The notes under the pieces: model-generated
The model's database searches: none
The model's input: only the letters and a program-made list of their open reading frames with translations
What the model was told of the DNA's origin: nothing
Shown here: piece after piece, positions 1-47,295 of the stretch
Position numbering within the stretch: the stretch's first letter is position 1
Layout of the letters: every line of letters starts with the position of its first letter
Translations under genes and position numbers: made by a program
Assembly: GCA_964255285.1 (NCBI GenBank)
Contig: CAXUUL010000004.1
Coordinates: forward strand, 62,001 to 109,295
DNA from: Ionaspis alba
Taxonomy: Eukaryota
Direction: 5' to 3'
Length of the DNA: 47,295 bases

Positions 1-1358
1 TGTGTCTTGTGTAGAGTCAACGACGATGGGTTCCGGGGCTTCGCCTTCCGACGAGGTGTCGCTACCTAAGTAGGCCTTGAGGTCGTTCGCATCAATGTCA
101 GCTCTGCTGCCTGAGAAAGCCCTTTTCTGGACTTCCTTTCTTGCATTATCCTCAGCGTCCCAAGTTAGGCGGACTTTGCTATGTTGAAGCGCGTCTGTGA
201 CGAATTCGTTGGGACGATACCCGTTAGGTATCCGTTCACAGACGTCCCGGGGCTTGTCGTCCGAGAAGTCCATTCCTTCCGGTACGAATCTCAGATCGAA
301 GAAATTGGCCGTGGTAAGATACTCCGTACCGTCCACTGCATTGTAGATAGCTTCTGCCACAGCTTTTGACGAGCAGGTGAGCACGGCGTAGTAGTATCGT
401 AATCTCTCGAGCTGGTATCGACGAAGCCTTGCGGAGTCGAACTCCTCCCCCTGATCCTCTTTCAGTAAAGATTTCCTGATCTTATCGTCTTCCTCCTCGC
501 CATCGCCTTCCTCCCCTTCCTCCTCTTCTTCCGAGGAGAAAGCATGCACATCACTTTCTTGTTCCTGGACCGCATTCTTCACGAAGATCTCCTTCGGTGG
601 CCCCTCCATCTCCTCTCTCTCCATTCTTTCCTTTCCAAACTCGCTCGGGAATACATCAACTCTGACAATTCTTCCACTACCCGCAGGCACAAAGCTCTCA
701 AATACAGCCATTAAGTCGAACGCACGAATATTATCCCAATCCAGGTTTACAACTGCAATGCGCGAACTGACCTCCCCCGCTTGCACACCATTTCCATCTT
801 CACCATGTTGATCCGCAAACCCAAAAACCTCTTCCTCCTCGACCTCTACATCTGCTTCTTCAGATGACGTCTCATCGCTCGAGGATTCGTCAAATCCTCC
901 GCTCCTCGCGGGATCATAGTCTGGCCTGCCCTGCCCTTCCATTCGTCTCAGCTCTTTCTCGACCTCCTCATCGTCGTCTATCTCAATCTCTTCCTCGCTA
1001 TTCTCGTCCTGCTCCACATCCTCGACCCGGTAAAACCTCTCCAGTTCTTTTCTACCAGATCCCTTTGCCAGTTTCCTTCCGTAGCGATCTACTTTTGCTC
1101 GAGAAGAGAAGCGCTCATCTCTGAGCATGTGCGCAAAGCGCTTGTCGATTTGGACATGGGTGTTCCATTTCGAGGGAAGTCGAAAGCGAGGATCGGTTTG
1201 GATACTTGAGAATCGGGGATCCGCTGAATAGAATTTCATCAGTGAGATTTAGGGAGAGAGAGGGGCCTAAGGGAAAGCATCATACTTATGGGTGAGTCTA
1301 GGTTGTGGGGTTTGGATTGGGCACCCTTCGGAACTTTTTGGGAACGTGCTTTTGACAT
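1..1358 (-). CDS. ESF1: Pre-rRNA processing protein ESF1 (5' part; continues past the window start)
   Basis: Not in the ORF track. ATG at 1358, exon 1286-1358, intron 1224-1285 (GTATGA...CAG). The next exon reads DPRFSSIQTDPRFRLPSKW...IDKRFAHML...KVDRYGR, then an acidic tract, RIAVVNLDWDNIRAFDLM and LRRYQLERLRYYYAV, all hallmark ESF1 motifs. Confidence 0.93.
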
Positions 1359-1787
1359 TGTTCTTGGCTGTGGAACGGAAGATGGGCAACAGAATAGCTC
1401 TTGTGCACAATGATCATTTGTTGGGGAGATCAGCTACGAATATTGATTTTCTGGATTGGTGTGGAGATATTCACAGCCGTATTGGCACTTCGTAGGAATT
1501 CTTCCAAAACGTTTGATGCCAAGGAAAGCAGCCGGGGGTGGTTTCCACAATGACAGCGACGAGGCCCAGGGGGGGAAAGGGCTCGGACTTAAGCGTTCTC
1601 TACGCGTTGTTGAGTAATGATCCCCTGGAATAAAGTTGACGACTTAGGAACCACATTAGTTGCAGTGGCGTGCGACAGACATAAATGAGATGTTGACATA
1701 AATTATTCGATATCATTTCTATATCGTTCACAAGCCTCCATAATTTCACCGCGTAGCCTAGACTTTCTTTACCTTATCCTTCCATCG

Positions 1788-3947
1788 TCAGAATACAGCA
1801 TATGAAAAGAACATAAAGGCGAATAGAAGAGCCAAAGGGCGACCAGATCCCCGGACACCAAAGCTCGGACAAACCTTTCTCGCATCTGAAATTTTGTCTC
1901 CGCCAGATGCACCGCTAGACGTAGCCGCAGTTGGAGAAGTTAACGTAGCTGGAGGACCGAACGTCTTCTGTGCACCATCATAGCTCAGACAAGCTGTGGG
2001 CAAGGTGAAGGTCGTAGAAGCGATGGTGAAAGCCTCCGCCTCGCTTTTCATGAATCCCCCAATACCAACTTCTAATTCGCCAATAACGCCCACGCTTAGC
2101 CCCACTGAAGGAACGATGTTGGTGAGATTTCCCAACAGCTTCTCCAACGTGGAGGGAAGGTCCCCAATGATTGAATCGTGAGCATTCTCACATTTACCGT
2201 CCACGTTCCTGAGCTGCGTAACGTTTACCGAGACTTCAGGGAGGTCGAGAAAGGCTCCGATGCCACCAGTAGCCGTTCCGCCCGGAAGATTGATACCAAG
2301 GAGGATCTGAGGGGAAAGGCTCAGACTGAAGATGAGAGACGGTATAGGAACATCCGCTTGAAATGGAAGGGAATGGATAATGCTTTGATCACTATTGGGC
2401 AGTCAGGCTAGATAGCTCTTGTATTCACGGGCCAATCTGCCAGAACATACAAGCCGCTCATTGTAGATTTGTTCAATTCTGTCATATTAAGCGTAATGCT
2501 AGACCCGTCGGGAACCTGCCTCCTGTCAGCATATTGTGATATACCGAATTCGCTGTGGTTTCACCGAAACATTAAATCCATGGGAAAAGTTCAGCTGTTC
2601 AGCAAACGTGATGGAAGCTATGATTCGCGGTAGTACTAGTGGCCCGAGAACAGCAACGCCTGGAATCTATCAAAAAGGTGCATCAGTAGTCTCGATCGAT
2701 GTGGAGGATTCTGTTAAGCAGATGATTACCTCGATGGGACTGAGAGGAATTGCTGGTAGTGACGCTGTGAAGCTCTTCAACTGCTGCGATGGCGCTAGCT
2801 GTGTTTCGAGCTCAACATGGGCAAAGAAATCATGTGCAATGAGCTCAAGGAAGCCGTGCTGAAAAAATTGAATGGTGTTATTTGTATCTTGAATGAAACT
2901 ATGGTTGCCAGACAGGGTGAAAGAGCCTCTGGTTATTTCGAGACTTCCGGCCAGCGTACAATTCTTACAAGACATGGTTAAGGGCGGCCTGCCAAAGGTT
3001 AGCGCCGCTTAAATTTCGATACTATCTTGACTTACAAGATCTGGTCTACCACTGGGATCTGAGGCGGCATGATCACGTGGTTGAGAAGCTCTAGATTTAT
3101 TTCTTGCTTGATCACGTTCGAAGATGCCGATGGTGGCGGCGTCGGGAACGATATTGGAGAAGGAGTCCCCGAAGATTGCACGATCGTTGTACTTGGCGAT
3201 TGCCGTTTCCTTAGTTGTCGCTCGTTACGGAGCTCGAAATCCAGTCTATCATAGTGTGAACTTATGTCAACAGTAGTAGATTGAAATGCATTATGCCACG
3301 TCAGCGATTCTGCGTGGTATTTAAGTTGCGTGCCATTCGCTGATGCGGGTTCCGAGATACTAAGATGGTGTGAGTCTCAAGGAGACCTTTAGATAGACAA
3401 GAAAGGCATCTGGGAAATCGAATGGCATACAGATAGGGTGTGCGATGTCCATCTTGGTTGCAACCGAGATGAGCAGTGACTAGAATATATGGATGCGCTT
3501 CATCAAGTTCTATTTTTATTCGATTCAATGCTTGGATTGAAGTGAACTGAAGGACGATTGCGGAATTGGCGCATCGAATTTGATAGATGTCTTCTTCAAT
3601 GTCTTCCAGAGCGAGCACCGGCCACTTTGACACAACAGACAGACGAACGCCCACCGACTGTGTTTGAGTGCTCGAATCTGTTTCAGAACAGTACGTGAGT
3701 AATACAGAGGTGGCTAGATTTAGAAGGACGATTTACCATGAATGAAGTGGAACTCAGCCTGATTGTTGAGAACTCGAGAGGCTCTGCTAGTCTTTAGCCC
3801 CGGAGACCACGTCGCGGCAGCCAATTTTCGAGCCAGTGGATTGATTGAGCCAGAACCAGGACTTCTAGCATCACTTCTCCCTATTGTTCCAAGTCCGCAG
3901 AACGCAGCACATAGGAACCAAAAAATTGTCTGAGATATCGAAGACAT
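1788..3947 (-). CDS. Secreted, probably GPI-anchored fungal protein (multi-exon)
   Basis: Signal-like N-terminus MSSISQTIFWFLCAAFCGLG. Spliced exons join into VLALEDIE...LVTAHLGCNQDGHRTPY, a Kex2-like LRKR site and CKNCTLAG. It ends with an S/T-rich stretch and the hydrophobic tail LALLFAFMFFSYAVF. Internal exon boundaries are only partly traced. Confidence 0.75.
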
Positions 3948-4445
3948 GCGGAGAGAGCTCGAGCTTGAGATGAGAGGTCAAGACAACGGGAGCAGCAGTG
4001 GAAAATGGCGGTGTCAAAATGCTGAAGCACCAGCAGACTTCCTAGGCTTATAGACATCCTTCGTTGAGGCGGAGAGCAACCCAGTACTGTGTACCGCGAC
4101 TATCTTCATGCCATAGCGGTCGAAAGCTCCCAGGTTTATTGACGGAATGGCACCTACCTTAGAGCGGCGTAGTGCTCCACGATTCAGACCAGGTTGCGTT
4201 TCAGCCATGGTACGCTCCCGTATGCAGTGTGAAGAGGAATGCCCGACGGTGGCACGGATGGAGGACGTCGTGGCTTGGGCTGCATGGATGAAAAGGCTTC
4301 ACATCAGTGACCGATTTGAGCAAGCTTTAAAACAATGCAAGAATTTCCAGATCCAATATTGAGAGCATTGATATTCATACATCAATATTTCTATCCCAGA
4401 CAATACGTATCATCGCCTCTTTTTGACGGATAAAAGGATTACGAT

Positions 4446-4678
4446 CAACAATGCCAATCGAAAATCTGGAAAATAACGGAGCTGTGAAGCGAACAGGACG
4501 NNNNNNNNNNNNNNNNNNNNNNNNNNNNNNNNNNNNNNNNNNNNNNNNNNNNNNNNNNNNNNNNNNNNNNNNNNNNNNNNNNNNNNNNNNNNNNNNNNNN
4601 CAACAATGCCAATCGAAAATCTGGAAAATAACGGAGCTGTGAAGCGAACAGGACGGGAGCTGTGAAGCGAACAGGACG
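4446..4678. repeat. 55-bp sequence duplicated on both sides of a 100-N gap, plus a 23-bp tandem repeat
   Basis: 4446-4500 is identical to 4601-4655. GGAGCTGTGAAGCGAACAGGACG is tandem at 4633-4655 and 4656-4678. N run at 4501-4600. Confidence 0.95.
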
Positions 4679-5481
4679 AGAGCAATCCTTTCGCACCCCT
4701 GGAGAGGTTGAAACACGGGAGCGGACGACGTGATTTGCAGGATGTCGTTTAAGCGCCGAGCTCAAGTCTCTGTATCTACCCACGAGAGGTGCAGACCCAC
4801 CATGAATAGGAAGAAGTCAGACGAAGATACTCGGCCACAACGCCACGACAGAGTGCCGCTATCGTGCATTTACTGCTTCGGCCTGGAGATCACGAGCATC
4901 TGGAAAGAAGAGGTGCATAAACAACAAGGCCACACCTAACGACTGCTCGACCCTTCGCAACGAGTCCGGACGGACAGGACTTGCTACAGCAATGTGGAGG
5001 CTAGACTGGTGAAGCTGAGGCAGAGCACTTGCGTTTCGTCTGGTCACCGAAAGTCAGAGGTCCTGCTCCGAATCCTTTCTCTCTGTGCACGCCACACTGC
5101 CGCCTGTTCCCTGCCCTTGCTGCCGCGGTAAGGAGATTGGGGGTTGGCCCGCTCGTGCCAACGGAAGATTTAGGCGACTCCGGCCAGGGATTAGTGGCTA
5201 AGTCCCGAAGTTACACAACTCGAGGGTAGTTGGGAGCATCTACTGGACTTAAGCTGATACGCAGCTCATTCGAGCGTCGCTGTGACACGATTTTCTTCCC
5301 TGAAACCTGCAAATCCCACAACGAACGGCCGTCTTTATTGCGTTTTTCATGGTCAAATCATAGAAAGTCCCGCAGAGCATGGCGCCTTCGACGAGGCACC
5401 CAGCCCCTTCTATGAAAAGACAGTCCTCTTTGCCCCGAAGCGCCACGCCAAATTCAGAAATGGCAGAAACTTTTTATGAGC

Positions 5482-6730
5482 TCATGTCATGGTGGTTTCC
5501 ATCTCATTGTTCCCATGCATCACGCTATCCTCCCTCATAGCACGGTTTTCCCGCTCTGAATCCAAACCAAGTTCAATGTTTCTGGGGATATCTTTGTTCG
5601 ACTCACGCGCTTTCTTCTCCGCCCACGCCCGAGTCCTGACCAGCTCCAGCAGTTTCGACCTGGTTCTATCGCCTTGACTAAGAAGGATGGCTTCATTGAC
5701 ACGTTTAGCAACGTCCTTACGTAGGCTAGGATCAAGTAACGCCTTAAGCGGTGGAGCAAGATTTTCTGGAGGAAAAATGAGAAGAGACATAGTCCGCTCA
5801 AGATCTTCAAGAAATTCAGGGCTGGTCGGAGCGCGAGGAGCAAGATGAGTGGTGGCAAACGTTAAAGCTGGAGTGATGTCGCCATTTGCAGTTGAGGTGC
5901 ATGTGCGAATGAGCTCTACCAGCTGGAGACGAAGGAGAGCAAAGTGAAGAGAAGAATCTCGGTCAAGGATCTGGTAACGCATTAGGCGCGAACAGTAATA
6001 GAGAATGACACATGGCGTATGGACAAAATAAATGGTGCTCAGACTGAAGACTGAAGTAGTTGTAGTTTTGATTCTCATCAACACCTCGGAAGGTATATGA
6101 GTGGTGCATGAAACAAGGTCTAATCATAGCAACGAGAGGGTGACGGCTTTTTGTTTGGCGTATTTGTGGGGAGCCTTACCTGTGGATTCAATTCGTTGAT
6201 TTTTTCTATAGCAGCCTGTATCTCACCTCCATATATCAAGTTCCGTATGTCTACCCGCTCCTGTATCGACTCGACATCCGCTCTTGGCTGAATGTTCGCC
6301 TCAAGAGCGAAGTTCTGTGCGGCTGACGGGTATCCTTCGCTGACCAGATAGTCCATGACTAGGGAATTGATGAGACTACCGTTACGAGAAGAGGTTAGCA
6401 GCTGATCTCCACAACGAGCCGTAGCAAGAATCAAGAGCGTTATTGTACGAGAGCCGATTCAGAGTGACAAGTCAATGTGTCTCCTCAGGGTATTCAGAGA
6501 GATTCCCAACTTGATGAATAATACATCATGCAAAGGTGAAGGGTGTGAAGTTAGAACGGAGCGATCGGCGCAGAAAGAAGGCCTTCTCACGTCTTGCTGA
6601 ATTTGACATCTTGCACTCGAGTCTCGAAGGTGGGTAGCCTAGAAGCAGTTGCGCTGGAGGTTGTGGAGGACGTCTCAGAGGAAGGATCAGCCTCAGCGTG
6701 GAGAGTGCGCTGACAATGTTGGCTCACCAT
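5482..6730 (-). CDS. GID8: GID/CTLH E3 ligase complex subunit Gid8 (LisH-CTLH-CRA)
   Basis: Exons 6728-6730 (ATG only), 6591-6673, 6180-6375 and 5482-5970. LisH LINSLVMDYLVSEGYPSAAQNF, CTLH ERVDIRNLIYGGEIQAAIEKINELNPQIL, CRA ALTFATTHLAPRA...FLEDLERTMSLL. Confidence 0.9.
6035..6132 (-). ncRNA. Intronic box C/D snoRNA in GID8 intron 3
   Basis: Minus strand: box C ATGATTA (6127-6121), D' CCGA (6089-6086), C' TGATGA (6080-6075), D CTGA (6042-6039), terminal TGCT/AGCA pairing. The D guide ACTTCAGTCTTCA is complementary to the conserved LSU rRNA segment UGAAGACUGAAGU. The host intron is 209 nt versus about 55 nt for typical introns here. Confidence 0.85.
6455..6534 (-). ncRNA. Intronic box C/D snoRNA in GID8 intron 2
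   Basis: Minus strand: box C ATGATGT (6529-6523), D' CTGA (6497-6494), C' TGAGGA (6487-6482), D CTGA (6462-6459). The D' guide TGGGAATCTC is complementary to LSU rRNA GAGAUUCCCA. The host intron is 215 nt. Confidence 0.82.
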
Positions 6731-7652
6731 GTTGTCAAGGCAAAGAAGGTTATCTGGTCTCCATCAGCGAGAGCTTGTGCTTGACACTCTGTTCCTGAAA
6801 GCTGTGTTGTACAATAAGGCATCCAGGCAAAATATTTAGTGGGTGCTGCGGACGAACAGTTTTGCAGGCAGACGGAGCTTACTTCTGAGCCGCATTACAC
6901 GAGTTTAGCGGTATCCTAACATAAAATACGACGAGGCTGAACTCCATGAATACCTATACCCGATGAACGTAATTACAGTGCCTTCATGATTGGCCAATAA
7001 CCTGGTCATAAATCAAGCTACTTATGCCTTTTATAAGCTATTGCACAGCAAATAAGCCTGAAGAGTATTGAAACCGCCATAACAGCACCGCCGATATACT
7101 GTATTACGCCCTCCAATTTGCACCCTCGCTCTCCCAACCCCTGAGACCGTGACACGGCGAGCAATGGCGAGTGATATAAAAGTAGTGGCGATTCTTGCCA
7201 AGAAAGTCGGATAAGGATTGAAAGATTCAGAGCTCTCTCCGAATCTTCAAACGTAGAATCATGGATAATATGGTTGTAGCCAGTATCGCCACTATCGATG
7301 ACTGAAACTTACGTGAGCCTGATACCCGATGATAAATTCTCCAGAAAGTCTACTAGCAGGTAGTGAATGCACGATCTTGGCTATACGTATCATCCTCGTA
7401 CTTTGACATTTTCGGCTCTATTCCCCCAAGAGCGCTTATCCCGCTAAAATCCTCACCAGCGGCTGCTCGGGACAGACTGAGAACTTCGTTTCATCGCTCC
7501 TCCCTGAGCACGCGACTTGGATGGAGAGGATGATACGTGCATAGAGTAGACAAAAACAGGGTGGCCGTCATGTCTCGCTTTTCTGTCTTCGGATTCGTGT
7601 GACTTATTGATGTAATCTTACTCCTTCTCTCAAATCGCCCCGCCATCTGGCT

Positions 7653-9200
7653 ATGAACAAGGCGCACTACAGCCCCCCATGGGCGGATACCTCGATAATA
7701 GGCATTGCTGGCTCAAGTGGATCCGGAAAAACTTCTTTGGCTGTTGAGATTGTTTCGCTGCTAAATCTGCCATGGGTGATCATTTTGTCTATGGTAAGCC
7801 ACCCTTCATGTTGCCAAGTAAGTGGTGAAGCCTGACTGTGATAGGACTCGTTTTACAAGCCACTCTCTCCTGCTCAGTCAGAAAAGGCATTCCGGAATGA
7901 ATATGACTTTGACTCTCCCAATGCTATCGATTTTGATGTTCTGGTTGAGAAGTTGCGGGAACTGAAGCAAGGGTACTCAATCTTTGCTATGATGGCTCGT
8001 GGACGGTGTGCTAAAAGGTCCAACTACAGGATGCGGGCAGACATCCCAATCTACTCTTTCGAAAAACACCAGCGGGAGGACATTACTTCGTCTATCTATT
8101 CCCCTCACGTGCTCATCGTTGAAGGCATATTTGCGCTCTATGATCCCCGAGTCCTGGAGCTTCTGGATCTTAAGATTTTTGCCGAGGCCGACGCAGATCT
8201 CTGTCTAGCGCGCAGAAGTACGTAAAAGTGAGACAATGTCTGCAAGCTGTGCAGCTGATGCTAAAACTAGCAAGTTGTCCGTGATGTGCGAGATCGAGGA
8301 AGAGATATTGAAGGCTGTATCAAGCAATGGATTTCCTTCGTGAAGCCGAATTTCCAGCACTATGTTGAACCGCAGCGAAACGTTGCAGATATCATAATAC
8401 CCAGGGGCATTGAAAATCGAGTAGCCATCGACATGGTGGTGAAGCATGTGCAGCGGGTTCTAGTTGAGAAATCGCGGAAACATCAGGAGGACTTGAACAG
8501 GCTTGGCAAGGAGGTGGAGGATAAGCCACTCTCGCACAACGTGTTGCTGCTCAGACAGACGCCGCAAATTCGGGGTATGAATACTGTGATTCAAAATCCC
8601 GAAACGGATGAAGTGGATTTTATCTTCTATTTTGACAGGTTGGCAACTTTGCTGGTTGAGAGGTACGTGATCCACAGGAAGGTGGATTTCTCATATTGTG
8701 GCTTACGAGACGAAAGGGCTATGGACAATATGCATTTCAAACCTGCCGAAGTGACCACTTCTGCAGGGAATAATTACCGAGGTCTTGCCATGGCTGGTGA
8801 AGTAAGTGCAGTGGTGATTCTTCGTGGAGGTAGCTGCTTTGAAACCGGCCTTAAAAGGGTGATCCCCGACTGTCAGACAGGTCGTGTGCTCATTCAGACG
8901 AATTATCGAACGGGGGAACCGGAGCTTCATTACATGAAGCTACCCAACAACATTTCGGCTCAAGATAGTGTACTATTGCTCGATCCTCAAATGTCGAGCG
9001 GAGGAGCAGCATTGATGGCCGTCAGAGTACTAATTGATCACGGAGTCTCAGAGGACAGGATCGTTTTCGTTACATACTTCGCAGGGAAGACGGGAGCGAA
9101 TCGATTACTGAAAGTGTTTCCTGGCGTGAAGGTCGTTGTGTGTAGAATAGTGGAAGATTACGAGGAGCGTTGGATAGAGAGGAGGTATTTCGGCTGCTAA
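7653..9200 (+). CDS. URK1: Uridine kinase with C-terminal UPRTase-like domain
   Basis: P-loop IIGIAGSSGSGKT, SMDSFYK, YDFDSPNAID, VEGIFALYD, RDVRDRGRD. UPRT-like part has FIFYFDRLA, VILRGG and LLDPQMSSGGAA. Four introns, the first starting at 7794 and one at 8663-8716. Confidence 0.93.
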
Positions 9201-9430
9201 GCTGTCTAGCAACTTCTCCGGAAAAGCTCTTCTGAGTCAAAGGAAGAGTACACTTCAGTGCAACGCGCGAAGCCAAGCAGATATAGCGAGACGTGGGGCC
9301 AAGTAAGGAGATTTTGTTACAACCTCATCCGAAACCCAGCGTGCGACCGTCTGTGAATACGTTCGGTCAGTCCTTGTACCAGGAATATATTTGTCAGTCT
9401 CATAGTTGGCATCTACCGAAGTAAGACGAC

Positions 9431-10045
9431 TTACCTCCTGAGCTGCCCTTCTACTTCCATCTTAACTTTCAACAAAGCTTCCAATATCATCTCCTCAACA
9501 GGATCTATAGTATGAGGCTGCAATTCTTCCAAAGACTTACCTTTCGCTTTACCGATGCCACGGGCCGAACCAAATCCCGCCCTGTAATGACCTCTCAGGA
9601 AGAAAGCAATTGAATCTTCCATCGGAAGCAGCCAGTAAGACTTTGGCTAACCTCTCGTTACAATCCTAGCACCAAACTAGATCTCCTATAGGGCCTATAC
9701 ATGACCACAGGTATCGGACAGCAACAAATGGCCTTCCGTTGGTATACCAGATCCTAACTCGTATAAGCAGACGACGTCGTCTGATCCCGGCATTCTCTAG
9801 AAAAGCAAGGAGAGATGCAGTGTAGTAAAATTCAAAGCCGTTTCGGTGGAAGAACATGTCAGACAACTCGTTGTAGACGAACCGACAGGATATTGCGAAA
9901 GGTAAGTTTCGCGACTCAGCTGCATGCTTACGGAAGGACTTTGATTAGAATCCCTCTAAGCCGATACAGTCTGGTGCAACGAAGACGAGATCGTAGATAT
10001 AGTTTCTAATTTCCGGCGGGAGATCGAGAAATGATCGTCTTGTAG
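9431..10045 (-). pseudogene. Degenerate F-box-like ('FLDLPPEIR') fungal hypothetical gene
   Basis: Minus frame reads RSFLDLPPEIRNYIYDLVFVAPDCIGLEGF*SKSF...AISCRFVYNELSDMFFHRNGFEFYY...FLENAG. There is an in-frame TAA at 9945-9947 and further stops/frameshift near 9640-9690. Confidence 0.7.
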
Positions 10046-10888
10046 GAAAAGAGGACTAAAGATTGTATTTCTAGGAAGGTTTCAAGTTATATATACACGT
10101 ATTATAGCGTTCCACGTGATTCAAACCCCTGAAATCCTACAGTCTAGGTGCTGCCTCGGTATCGACGGGACTGTGTTTCGAGCATGTTCAGCCATCTTAG
10201 CTACGGTGAGATCCATTATTCTTTCGGGACCAAAGCTATAGATGTGTCAGGATTTATTCATAAGAATGTAAAATTTAATGACCAGTCAGGGTCGAATATT
10301 AAATAAGCAACGAATGATAACACACCACCTTTACTTTTGGTCACATACTATCAGTCATCGATGAGAATGATTGAGTAGAGGGTTGTATGGATGAGGTGAA
10401 GCTGTTACGGCAGGAGTGGGCCTTGGTGAATAAATCGACAAGATTGCTTCGTCAATCCATCGGAGGGTTCCAGCGATCAGTGCTTCTATCAAGATAGCCC
10501 TCGTGAAGGAAGTGAGCTAATTGCAACAATGCTTTCGCACGAACGAAAGAAAACTTTCCAGCAGGAGACAATTCATACTGATAACCACGTGGTGACACTG
10601 GGGTTGTTCAGACTGCTAATCTGAAAGGCGCACGGCTTACCTTTAATCAATGCACAGTCAAGACGTCCGTTACCGTCAACATAAAGGTACGCTCTCCAAA
10701 TAGAGGATTGTATCCATTCGTTCGAAGATACTGCTCTTTTGCCTAAGTCAATGAAGCTGCCCTATATTAAGGCACCCTAAGTGACTTCGCGAATCACAAA
10801 TCTCCGACTAAGCAAGAAGGTATATGGTCAACTGTGTTTTGATTAAGACGTAATGCTATATACAAGTGTGACTCCATTTCCTGTCCTA

Positions 10889-11682
10889 TTATTTCGTGCG
10901 GATATGCTTTAGCTTTTTCGAAGTATACAAGAAGTTATTCGCATAGGCCTTAGGAAGTATCCTCCTCTCATTGGGTTCCTGAACAAAATATTCATAGCCT
11001 TGTTTCTGAGCGAATTGTATGGCAGCGTCTTTCGACTTGAAATTCAAGTGTGTCCCTTGCATCATGTCTGCTGATGACTGCCAACCCATCAGTGGATTCT
11101 CCCATCGATGGCCCTTTTGTAGAACGTCCCAATCCATTCGCCAATGATGACCATGCCAATCCCCCGATTGTGTAGCTGTCTTGGCGGGTCGATATATCCT
11201 GGACTTGAATCAATGACTGCTTCACCCTGTCTCGCTCTCGCTCTTGTTGGGTAGGTGCGTACCGGACTGTACGTGCTTGCAGTTCTACCGGCGCACCAGA
11301 GAGCACTGCTGCAGCAACCACTTCACCTGGCTCACTGCCGTCCATCACTCGCTTTGGTATTGTGGAGAAGCACCTGATAACATCAGAACGATTCTCGCTG
11401 TGGTACTGGTGGGGAAGCTTACGAGGTGCCATGATCCACAGGGGCATTGTAGTCCGGCTGGTGGTCCACCATAGCTTGTGAGGCATCTTCTTGTCTGATC
11501 ATCGATGAGTCGCCTGACGGTGCAGATGGAGCATCAGACGGATCGGCTTTAGGATCTGGCTGTGCTGATCTATCTGCCATATTTGAGCTCGCCGATCTGG
11601 TAATCATTGGAGATATGTGACGTTGCATAGGTCTGACTGCTGGAAGCAATCTGGCCGCACATTGAACCCTCAGAAAAGACAT
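10889..11682 (-). CDS. NDUFS4: NADH:ubiquinone oxidoreductase 21-kDa subunit (NDUFS4 family), mitochondrial
   Basis: Exons 11423-11682, 11263-11373 and 10889-11198. Presequence-like N-terminus, then LSGAPVELQARTVRIYRPAKTATQSG, RWENPLMGWQSSAD and FKSKDAAIQFAQKQGY. Confidence 0.95.
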
Positions 11683-11939
11683 TTGGCTATTGGAGTAGAG
11701 CTTCTCCCACGCAGAATGGTGGTATAAGCGTAGGATAATGAGGAGTTGTCGTACTGCATGGAGTGTTGCCGCTTCAGCCCTACAGGAAGTTGAGCTTAGC
11801 GGATCTTCGCACGACCTTACACACGACGGCTCTTACAGCTTAGCAACACTGTTCTATCGAGATAGAAGGTGCGCAAGCCTTACCTATACTCGTCCACGGT
11901 GGGGAAACAAACCTCTACCAGCCACTGACAACCTTCGCC
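11683..11939. promoter_or_regulatory. Probable bidirectional promoter for NDUFS4 and ATP17
   Basis: Only 257 bp separate the divergent ATGs. AGCTTAGC occurs twice (about 11793 and 11837). Confidence 0.6.
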
Positions 11940-12586
11940 ATGAGTTTCATCGTACGCAGAAGTCTCTCGACCCTGATTCCTCCAAAGGTCAGTTCCATGT
12001 CTTGCTCCTCCTCAATTCGGTGCGAAACCTAACATTGGTTGTAGGTAGCTTCGCCATCGGTGAGTCCTCGTGTTTGTATCTACTACCTGTATTTACTACA
12101 ACAATGCTGGTTTGGCTGCCAAGTCGATCACAATACAAAGCACGACGTTAGATAGATTTACCCCTCGGACTTGCGGCTGCCAACGAGAAAAGAGACGAAA
12201 TCGCTGACGTTCGTCAATAGGGCATTGGAGCTGCTCAAGATGCAGCTCGTATGCAGCGGGTAGTTAGCTTCTATGAAAAGCTTCCGAGAGGTCCTGCTCC
12301 GGATGTGAAGCCCTCTGGCTTGCTAGGAAGATATCAAGCACGATACTTTGGCAAGAACCCTTCGGCTGCTCGTGAGTCTACCACTCTTTAGTGCATACAA
12401 ATCTCTCTATTATATGCTCGGAGTCATTGACATTGTGTCTTAGCAATCGTCCACGCAATTGTGTTTTTTATTGGCCTTGGCTATGCTAACAATTACTACT
12501 TCCATTTGCGTAAGTTGATACGTCTTTTCTCCCTCAGGAAGCCATACTAAGCAGCTACAGGTCATCACAAGAACAATGCCCACTGA
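11940..12586 (+). CDS. ATP17: Mitochondrial ATP synthase subunit f
   Basis: Not in the ORF track. Five exons: 11940-11987, 12045-12059, 12221-12371, 12444-12509, 12561-12586. They give [48 protein letters not shown]...YQARYFGKNPSAAP...YYFHLRHHKNNAH. Confidence 0.95.
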
Positions 12587-13557
12587 GTGTTGTCTTTGAA
12601 GGAGGGTTGTGCCTTTGCATATATGTACATAATCATCAAAGCAGTCTGGCATTAGTGCTCGTGAGCTCATATTCACGGAGAAGGCGCTTGCGACCAATCA
12701 ATCTCGTATTCTCTTGAGCATTTCCAACACCACAAAATCGGCCTACACTTTAGGTTTCTATGCCTTCTGCTGATGTGGGTGTGCTATTCGTGGTGTTCGT
12801 CCGCCAGCGTGGAATTCCTTCTCGATACGATTTATCGTAATATCGTCTCACGTTTCTCTGGGCCATGGAGACAATGGAAGATCGTTTATTGTGATTCTCC
12901 GCACGTCTATCGAGAGTTGTACGTTTGAACTGTAAAAGTCGATTGTGTAAATTAGTTCAGTTACCAAAGAGTAGTGCAGATCAGCCAGATGTTCACTTCA
13001 GAGGAGTGGTATTGGGAAGATCTCTAGGACATCAAACGTCACAGATGGCTGAGAAGGTTGAGATTCGCGTCTATTGAAAGTCGCGAAGATAGCTGCTGCG
13101 AATGACTAACACCTCCTCGCTTTTCCGATATCATCTGTGCCAAGCCCTAGAATGCGCCTAACCTTATTGGATCATGGGTAGAGCCTAGCTCCGTGAATCG
13201 ACAGCATCAACCTCAACTTCTCCATCCGCCCTGCAATTCGAAAGAGCGATCTCATCGACCACCCAAGGAAGGTGTCGTTCGAGTACTTCAAACCTCTCCT
13301 CTCCTCTTCCATCCTGGGACTCTCCATCTAATCCTCGTCCGGCTCAGATCGAGTATCGTCATCTCTGAAGCCTCTATCTCCCTTTAACGGTAGAAGCTCA
13401 CTGTGGCAAGCATAACCTGAGCATAGGTATTATCTCTCTATACGTGTCGACTATTGCCCAGCTCTTACGGAATTCTTTTACATGACCCTTTTGATCGAGA
13501 GAAATTTTGACTCTAACGTATTGTCCATTCGCTGATGGAACAGACCCGAGAATTGTT

Positions 13558-16500
13558 ATGGCAGAGCAGAGTTTCCACGATGTGGTAATACAAGCACAGT
13601 CGGTTGACGAGCCTTCGTCTACCGACGTTTCTGCTACTCCTTCCACCGATCCAACCGCGCGTGCGGCTTCCGATAAAAGCAGCAATCCCAGCAACAACAC
13701 CGCCAAGACAACTTCGAACTCTACGACTCCAGATAAACCTGCTGAGACAGATCAGGTACGAGCGCTTTCGTCCGAGAATCAAGATCTAAAAAGAAAAGCT
13801 GGTTCAAAATGTACTCTGGGATTTCTGGCGACGATATGCTGACTTGATGCCTGAATTTATCTAGAATCTCGATCTTGCGTCTCTCACAAATGGCATTGTT
13901 TTGGGAGACCCGGAAGGTGGGGATACCGAATCTGCCGAGGAGCTATCTGCGAAAGAAGCCGCCATTGTCGATGGAAGCGTTGGTTCCGATACGGATACAA
14001 GCAAACTCGATACTCTCGAAGTCTCGACGAAAGGACTTGGGGATGGCCAGGAGCAGATACGACCGTATGCCGTCAAGAAATCGACAACGTTTAAGCCTGT
14101 CTCGATCACGAAGAATTTTTTGGCCAAGGCTGGAACTGCATCAACTCCACCCTCTCAGTCTGGGAGCGAAAAAGGTATCTTGCACGACATGTAGGGTAGG
14201 ATATCTAAGACGATCAGGCTAACCATGGCTAGCTAATGGGATAAGCAACGCTTTATCCGGCAACAATCTTCAATCAGCACTGCGGCCTCGACTCGTGGCC
14301 AAATCTGGAAGTGGCCATCGTAACTCCGTTCCAAAAGCATTGAGTATGGGCCATGCCGGCAAAGGAGGACCGGACCCTAGTCAAGTGTGGAATAAAAACA
14401 GAGGTTGGCACACTGACGTCTCTGTCTGGAGCTCCACTGAACTTTGTAGTATCTACACCTCAAGCGACACCTAAACATCTAACAGACGAGGAACTACGGC
14501 AGCAATATGGAATACAGCTCGCTTCTCGACCACAAGAGGATGGTGATGGCAAAGAAGCTAAGTGGGCTGACATCGACGACGACGAGGATGACTGGGCTCC
14601 CGAAACGATTGAATGGAACGACGGTACAAAGATCAACCTCTCACAAGTCGATCATACTGCTGCACTCGCAGAGGAACAAGCTGCTGCTGCTGCCGCCGCC
14701 GCGGCCGCCAAGGAGAAGGAAGCAGAAGCTACCAGAGCGAAGCTCTCTATCACAAAACCCACGAGCAGCATTGGTCCGAACGCGACTGTTTTAAAGCTTG
14801 GTTCTGCATCGCAACCCAGGTCGGCTGGCTTGGTCTCGAAGGGATCCACGGAAAAGCCGACACTAGTTGCTAAACCATCTTCCTCTAACACAGTGAAATC
14901 ACCCTGGGCGTCGTTACCACCAGTTGACAAAGTCTCACCAATTCCAATCAACCCGCCATCACAACTTCTAACCTCTCGATTCGGGCAGAGAGACATTCAT
15001 GGATTTGACGCAATGCCACCTGCACCAACTCATGCAAAAGAAATTGCAGCCGATGATTTCTCTCGTTCAGCTCGGGAAACGCCAAACGGGACGCCGCGAG
15101 AACTGTTCAACTCTCAGTCTGGACGTTATGAGCCTGTCAACGAAACTCGTCGGGGTTCCTCGGTAAGGAAAGATCAGAATTTCAGAGCTCCGTCACTATT
15201 ACAACGGCCCTCTCAAAATGATCAGCATGGGCCTGCCGAACCGTCAGCAGCATTTCAGACAAGCCGATCTGGTCAAGGGGAATCGGGCATGTGGAACCGT
15301 CGACGAGCCTCATCCACTGTCAGTGGTGATAGTGGGAACTTCGGTAGAAGAATGTCCGTCACTAAGGGCTTCGATATTCCACGCGTTTCTGGAGACGTGC
15401 ACCACCAACGTTACGATACACAACACGATCCTTCAAGACTAGCTCAGAGGGGTCCCTCTCCAGCGCAGTCTCACGGGCAATCAGTCACGTCACAGTCGCC
15501 CACGATATCAATCTCTCAACAGATAGGAACCAACGAATATGCCATTGCATCCCCGCAGCAGGGTCACGCTCAGCTTGTGACGCCTACAGGTCTGAACACA
15601 GCATTAGTCGATAGTTCGCAAGATCCTGTAGCCGTTCAGAAGAAGCTGATGCGTGAGAAGCGAGAGGCAGCTATCAAGCGCAAGAAAGAGGAAGAAGCCA
15701 AGGAGGAAGCCGAGAAAAAGGAAAGAATTCGATTGAAGATGGAGAAATTAGGTTTGGTGGATAGGAAAATGGGGAAAAAGGAGGCTGCGGAGGAGGCTGT
15801 AGCTTCACCAACGGTGCTGGTGAAGCCTCAGCAATCCGATCCACAACATACATCTTCTCGATCACCTCCCAGACCACCTATTCCAAATGTTTCGGGGGAA
15901 CCGCAACAATATGGCATGATGAAGGTCCATGCTCCACAACCCAGCAGCGCCCAAGCACCAAAGAGCGTGACGACTGATAAGAAGACGAGCGACATTCCTA
16001 AACTAGATGAAAGCGCACTAGCCTCGGCTAGTCAACCACAGATTAGTCCGCCAGCTGCTCTCGTTTCACCACCACTGAATGGCAATGCCGTGCCCAAGAC
16101 CGAGGAAGGCAAGATCGTTCAGTCCCCAGAGCTAGACCATGCGGAGGCTATGATTGACCCTCGACAACAGAGCTGGAAAAGTCTTCCTCATGGACAACAC
16201 GGTTATTCTACCTGGAATAGCAACGGAATGACTACACACTCATCACCCGGTGGCAACTTGTGGGGACCTCCCCCAAATTACAGGGCTCTCGGCAATGGAG
16301 ACTTCCAACACAGCGTGCAAAGGCCACAGTCGCGTCAAATGCCCTACCAACCCCAGTTATCTCCACCACAACAGCAGCCAATTGGTCCTCCACGCCACGC
16401 TCAACAGATCCGAAGCATGCAGGTTTCTGGTATACCAATAGAGCCAACCACACGTTCTATCGTAGAAGATTCGCAGACCGTTCCGGCATTCCCACCGCCT

Positions 16501-17967
16501 GAACCACTAGTACCTCCAGTCAAGACCCAAGCACAGTCTCAGTACATGGCTGACCGTGTTCCATTTGCAAATCAAGTTCCTCCACCAGCTCCAGTTATGT
16601 CTGCCGTTCCCACACAACGGACCCCACAACCGAGTGAGCCCCAAAGAACAGGCTTATCGGCATGGACAAATTTTGGCGCTACCACTGCCAAGCTGGACGC
16701 GGAGAGGAATGAGAGAGCGATTAAGGAACATGCAGCTCGACTTGCTGAGGAGCAGCAGACTGGCGTCAGGCAAGAGATCCAGCTCCCTCCCATGAATGAG
16801 ACATGGCGTCAAGTGAAGACCAGTGACGCGACAGGGCAGCGCCAGGTCGTTGGTGCTTTGAAGACACAGAACAAGCTGCAGCCCTTACCTCAAGCTCGAC
16901 AAATCATAGGCGATACTCCTAGCGAAGTCCTCTCAAAACCAGCAGCGATTGCCTCTGGCGTTCCTCAAGTTCGTTCACGGTATCAAGATATATTCGAACA
17001 GAACCAGCGTGCTGTTAGTCTGCCATTAACATTCAGCCGCCCGGCATCTCCTTCGCAACCACCACCAGACTCATTAGATCATCCTGCCTACACCGCTACT
17101 GGTCAGCGTCCTTTAGTCAACTTGCCATTCTCAAAGCCTAAATCTGTGGTACCGAAACCGACTGTTCGATTACCTCCGTCAGTTACAATTCCAAATCAAC
17201 TCCCAGTCACTCAGGATGTTCGTGCGCCATCTCTCCGCACCGTGTCACAGCCTCTGGCGACCACTGCTTCATGGCAGGACCGATTCAAGGGCTTGTTTGA
17301 GCGCAAGCAGTCCCCTGAGAAGAAGTTCGCTGATGTCGTTACCTTTTCGAGTTCCAAAGTTCCGTTGGAGCTGGCTTCAGTTGCCAACTCTGCTGCTGTC
17401 ACCCTACCACCCCAAGATGATGCAGCCGGCCTGGTCAACGCCAACAGAGCAGAGGAAGCTGTAAAGAACGTTGAAGATGAAGATGCACTCTTCGAGGAGC
17501 GCGACTTTGGCTCTGTACCTACAATTCGTCTCCCGGCAAAAGCTCCAGTCTCGATCTGGAATCCCGCTAAGCCGCCGAATGCCTACCGTGGCCGTTTCAA
17601 GATTCTGTCGGAGCTCGATGTTCTCAGCGTCTTAGCCATGCTTCCCAGCACGGAAGATACCCCACGCTCCACTGGCTTCCCTGTTACTGTCCGTATTGGC
17701 AGCATGCATACACCGAAGATCAAGATGATACCACGAGCAGTAGGGTATGGTGCGTTGAAGCCAACACAGGCCAACACTACCAAAGGGAAACCTCGCCACG
17801 GTCCAAAACATAGAGACAATCCTGCACCTCACAAGTCTCCAAAGCTGCCGCAGAATGGGGGCACGAGACCTGCGATGCAACCCGGTTCAAGCCCGCAAAC
17901 GAGACCGAAGACGAATCACAACAATAATACCATGAGTTGGGCACGACGAGCATCGGGAGCCATGTGA
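13558..17967 (+). CDS. Large conserved low-complexity P/Q/S-rich protein with coiled coil (possibly PRRC2/BAT2-like)
   Basis: Exons about 13558-13755, 13865-14174, 14233-14403 and 14450-17967. Structured islands FKPVSITKNFL, VWNKNR, KWADIDDDEDDWAPETIEW and PWASLPPV, plus a charged coil. The family link is inference. Confidence 0.8.
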
Positions 17968-18519
17968 AATGCACATAACGGCTTCTGTTCACTGGAATCT
18001 GTTAAGCATACTTGTCTATGCGTGGCGCTGTATTCTTGCCATACGAGCTGTAAAGTGCTACCCGGATGGGGAATAAGACTCTGAGAGGACAGAGGCTTAG
18101 CACCGACTCAAATACAATATACATTCTGTATTTTGCTTCCTGGAGAAGTCGCTGGAAAAGCACATCAGGGACTATACGGTCTGTCACAGCATCTAATTAG
18201 ATGTGAGCTGTTAGTAGCTTACCAAGATACTGCATTGTAATTTAACATTCAAACTTTGTCCATCCATGATCTATTAGAGAAGAAATAGAGATGCCTCATG
18301 CTCGAATGGAGCTCAGATGAACAATCCATGACCTATGAAACAGTATCTCTATGAACACAAGTATCGTAACCGAGACCCACGCAATGAACACCGTGCTGTA
18401 TCACACTGAAAACGCTGATTGCAGTGTAAGATGTTCCCCGACACATAGTCAAGAATTGAAAGCAGATGCTGGTATCCCACTACACATTACAAGATCCCTA
18501 GGCCCATAACATGGGAAAA

Positions 18520-19378
<859 letters not shown>

Positions 19379-19703
19379 GGTTTGTAGAATGAAGATTGGT
19401 ATCAGCGACGAATTCTAAGTGAAGTTTTGTACAGAGAAATTGTTTGAACAGGGACTATTAGAAGTTGTAGAATGTGCAACGGCTTTGTTGTTCGAGAGTT
19501 GGCGTTGGACCTGGATCTGGAACTGGACCAGGTTCGGGGCCGTCGAGGCCGCCTCAGTTGCGGGTTGTGCCAAGGATCGGGGGTAGTCCGCCGCTTTTCC
19601 ACATGCGCCGCACAAAATTGTCGATTTCTTCACACAGCAGTTTTGATATAGCACTCGAAACGGGACGGTAACAGGAATACACCTACCAGAGGTATACTCC
19701 ACG

Positions 19704-21099
19704 ATGGTATCGTCAAAGGAGGCACCTCAGCAATACAAGCAGACGTCGAGGAAAGGCAAGAAAGCCTGGCGCAAAAATGTCGATGTGACGGACTTTCAGG
19801 AGGGCCTGGAGACCGCACGTGAGGAAGTGATTAAAGGGTTGGTCGACCTTCTACACATACCAAGGCCTTCTGTCGTGATGACCAGAATAGGGGTATTATT
19901 GCGGAAAAGCCATCAGAAGCTCTGTTCACCCTCGACACAACCGGTTCCGAGGCAATTCAGAAATCCTACAACAGAATACACAAGCCTCTCAGGGCCGATC
20001 AGATCCTAGCTCAGCGCTCAGCTGTACCAAGCCTTGATACACGGAAACGACCTGGGACCACCGATGGTGTCATCGAGCCTAGTAGCAAAAAGTGCAAGAC
20101 GAATGGAGTCAGTCTCAAAGAGTACGAACGATTGAAGAATCGTGCATACGGGGGTGAGGTTGTCGCGAAAGATATTATCAAGACGGATGAAGTGCCTGAG
20201 CATGATCCTTGGGCTGAGGGCAGTGACGAGAAGACCGACCCAAGGTTTTCGTATCTGGAGAAGAGGAAGGCTGTCCGTGCGCCGAAGACCTTGAAAGAAG
20301 CCCCCGTCTCACTCCTTGATGGCGCGAAGTCTATGCCCGCTGTGGCGAAGCCAAAGGCAGGAATCAGCTACAATCCGGTTTTCCAAGATTGGGATGAACT
20401 CTTAACTCAGGAGGGTCAAAAGGAGGTGGCGGCGGAGAAGAAGCGTTTTCAAATTAGAATCGCTGAGGAGGAACGATTGGCGAAGATAGCTGCAGCTCAA
20501 AATGAGCGTGACGACGTTCAAACAGAGGATGAAACTGCGTGGGAGGGCATTGAGAGCGAGTATGAGGGTGCGGAGTGGTTGACCAAACGTCGTCCAGAGA
20601 GAAAGACACCAGCAGAGAGGAACAAAGTCAAGAGGCGTAAGGCTGCTGAAAGGCAAGCGAAGCACGATGCGGAGATCAAGAGGGCCGCCCGACAAGCATT
20701 GGAGATCAAGGATATCGCTCAACAGGTCGAAGCGCAGGCTGCTGCGAAAGCGATGGTAATTGCCCATGAAGTATCATCCTCAGAGAGTGAGATCGACGAT
20801 CGAGCTATCCGCCGGCGGAAGTTTGGAAAGACATCGTACGTGTTGCTGTAGATTTGTTTGAGCGGTTTGCTAATGACCACAACAGACTACCGGAACGAGC
20901 CTTGGAGCTGGTACTCCCTGACGAGCTACAGGAATCATTACGACTGCTTAAGCCAGAGGGTAATCTCCTAAAGGACAGGTTTCGGAATATTCTAGTGAGA
21001 GGTAAGGTGGAAACGAGGAAGCCGATACAACAACCCAAGAAGAAAAAGAGGACTTTTACGGAGAAGTGGACGTACAAGGACTTCACGGTATCCGCATAG
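19704..21099 (+). CDS. NOP53: 60S ribosome biogenesis protein Nop53
   Basis: QTSRKGKKAWRKNVD, LFTLDTTG (arch-interacting-motif-like), GISYNP, LELVLPDELQESLRLLKPEGNLLKDRF and EKWTYKDF. Two introns. Confidence 0.93.
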
Positions 21100-21349
21100 G
21101 AATTTCCATAGACTTAGCATCACATGGAGAGCTGGTCTGAAATCGAGACCGACCCCATTCCTTACTACGAAGTATTCTCCCACGTCTCCCTAAATCCCCC
21201 TCAATACCGTCTTGGCAAACACCCCACTAGCTCGTAGAATTCTCCGCCCTCGTGTAGCCCGACCATCGCGTTCATCGTATCCCACCCTCTGCGCAACCTC
21301 AACCTAATCATCATGATGCGCTGACAATCATTCCCTCAATCTTATCACT

Positions 21350-22330
21350 ATGGAGCTCAAAAATCTCTCCAGCAACTGGAAAAAACTCAAGCAATCCCTC
21401 CAGGAAGACCAACCAGTCAAGCCGTCGAAGCGAAAAGCCAGTGAAGAAATCCACCCTCTCCAACCTGCCAGATCCAAAAGACACAAGACCACTCCTAGCG
21501 TGCCCAGATCTCCTCACGACTCAAGGCCAATGGGCTTCGTAACCTCCAAACCTGCCTCCTCCTCCTCTCTCAAAATTTGGGCCGCCGAGAACGACATTCC
21601 ACGATCCTCCCTCGCACAAGCCTACAGCTCCTCCTCCGCCTCAGCCTCAATTTTCGCATTGCACCACCCGACCGACATCCTAAATACAGGTCTTTCTCCC
21701 AACGTCCCAGCCGGCAAGTACATAGCTCTCGACTGCGAGATGGTCGGCGTGGGACCCAATCCGAACGACGAGTCCGCGCTCGCCCGGGTCTCGATAGTCA
21801 ATTATCACGGCGAGCAAGTCTACGACTCCTTCGTGCTGCCCAAAGAAGGAGTGACGGACTACCGGACCGCTGTCTCGGGGATCACGCCTGCACTCCTTCG
21901 GGAAGCCCGCACTTTCGAAGAGGTGCAGCGGGACGTCGCGGCTTTGATGGACGGACGGATCGTCGTGGGACATGCGGTGCGGAATGATCTTGATGCGCTC
22001 ATGTTGGGGCATCCGAAGAGGGATTTGCGGGATACGAGCCGGTACAAGCCATATCGGAAGCTGGCTGCGGGCAGGACGCCGGGATTAAAGAAACTGGCGG
22101 AGAAAGTGCTCGGGGTGCAGGTGCAGGGAGGCCAACATAGTAGTGTTGAAGATGCGAGGGTGACAATGGGGTTGTATCGGAAGGAGAAGGCGGGATTTGA
22201 AGAGGAGCATGTGAGAAAATGGGGGTTTGGGAGGAAAGTGGAGGGGAAAGGGGTGCCAAGTGGTGCTGGACGGGATGAGGAGGGGGGCCGAGGGAAGGCA
22301 AAGAGGAGGAAGAAAAAAGTGAAGAAGTGA
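21350..22330 (+). CDS. REX4: RNA exonuclease 4 (DEDDh)
   Basis: LSSNWKKL N-terminus, YIALDCEMVGVG, LARVSIVNY, VGHAVRNDL, RDTS, QGGQHSSVEDARVTM. Single exon. Confidence 0.93.
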   Translation: MELKNLSSNWKKLKQSLQEDQPVKPSKRKASEEIHPLQPARSKRHKTTPSVPRSPHDSRPMGFVTSKPASSSSLKIWAAENDIPRSSLAQAYSSSSASASIFALHHPTDILNTGLSPNVPAGKYIALDCEMVGVGPNPNDESALARVSIVNYHGEQVYDSFVLPKEGVTDYRTAVSGITPALLREARTFEEVQRDVAALMDGRIVVGHAVRNDLDALMLGHPKRDLRDTSRYKPYRKLAAGRTPGLKKLAEKVLGVQVQGGQHSSVEDARVTMGLYRKEKAGFEEEHVRKWGFGRKVEGKGVPSGAGRDEEGGRGKAKRRKKKVKK

Positions 22331-22643
22331 ATGTGGGAGAGGATTGGGACATCGAATTATACTGTATCAGGAGGATCGCCGGGCCTCGAGGCTCTTTCAA
22401 AACGAGAGGAAAGGGGTCACACTCCGACGAACTGCACAAGGATCTATTCCTTGCTAGCTTTGGGAAGTCGTGGAAGGGCCAGTTGAAAGTGCACGCAAGC
22501 AATAATTCAGCTATCAACATCGATCTATGGAAAGGAAGCAGCTCTTAAGCTCGGCGTCGTCCGCCTGCACATTCCCACGCCACAAACACCGCTCTACCAG
22601 CAACACTTCGTTGGCATATCTACAGGAAACACATATGAGACCA

Positions 22644-24189
22644 TCACAAGGGAATCTCCTCTAGCATTTCCGTGGCACCTTCACGCCCAACGGTCAGGAT
22701 CACATCGCCAAGGGTCTTGGTATTGAAACCCGCTTCGCAATAGGTGAAATAATACTACAAAGCCATCAGTGTATGTGCATTGTTTGATGAGCGAGCTACC
22801 TACTCCCCATTTCCTTCGGAACAGCTCAACGTCCTTCTCCGTCATTCCCTGGTGTTCGTCCAGGAGAGCGGGTCGTATCCTGGTGTTGAAATTCCGTTCG
22901 AACTGCTCTCGCCATATCCGCAACGTCTTGGCATAGTGACCGCCGATATTCAAGAGTCCATCGACAATCAATGTTCCTTTTGATCCTCTCTCAATGCTCC
23001 CAATCAGCTGGCTCACAGTTGGAAGGTGCCCGCCGGGGAAGATGTACTTTCGGATGAAGTCCTCGCCTTTCGAGTACGCCTCATACCTGGTCTCGGGCAT
23101 TGTGATGCACTGGAAGACGGCTATTCCACCTTCTGGCTTCAGCAACCGATCCACACATTCGAAGTACTTGTCTAGATATTCTCGCCCCACAGCCTCCAAC
23201 ATCTCGATGCTGACGACCTTGTCATACAAACCCTCTCTTGGTGTGGGCAACGCGCGGTAGTCACACAGCAATACCTCGACGTTGTCGGTATATCCCGCTT
23301 CCGCAATTCGTTGCTCCGCAAGCTCTTTCTGCTCTCGACTCAGCGTCAAGCTTGTGACTCTGCAACCTGTTTTCCTGACGGCTGCAATAGCAAAACTTCC
23401 CCAGCCTGTGCCAATCTCAAGGACGTGATCGGAAGGTTTTAGGCGCGCATAGCTGATGAAGTGCTGAAGTTTCGTCGCTTGTGCCTCTTCCAAGGTTTCG
23501 AATGCGGACTTCTCGTCTGTCTTGGGTAACCAGATAGGGCAGGAGTATGTCATGTCTTGGGAGAGGAAAGCTGCGAACATGGCATTGCTGATGTCGTAGT
23601 GAGCGGAGACGTTGAGCTGGGAATTTGCAAGGGTGTTGGTGCTTCGCGCGAGACTGGTGACAGTGGATGCAAGTGAGGAGAAGAGGGTGGTTGCATTTGA
23701 GAGCTGTGAGCGATTGAGGATGAAGATCTGAGCTCATCAGCAGACGTTTCCAACTGATCTTCGAGTCTCAATCAAAAAGGCACCATACTCTGAAAAAGGC
23801 GACGAGGTCCGGACAGGCGACCTCTCCGAGCATGTAGCTCTCCGCGAAACCCTACTCGGTCTTCTCAGTCGTCTGGATCGTTCTACCTACCAGATGCCCA
23901 CAACAGGCAGACCTTATCTCACCATATCGGCAAACAGCAGCAAGCGTACCCAGAAGGCTTCTTTGTACACCTTCAATTCCGTCCTTGGCGATCCGTCTTT
24001 CGGCTTTGAGTTGCCGCAGATGGTGACCGAACCATTGACATCTGTCACTACTATTTGCCCCACCTCCACGCGGCGCAGAAGTGAAAGCACGGTGCTGCGA
24101 GAAAAGTTCACCAATGGGCCCCAAGTGAGCGAGCCTGTGTAACTGCGCACGGCATCTATGGTGCCAGTGATCGCGGAGGTGATAGCCAT
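22644..24189 (-). CDS. Cyclopropane-fatty-acyl-phospholipid synthase family SAM methyltransferase
   Basis: NVSAHYDISNAMFAAFLSQDMTYSC, VLEIGTGWGS, VSIEMLEAVG, FIRKYIFPGG, HYAKTLRIW and YYFTYCEAGF. Three introns. Confidence 0.92.
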
Positions 24190-24962
24190 CGAAGCTGTTG
24201 AAGCTGATGTGAATTGGGCCGCGACCCGATGTAGAGACGAAATGGAGCTCTAATAGCGACGGTTGGGTTGTTCTTTTGAGTTGTTAAACTCTCTACTGTA
24301 CAACACCATTGTTCACCCGACGCCGGAGCTACAAAATGTACCCACCGCACAACAAAAAGTGATGGAGGAAAATGCACTAGCGATTCGCTACCACAAAGGT
24401 GGGGCTCCGCGCTTCTCTCGGCTTTCGGCCATGTGCATTCCCATTTGCGGTATATGACGACCTTATTGGGGATGTTCTAAACGCTCTGTGGTGACAACGA
24501 GCGCAGACATGCGATTCTACAAATACCATACGGAATTTTACATACCAGCTTCTTGACGCATTTCATCATGAAGGGGTTTCTCGTACGCTTTGCTTGGCGG
24601 GGTAGACATTGACTTTCATCGACAGGGGTAATCGGTGAGTGATGATGTCATGCATTCATGTGTGGTCGAATCCTTTGCTCCTTTCGCACTGTCTCGGACC
24701 TATGGCGGCCCGAGCAGGGACTAGAGGCTCGGAGATTGCTCCGTCGCCTGCTTGTGCTCCATCACCCAGTGCCAAAGTGTGGAGGTCAAACGACAACGAA
24801 CATCAAGTCTCATACACACTAATGAGTTGCCTGCTCTAGATATGAATACAGTGCTATCCTTCAGTACCTCGTAAAGTGCTTGTACGGTAACTTTTGCACA
24901 ACGTTTGCACTATCGAAATCGTCTCTGAAACCCATCACTTGCTCCACCAGCTCCCATCCTTC

Positions 24963-27900
24963 TCAGTAAGCACCTGCCCTCTTCTTCCACGGTGGACTTT
25001 CCACCAACTTCACCTTCCCATACCCCGTCTGCACGCTTGCCAAATCAACCAACTTCACATCCTCAATCCGATTCCCTCCCTCATCGAATCCCCACAAACT
25101 CATCGCAATCCAATTCCTGCCATGATAATTCAGAATCCCCTCGGGCACAGGGAACACCGTTTGCGGTCCCAAATTATTCACAAACTTGCCGAACTGCCAT
25201 CCGTTCACGTAGAGATTGACCCTGTAGTTCTTCTTGGGTGTTTGCTTGAACTCGAATGCCAGAGGTATATCGTAACCTTTCGGCATATTGAGATCAAAGC
25301 TTGTAGTGAAATGACCGATCCCCGGCCTATTGATCCCCTTAAGCGGACTCCCCTGTTTGAATGTTGCAGACGGCGGTCTGGGCAGATGGTATCCCTGGCG
25401 CTCAGCGAATAATCCACCTTCGTTCAAAGGACCACGGACCCGATCACGGTAGCTTTCACCGCCGAGATTGCCCGTGATTCTCCAGGAAATGGCAGAGGCG
25501 GGTCGGGACGAGAGAGCATAGGAGACGATACCACGGGGATACTTCGACATATCACTGCCAACGACAAAATCTTCGTCCAAGCCCATGTTGTCCACAATGA
25601 CGGTCAGGGTGTAGGATTTGCCAGATGCGAGAGTGGGGAGCCTGATGTGCTGTGTTGTGGTGTTGGCTTTTGTGCCGGGGGAGCCTGCCACAAGGCGGTC
25701 CTTGAGATAGGTGGACGTCGCGGAGCCATTACCACCCCAAGTTTCGAGAGTGAGGGTTTTCTCGGTGCCTGTGGCGATGAAGTGGCCACGGGTAATGATG
25801 GCGCCAACGTGGAAGCCGTAGTCGCTACTATAGAGGCTGGCTGGGGTTGTCAGCTTGCGGGCAGTATTGTTGCTGGTTGGGTGATTTGCTAGGATGAAGC
25901 CTGAGTCATCATAGTGAGGTTGTACCTCCGGGAGACCGTCGATGTATTTCCAATTCAGATCTTTGAGGGAAGGTAGTATGAAGGTGGGTTTGTTATAGGC
26001 AATTTTACCAATCATCACGCCAGCGAAGCCCATAGTGACAGGAACATGTTTTCCGTTAAAGGTCAGCGAAGGTTCTTTGCTTGGTGCTCCCCCTATAACT
26101 TCGATGGCAGTAGTTGCATTGACGTCACCCGTCAGTGCCAAAGTGTTGCCACGATACGAAGCCGTACGGAGGAGGTAGCCGGCTCGTACGATGACAGATT
26201 TGGCGGATGGACTAGTGTATTTTGATACTGGTGCTGGTCCAGGGATGTCAAGCACCCAGTAGTTGTAGGCATCATTGCGACCTGTATGCCTCCAAATTAG
26301 AAAATCGTTTCGCAGGTGATGTCACAGTAGAATACCTAGTAGATAAACATAGAGATTCTTCCCTCCTCGTACCATCTTACGGGAAGAATTGACAGTCCAA
26401 TTGATCGTGGTGAGTCCATCCTTCTGGTTGATGTGGAGACCATCGCCTTCTGCAATGTGGTAATCAGAGGTACCCTCGAAGGCAACCTCATGCTGTTCCC
26501 CAGAACCTCCATAGAGTACCAGGACAGTCTTGTCAGTATACTTCTTCCTAAAAATCCCTTGATTAGTCCTTTGGAGTCTAAGGTTTCGATGACGAGGCAG
26601 CTTCCTTTGTGCTTACCATGTAAATATTTCAGCCGTAGAATAAACCATATTGATGCCTCCTATATCGTAATCTGTGATGTGTATCTTGGAGTCTCTTCCG
26701 TTGATCGTGAGGGTTTCGCTAAGTCGTGGAATGTCGAATTTCCCAATGCTCGTTGAAACGATCAACCGGTAGTTCTGCGATGCCATGCTGTTATATCGCG
26801 CTTGTCTCACGACATAAAATGCAGTGACTTTCCCGTTCTTCAGCTTGCTGGTAAGGCGCGTGGTGGCGATGGCCTTGGTGTTCACGTAAGTGCCATTGGT
26901 CGTCTTCTCGGGTACTGCTGTCAGATACGCCGGGGAAACTTTGATGAAATTGGCTTGCAACTTGACCTCGCTATACTTCTCTCTCGAAACCAAGCGAGCT
27001 TCTGTGATTGCAGCTCCATAATCATAGCTGGTGTAACCACCAGGGTGTCCAACATTGAAGGCATTGGTCTGAAAAACTTAGATTTGGCAACCATCTTGGC
27101 GAACAAAATAACTCACCCCACCATAGATCTTATCAAAGTCAGAGATCATTGTTGATGAGAAGGATATTGGAGATTACCATGTAGAGATTGAAGATAGTAA
27201 TGCCCGCCGCATAATTATTTTTGAAAAATACCCGCTCAAATTGTTCGTTGAGTAGGGTAGTGCATTTCGCAAAGCCTTGGCCTCCCCAAGGATCTATTTC
27301 GAGATCAGTGAATAATACATTGATTTGTCTGACAGCTAGCTATACCGAAAGACCCTCCTTGGAACTCTGTGATAGAATACGGCGTGGTTGGACTTTGCTG
27401 TCGATGAAGCTCTAGAAAATTGCTTGGCAGAGCGCCATCAGGCCAAGTATAAGGATTTTGGCAGTCAAATCCTAACGGATAGGCATCGTGAGAGTAAAGG
27501 TCTACCGCACCTTCCCCAGTGCCCGGAGCGAAAAGGCCTTTCGGAGCTGCATCATTACTGATCAAAGGAACCACGATACCAGCTTTCCTAAGCTGATCCT
27601 CCACTGCTTGGAAGTAGGCTTTGTCTGGAAATTTAATGCCGGGAACAGGATATGTATATCTGAAGCAGATCAACAAGAGGGCTCGAAACCGTTTGCAGGG
27701 GCGTCATACTCGTTTTCTGGCTGGACCAATATGATAGGGCCCTCATTGGTAATCTGAGCCTTGGCAAGAATTTGGCCAATATTCTTCATGTAGTTCTCTG
27801 TGTACTGGACGAATTCAAGCGTCCGTTCGTGGACCTTAAATCGCTGTAACCACCCGGGGAAGCCGCCGCCTGATACTTCCGCGTTGATGTACGGACCTGG

Positions 27901-28296
27901 TCTTGCTATCAGGTATACCCCAGCGTCGCTAGCGGCTCTGAAGAATTCTTCGAACGCAAAGACACCATTGGCAGTGAAATCGCCTTGCTTGCCTTCAAGA
28001 AGAGCCCAGTCAACGTAGAAGCTCACAGCACTAAAGCCCAAGGCTCTGACCTTCTGGAAGACATCAAGCCAAAGACTGGGCACGGGAAGTCGAAAGGGGT
28101 GGAATTCTCCACTAAAGATCATGATCCTTTCGCCTCTAATCATAACAGAGTGTTGGTCCCACGTGACGATGTTCTGGAGAAGAGCATGTTTAGGACTGAT
28201 CATCTGCGAAGGTTTCCCACCTGTGACGAGCCCAGAGGTCTGACATTTTGCACATGCTAGTAGCAGAATCCCCAAGAGGAACTTTAGAAAGACCAT
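24963..28296 (-). CDS. Secreted GH35 beta-galactosidase (lacA type)
   Basis: Signal peptide, [36 protein letters not shown] acid/base motif, EFQGG nucleophile motif and C-terminal YVNGWQFGK...PVPEGILN. Multi-exon. Alternative ATG at 28317. Confidence 0.95.
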
Positions 28297-29089
28297 TGTA
28301 ATTGTTGTAGATTGCAAATTGGAAGACGGAAATGTAGGCAGGAGGCAAACCGGAGAAACAGATCAATTGAGGTCAAGTGTCTTGCATTATATACAAATGA
28401 TTGTAGGGTGCCGATCCCTCCAGGGTCAATTATCTTTTCTCTTCCCCTCTCTCGGGCGAGAGAGTTGAAAACACAGGTCGTAAAGGATGACCTACATGGT
28501 GCAGATACATGCCCAACGGCAACCAGGATATTGCAGCGGTCAAACAGGGTTCCCCACACTCTAGAAGGAGTTCGTCCGCTTCTAGCATGAGCCAAAGCAT
28601 TTGCTTGAATCAGTAGCCGACAGGTAGCCGGACAGTCCCTACTCTGTTCAGCACACTTGGATGGACATAAAGTCAAACCCACGGCTTCAGTCGGAAATCT
28701 TATAGATGCCTAGACAACGATGCATCGTGTGTAAGGGTCCTTTTCTGCCGCTTGCGGTCATCGGCATGATCTGATGGACTCCCTCCGCCTATTTGCCTAC
28801 ACTTCTGGCTCGGCAGCGGCTCTCGATCTCCCAGAGCTCGTCAACAGGAAGCGATCTGCTTTCCCGATTCTTTGCAGTGCCCTCCAGATACCATATCAGT
28901 TATACCAGTCCGTTCGTGATGGAGTGATTCTGGAATTTGTCGTTGCAGCTGGGTGACTAAAATCGCTTACCAACAGCTGATTAATTCCTCGTCCTTCGGC
29001 AGCTGTCAAGAGCCTTGGGTTTCGTTTTTGCGTGCGGGCGGGCATATAATCTTATGAAGTACATTGCATGGATATGGCAACACCACTAC

Positions 29090-29778
29090 ATGCGGCGCTT
29101 TCCAGCTGTCCTTTCATGTCAGCCATATCTACAACCTTTGCAACGTGCCCAGCTCCTCAACATCTCTCCTCGACATTATTCTACAATGACACAATCCGAG
29201 CAATCACCACCAGATATGGCAACAACGCAGCCCAAATTGTCGGCAGCAGACTTCGCAGTATACAATCGCATGGCTGAGGGCATGGACTATTTCCATTCTC
29301 ACTTCCGTACAACCTGGAGAATGCTCTATGCGGCGGCTTCCAGTGGCAAACGCCCAGCTGGTATGTCAATACGGCAATTCATCGCATCGGCAGAACGATT
29401 CTGTCACCAACTCACAATGCATCATTCTATCGAAGAGCAGCACATCTTTCCTGTGAGTCGTTTTGTGATCAAGGGACGACCGCCAAACAGCGACTAACTT
29501 CGATTTAGATACTCGCTGTAAAGCAGCCCGCCTTCCGCAAGGAGCTAGAATTGCTCACTCACCACAAGCGCATACACGAAGGCCTAGAAAAGCTCGAGGA
29601 CTATGTGAAAAATTGTAGAACTGGCGAGAAGGACCTAAGAATGGATGAGATGAAGATCCTAATGGACGGCTTCGGAGACGTGTTGTGGGAGCATTTGGAT
29701 GCTGAAGTCAAGGAGCTAGGCGCGGAAAATATGCAGAAGTACTGGACATTACAAGAGATGAAACGAATGCCTATGTGA
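29090..29778 (+). CDS. Hemerythrin/HHE cation-binding domain protein
   Basis: YNRMAEGMDYFHSHFR, LTMHHSIEEQHIFP, HKRIHEGL, LWEHLDAEVKELGAENM. Intron 29453-29508. Start uncertain (29090, 29186 or a later Met). Confidence 0.88.
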
Positions 29779-30596
29779 TGGAGAAACATGGTAACGGAGT
29801 CGGTCCCTTCGCACTATGTCTCAGAGAGATTTCTGGTGAATACATCTTGAAGGCGAAACTTCTTTTCGACCTGGAAAGAATTTTAATCAATCAAAGAAAA
29901 AAAAAATTCTTCTCATAAAAGTCAAGTGTCAACATCGAATAGTGAGACATCTGCCCGATATGCTTGTCCAACTGAAGAGCTCGGATCGTTCCATCCCGAG
30001 AATTAGAAAGATACCCTGTCTGCAAATTCCTGTGATAACCATCTTCATCTCATAACGAACAATCTGCAGTGCCTGATCTTTTTCCTGCTGAGTTTGGCAC
30101 TTGTTGGTACAGTGACGGTGGTTCCAACTCGATTGACGAGGGTCCCCACTAAGACTGCCAACCTCCCCTCACCGCGGGTCATAGACAGCCAAAAGTCTGC
30201 GGTACAACCACAAACACTTCGGATTGCCATCTTGGTTACTTGACAGAAGTACACTCAGCCGAGTAAAACTTCGCCACCCATCTCGTAGCTTCGGGGTCGA
30301 TTTCAAAGCGCTATACCTGACATCCATCAACTTGGCGTGGGTCGAACCCTCCCAGATCCGGGAATTCCTCACACAACTGAAGCTTGGTCAATACCGCGTT
30401 GCTTCATAGCCCTTGACACGTCACACTTAGCACGAAGACGTTGCGGAGGTTGTGATTACAGTGACAGCCTATTGTTGAGGCCGGAGACGATATCAGCGCC
30501 ACTCAGCGGCAGCGGAAAACTTGGACTCGAAGCCCGCCTGGTTTTGACCATATCTTTTCCTGGCCTGCTGGCCTTGTGCTCAAGGTTACCGCAATC

Positions 30597-34586
<3,990 letters not shown>

Positions 34587-34996
34587 GACTAGACATCGGT
34601 TTCACGGAGGTCGAGCAATGAGGTCAGGGGCTGGTCGAGCTGGGAATTGGAGAGATTAGGAGGAGTTTGGGACATATAGATGGAAGGACGGGGAGGATGG
34701 GAAGATGAGAGCTTTGAGGGACCCCAGCGTTTTCGGCCTCACGCCCATACATGATGGCTCCAAGGGCTGACACCAATGCGCCTTGACCCGGTGAACCTCC
34801 GACCGCCTTACAGTAACACATGATAGAACGCGGTAATGCTTGATTGAGACATTTCCATACACTGTCAGATATGCTTGTACAAAGCTTCCAACACGGTCTA
34901 CATCTCGACTTTTCGTGAAATATCGTTAGCCCGTGGCTGGGAATCTATCACACCACTCTGACCATGTTTAAACACAAAGAGTACACATCACCCATT

Positions 34997-36998
34997 TCAA
35001 TGCCCATGCCCATCATCCTCCCCACCACCCCTCTGTTCCGGATCCAGCTTGATAAGCGTATCGATCCGCATGATAGCCACACAAGCCTCGACCGCGCTCT
35101 TCAACTGCCTCACCTTACTCATACTGGGTTCCAGCACGCCCGCCTTAACACTGTCGACGACTTTCCCACGAGTGAGATCCAGACCGTAGTTCTTATAGTT
35201 CTTTTGGCGGGCGACGTCCTTTTCGGAAGAAGAGAGAGCATCCCCGTCGGCGATGCGTTGGGAGAGAGCGTGTCGGGAGCGGAGCTGGGCAACTAGTTCG
35301 GAGGAGTCGAGAGCGGCGTTGTTGAGGAGGGTGAGGGGGACTGTGAGCAGGGATGCGGCGAAGGCGCCGATAGCTGGTTGTTCACGGGAACCCTAGGTAG
35401 GTTGTCAGGGAGGGTCCGAACAGGAGGTGGAAGGAAACGGAGGGGGTTAGAAATCAGTTACAGGTTTGGGTAAGACTTACCACCGTGCCAGCGAACTCTT
35501 CTAGATAAATGTGCAGTGCTGTTTCAACTGCACCGCCGCCAGGTACTATACTCCCGCTTTCAAGGGTTCGCTTGACAGCTGACAGAGAGTCGTGGATTGA
35601 ACGTTCCATCTCGTCAAGTTGGTAGTCGTTCGAGCCGCGGAGGATAATGGATGCTGAGGTATGGACTTTGGTACCTTTGACGAGAATGCATTCGTCGTCT
35701 GAGATCTTCTCTTGAGAGACTTCCTCCGCATGGCCCAGAGACGAAGCCTCGAACTTCTCGTCGCCGTTGAGATCGGACAAAGAGCTTATCAGGGTGGCGC
35801 CAGTAGCTCTTGCTATCCTTCGCAGATCTTCCTTCTTGCACCGCCGGACAGCCATGGCGCCTTTCTCGATGAATTGCTTGAGGACAAGATCGTCGATGCC
35901 TTTTGTTGTAAGGACGACGTTGGCACCGGCCTTGAGGATCATTGCCACTCGCTCCATGACCATACCTGATTCTCGCTGCCGTATTTGCTCAAGTTGTTGA
36001 GGATCATCTATGGTAATGTGCACGCCTAACTTCATCCTCTCCTTTTGCAGGTTCATGTCGAGACAGGCAATCTTGGCATCCGTTATCCTGGTCTTCATCG
36101 CTTGTGATGCAACTGTGCAATTCAGAGCGTAACCCTTCACTAAGATCGACTCCAATGAGCTCTTGCCGTGTGCCTTGAGAACATTCACAGCCTTCACCGG
36201 GTATTTTGTCTCGTTGCGTGTATTTGTTGTCTTGACCGACTGCATAGCGTCGACGGCCATATTTGCGAAGAAGTCCGAGTCGGACCCGATGATTTTACTA
36301 GACATTGACGTTTTGGCAATATTGATCAGAGACTCTCTTCCTAACTGCTCGACCTTCACACTAATATTCTCGTTCATGTACTTCACTGCCTCTCGTAATG
36401 CTAACCTATAGCCTGTGATAATGGTTGTAGGATGTATTCTGTTCTTTATGAGCTCATTCGCTCTTCGAAGAAGCTCTGATGCTATCAAGACAACTGAAGT
36501 AGTACCATCTCCGACCTGACTAATAATCAGCAACATCAGAGTTCCCTGGACTAGTTAGGCGTACCTCTTTATCCTGTTGCTGGGCCAGATCAACCAATAT
36601 TTTGCCCGCAGGATGCTCGATATCGAGTAGGCTTAGGATTGTGGCTCCATCGTTTGTCACGGTGACATCCTGCTTCCATCAGATCTTTCCTCCTACATAC
36701 ATCTCTGGTTCCAACGTACTCCGATATCGTCCACCATCATTTTGTCCAACCCCGAGGGCCCGAAAGAGCTTTTAACGACGTTCGAGATTGCTTGCGTCGC
36801 AAGCACTGCTTCCTCTTAGAATCCAAATCGTAGGAAGCCCACAAATTGGTCTGTTACCATTTTGATCTCGAACATCGGCCCCACTGATCTTGGTTCCTCC
36901 CAGAACTGGAAGAAGAATTAGTTCTGGCAGAAAACCGTCTCTCGGAATGGCTTACACAACGTCCCCGCGTTTCGAGGTTGCTCAAATATATTCGACAT
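34997..36998 (-). CDS. TCP1: T-complex protein 1 subunit alpha (CCT1)
   Basis: [61 protein letters not shown]. Ends EDDGHGH*. Multiple introns. Confidence 0.96.
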
Positions 36999-37456
36999 GT
37001 TGCTGGGGTCGGAGGAATTCTGAGTGGCCTGCAGGTTACCTTGTGCTCCAACCTAGAGCTCCAGAAATTTTGTCTGAGTCGAAGCTCGGGGACGCGACAC
37101 GCTAACGGTGCAGCCCTATAGTCTATCCCTGGCGCCGCATCCCACCTCGCATTGATTGACACATTCTCCCCGCGTGCCTCAATGCCCTCATAGCCTGACT
37201 CTTTCACACTGACTCATACGCTGCGACTGTTACATTGAGATATCCTCGCTGATATACCAAAGGTCAAGCTTTACCATGGACTTCCATCACTGATTCTCAT
37301 TGTTTATTGTAACCGTCAACTCTGTGCACCGACTCTCAGCACCAACACTGATCTTTGACTTTCATTGCTCTACGTTCTTGACTCACATAACTACTGATAC
37401 ATGACAGTGCGCCATAAAAGAAGCCGAGAGTACGCCCTTATTCTTACTCTGCAATC

Positions 37457-39418
37457 ATGGCAGACTCAACAACTGAAGCCCAGCAAGCAATGGCGTCCAC
37501 AAAGATCACCGACGACACTACCACCAATGAAAACAAGCAGACCGAGTCACAAGAACCCTCGAAGAACGCTCTGAAGAAAGCCGCCAAGCAGGAGAAACTG
37601 GCAGCTGAAAAGGCGAACAAGTCATCTTCGAGCACACTCAAGGAAGCAGGGAGAGCGGAAGCCAAGAAAGCTGTGAATAAGGCTCCAAAGAAGAAGATAG
37701 AAGGGGCGGCTCTGATTGGCATTGACGTATCAAAAGAGGATGATTTCTCTGGCTGGTATCAGCAGGTGCTTACAAAAGGCGACATGCTCGACTATTACGA
37801 TGTATCGGGGTGCTATATCTTGAAGGTGTGCTTCGTTCCCTGAAGCGGCTAGTTCGTTGACTAATTCCGACATAGCCCGCGTCATTCTTCATATGGGAAG
37901 AGATACAGACATGGTTTAATAAAAGGATAAAGGCATTGGGTGTCAAGAACTGCTCATTTCCCATGTTTGTATCGCAAGATGTCCTAGAGCGGGAAAAAGC
38001 ACACATAGATGGTTTTGCGGCTGAGGTGGCTTGGGTAACGCACGCGTAAGCAGAGGTTACAATACTTCAGTCAATGCGATCGATAAGCTAACCAATTGGA
38101 AAGAGGAAACACTCCTCTGGAAAAGAAGATCGCCATTCGTCCTACCTCCGAGACAGTGATGTACCCTTATTATGCCAAGTGGATTCGAAGCCACAGAGAT
38201 CTTCCCTTGCGACTGAACCAGTGGAACTCGGTTGTCAGATGGGAGTTTAAGCATCCGCAGCCTTTCCTACGAACTCGCGAGTTCTTGTGGCAAGAAGGCC
38301 ACACTGCGCATCTTACGAAGGAAGGAGCTGGAGAGGAAGTTCTACAGATCCTAGAGTACTATGCAGGCGTATACGAAGAGCTGCTCGCTGTTCCTGTGAT
38401 CCGTGGTACGAAGACGGAGAAAGAGAAGTTCGCCGGTGGACTCTACACGACGACGTGCGAGGGATACATCCCAGCGACGGGACGTGGTATTCAAGGTGCG
38501 ACGTCACATTGTCTGGGGCAGAATTTTAGCAAGATGTTTGGAATCACCGTGGAAGATCCCGCTGCGAAAGAAGGAGACAAAAAACCTCCCCTACACGTGT
38601 GGCAGAACTCGTGGGGCCTGTCGACGCGTGTTATTGGCGTCATGGTGATGATCCACGGCGATGACAGAGGCCTCGTTCTCCCTCCAAGAGTAGTCGAGAT
38701 ACAAGTGATCATCGTGCCGGTTGGAATCACTGCGAAGCTGAGTGACGAGACCAAGCAGTCTCTCTACGAGCAAGTCGAAGCTCTGGCCACTGTACTGAAA
38801 GCTGTTGGAGTCCGAGCGGAGACGGACATGCGAGAGTACTCTCCTGGGTACAAGTTCAACGACTGGGAGCTCAAAGGTGTGCCTCTGCGGTTGGAATTCG
38901 GTCCTGGAGAGTCGGAGGGCCACTTCGTGACTACTTCTCGACGAGACATTGCAGGAAAGGAAGGCAAAGGGACAATTCCCATAACCGAGATCAACACACA
39001 GGTTCCTGCTCTTCTCGAAGCGATACAGTCCGATCTCTACAATCGCGCGGACGAAAAGTTTAAATCGCACACCATCAAGGTGACCAACTGGAACGATTTT
39101 GTCCCAGCCTTGAACGCTAAGAATGTAGTGTTGATCCCCAATTGCTTGACCGAGGAGTGTGAGGATGAGATCAAGAAGCTAAGCGCCAGGAAAGAGGTCG
39201 GTGATGATACCCCGGAAGACGCTAAGGCTCCTAGCATGGGAGCCAAAAGTCTGTGCATTCCTTTCGAGCAGCCAGAAGGAATTGTGAAGGGCGAGACTAA
39301 GTGTACGAACCCCAATTGTAAGAAGATGGCAGAGAAATGGTGCTTGTTCGGACGTAAGTGCATTCAGGTTTAGGAAAACGAAACAATGGGACTAACGACC
39401 TTGACAGGGAGCTACTGA
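37457..39418 (+). CDS. Cytoplasmic prolyl-tRNA synthetase
   Basis: DFSGWYQQVL, IAIRPTSETVMYP, QWNSVVRWE, FLRTREFLWQEGHT, QGATSHCLGQNF. The spliced C-terminus reads LFGRSY* (last exon 39408-39418). Confidence 0.96.
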
Positions 39419-40739
39419 TTACACTGCTGAATTTCCTTGACTTCCAGTAAGGGATTTGAGCGTCTTTTTCGAAAAGCGGGCATGAACGGAGCGATGACCT
39501 CTGAGGATGGGGATGGGTTCAGATGAATGGGTAGATTCTCTAGAGCCAACAGCAGGATAGCAGATCACTACTTCAGAGCACGAGCAATAGACTTCGGTTC
39601 CCCTTTGTTCTAAATCCTGATCTACTTGGTATCCCAGCTACACTATTAGCAAAGTACGGATTGAACTAGCGCTCTCTCCCTGCTCGAGTCGTGTGACCAA
39701 CTCTATCAGTGTGGTCTGGACTCGTATGATCCTAACTTCCCGCTTTGCCAGACTATAGCTACAAGTAGCTGGAGGGAAACCATGGTTGATGTGAGTGGGG
39801 GGAATTACTGGCATTTGGCCAGGTACTCAAGCACACAGATCGGGTATGACCAGAGATTGCAGTCACAAGGTGCACAAGAACCTGAGCTGGATATCGATAG
39901 TGAGAAATCAGCATTCTCACCAGAAGAGCGTTCTGTGAGGACGATGTCGTCCTCTATCCTCACACAAAGCACACGCTTGAATCCCTTTGAAGTTCTGCTC
40001 TCGGATATTCTTGCCTAATCGCTTCTGCTCCAAGGGTCCCTGGATCCCCTGCCAAGTAAGACGCCACAGATCAAGCTTTCCCCCTAAAATAGTGGCCGAA
40101 GAGCCGCCCGAACCTTGCGCATGTCCCACTAGCACTGGCTCGTTAGTTGACTTCTCTGACCCCACTAGTTGGAACTTTGAAGAACTCTCCCAATCCAACA
40201 CCAATCATGCTGTCTGAAAGCTTTAATGACAAGCTAGATATGGATTTCCATGCTCGGTGGCTTCGAGAAGAGTTGCCAAATCGAGCATGTGGAAGATCTT
40301 CCCTAGGTCTACCGAGGCACTGTACATTGGCCATGTCCTGACCAAGGGGTTCTCGAAGGCACCCAATGTCTTCTACCAAAATTCTGTCGTTACAACCTGC
40401 ATCAGATGATCAATGTGACTAGAATCTTAAGCCACCGGAGACGAGTACAGACGATCCAAAGCGGAAGGACAGAAGCGCTCCCATGGCAGCAATCATTATG
40501 GCAGGAATGACTGGATAGGATCCTCTCCCCGTGCATGTTTATCTGAGTACCTGTGACATCATGGTCTTGAACTCGGTCAACCTTGAGTAAGGTATGCCTC
40601 GAGTGTGTCTATATGAAGGTCATCCCCTCCCTCATTCACTATCAAGATTGTTGCATAATCAAGTCTCTATTTACCAACATAAAGTCTTTAGTGTCACATT
40701 ATCGCGCCCCCTCCCTCCAACTGTGGGGCTTTGACCACT

Positions 40740-42567
40740 ATGACCTCGACATCTGACAAGGAAGCGGTCCCCGCATCGCCTTCCAGTGCTCAAGGAAGCG
40801 TGGACGCCAAAACGAATGACAAAATCGAGTTGCAGGAAGCAGACTGTCCGGAGAAGCTGGGCTTTGCCTGGCCCTGGTCAAAGAAGTGGTCGATTCTTAC
40901 CGTCATCTTCATTGTCCAAACATCCATGAATTTCAACGCCAGCGCCTACGCCAGCACCATCGAGCCATTGACGCATGAATTTGGCATCAATATGCAAACC
41001 GCCCGAGTCGGGCAGATGGTCTTCTTGATTGCTTACGCCTTTGGATCAGAACTGTGGGCCCCGTGGTCTGAGGAATTTGGCCGCTGGAGCGTCCTACAAC
41101 TCAGCTTACTCTTCGTCAATATCTGGCAGATTCAGTGTGCACTGGCTCCCAACTTTGCTACTATCGTTATTGGTCGTGCTCTCGGTGGTCTTTCGTCTGC
41201 TGGTGGCTCCGTCACTCTGGGAATGGTGGCCGATATGTGGGATGCGGATTCTCAGCAATACGCTGTCGCTTTTGTCGTCTTCTCTTCTGTTGCTGGCTCT
41301 GTGGTTGGTCCCATTGTTGGGTCTGTCATCCAGACGTACCTCTCATGGCGGTGGAACTTCTGGGTCCAGTTGATCTTCGGTGCCACCGTGCAATTCATTC
41401 ACTTCTTCACGCCTGAGACCAGAACGACCATTCTATTGGACAACGAGGCTAAGCGTCTACGAAAGGAGGGAGCCACGAACATCTATGGTCCTGGCGAGAT
41501 GAAGCAGCATAAGCTGACAGTCAAGGAGATTCTGACCATCTGGGGACGACCATTCGAGATGTTCATCAAGGAGCCAATTGTGCTTTTCCTGTCTCTACTC
41601 AGTGGTTTCAGTGATGCTCTGATCTTCACCTTCCTCGAATCCTACAATCCTGTCTTCAAGCAGTGGGGTTTCTCTATCATTCAGACCGGTCTTGCATTCT
41701 TCCCGTAAGTGCCTTAAGTCGACTCCGATGGGCTTATCGTTATTGACCCCCACTAACCATTTCTTTTGTGCTTTGTAGGATTCTAATTGGATATGTCATT
41801 GCCTACCTCTCGTTTATCCCGTTCATTCGTAGGGATATCCAGATCCGACACAAACGGCCAGACACCCTACAGCCAGAATCACGATTGTATTGGCTTTTAT
41901 GGAGTGAGTCTCTATTTATTATGACTAACTGTAAGGACCTTGTCACTGAATACGTCTCTCCACAGCTGCTCCACTCCTCACCATCGGTCTGTTCGGCTTC
42001 GCCTGGACAAGCTTGGGCCCACCAGACGTGCATTGGATTGCTCCATTGATCTTCTCAACTCTCATCGCCATTGCTAACGTATGTTCTCCTCCATTCGCGA
42101 CTGAGTCCCATAGCTGATACTGTACAGTACACCATCTACATGGCTACAATCGATTACATGGTCGCAGCATACGGCCCATACGCAGCATCAGCAACTGGTG
42201 GTAACGCATTGGCACGAGACTTCCTGGCAGGTGTCGCTGCTATGTACGCTGGTCCTTGTGAGTATTCCCCAATTGCACACGACCACCTGTTGTCCTCGAG
42301 CACGTATTAACACACTACCTCACAGTCTACGAAAATCTCGGTCCCAAATTCACTCTTGAGTACCCGACCACCATTCTTGCCTGTCTGGCTTTCGTCTTTA
42401 CCATTCCAATCTACATCTTCTATTGGAAAGGACCAGCTATACGCGAGAGGTCGAAGTTCGCACAGACATTGGCCAGCGACAAGAAAGCTCATCAGGGACA
42501 GCCCGTTGCCACGGAGAGGCCTTCGGAGAAGACTATGGGAAGTAATAATGAGGATGAGAAAGTGTGA
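40740..42567 (+). CDS. MFS multidrug transporter (DHA1 family)
   Basis: WPWSKKW, LWAPWSEEFGR, GRALGGLSSAGGSV, PETRTTILLD, RPFEMFIKEPIV, YGPYAASATGGN, GPAIRERSKFA. Five exons. Confidence 0.92.
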
Positions 42568-43289
42568 TTGAGTCTTGAAGTGGACAGATCTAATGCATGG
42601 CACCTTGACTGCAGCATGGTGGTCTTTTTGGAGGGAAGGCATTCATATATGACACAGTTGAACTGTGTTTTGAACGGGGAGTATTATAGAGCGCTGGCTC
42701 TAGTGCATAATAGCACAGCCGGACTGCTGGATGGTGAGCATCATAGATGGCAGGCATCGATGCATAACAGCAGAGCTGCACTACAGGATAGAGATCTTTT
42801 TCGGTTTGGGGTTTCGCGTTCTTGGCTACGTTGGCAGTTCTGTTCTCCCTTTCATACTCAACAGAAGAAAAGTTACATTTCATTCGTCTATACAATTTTA
42901 CAATACAATCGAAGTATGGTTCAACATCAATTCGGACTTTGATCCGGCCTGCGGTACTCATCCACTCCCGACTGAGCATGCCGGCCACCGCCAGTGTCTC
43001 CCGCCCTGCATGCATAACACCCCTCTTAACGGCATGTCTTGAAAGGTACGACAACAGTGTCCTAACCCATAATCTTCATTAACTTTGCAGAGTACAGGAC
43101 TAAGTGTAAGTCATCGTGTGGCTGGAGGGCCTGCCCCTAGTCTTATACACAATTCCCAGCCAGCTCTGCCGCTCAATCGCCGACGAAAGAATTAAGGCAC
43201 GGTGAATACTGTCGCACGCTGCACACCGTAGAGACCACAATCACCTGCTAACCATGAAACCTTTAGGGTATCTCAGTCTTTTCCTCACT

Positions 43290-43825
43290 ATGGAAAACAA
43301 TTCATCATTACGAAGCAGCATACCAAACCCGGACAGCCAAGCGCCGTTCGCGGACAGAGATTGCGTTCGGAACATTTACAGCCGCCGAACTAGAGTGATC
43401 AGGGCTATCTCGAATGCAATCCGCACAGAGGTCTCGAGATTCACATGCCGAGGATGAATTCTCTTTTCAGATGCTTGGTTTAGGAGCTCGTTGGTGGAAG
43501 TGTGATGCCTTCTACGAAACGAGATCGAGACAAGTACAAGGCAGCACCCCATGGCCTGAGTACTACCCGCCAGAGCTCCACTTTGGCTACCCTTCTGTTG
43601 GTGGAGCTCAGGTACTGAAAGTGCTGAGCGGCGAGCTTGAACCGGGAGAATTCGCAAAGGTCATTATGGCGTTCACAATGGATGAGTGCTGTACAGCCCT
43701 TGAGGAGGTTTGGGGCCACCTTCTATGTGAATGCAGACGATTATCCAGATACTGCTAATTCCCTAGAAGACGGTATTGCAATAGGGAAGCGGTGGGAGGA
43801 GCGAATGAGAACCATTGACGAATGA
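43290..43825 (+). pseudogene. Disrupted fungal hypothetical gene
   Basis: Protein-like reading LGARWWK...LHFGYPSVGGAQVL...MAFTMDECCTALE continues as FGATFYVNADDYP in another frame (shift near 43703-43710). There is an in-frame TGA just upstream of 43414 and no intron that repairs either break. Confidence 0.55.
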
Positions 43826-44617
43826 GCATATCCAGGGAGCAGCAAGGGAGACCAAGATGGGTTGGACATGGGACGAGCAATATAGGTTGGAGCAACATAC
43901 TTGATGATATACAGAGGCACTCGCACATTGTATCTTGTCACAGGGCTTATATTTGTCCTATCCTGAAAGCCTCATCCTCACGTGTCGATCCTTAAGCACG
44001 ATGTTACCAAACATTACGCCCTAGTACTTATAGAACATGCTGGAAACCTTCCTCCTCCCTGAGCAGCCTGAGCATCTTTCATAGAGATATACGACACCAC
44101 TATCCTTCAGCCGAAGGATGGCAGACGCCCTTTAGAATAGCTTAAGGTCATCGCGAGTTTCCATCTCGTCTGCTGAGTTGAGAACAACGATTCCATACCA
44201 AAAGAGGTTGGGTAGCACGAAAGAGAAAGAACAGCCACCAAAACGAGTCACGAGAGGGGCCACATATTATGTTTCTGTTCCCAGCGAGCATGCGAGAATG
44301 GATATTGGTGATTGAACCCGGCAGTAGAGCGGGAAACAACGAAGGACAGGAGGATAATTGTTCGAACGTGCTAAGAGCCGTGTCAAGGCACGAACAAGTA
44401 CCCTGCATCATCCAGAACACAGGGACAGGGAGCTTGACTCAGGAGGCTGTTGATGCAAAACAATTCATTTTCGATGAATAGACACAACCGCTGGACGCCG
44501 TCAATGCATGCTTGTCCGTCCGTCGCTTATACAATCGCGTCACAATGCAAGTATGTACAACAGAATCATAAACTGTATACCTGACAACCTCCACACTCCC
44601 ATACTCGTTGCTCACAG

Positions 44618-46280
44618 TCACTCCTCCTTAGCCTCCTTCTCCTTCTTCTGCTTCATCATCCTCATGAACAGGCAGCACAAAGGAAAGAGAAGAAGGTTGA
44701 CACCGATCCAACCGAATAGAACACCAAAATTGGTACCGATATGGGAGTAAGTATCGAAGATAATAGTCCGAGATGCTGAGACAATGTTATACAACGGCCA
44801 GCTGTAACCCCATTTGAAGAAACCAGGAGCAAGGTCTATCGAATAGAAGCCTACAAGGATTATATTAATTGCTGTCAGGATATATTGGCTGAAAGACAAC
44901 CCACTAGTCGAAACATTCGAGATGACCCAGAAGATCAACCACATGGCGGTGAATGGTTCACCGATGATCATTGCGACGTTCTCACAGGCAAGACCCAGCG
45001 CTGCCATCCCAGCCCAATTGAGCATCCAATAGACCTAGAGACCAAGATTAGGGTGGATTCTGACCACGCGGAACGTACCACATACCACGAAGCTTCCACG
45101 GCCGTAGCCGTTCGCGTTGTTAGCGACCTCCGTATGCGGTGCAGGACTGGCAGAAAATTCAATCTGGAAGGCCAGAGAGACAAACGAGTATGCAAGAGAC
45201 CTGTTGAGACATCAGTAATGGGACAGGTCCCAATAACGTAGGGGATTGTACATGAACATATAAGCCGTGAGTGTGGCAATAATCCTCCATACAATGAATT
45301 GCCAGAACTTGACCGGTCCATGCGCTTTCGTAGGCGTGATGAGCATCGTGTGTATTGGCATGAAGAATGGAACGCTGAAGAAGGCTAGAATGATCAAATA
45401 GATCAGACCAACGGTGACAGAAGGAGTAGCCACGGCAGGGGTGAAGGGACGTAGATTGAAGACCGAGAATCCAATTGCCGGACTGAGGGCCTGCGGGACT
45501 TTTGCCAGATTTTGTCGACTAATTTGAGGGTTTGCCAAGACTTGTGCGGTGAATTTCTGGCCAACCATGCTCGCAGCCTGTACCTGCAATTGATTTAATT
45601 GCGGTGTGATGTAGTTGGCAAAGGTATCTTGGTCGCGAGCTTGCACATAAATGATTTGCGCAGCTCCCAGTGGGTCGTACTTGGAGTTCCCAGTCTGAAC
45701 AGTTTCGAGAAGTACGGAGGTGGCATTTGCGTTGATGATGATGGCAGCCCAGGCCTCTTGATTGTATATAGATTCGCGGACTTGCATTGGGTCGTTATTA
45801 TAGTAGGAGGGTTGCACCGTCGTGTAGCCGAGATGGGGTCCCTTGTTTAGGAGGACGATCTGCTCCGTCATCTGTACAATCGCAGGTCCGACTATTGCAG
45901 AGGTGCCTGTATCAAAATTCACGATATGAACAATGAGCGAATTTAGGTTTGTTTCGACGCGGTAGAGGACGCCCCAATATAAGGACAGAACCATCAAGAT
46001 GAATGTAGACAGGATCAATGCTATGGACTATTAGCTGTGCGTGTGCCAGAGAACAGATGGAAGTCCACAGCTTACTAGTCCTTGCCCACATCATGAACAC
46101 CTTTGACCTCGTCTTGCTCAAACTCTTATCAAAGAAGCTTACCGATTGAGGTTTGCCTTCCTCTCCTTTCTCGCCACCATCATCGACATCTCGCTTTCCC
46201 TCATTTGCATGATCGTGATGGTAGCCATCGCTCAATGTATGATTTGATCGACCCTCAGAGTTGTCTGCGCTGCTGGCCAT
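44618..46280 (-). CDS. SNG1-family (DUF3533) membrane protein
   Basis: LSLYWGVLY, EAWAAIIINANAT, VGLIYLIILAFF, GFVVYW, WLIFWVISNVS, FFKWGYSWP, GVLFGW. ATG at 46280 and three introns. Confidence 0.88.
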
Positions 46281-46597
46281 ACTGCGTAAAAAGAGAAACT
46301 GAAACGATCGATTAGTCAAGCGCACTCTGACAGGTTCAATGACAATGATTGTGGGAGTAACAGTTTATTAACATTATATTTTGACAAGGCTGGTGGAGGG
46401 CAAAAATAGGCGTAAATGCGATTTCAATAATTTTCGCGCTCATGATGTAATTTGTGCCTGACGATGCCTGTCAAAACGGCTGCGTCGGCAACTTGATCTT
46501 AGCGAAGCGTTTTAGCAAGATCGTGCGGTCGATCTATGCGTGCGCCAAGGCAACGGAGATCTCGGAAGTCCTTCTAAGCCGCAGGTTCTCCGTCTTC

Positions 46598-47295
46598 TTA
46601 CATGCCTCCCCATTCGATGCAGAATGTTCTCACTCGATTATCTTGAGAACCTTTTCTGATGTCGGATGTCTCCCTAGGTTCAGGAACATTGTTGTTCATC
46701 GTATCGTTGGGCGAATCTGATCTGCTATTGGTGTTCACAGCTTCCGTACCACCGATCAACCATCCCTTCTTCACTCCAGTACCTAATCTCCCTCCAGCAA
46801 CAATATCCATCAAATCAATCTCTTCGTCCCAATCTGCACTGACTGCAAGGAAATGACTGTGGAATCGCAGAGGATCGCCAGGATAGACCAGGAATTGACA
46901 GCCAAATCTAAGACCCGGAGACATGAAGTAGTCATGAGAATGAAGATGCCTGAATAGTGCGTATGCAGAAGCCTTGACCGTAGGTGACTGAAGCGCTGGA
47001 TCAATTGGCGGACGAGGGAGAGGTGGGTAGGATGTAGTCGGCGTGATGCTCCATTGCTCTGTAGAGCGTGATGATGGCTGGGAACCTGAAGGAGGTCCTG
47101 GAGTAGCAAAAAACGATTCTGATTCCTTGGCCCCTGCACCCTCACCTCGTACCTCCTTGGATTCTGATAGACCACGAGGGCTGCTTATGTTCCCTCTATC
47201 AGGAGTACTTGATAGGCGCAGCTTCCTCATCGCCTTTTCCGTACTTTCCAACTTCTTTTTCTCCGCAGCTTTGGCAGCTTCCTGCCCTTGGCTTG
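46598..47295 (-). CDS. SEN34: tRNA-splicing endonuclease subunit Sen34 (3' part)
   Basis: YFMSPGLRFGCQFLVYPGDPLRFHSHFLA, GGRLGTGVKK and RTFCIEWGGM*. Runs off the window end. Confidence 0.92.
   Translation of the reverse strand, partial: SQGQEAAKAAEKKKLESTEKAMRKLRLSSTPDRGNISSPRGLSESKEVRGEGAGAKESESFFATPGPPSGSQPSSRSTEQWSITPTTSYPPLPRPPIDPALQSPTVKASAYALFRHLHSHDYFMSPGLRFGCQFLVYPGDPLRFHSHFLAVSADWDEEIDLMDIVAGGRLGTGVKKGWLIGGTEAVNTNSRSDSPNDTMNNNVPEPRETSDIRKGSQDNRVRTFCIEWGGM

Follow-up and report, generated by a model that had tools for sequence, protein, structure and literature searches.

Box C/D snoRNAs have two terminal motifs, box C (RUGAUGA) towards the 5′ end and box D (CUGA) towards the 3′ end, which can form a kink-turn containing tandem G·A pairs. 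A terminal stem joins the two ends, C′ and D′ boxes lie internally, and the guides are antisense stretches of at least 10 bp that end beside box D or D′ and place the target nucleotide at the fifth paired position. The closest described relative of the RNA reported here is Nc CD55 (GenBank EU780979; family CD_55 in "The fungal snoRNAome"), a 137-nt intronic RNA from chromosome IV of Neurospora crassa, where Nc CD14 is also listed, that was cloned, detected by Northern blotting and published as an orphan (PMC2780460). The portion of the later survey available to us reports the family as "exclusively found in Neurospora" and target-less, and its supplements may list a target (PMC5824354). The N. 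crassa catalogue also holds Nc CD43, which combines a CAUA-type D′ box with a published target at 18S-Gm559, and it contains neither an snR40 homologue nor a guide for the G two bases past Um1265 (PMC2780460). In yeast, as far as the accessible parts of two reports go, the stretch upstream of the D′ box of snR40 guides methylation of 18S Gm1271 (PMC4344503, PMC5199042); the same stretch also serves Gm562, and the D guide of snR40 serves 25S Um898.

We analyzed a stretch of 47,295 nucleotides from Ionaspis alba (the window), in which the element at 6035..6133 (approximate mature extent) is a box C/D snoRNA, encoded, like all features described below, on the minus strand. It has C and D boxes, a terminal stem, guides of at least 10 bp and internal C′ and D′ boxes, and it is the only match in the 47-kb window to our covariance model R1, at a score of 72.9 bits that includes the contribution of the window sequence itself to the model. 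We regard it as probable that this is a double-guide snoRNA, derived from an intron of the GID8 pre-mRNA and predicted to direct two ribose methylations. The host intron (5971..6178, 208 nt) is a splice predicted from the reading frames of the exons, which run to ...INELNPQ and resume with ILDRDSS..., and it has a GUAAGG donor (6178-6173), a candidate CUAAU branch site (5985-5981) and a CAG acceptor (5973-5971). On its 3′ side lies the last GID8 exon (5482..5970; 162 codons plus stop), and on its 5′ side an exon with the LisH region (6179..6373), which translates as LINSLVMDYLVSEGY...INELNPQ. Both flanking exons match GID8/CTLH proteins in protein comparisons. The initial annotation of an intron-borne box C/D snoRNA in GID8 is supported, and it placed boxes C, C′ and D correctly. 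By our exon reading, the intron is the second coding intron, where that annotation had intron 3. The best named matches of the last exon are proteins of Trapelia coarctata (81%) and Xylographa (77-78%) that carry PF10607 in precomputed Pfam labels, and by its protein matches the host gene is closest to Lecanoromycetes. The preceding intron of GID8 holds a second conserved element, a putative U79-like snoRNA.

The family was assembled by a pattern search of metagenomes in which the two guide cores and the C′ box were the sole fixed parts, giving at least 118 loci with both guides and 81 distinct sequences, the window's own sequence counted. Because these elements were part of the search pattern, conservation of the guide cores and of the C′ box in the metagenome set holds by construction; the parts that the pattern left free (the C, D′ and D boxes and a hairpin) are themselves conserved or covarying. 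In 116 of the 118 loci the snoRNA has a same-strand GID8 exon on at least one side, and in 105 it is flanked by such exons on both; homologues of the upstream exon are present beside it in 112, and these exons share 31-85% amino-acid identity with those of the window. GID8-hosted loci come from both Ascomycota and Agaricomycetes. A lineage was named for three loci only, these being the window, L073, whose host is closest to Agaricomycetes, and L038, in which the snoRNA lies in a spermidine-synthase intron and the best named matches are chytrids. Both guides are kept in Pezizomycotina, Agaricomycetes and the chytrid-like contig, and the earlier suggestion of a lineage-specific site was too narrow. 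Contigs of other organisms from a second public run match the window over 6032-6116 only, with unlike flanks; a search for sequencing runs that contain the stretch listed no RNA run. Full-text literature searches found nothing on a snoRNA in a GID8 intron, and searches with the guide and target letters gave no snoRNA paper among the matches listed.

The C box of the window, AUGAUUA (6121..6127), is non-canonical, with U instead of G at position 6, and the D box is CUGA (6039..6042). This is a property of the family, in which the C box reads xGAUUA in 77 of the 80 distinct members that have one, and the D box is AUGA in 73 of 81 distinct sequences and CUGA in the other 8; in every one of the 81, an NUGA box D stands exactly 2 nt past the guide. 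In an alignment of 79 sequences, boxes C and D both keep their GA without exception. The variation falls on the pair formed by position 6 of box C and position 1 of box D, which is UA in 70 of 78 aligned rows, GC in 3 and another combination in 5. The unusual GAUUA box C therefore covaries with the AUGA box D, and the window is an intermediate, with a U·C mismatch in place of the expected Watson-Crick pair. The C′ box, UGAUGA, lies at 6075..6080. A terminal stem, also noted in the initial annotation, is formed by GUUGC (6129..6133) and GCAC (6035..6038) and amounts to 3-4 bp with one bulge; alignment to the Rfam Z221 family gives the same four pairs and bulge. This stem is variable across the family, ranging from 0 to 15 bp and with an adjacent stem absent in 7 of 80 sequences, and in an alignment fitted by the model 60% of its cells are paired and all three pairs tested show double changes. 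The folding energy of the whole molecule is ordinary (z = -0.49).

The D guide CUACUUCAGUCUUCAG (6044..6059) forms 16 bp with LSU rRNA, including the 13-nt stretch ACUUCAGUCUUCA at 6057-6045. Within the parts of rRNA covered by the target search (LSU 1-2182, with context from 32 rDNA contigs, and 666 nt of 18S from a non-fungal eukaryote), this duplex reaches -24.9 kcal/mol and the second-ranking site -17.4. The fifth-nucleotide rule places U6047 opposite the first A of UUUGAAGAC, the same nucleotide (the A of UUUG-A-AGAC) to which the guide had been assigned before; with GTTTGACC of the yeast-like LSU contig L132 as the starting point of the count, this is A1474 in yeast numbering. The available part of the yeast 25S map lists no ribose methylation between Gm1450 and Um1888, so A1474 is unmethylated in S. 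cerevisiae on that account (PMC5199042), in line with the initial annotation. Our literature search found no methylation data for LSU A1474 or the 18S G1271 site in filamentous fungi, and the A. fumigatus snoRNA table has no entry with both as targets. Antisense matches of 12 nt to rRNA occur in the window at chance level (12 runs, compared with a mean of 12.3 in shuffled sequences), and since such matches are not rare, the case for a snoRNA rests on the arrangement of the boxes and on conservation and not on complementarity alone.

At the other end of the molecule, the D′ guide UUUCAUGCACCACU (6100..6113) contains a core, CAUGCACCAC (6110-6101), that pairs with 18S GUGGUGCAUG and places C6104 opposite the target G. 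The duplex of UCAUGCACCACU with 18S GGUGGUGCAUG is 10-11 bp long and reaches -20.0 kcal/mol, the next best site in the 18S fragment giving -11.9; the second guide, which had been described as an orphan, therefore has a target predicted in 18S. The register was derived from the sequence and table entry of Nc CD34 and from the yeast table. Nc CD34 is listed for 18S-Um1265 as the snR55 homologue (PMC2780460), and its guide puts Um1265 two bases 5′ of the G selected here; in the available part of the yeast table, the guide for Um1269 is snR55 and that for Gm1271 is snR40 (PMC5199042). Because the Nc CD34 site, its two-base offset and the yeast Um1269/Gm1271 pair agree, we take the D′ guide as predicted to select the G that corresponds to yeast Gm1271. 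An assignment of the 5′ guide to Gm1428, the snR56/U25 site, was rejected, the Nc CD19 and CD41 guides there reading UUCACAGACCUGU.

Nc CD55 and the window RNA are both intron-encoded and, compared by eye with the published sequence (PMC2780460), have in common the C box and its flank, AUGAUUAGA, the 5′ antisense segment with its D′ box, UCAUGCACCAC-N-CAUA, and the C′ box and its flank, UUGAUGAGAA. These blocks (C with flank, D′, and C′ with flank) extend beyond the segments that pair with rRNA, and on this by-eye comparison the window snoRNA is a member of CD_55. The two RNAs differ in box D, which is AUGA in Nc CD55, as in most family members, and CUGA in the window, in some 50 nt of GC-rich repeats inserted between D′ and C′ of Nc CD55, and in the 3′ guide, of which Nc CD55 keeps only about 7 bp, displaced by 7 nt along a quasi-repeat of the LSU. 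It follows from the reduced LSU guide that the D-guide function has been lost or changed in at least one lineage.

At the Rfam gathering thresholds there were no matches over the whole window. The consensus guides of RF00300 (snoZ221_snoR21b, plants) and RF00533 (snoMe18S-Gm1358, Drosophila) are identical to 13 letters of the window, UCAUGCACCACUC, in the same place past box C, and because of this identity they would guide the same 18S nucleotide. Both families nonetheless differ from the window RNA in having CUGA as the D′ box and an unlike 3′ half, and the window is a member of neither (15.2 bits with E = 2.1 against a gathering threshold of 44 for RF00300; 16.5 bits with E = 2.5 against 50 for RF00533). 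The D′ guide and box of Nc CD43 (S. pombe snR80-type, family CD_43), UGGCACCAGU-CAUA, agree in 11 of 14 letters with AUGCACCACU-CAUA of the window, although Nc CD43 is directed to helix 18 (yeast G562) and has canonical C and D boxes; we infer that the two may have a common origin. With yeast snR40 the window RNA shares the predicted target of the D′ guide, 18S G1271, whereas its D guide is directed to A1474, unlike that of snR40, in a comparison of targets. Paired by hand with what we take to be the helix-18 sequence, the window D′ guide would form only about 6 bp at 18S G562, a weak pairing by this estimate.

The layout of the D′ region differs from the one first proposed, in which C, C′ and D were placed as here, and D′ was identified as CCGA (6089-6086), with the preceding 15 nt, CCACUCAUAUACCUU, as an orphan guide for a non-ribosomal target. 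In favor of that layout, CCGA differs from CUGA by a single letter and precedes C′ by 5 nt. We find that these four letters fall in a hairpin that separates D′ from C′ (6082..6095; arms UACCU and AGGUG, loop UCCG), where they take up loop positions and the closing base; the sequence of this hairpin varies among homologues, and its arms covary. At least 4 contiguous bp are present in 71 of the 81 distinct sequences, with 42 distinct stem pairs, and in the model-fitted alignment each of the five pairs shows changes in both partners, with 88% of cells paired. The covariation score is 0.44, compared with 0.19 in shuffles (0 of 500 reach 0.44) and at most 0.13 in slid controls. Nc CD55 has CCGG at the place of CCGA, and CCACUCAUAUACCUU, which runs from the last part of the actual guide through the D′ box and one hairpin arm, forms duplexes at background level with the rRNA pieces examined (-12.9 kcal/mol at best). 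The earlier layout is hardly credible in the light of these data, and the D′ box is instead CAUA (6096..6099), directly past UCAUGCACCACU. A box of the consensus C-N-N-A comes right after CAUGCACCAC plus 1 nt in the 81 distinct homologues, as CUCA in 45, CAUA in 23, CUUA and CUAA in 4 each, CGUA and CAUC in 2 each and CCAA in 1. Its C1 and A4, which are expected to be in contact with C′, vary hardly or not at all, and the consensus G at position 3 is absent from all 81, so that the box cannot form the full tandem G·A motif.

This missing G, together with a duplex of just 10-11 bp, favors a reading in which only the D guide, directed to LSU A1474, methylates, the 5′ stretch being a transient 18S pairing or chaperone segment or a relic, and the 18S G being modified by another snoRNA, one of the snR40 type. 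Members of the snR40 family (CD_43) are reported to be widespread in fungi, with 18S-1271 predicted as target for 67 of 90 snoRNAs in the accessible part of the survey (PMC5824354), and a redundant guide for G1271 may exist for that reason. The antisense register nevertheless puts a known methylated G at exactly the fifth position, D′ positions 1 and 4 are held, the antisense stretch is retained in Nc CD55 despite the loss of its LSU guide, and the N. crassa catalogue offers no other guide for this G. Divergent C′/D′ motifs can, moreover, direct efficient methylation in yeast, according to the part of that study available (PMC3116282). We consider a single working guide unlikely. Far less probable is that the element is a cis-regulatory structure for splicing or expression of GID8 with a secondary likeness to a snoRNA and no role as a trans-acting guide. 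Such a role would fit the strictness with which 116 of 118 loci keep to a single intron of a single host gene, and also the second conserved element in the preceding intron; against it, the same RNA with both guides occurs in the unrelated spermidine synthase gene of the chytrid-like contig, the Neurospora member accumulates as a discrete RNA (PMC2780460), and the conserved letters are exactly the boxes and the rRNA-antisense stretches, in the correct registers.

On the preferred double-guide reading, the snoRNA would be processed from the intron of the GID8 pre-mRNA and, by analogy with its class, would accumulate as a stable RNA in Ionaspis alba, with Snu13, Nop56, Nop58 and Nop1/fibrillarin expected to assemble on the C/D kink-turn as they generally do on such RNAs. 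The guide 5′ of box D would pair over its 16 bp with LSU domain III and direct a methyl group to the first A of UUUGAAGAC, and the guide 5′ of the degenerate D′ box would direct a second one, through its shorter duplex with GGUGGUGCAUG, to the G equivalent to Gm1271, the short covarying hairpin joining D′ to C′. The RNA belongs to an old fungal family with Nc CD55 as its single cloned member; U-A takes the place of the usual G-C pair between box C and box D in most members, and the window has the intermediate U·C.

The wider reading of these results is one to which, taken jointly, we give an even chance of being correct. The family would go back at least to the divergence of chytrids and Dikarya, and it may have been overlooked because its C/D kink-turn has U-A (GAUUA...AUGA) where the consensus has G-C. 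Nc CD55 would acquire a function, methylation of LSU A1474 would be a fungal feature lost in yeast, and the two tasks of snR40, G562 and G1271, would be split between two snoRNAs in most fungi. In Dikarya the snoRNA would have kept its place in one GID8 intron, adjoining the one with the U79-like snoRNA, and GID8 would be a long-lived double snoRNA host. As a molecule the RNA is of an ordinary kind, and the analysis indicates that real snoRNAs can escape standard box searches. The family offers a natural series at the stem-II pair of the C/D kink-turn, from U-A in most members through U·C in the window and the members closely related to it to G-C in a few. What had been published as an orphan of one genus would become a widely kept guide RNA with two concrete predicted targets. 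The first points to a methylation of LSU A1474 that the yeast map lacks and that is probably widespread among other fungi; through the second, the RNA becomes a candidate to guide, in Neurospora, the conserved methylation of 18S G1271, for which the catalogue there names no guide.

The element runs from 6133 to 6035 on the minus strand and begins with the flank GUUGCU, whose leading GUUGC is the 5' strand of a terminal stem. The C box AUGAUUA (6127-6121) and a spacer are followed by a 5' antisense stretch, UUUCAUGCACCACU, and then by the D' box CAUA (6099-6096). Beyond CAUA lie a hairpin, UACCU-UCCG-AGGUG, a single U and the C' box UGAUGA (6080-6075), after which come an A-rich spacer, the 3' antisense stretch CUACUUCAGUCUUCAGU, the D box CUGA (6042-6039) and GCAC, the 3' strand of the stem, which ends at 6035. 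The host intron is 208 nt long, with the snoRNA starting 45 nt past the GUAAGG donor (6178), a CUAAU branch-type site ∼53 nt beyond the snoRNA and a terminal CAG at 5973-5971. The reading frames on either side (...AAIEKINELNPQ before the intron and ILDRDSSLHFALLRLQ... after it) both belong to the GID8/CTLH protein, and by the exon reading the snoRNA sits in the second intron of the coding region. Identity of the last exon is 81% with a Trapelia coarctata protein and 77-78% with Xylographa proteins, matches that carry PF10607 with or without PF08513, which points to a Lecanoromycete-like ascomycete as the source of the window. Some 700 nt past the GID8 stop codon, a run of undetermined bases (window ∼4445-4816, X in translations) interrupts the sequence.

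Antisense 12-mers to the partial rRNA occur in the window at chance level (12 runs on both strands against a shuffle mean of 12.3), and of these the one at 6045-6057 alone has two further bases and then CUGA behind it. The fold of the full RNA does not stand out (z = -0.49), as is usual for the box C/D class, and Rfam searched over the whole window gave no match at its thresholds. The case for a snoRNA therefore lies in the arrangement of the parts and in their conservation. The pattern used to scan a metagenome collection required 10 letters from the 5' stretch, 12 from the 3' stretch and the C' box between them; it yielded at least 118 loci or, with the window added, at least 119 matches and at least 81 distinct sequences. 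Conservation of both guide cores and the C' box in this set is a product of the search pattern; the remaining parts were left free, and these behave as expected of a snoRNA. Among the matches listed, 80 of the 81 distinct sequences have a C box (the exception is a cut contig), which reads AGGAUUA (44), AUGAUUA (26), AAGAUUA (6), ACGAUUA (1), or AUGAUGA (3), and the D box stands exactly two bases past the 3' stretch in all 81 (AUGA in 73, CUGA in 8). Read as four bases starting one position beyond CAUGCACCAC, the D' box in these same 81 is CUCA (45), CAUA (23), CUUA (4), CUAA (4), CGUA (2), CAUC (2), or CCAA (1), a C-N-N-A consensus from which the two CAUC sequences depart. A D'-C' hairpin of at least 4 contiguous pairs is found in 71 of the 81, compared with 43% of shuffled versions, and its stems take 42 different sequences. 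Where the D box is AUGA, the guide ends in AAU or AAA, not AGU, with register and target unchanged. We regard it as almost certain that this is a genuine box C/D snoRNA gene.

Seventy-nine of the 81 distinct sequences, leaving out L020 (a locus cut at a contig end) and a sequence without a C box, were re-aligned to a covariance model with nine pairs of our own choosing, so that the alignment leans towards the structure. In this model-fitted alignment of 79 sequences, 79% of cells are paired compared with 64% in shuffles, and the covariation score is 0.44 compared with 0.19, a value reached in none of 500 shuffles; sliding the partners by 1-3 columns gave at most 0.13. Each of the five hairpin pairs varies on both sides, with 88% of hairpin-pair cells paired in the same fitted alignment. 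Stem II of the canonical C/D kink-turn contains a pair between the G at C-box position 6 and the C of CUGA. Here the corresponding positions, 6 of the C box and 1 of the D box, form U-A in 70 of 78 rows and G-C in 3, and are unpaired in 5. Among the distinct sequences listed, GAUUA is combined with AUGA in 72 and with CUGA in 5, the window included, and GAUGA with CUGA in 3; the combination of GAUGA with AUGA does not occur there. Set beside the canonical G-C pair, these counts indicate that the family carries a compensated U-A version and that the window is a U·C intermediate. At 6082 (plus strand) the contig of the best-matching public run has A where the window has C, a G to U difference on the RNA in the outermost pair of the D'-C' hairpin.

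The initial annotation had placed the D' box at CCGA (6089-6086) and called the second guide, CCACUCAUAUACCUU, an orphan. That layout is very improbable, as CCGA is the hairpin loop plus its closing base and has no counterpart elsewhere in the family, and CCACUCAUAUACCUU spans three parts, the last letters of the true guide, the D' box, and an arm of the hairpin; none of the duplexes it forms with the rRNA pieces exceeds background (-12.9 kcal/mol at best). The true D' guide, CAUGCACCACU, pairs with the 18S fragment at GGUGGUGCAUG with -20.0 kcal/mol, the next best site giving -11.9, and with CAUA as the D' box the fifth position faces the G immediately 5' of UGCAUG. The Neurospora crassa snoRNA Nc CD34, a homologue of snR55/U33, has 18S-Um1265 as its listed target, and its guide ...ACAUGCACUACCAU-CUGA puts that U two bases 5' of the target G of the element (PMC2780460). 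Yeast snR55 guides Um1269 and snR40 guides Gm1271 (PMC5199042); from this spacing and the Nc CD34 register, the predicted 18S target is the equivalent of yeast Gm1271. The consensus sequences of Rfam snoMe18S-Gm1358 and Z221/R21b have the same 13 guide letters, but the overall scores lie far below both thresholds, which argues for a common target and not for family membership. Yeast snR40 likewise has one of its three targets in common with the element (PMC4344503).

For the LSU, prokaryote assemblies were searched for an 18-nt rRNA motif, giving 35 contigs: 32 of eukaryotic LSU rDNA that looks like contamination and 3 of other DNA that matched by chance. All 32 carry ...AAAUGNGANCUUUGAAGACUGAAGUGG.... 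The D guide forms a 16-bp duplex with the LSU (-24.9 kcal/mol, against -17.4 at the runner-up site within LSU 1-2182). The target A is position 1474 in one of the motif contigs (L132), numbered from GTTTGACCTC, which we take to be the yeast 25S 5' end, and lies 37 nt past the C of GAUC, presumably the snR24/U24 target Cm1437. Spacing from this C to Am1449 and Gm1450 agrees with the yeast table, and the complete yeast map, in the part of PMC5199042 available, has no ribose methylation from Gm1450 to Um1888, so A1474 is unmethylated in S. cerevisiae, as the initial annotation had suspected. Among the motif contigs (L119-L153), the 32 with rDNA are recorded as parts of bacterial or archaeal genome assemblies and MAGs, and several are nearly identical to yeast-like 25S; one of the 32 (L133) sits inside a 778-kb contig labelled Nitrosopumilaceae, and the LSU of another (L147) has three group I introns.

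The sole RNA in the N. crassa catalogue with these features is Nc CD55, UGAGAUGAUUAGAAC...UUUCAAUCAUGCACCACGCAUAAGCCUUCCG...UUGAUGAGAACCAACCACUUCUUUAUGAUUCCU, a 137-nt intronic RNA from chromosome IV that was cloned, was positive on Northern blots, and was classed as an orphan (PMC2780460). "The fungal snoRNAome," in the text available, describes CD_55 as "exclusively found in Neurospora" and assigns it no target (PMC5824354). By eye, Nc CD55 equals the element in C box, 18S guide, CAUA, and C' box, has AUGA as its D box, and, unlike the element with its short hairpin, carries a long GC-rich insertion at that position. Common blocks outside the guides suggest that the element belongs with Nc CD55. 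Of its LSU guide only CCACUUC is left, by eye, which would form 7 bp at a place 7 nt farther on in the LSU quasi-repeat GAAGACUGAAGUGG, and this accounts for its publication without a target. Neither an snR40 homologue nor a guide to the G that follows Um1265 is listed in the catalogue (PMC2780460), a gap that Nc CD55 may fill. Between D' and C', Nc CD55 has repeated GCCUUCGGGC-like units, compared with a single short hairpin in other fungi, and by eye its 3' guide resembles the family guide minus one 7-nt CUUCAGU-repeat unit. The main texts of open papers yielded neither a GID8-snoRNA link nor the guide letters in a snoRNA context.

We are fairly confident that both guides direct methylation, at the predicted sites LSU A1474 and 18S G1271 (S. 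cerevisiae numbering), and the element would then work as any double-guide C/D snoRNA does. The main competing explanation, that the D guide alone is catalytic, draws on the absence of a GA dinucleotide from the D' box and on a possible redundant snR40-type guide (PMC5824354). We consider it rather unlikely. In yeast, snoRNAs whose C'/D' motifs diverge strongly remain able to direct methylation (PMC3116282), and the published target of Nc CD43 adjoins a CAUA-type D' box (PMC2780460). The reduced LSU guide of Nc CD55 counts against a universal D-guide function. A purely cis-acting role of the element, like the CCGA layout, is very improbable.

The two exons flanking the intron were compared by tblastn with the 118 loci listed. 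In 112 of these the upstream GID8 exon precedes the element on its own strand, and in 109 the downstream exon follows it; 105 have both and 2 neither. Among listed loci with enough flank, both are present in 62 of 64. Identity to the window's exons is 31-85%, and the host proteins fall into two visible classes. Lineages were named by best hits for three loci. The window-type host is closest to Lecanoromycetes, and for L073, a locus of the AGGAUUA plus AUGA type, the best named matches are Agaricomycetes (Coprinopsis, Obba, Agrocybe, Mycena) at 78-80%. One locus without GID8 exons (L059) has a flank too short to judge. Another (L038, 544-605), on an AT-rich contig with no GID8 exons, has the double-guide snoRNA between spermidine synthase exons with best named matches in chytrids (Borealophlyctis 82%, Spizellomyces and others 77-81%); its boxes are AUGAUUA, CUCA, AUGAUGA, and AUGA, with a 7-bp hairpin, and its position implies at least one change of host gene. 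From these three look-ups, by best-hit names and not a tree, the family, with its two guides and unusual boxes, probably predates Dikarya, and residence in GID8 would go back at least to the Ascomycota/Basidiomycota split. Among public sequencing runs, two of unrecorded kind and none labelled as RNA were listed for the stretch. Three contigs of one of them, X2, also match; the two long ones (37 and 26 kb) align to no part of a 401-nt test stretch outside 6032-6116 and have flanks that differ from the window's, which fits a conservation island within the intron and bears on conservation, not on expression.

A second box C/D snoRNA candidate lies in the preceding (upstream) GID8 intron (∼6455-6534, minus strand), with a C box AUGAUGU (6529-6523), a guide UUGGGAAUCUCU followed by CUGA (6497-6494), and a D box CUGA (6462-6459). 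It matches Rfam SNORD79 weakly (24.9 bits against 47, E 0.05), and its guide letters are those of Nc CD14, a U79 homologue on chromosome IV (PMC2780460). Of the 74 listed loci with enough upstream DNA, 57 have GGGAATCTCT on the same strand at most 900 nt upstream, so GID8 seems to carry a snoRNA in each of two consecutive introns, in ascomycetes and basidiomycetes alike.

The double-guide C/D snoRNA is already known as a kind of RNA, and some features of this one are new: a target assignment for the published orphan Nc CD55, a predicted fungal methylation site, a compensated kink-turn pair, and what would be a very old host relationship with GID8.

What the first reader, a model, noticed from the sequence alone, without database searches (positions are those of the whole stretch)
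6455..6534. Box C/D snoRNA in GID8 intron 2, possibly a dual LSU/SSU guide
Seen: variant box C ATGATGT, D' CTGA, C' TGAGGA and D CTGA. The D' guide TGGGAATCTC pairs with LSU GAGAUUCCCA, and D'+5 targets the A in GAG-A-UUCCC, from memory equivalent to the vertebrate U79/SNORD79 site. The D guide TTGTCACT gives a short 8-nt match to SSU AGUGACAA, with D+5 on the A of GUG-A-C. That second target is weak and tentative.
Basis: partly seen in the sequence, partly recalled or inferred. Interest (0 to 1): 0.7.

Follow-up and report, generated by a model that had tools for sequence, protein, structure and literature searches.

The report
Fungal intron guide RNA, one target
A small RNA inside an intron of a fungal gene very likely directs one known chemical mark on the large ribosomal RNA; the proposed second target looks like chance, while the next intron holds a better two-target candidate.

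Summary
The box C/D snoRNA is real. It lies on the minus strand (6529-6459) in GID8 intron 2. It is a member of a described family: Neurospora Nc CD14 (cloned, intronic, 26S-Am2288, U79 homologue) has the same D' guide and D' box. Rfam SNORD79 is the best hit but below threshold (24.9 of 47 bits). In 39 of 117 metagenome loci the RNA sits just before the same GID8 exon.

The SSU guide is not supported. The 8-bp match exists (-9.9 kcal/mol), but 0 of 28 distinct GID8-hosted homologues keep it. The conserved part of that segment is instead the 3' arm of an internal stem (CAAGU/ACUUG) with compensatory changes. The SSU base is in neither the Arabidopsis nor the Neurospora methylation table.

Found beside it: GID8 intron 3 (6127-6039) holds a second conserved box C/D RNA. 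Its D' guide fits SSU G1275 (Arabidopsis numbering), and its D guide to LSU is kept in 18 of 19 homologues. That RNA is the better dual-guide candidate. Expression and methylation are untested.

The parts
6523..6529 (-). Box C, variant ATGATGT
   Evidence: The last base is C in 9, T in 6 and A in 2 of 17 similar GID8-hosted homologues, so the variant is typical of this family.
6508..6513 (-). 5' arm of internal stem, CAAGT(T); its last base is the first base of the guide
6499..6508 (-). D' antisense element, 10 bp to LSU; target A = Neurospora 26S A2288, Arabidopsis 25S A2327
   Evidence: duplex -18.0 kcal/mol including a 2-bp extension over a bulge
6494..6497 (-). Box D' CTGA
   Evidence: same in Nc CD14
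6482..6487 (-). Box C' TGAGGA
   Evidence: same in Nc CD14
6468..6473 (-). 3' arm of internal stem, GACTTG
   Evidence: in this sequence it competes with a local hairpin
6463..6470 (-). Proposed SSU guide TTGTCACT; 8-bp match, not conserved
6459..6462 (-). Box D CTGA
6376..6590 (-). GID8 intron 2 (215 nt): donor 61 nt before box C; branch A 64 nt and 3' splice site 83 nt after box D
   Evidence: the same acceptor position is found in 27 of 28 GID8-hosted loci examined (L078 not resolved)
5482..6730 (-). Host gene GID8/TWA1 (LisH-CTLH): ATG 6730-6728, exons 6673-6591, 6375-6180, 5970-5482; about 256 aa
   Evidence: splicing inferred from sequence and homologues, no RNA reads
6039..6127 (-). Second box C/D snoRNA candidate in intron 3 (6179-5971): C ATGATTA 6127-6121, D' guide 6111-6100 to SSU, D' CATA 6099-6096, C' TGATGA 6080-6075, D guide 6058-6044 to LSU, D CTGA 6042-6039

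Best explanation
An intron-encoded, single-guide box C/D snoRNA of the Nc CD14 / U79 (SNORD79) type. It is transcribed with the GID8 pre-mRNA and released from intron 2 by splicing, debranching and trimming (inferred from established snoRNA biology). It binds the core C/D proteins and uses its D' guide to place fibrillarin/Nop1 on one LSU adenosine, Neurospora A2288 = Arabidopsis A2327 (pairing shown, methylation in this fungus inferred). The D side is not a guide: most of it pairs back on the segment just 5' of the D' guide, forming a 5-6 bp internal stem (supported by comparison, not by experiment). The 8-nt SSU match arises because the family's usual letters already supply 5-6 of the 8 pairs and this species differs at two variable positions.
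For: Nc CD14 has the same D' guide, D' box and C' box, was cloned, is intronic, and is listed with a D' target only. SNORD79 is the top of 2 Rfam matches at E<=10. The equivalent LSU base is methylated in Arabidopsis (A2327). 39 of 117 loci from a scan that did not use the host or the D side carry the GID8 exon right after the RNA. SSU pairing D+2..D+8 is unbroken in 0 of 17 similar, 0 of 2 Neurospora-like and 0 of 9 distant GID8-hosted homologues; duplex energies in 19 homologues are -2.0 to -6.0 against -9.9 here. Stem: 80.8% of 120 cells paired, 5 cells changed on both sides (0 of 500 shuffles), covariation 0.195 (0 of 500), lower at every slide of the partner. The four homologues with changed 5' arms (L028, L032, L082, L088) each pair better with their own 3' segment than with any of 17 others; permutation 21 of 20,000.
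Against: No expression or methylation data for this organism, and its own rRNA was not found. The Rfam score is far below the gathering cut-off. Conservation of the D' guide in the metagenome set is built into the search pattern. RNAalifold did not predict the stem, the free fold of this sequence does not contain it, and with boxes and guide held open it is the best structure in 12 of 20 sequences but not in this one (arm pairing probability 0.15). Only 2 of 6 stem pairs show two-sided change (144 of 500 shuffles reach that), and the shuffle control ignores relatedness. The homologues are distant (at most 75% identity in the exon peptide), so a recent gain in this lineage is not excluded.
Confidence: 0.85

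Rival explanations
1. Dual guide: the D side has recently become a working SSU guide in this lineage, marking the A just before the C that plants methylate.
For: Perfect 8 bp starting at D+1 with a Watson-Crick pair at D+5, -9.9 kcal/mol; a 7-bp minimum is used in a published mapping (PMC8817022). The A at D+3 is seen in none of 17 homologues, so it is a departure. Lineage-specific D targets are described in fungal families (PMC5824354). Another GID8-hosted group carries an 11-bp SSU guide on this same D side. Arabidopsis methylates two bases close by, A468 and C473.
Against: 0 of 28 homologues keep the pairing. Best rRNA matches of 7-9 bp (one G-U allowed) turn up for nearly all homologous D segments at unrelated sites. 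The target maps to Arabidopsis A472 (offset 12 on L137, checked by hand at A28 and C418), which is not in the Arabidopsis table and has no counterpart in the Neurospora table. Three of the eight bases belong to the stem arm.
Confidence: 0.1
2. The conserved letters beside the guide and on the D side give extra pairing with rRNA near the LSU site (van Nues type) rather than an internal stem.
For: The duplex program extends the D' pairing by 2 bp over a bulge. Neurospora-like homologues have 7-8 nt on the D side complementary to the LSU target region itself. The exact CAAGU/ACUUG letters recur in many loci with other hosts, more than a stem alone might need. Such pairings are described for single-guide snoRNAs (PMC3116282).
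Against: Four homologues change both arms together and keep the stem. The spacing from ACTTG to box D varies from 3 to 6 nt.
Confidence: 0.15
3. A decayed, unexpressed copy, or a chance cluster of boxes.
For: Variant box C, no terminal stem, sub-threshold Rfam score.
Against: Only exact copy of guide plus D' box in the genome; all four boxes intact; same intron of the same gene in 39 of 117 loci; the variant box C is family-typical; over 40% of fungal C/D snoRNAs lack a terminal stem (PMC5824354).
Confidence: 0.03

Closest known systems
Neurospora crassa Nc CD14 (EU780938; Liu et al. 2009, PMC2780460)
   Same: Identical 10-nt D' guide, D' box and C' box, similar size, intronic, same LSU target.
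   Different: D side unrelated in sequence; box C canonical in Neurospora. The host gene is not named in the parts of the paper read; Nc CD14-like loci L052 and L114 lie in GID8 intron 2.
Rfam SNORD79 / U79 (RF00152)
   Same: 16 letters across guide and D' box match the consensus; same target.
   Different: 24.9 bits against a cut-off of 47; no terminal stem; the 3' half does not align.
Arabidopsis SnoR44 (PMC8053127 table)
   Same: Assigned to the equivalent base, 25S A2327.
   Different: Also assigned to C2338; its sequence was not compared here.
For the intron-3 RNA: Rfam snoMe18S-Gm1358 (RF00533) and snoZ221_snoR21b (RF00300)
   Same: D' guide to the SSU G listed as G1275 (SnoR21) in Arabidopsis.
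   Different: 16.5 and 15.2 bits, far below cut-offs; it carries a conserved LSU D guide whose target (about A1484 in Arabidopsis, A1455 in Neurospora numbering, by hand count) is in neither table read.

Membership tests
Box C/D methylation guide snoRNA | Box C (RUGAUGA) near 5' end and box D (CUGA) near 3' end | tested here: met
   box C has one mismatch at the last base, shared by 15 of 17 homologues
Box C/D methylation guide snoRNA | Internal D' and C' boxes | tested here: met
   these boxes were part of the search pattern, but match Nc CD14 independently
Box C/D methylation guide snoRNA | Antisense element of about 10 nt or more obeying the +5 rule | tested here: met
   10 of 10 to LSU of other eukaryotes; own rRNA not available
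Box C/D methylation guide snoRNA | Terminal stem (optional in fungi) | tested here: not met
   None in the folds; absent in over 40% of fungal members
Box C/D methylation guide snoRNA | Expressed, protein-bound, directs 2'-O-methylation | not testable with these tools
   Needs RNA data or experiment
Rfam SNORD79 (RF00152) | Score at or above gathering threshold 47 | tested here: not met
   24.9 bits, E 0.097; nothing at threshold in the window
Nc CD14 family | Same D' guide and target, intronic | tested here: met
Nc CD14 family | Same host intron | tested here: inconclusive
   The Neurospora locus was not fetched; two Nc CD14-like loci lie in GID8 intron 2
Double-guide C/D snoRNA (Canzler et al. 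sense) | Second antisense element conserved across the family or a lineage | tested here: not met
   0 of 28 homologues; no close relative could be read letter by letter

The most novel reading that the evidence does not exclude
The D side of this GID8-hosted U79-type RNA is an evolvable slot: an internal stem in most ascomycete-like loci, a second pairing to the LSU site in Neurospora-like loci, an 11-bp SSU guide in a distant group, and in this species a guide caught at birth, where two substitutions turned a stem arm into an 8-bp guide for an SSU adenosine not listed as methylated in the tables read, with stem and target competing for the same bases.
Probability: 0.1. Interest if true: 0.6.

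Novelty: new member of a known kind. Interest (0 to 1): 0.27.

Why it matters
As given, little: one more member of a described snoRNA family. Three by-products are useful. (1) GID8 is a conserved fungal host of two snoRNAs in neighbouring introns; I found no paper saying so in two searches. (2) Neither RNA reaches an Rfam threshold, so both are missed by standard annotation. (3) The intron-3 RNA predicts an LSU methylation site absent from the two tables read, which RiboMeth-seq in any filamentous ascomycete could test.

Tried and rejected
Own rRNA: none found by motif or by the SSU model, so targets were checked on other eukaryotes' rRNA (L127, L128, L130, L137, L138, L139). RNA evidence: no RNA holder listed. 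Contigs of three runs were laid: X1 is near-identical and may be the source, so it is no independent support; one X2 contig fits only 6072-6116 and 6480-6515 with 361 letters between (363 here), a weak hint of a relative with both snoRNA cores. No eukaryotic LSU motif in viral contigs. No second LSU copy for the intron-3 D target in 5 genomes, so the single mismatch at D+6 in 11 of 19 homologues is unexplained. A shared alternative rRNA target for the D side was sought in 20 sequences and none was found (the SSU stretch between model positions about 1256 and 1334 was not included, and snRNAs and tRNAs were not searched). Considered from the alignment: the ACTTG arm could also pair with SSU near L137 position 545, but its distance to box D varies, so it was rejected as a guide. 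My first acceptor for intron 3 (6119) was wrong; 5970 fits the homologues. The automatic donor pick failed for several loci including this one. Paper searches: snoRNA+GID8+intron 0 papers; snoRNA/fungi/intron/LisH/CTLH 24 papers, none relevant by title among the 20 listed; SNORD79+28S+methylation+fungi 0; no filamentous-fungus methylation map among 20 listed of 102. Earlier scan findings: nothing shown. The supplements of PMC5824354 could not be read and may already list both RNAs and their targets.

Full report
Observation. The host encodes LisH and CTLH domains, and its two large exons match GID8 best among solved structures. Intron 2 runs from 6590 to 6376; the branch A lies 64 nt and the acceptor 83 nt after box D. 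That the organism is a filamentous ascomycete is my inference from splice signals and similarity; no tool named it.

Family. Rfam gives nothing at threshold in the window. In 6300-6800 the better of 2 matches is SNORD79, 24.9 bits against a cut-off of 47. Liu et al. 2009 (PMC2780460; I read parts 1-2 of 6, passages, and supplements 1 and 4) list Nc CD14: 75 nt, cloned, intronic, D' guide to 26S-Am2288, homologue U79, no D target. Its guide, D' box and C' box equal ours; its D side does not. In the Arabidopsis RiboMeth-seq table (PMC8053127, passages) A2327 lies 11 nt before C2338, as A2288 lies before C2299 in Neurospora, so the equivalent base is methylated in a plant. The LSU guide is therefore a known one.

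Homologues. 98 of them parse with a D box (76 distinct cores); 19 were dropped as cut off or unlike snoRNAs. tblastn found the GID8 exon right after the RNA in 39 of 117. These fall into 17 distinct cores like ours, 2 like Nc CD14 and 9 of a distant, unassigned group. The acceptor sits at the same codon in 27 of 28 loci examined. Conservation of the D' guide in this set is built in; the shared host is not.

The SSU claim. The 8-mer pairs perfectly with two eukaryotic SSU sequences, -9.9 kcal/mol against -18.0 for the LSU duplex. That length is within a published 7-bp minimum (PMC8817022, passages). But 2.9% of window 8-mers match SSU and 8.8% match SSU or LSU. None of the 28 homologues keeps D+2..D+8 unbroken; D+3 must be a purine and is a pyrimidine in 17 of 17. 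The target maps to Arabidopsis A472, between the listed A468 and C473 but not itself listed. The family's usual letters already give 5-6 of the 8 pairs, so two changes suffice to make the match. A recent gain cannot be excluded, since no close relative could be read.

What the D side does. The conserved letters at D+6..D+10 (ACTTG) are complementary to CAAGT just before the guide. On an unfitted alignment of 20 sequences 80.8% of cells pair, 5 cells change on both sides (0 of 500 shuffles) and sliding the partner lowers pairing to 21-58%. Four homologues with changed arms each pair best with themselves. Against this: RNAalifold does not predict it, only 2 of 6 pairs have two-sided changes, and with boxes held open it is the best fold in 12 of 20 sequences, not including ours, where a local hairpin competes. 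Either fold ties up part of the proposed guide. I take the stem as likely, not shown. Van Nues et al. (PMC3116282, passages) describe both structure-supporting conserved segments and extra rRNA pairing in unused guide regions.

A second RNA. Contigs laid on the gene fitted inside intron 3, which led to a second box C/D candidate at 6127-6039. Its D' guide pairs 11-12 bp with SSU at the G targeted by Rfam snoMe18S-Gm1358 and snoR21b (both below cut-off; Arabidopsis G1275). Its D guide pairs D+2..D+16 with the one LSU copy held; 18 of 19 distinct homologues keep at least 12 of 13 pairs over D+2..D+14, and the Neurospora-like L052 has lost it. The predicted A lies 37 nt after the U24 cytidine by hand count and is in neither table read. 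This is the better dual SSU/LSU guide. One mismatch beside the target in 11 of 19 homologues is unexplained because no matching ascomycete LSU was found. A Trichophyton table lists a predicted 25S Am1453 for another RNA (PMC3890542, one passage); whether it is the same base was not resolved.

Literature limits. Canzler et al. (PMC5824354; abstract, sections 17 and 27, part 1 of section 25, passages) do not name CD14 or U79 in the main text; their supplements could not be read and may hold both RNAs. The Aspergillus survey (PMC2377427, passages) showed no matching target in the table rows seen. Searches for a GID8 host found nothing. The steps of intron release and core-protein binding are recalled textbook knowledge.

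Verdict. A real, single-guide snoRNA of the Nc CD14 / U79 type (confidence 0.85): new member of a known kind, interest 0.27. The dual-guide reading for this RNA has about a 10% chance. The conserved two-snoRNA GID8 host and the intron-3 guide are the parts worth following.

Noticed in passing
window 6127-6039, minus strand (GID8 intron 3, 6179-5971): Second conserved box C/D snoRNA candidate with an SSU D' guide (G1275 in Arabidopsis numbering) and a 13-15 bp LSU D guide kept in 18 of 19 homologues; no Rfam hit at threshold. Likely the true dual guide of this gene.
   Followed up: partly
L007, L024, L049, L060, L062, L066, L076, L097, L098: A distant, unassigned fungal group has the same U79-type RNA in GID8 intron 2 but with an 11-bp D guide equal to the Nc CD32 D' guide (18S-Um167, U45 type): a real-looking LSU/SSU dual guide and a likely guide switch.
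   Followed up: partly
L052:2465-2548, L114:263-352, and Nc CD14: In Neurospora-like homologues the D side holds 7-8 nt complementary to the LSU target region itself, overlapping the D' pairing; possible extra pairing.
   Followed up: partly
window 6727-6674, minus strand (GID8 intron 1): 54-nt intron right after the ATG whose acceptor, placed by homologues, would be the rare GAG; L030 has AAG there. Retention would be in frame without a stop.
   Followed up: partly
L010, L015, L018, L029, L033, L035, L039, L042, L050, L069, L081, L087, L096, L107: A group with the same CAAGT/ACTTG arms sits in introns of a host with no GID8 match and no clear reading frame, suggesting a move to another, perhaps non-coding, host.
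   Followed up: no
L004, L099, L108: U79-like RNAs whose D side pairs 9 bp with LSU just downstream of the U79 site, with an A at D+5.
   Followed up: partly
L053:2322-2390 and 2495-2573: A U79-like RNA lies about 100 nt from an Rfam SNORD24 hit, in what looks like a snoRNA cluster.
   Followed up: no
L119-L139: Eukaryotic rDNA, some with group I introns, is present in several prokaryote genome records, probably as contamination.
   Followed up: no
window 7600-9200, plus strand: Neighbouring gene encodes a uridine kinase plus uracil phosphoribosyltransferase fusion, divergent from GID8; ordinary.
   Followed up: no
window 6082: The near-identical run X1 reads A where the window has C, just outside the C' box of the intron-3 RNA.
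   Followed up: no
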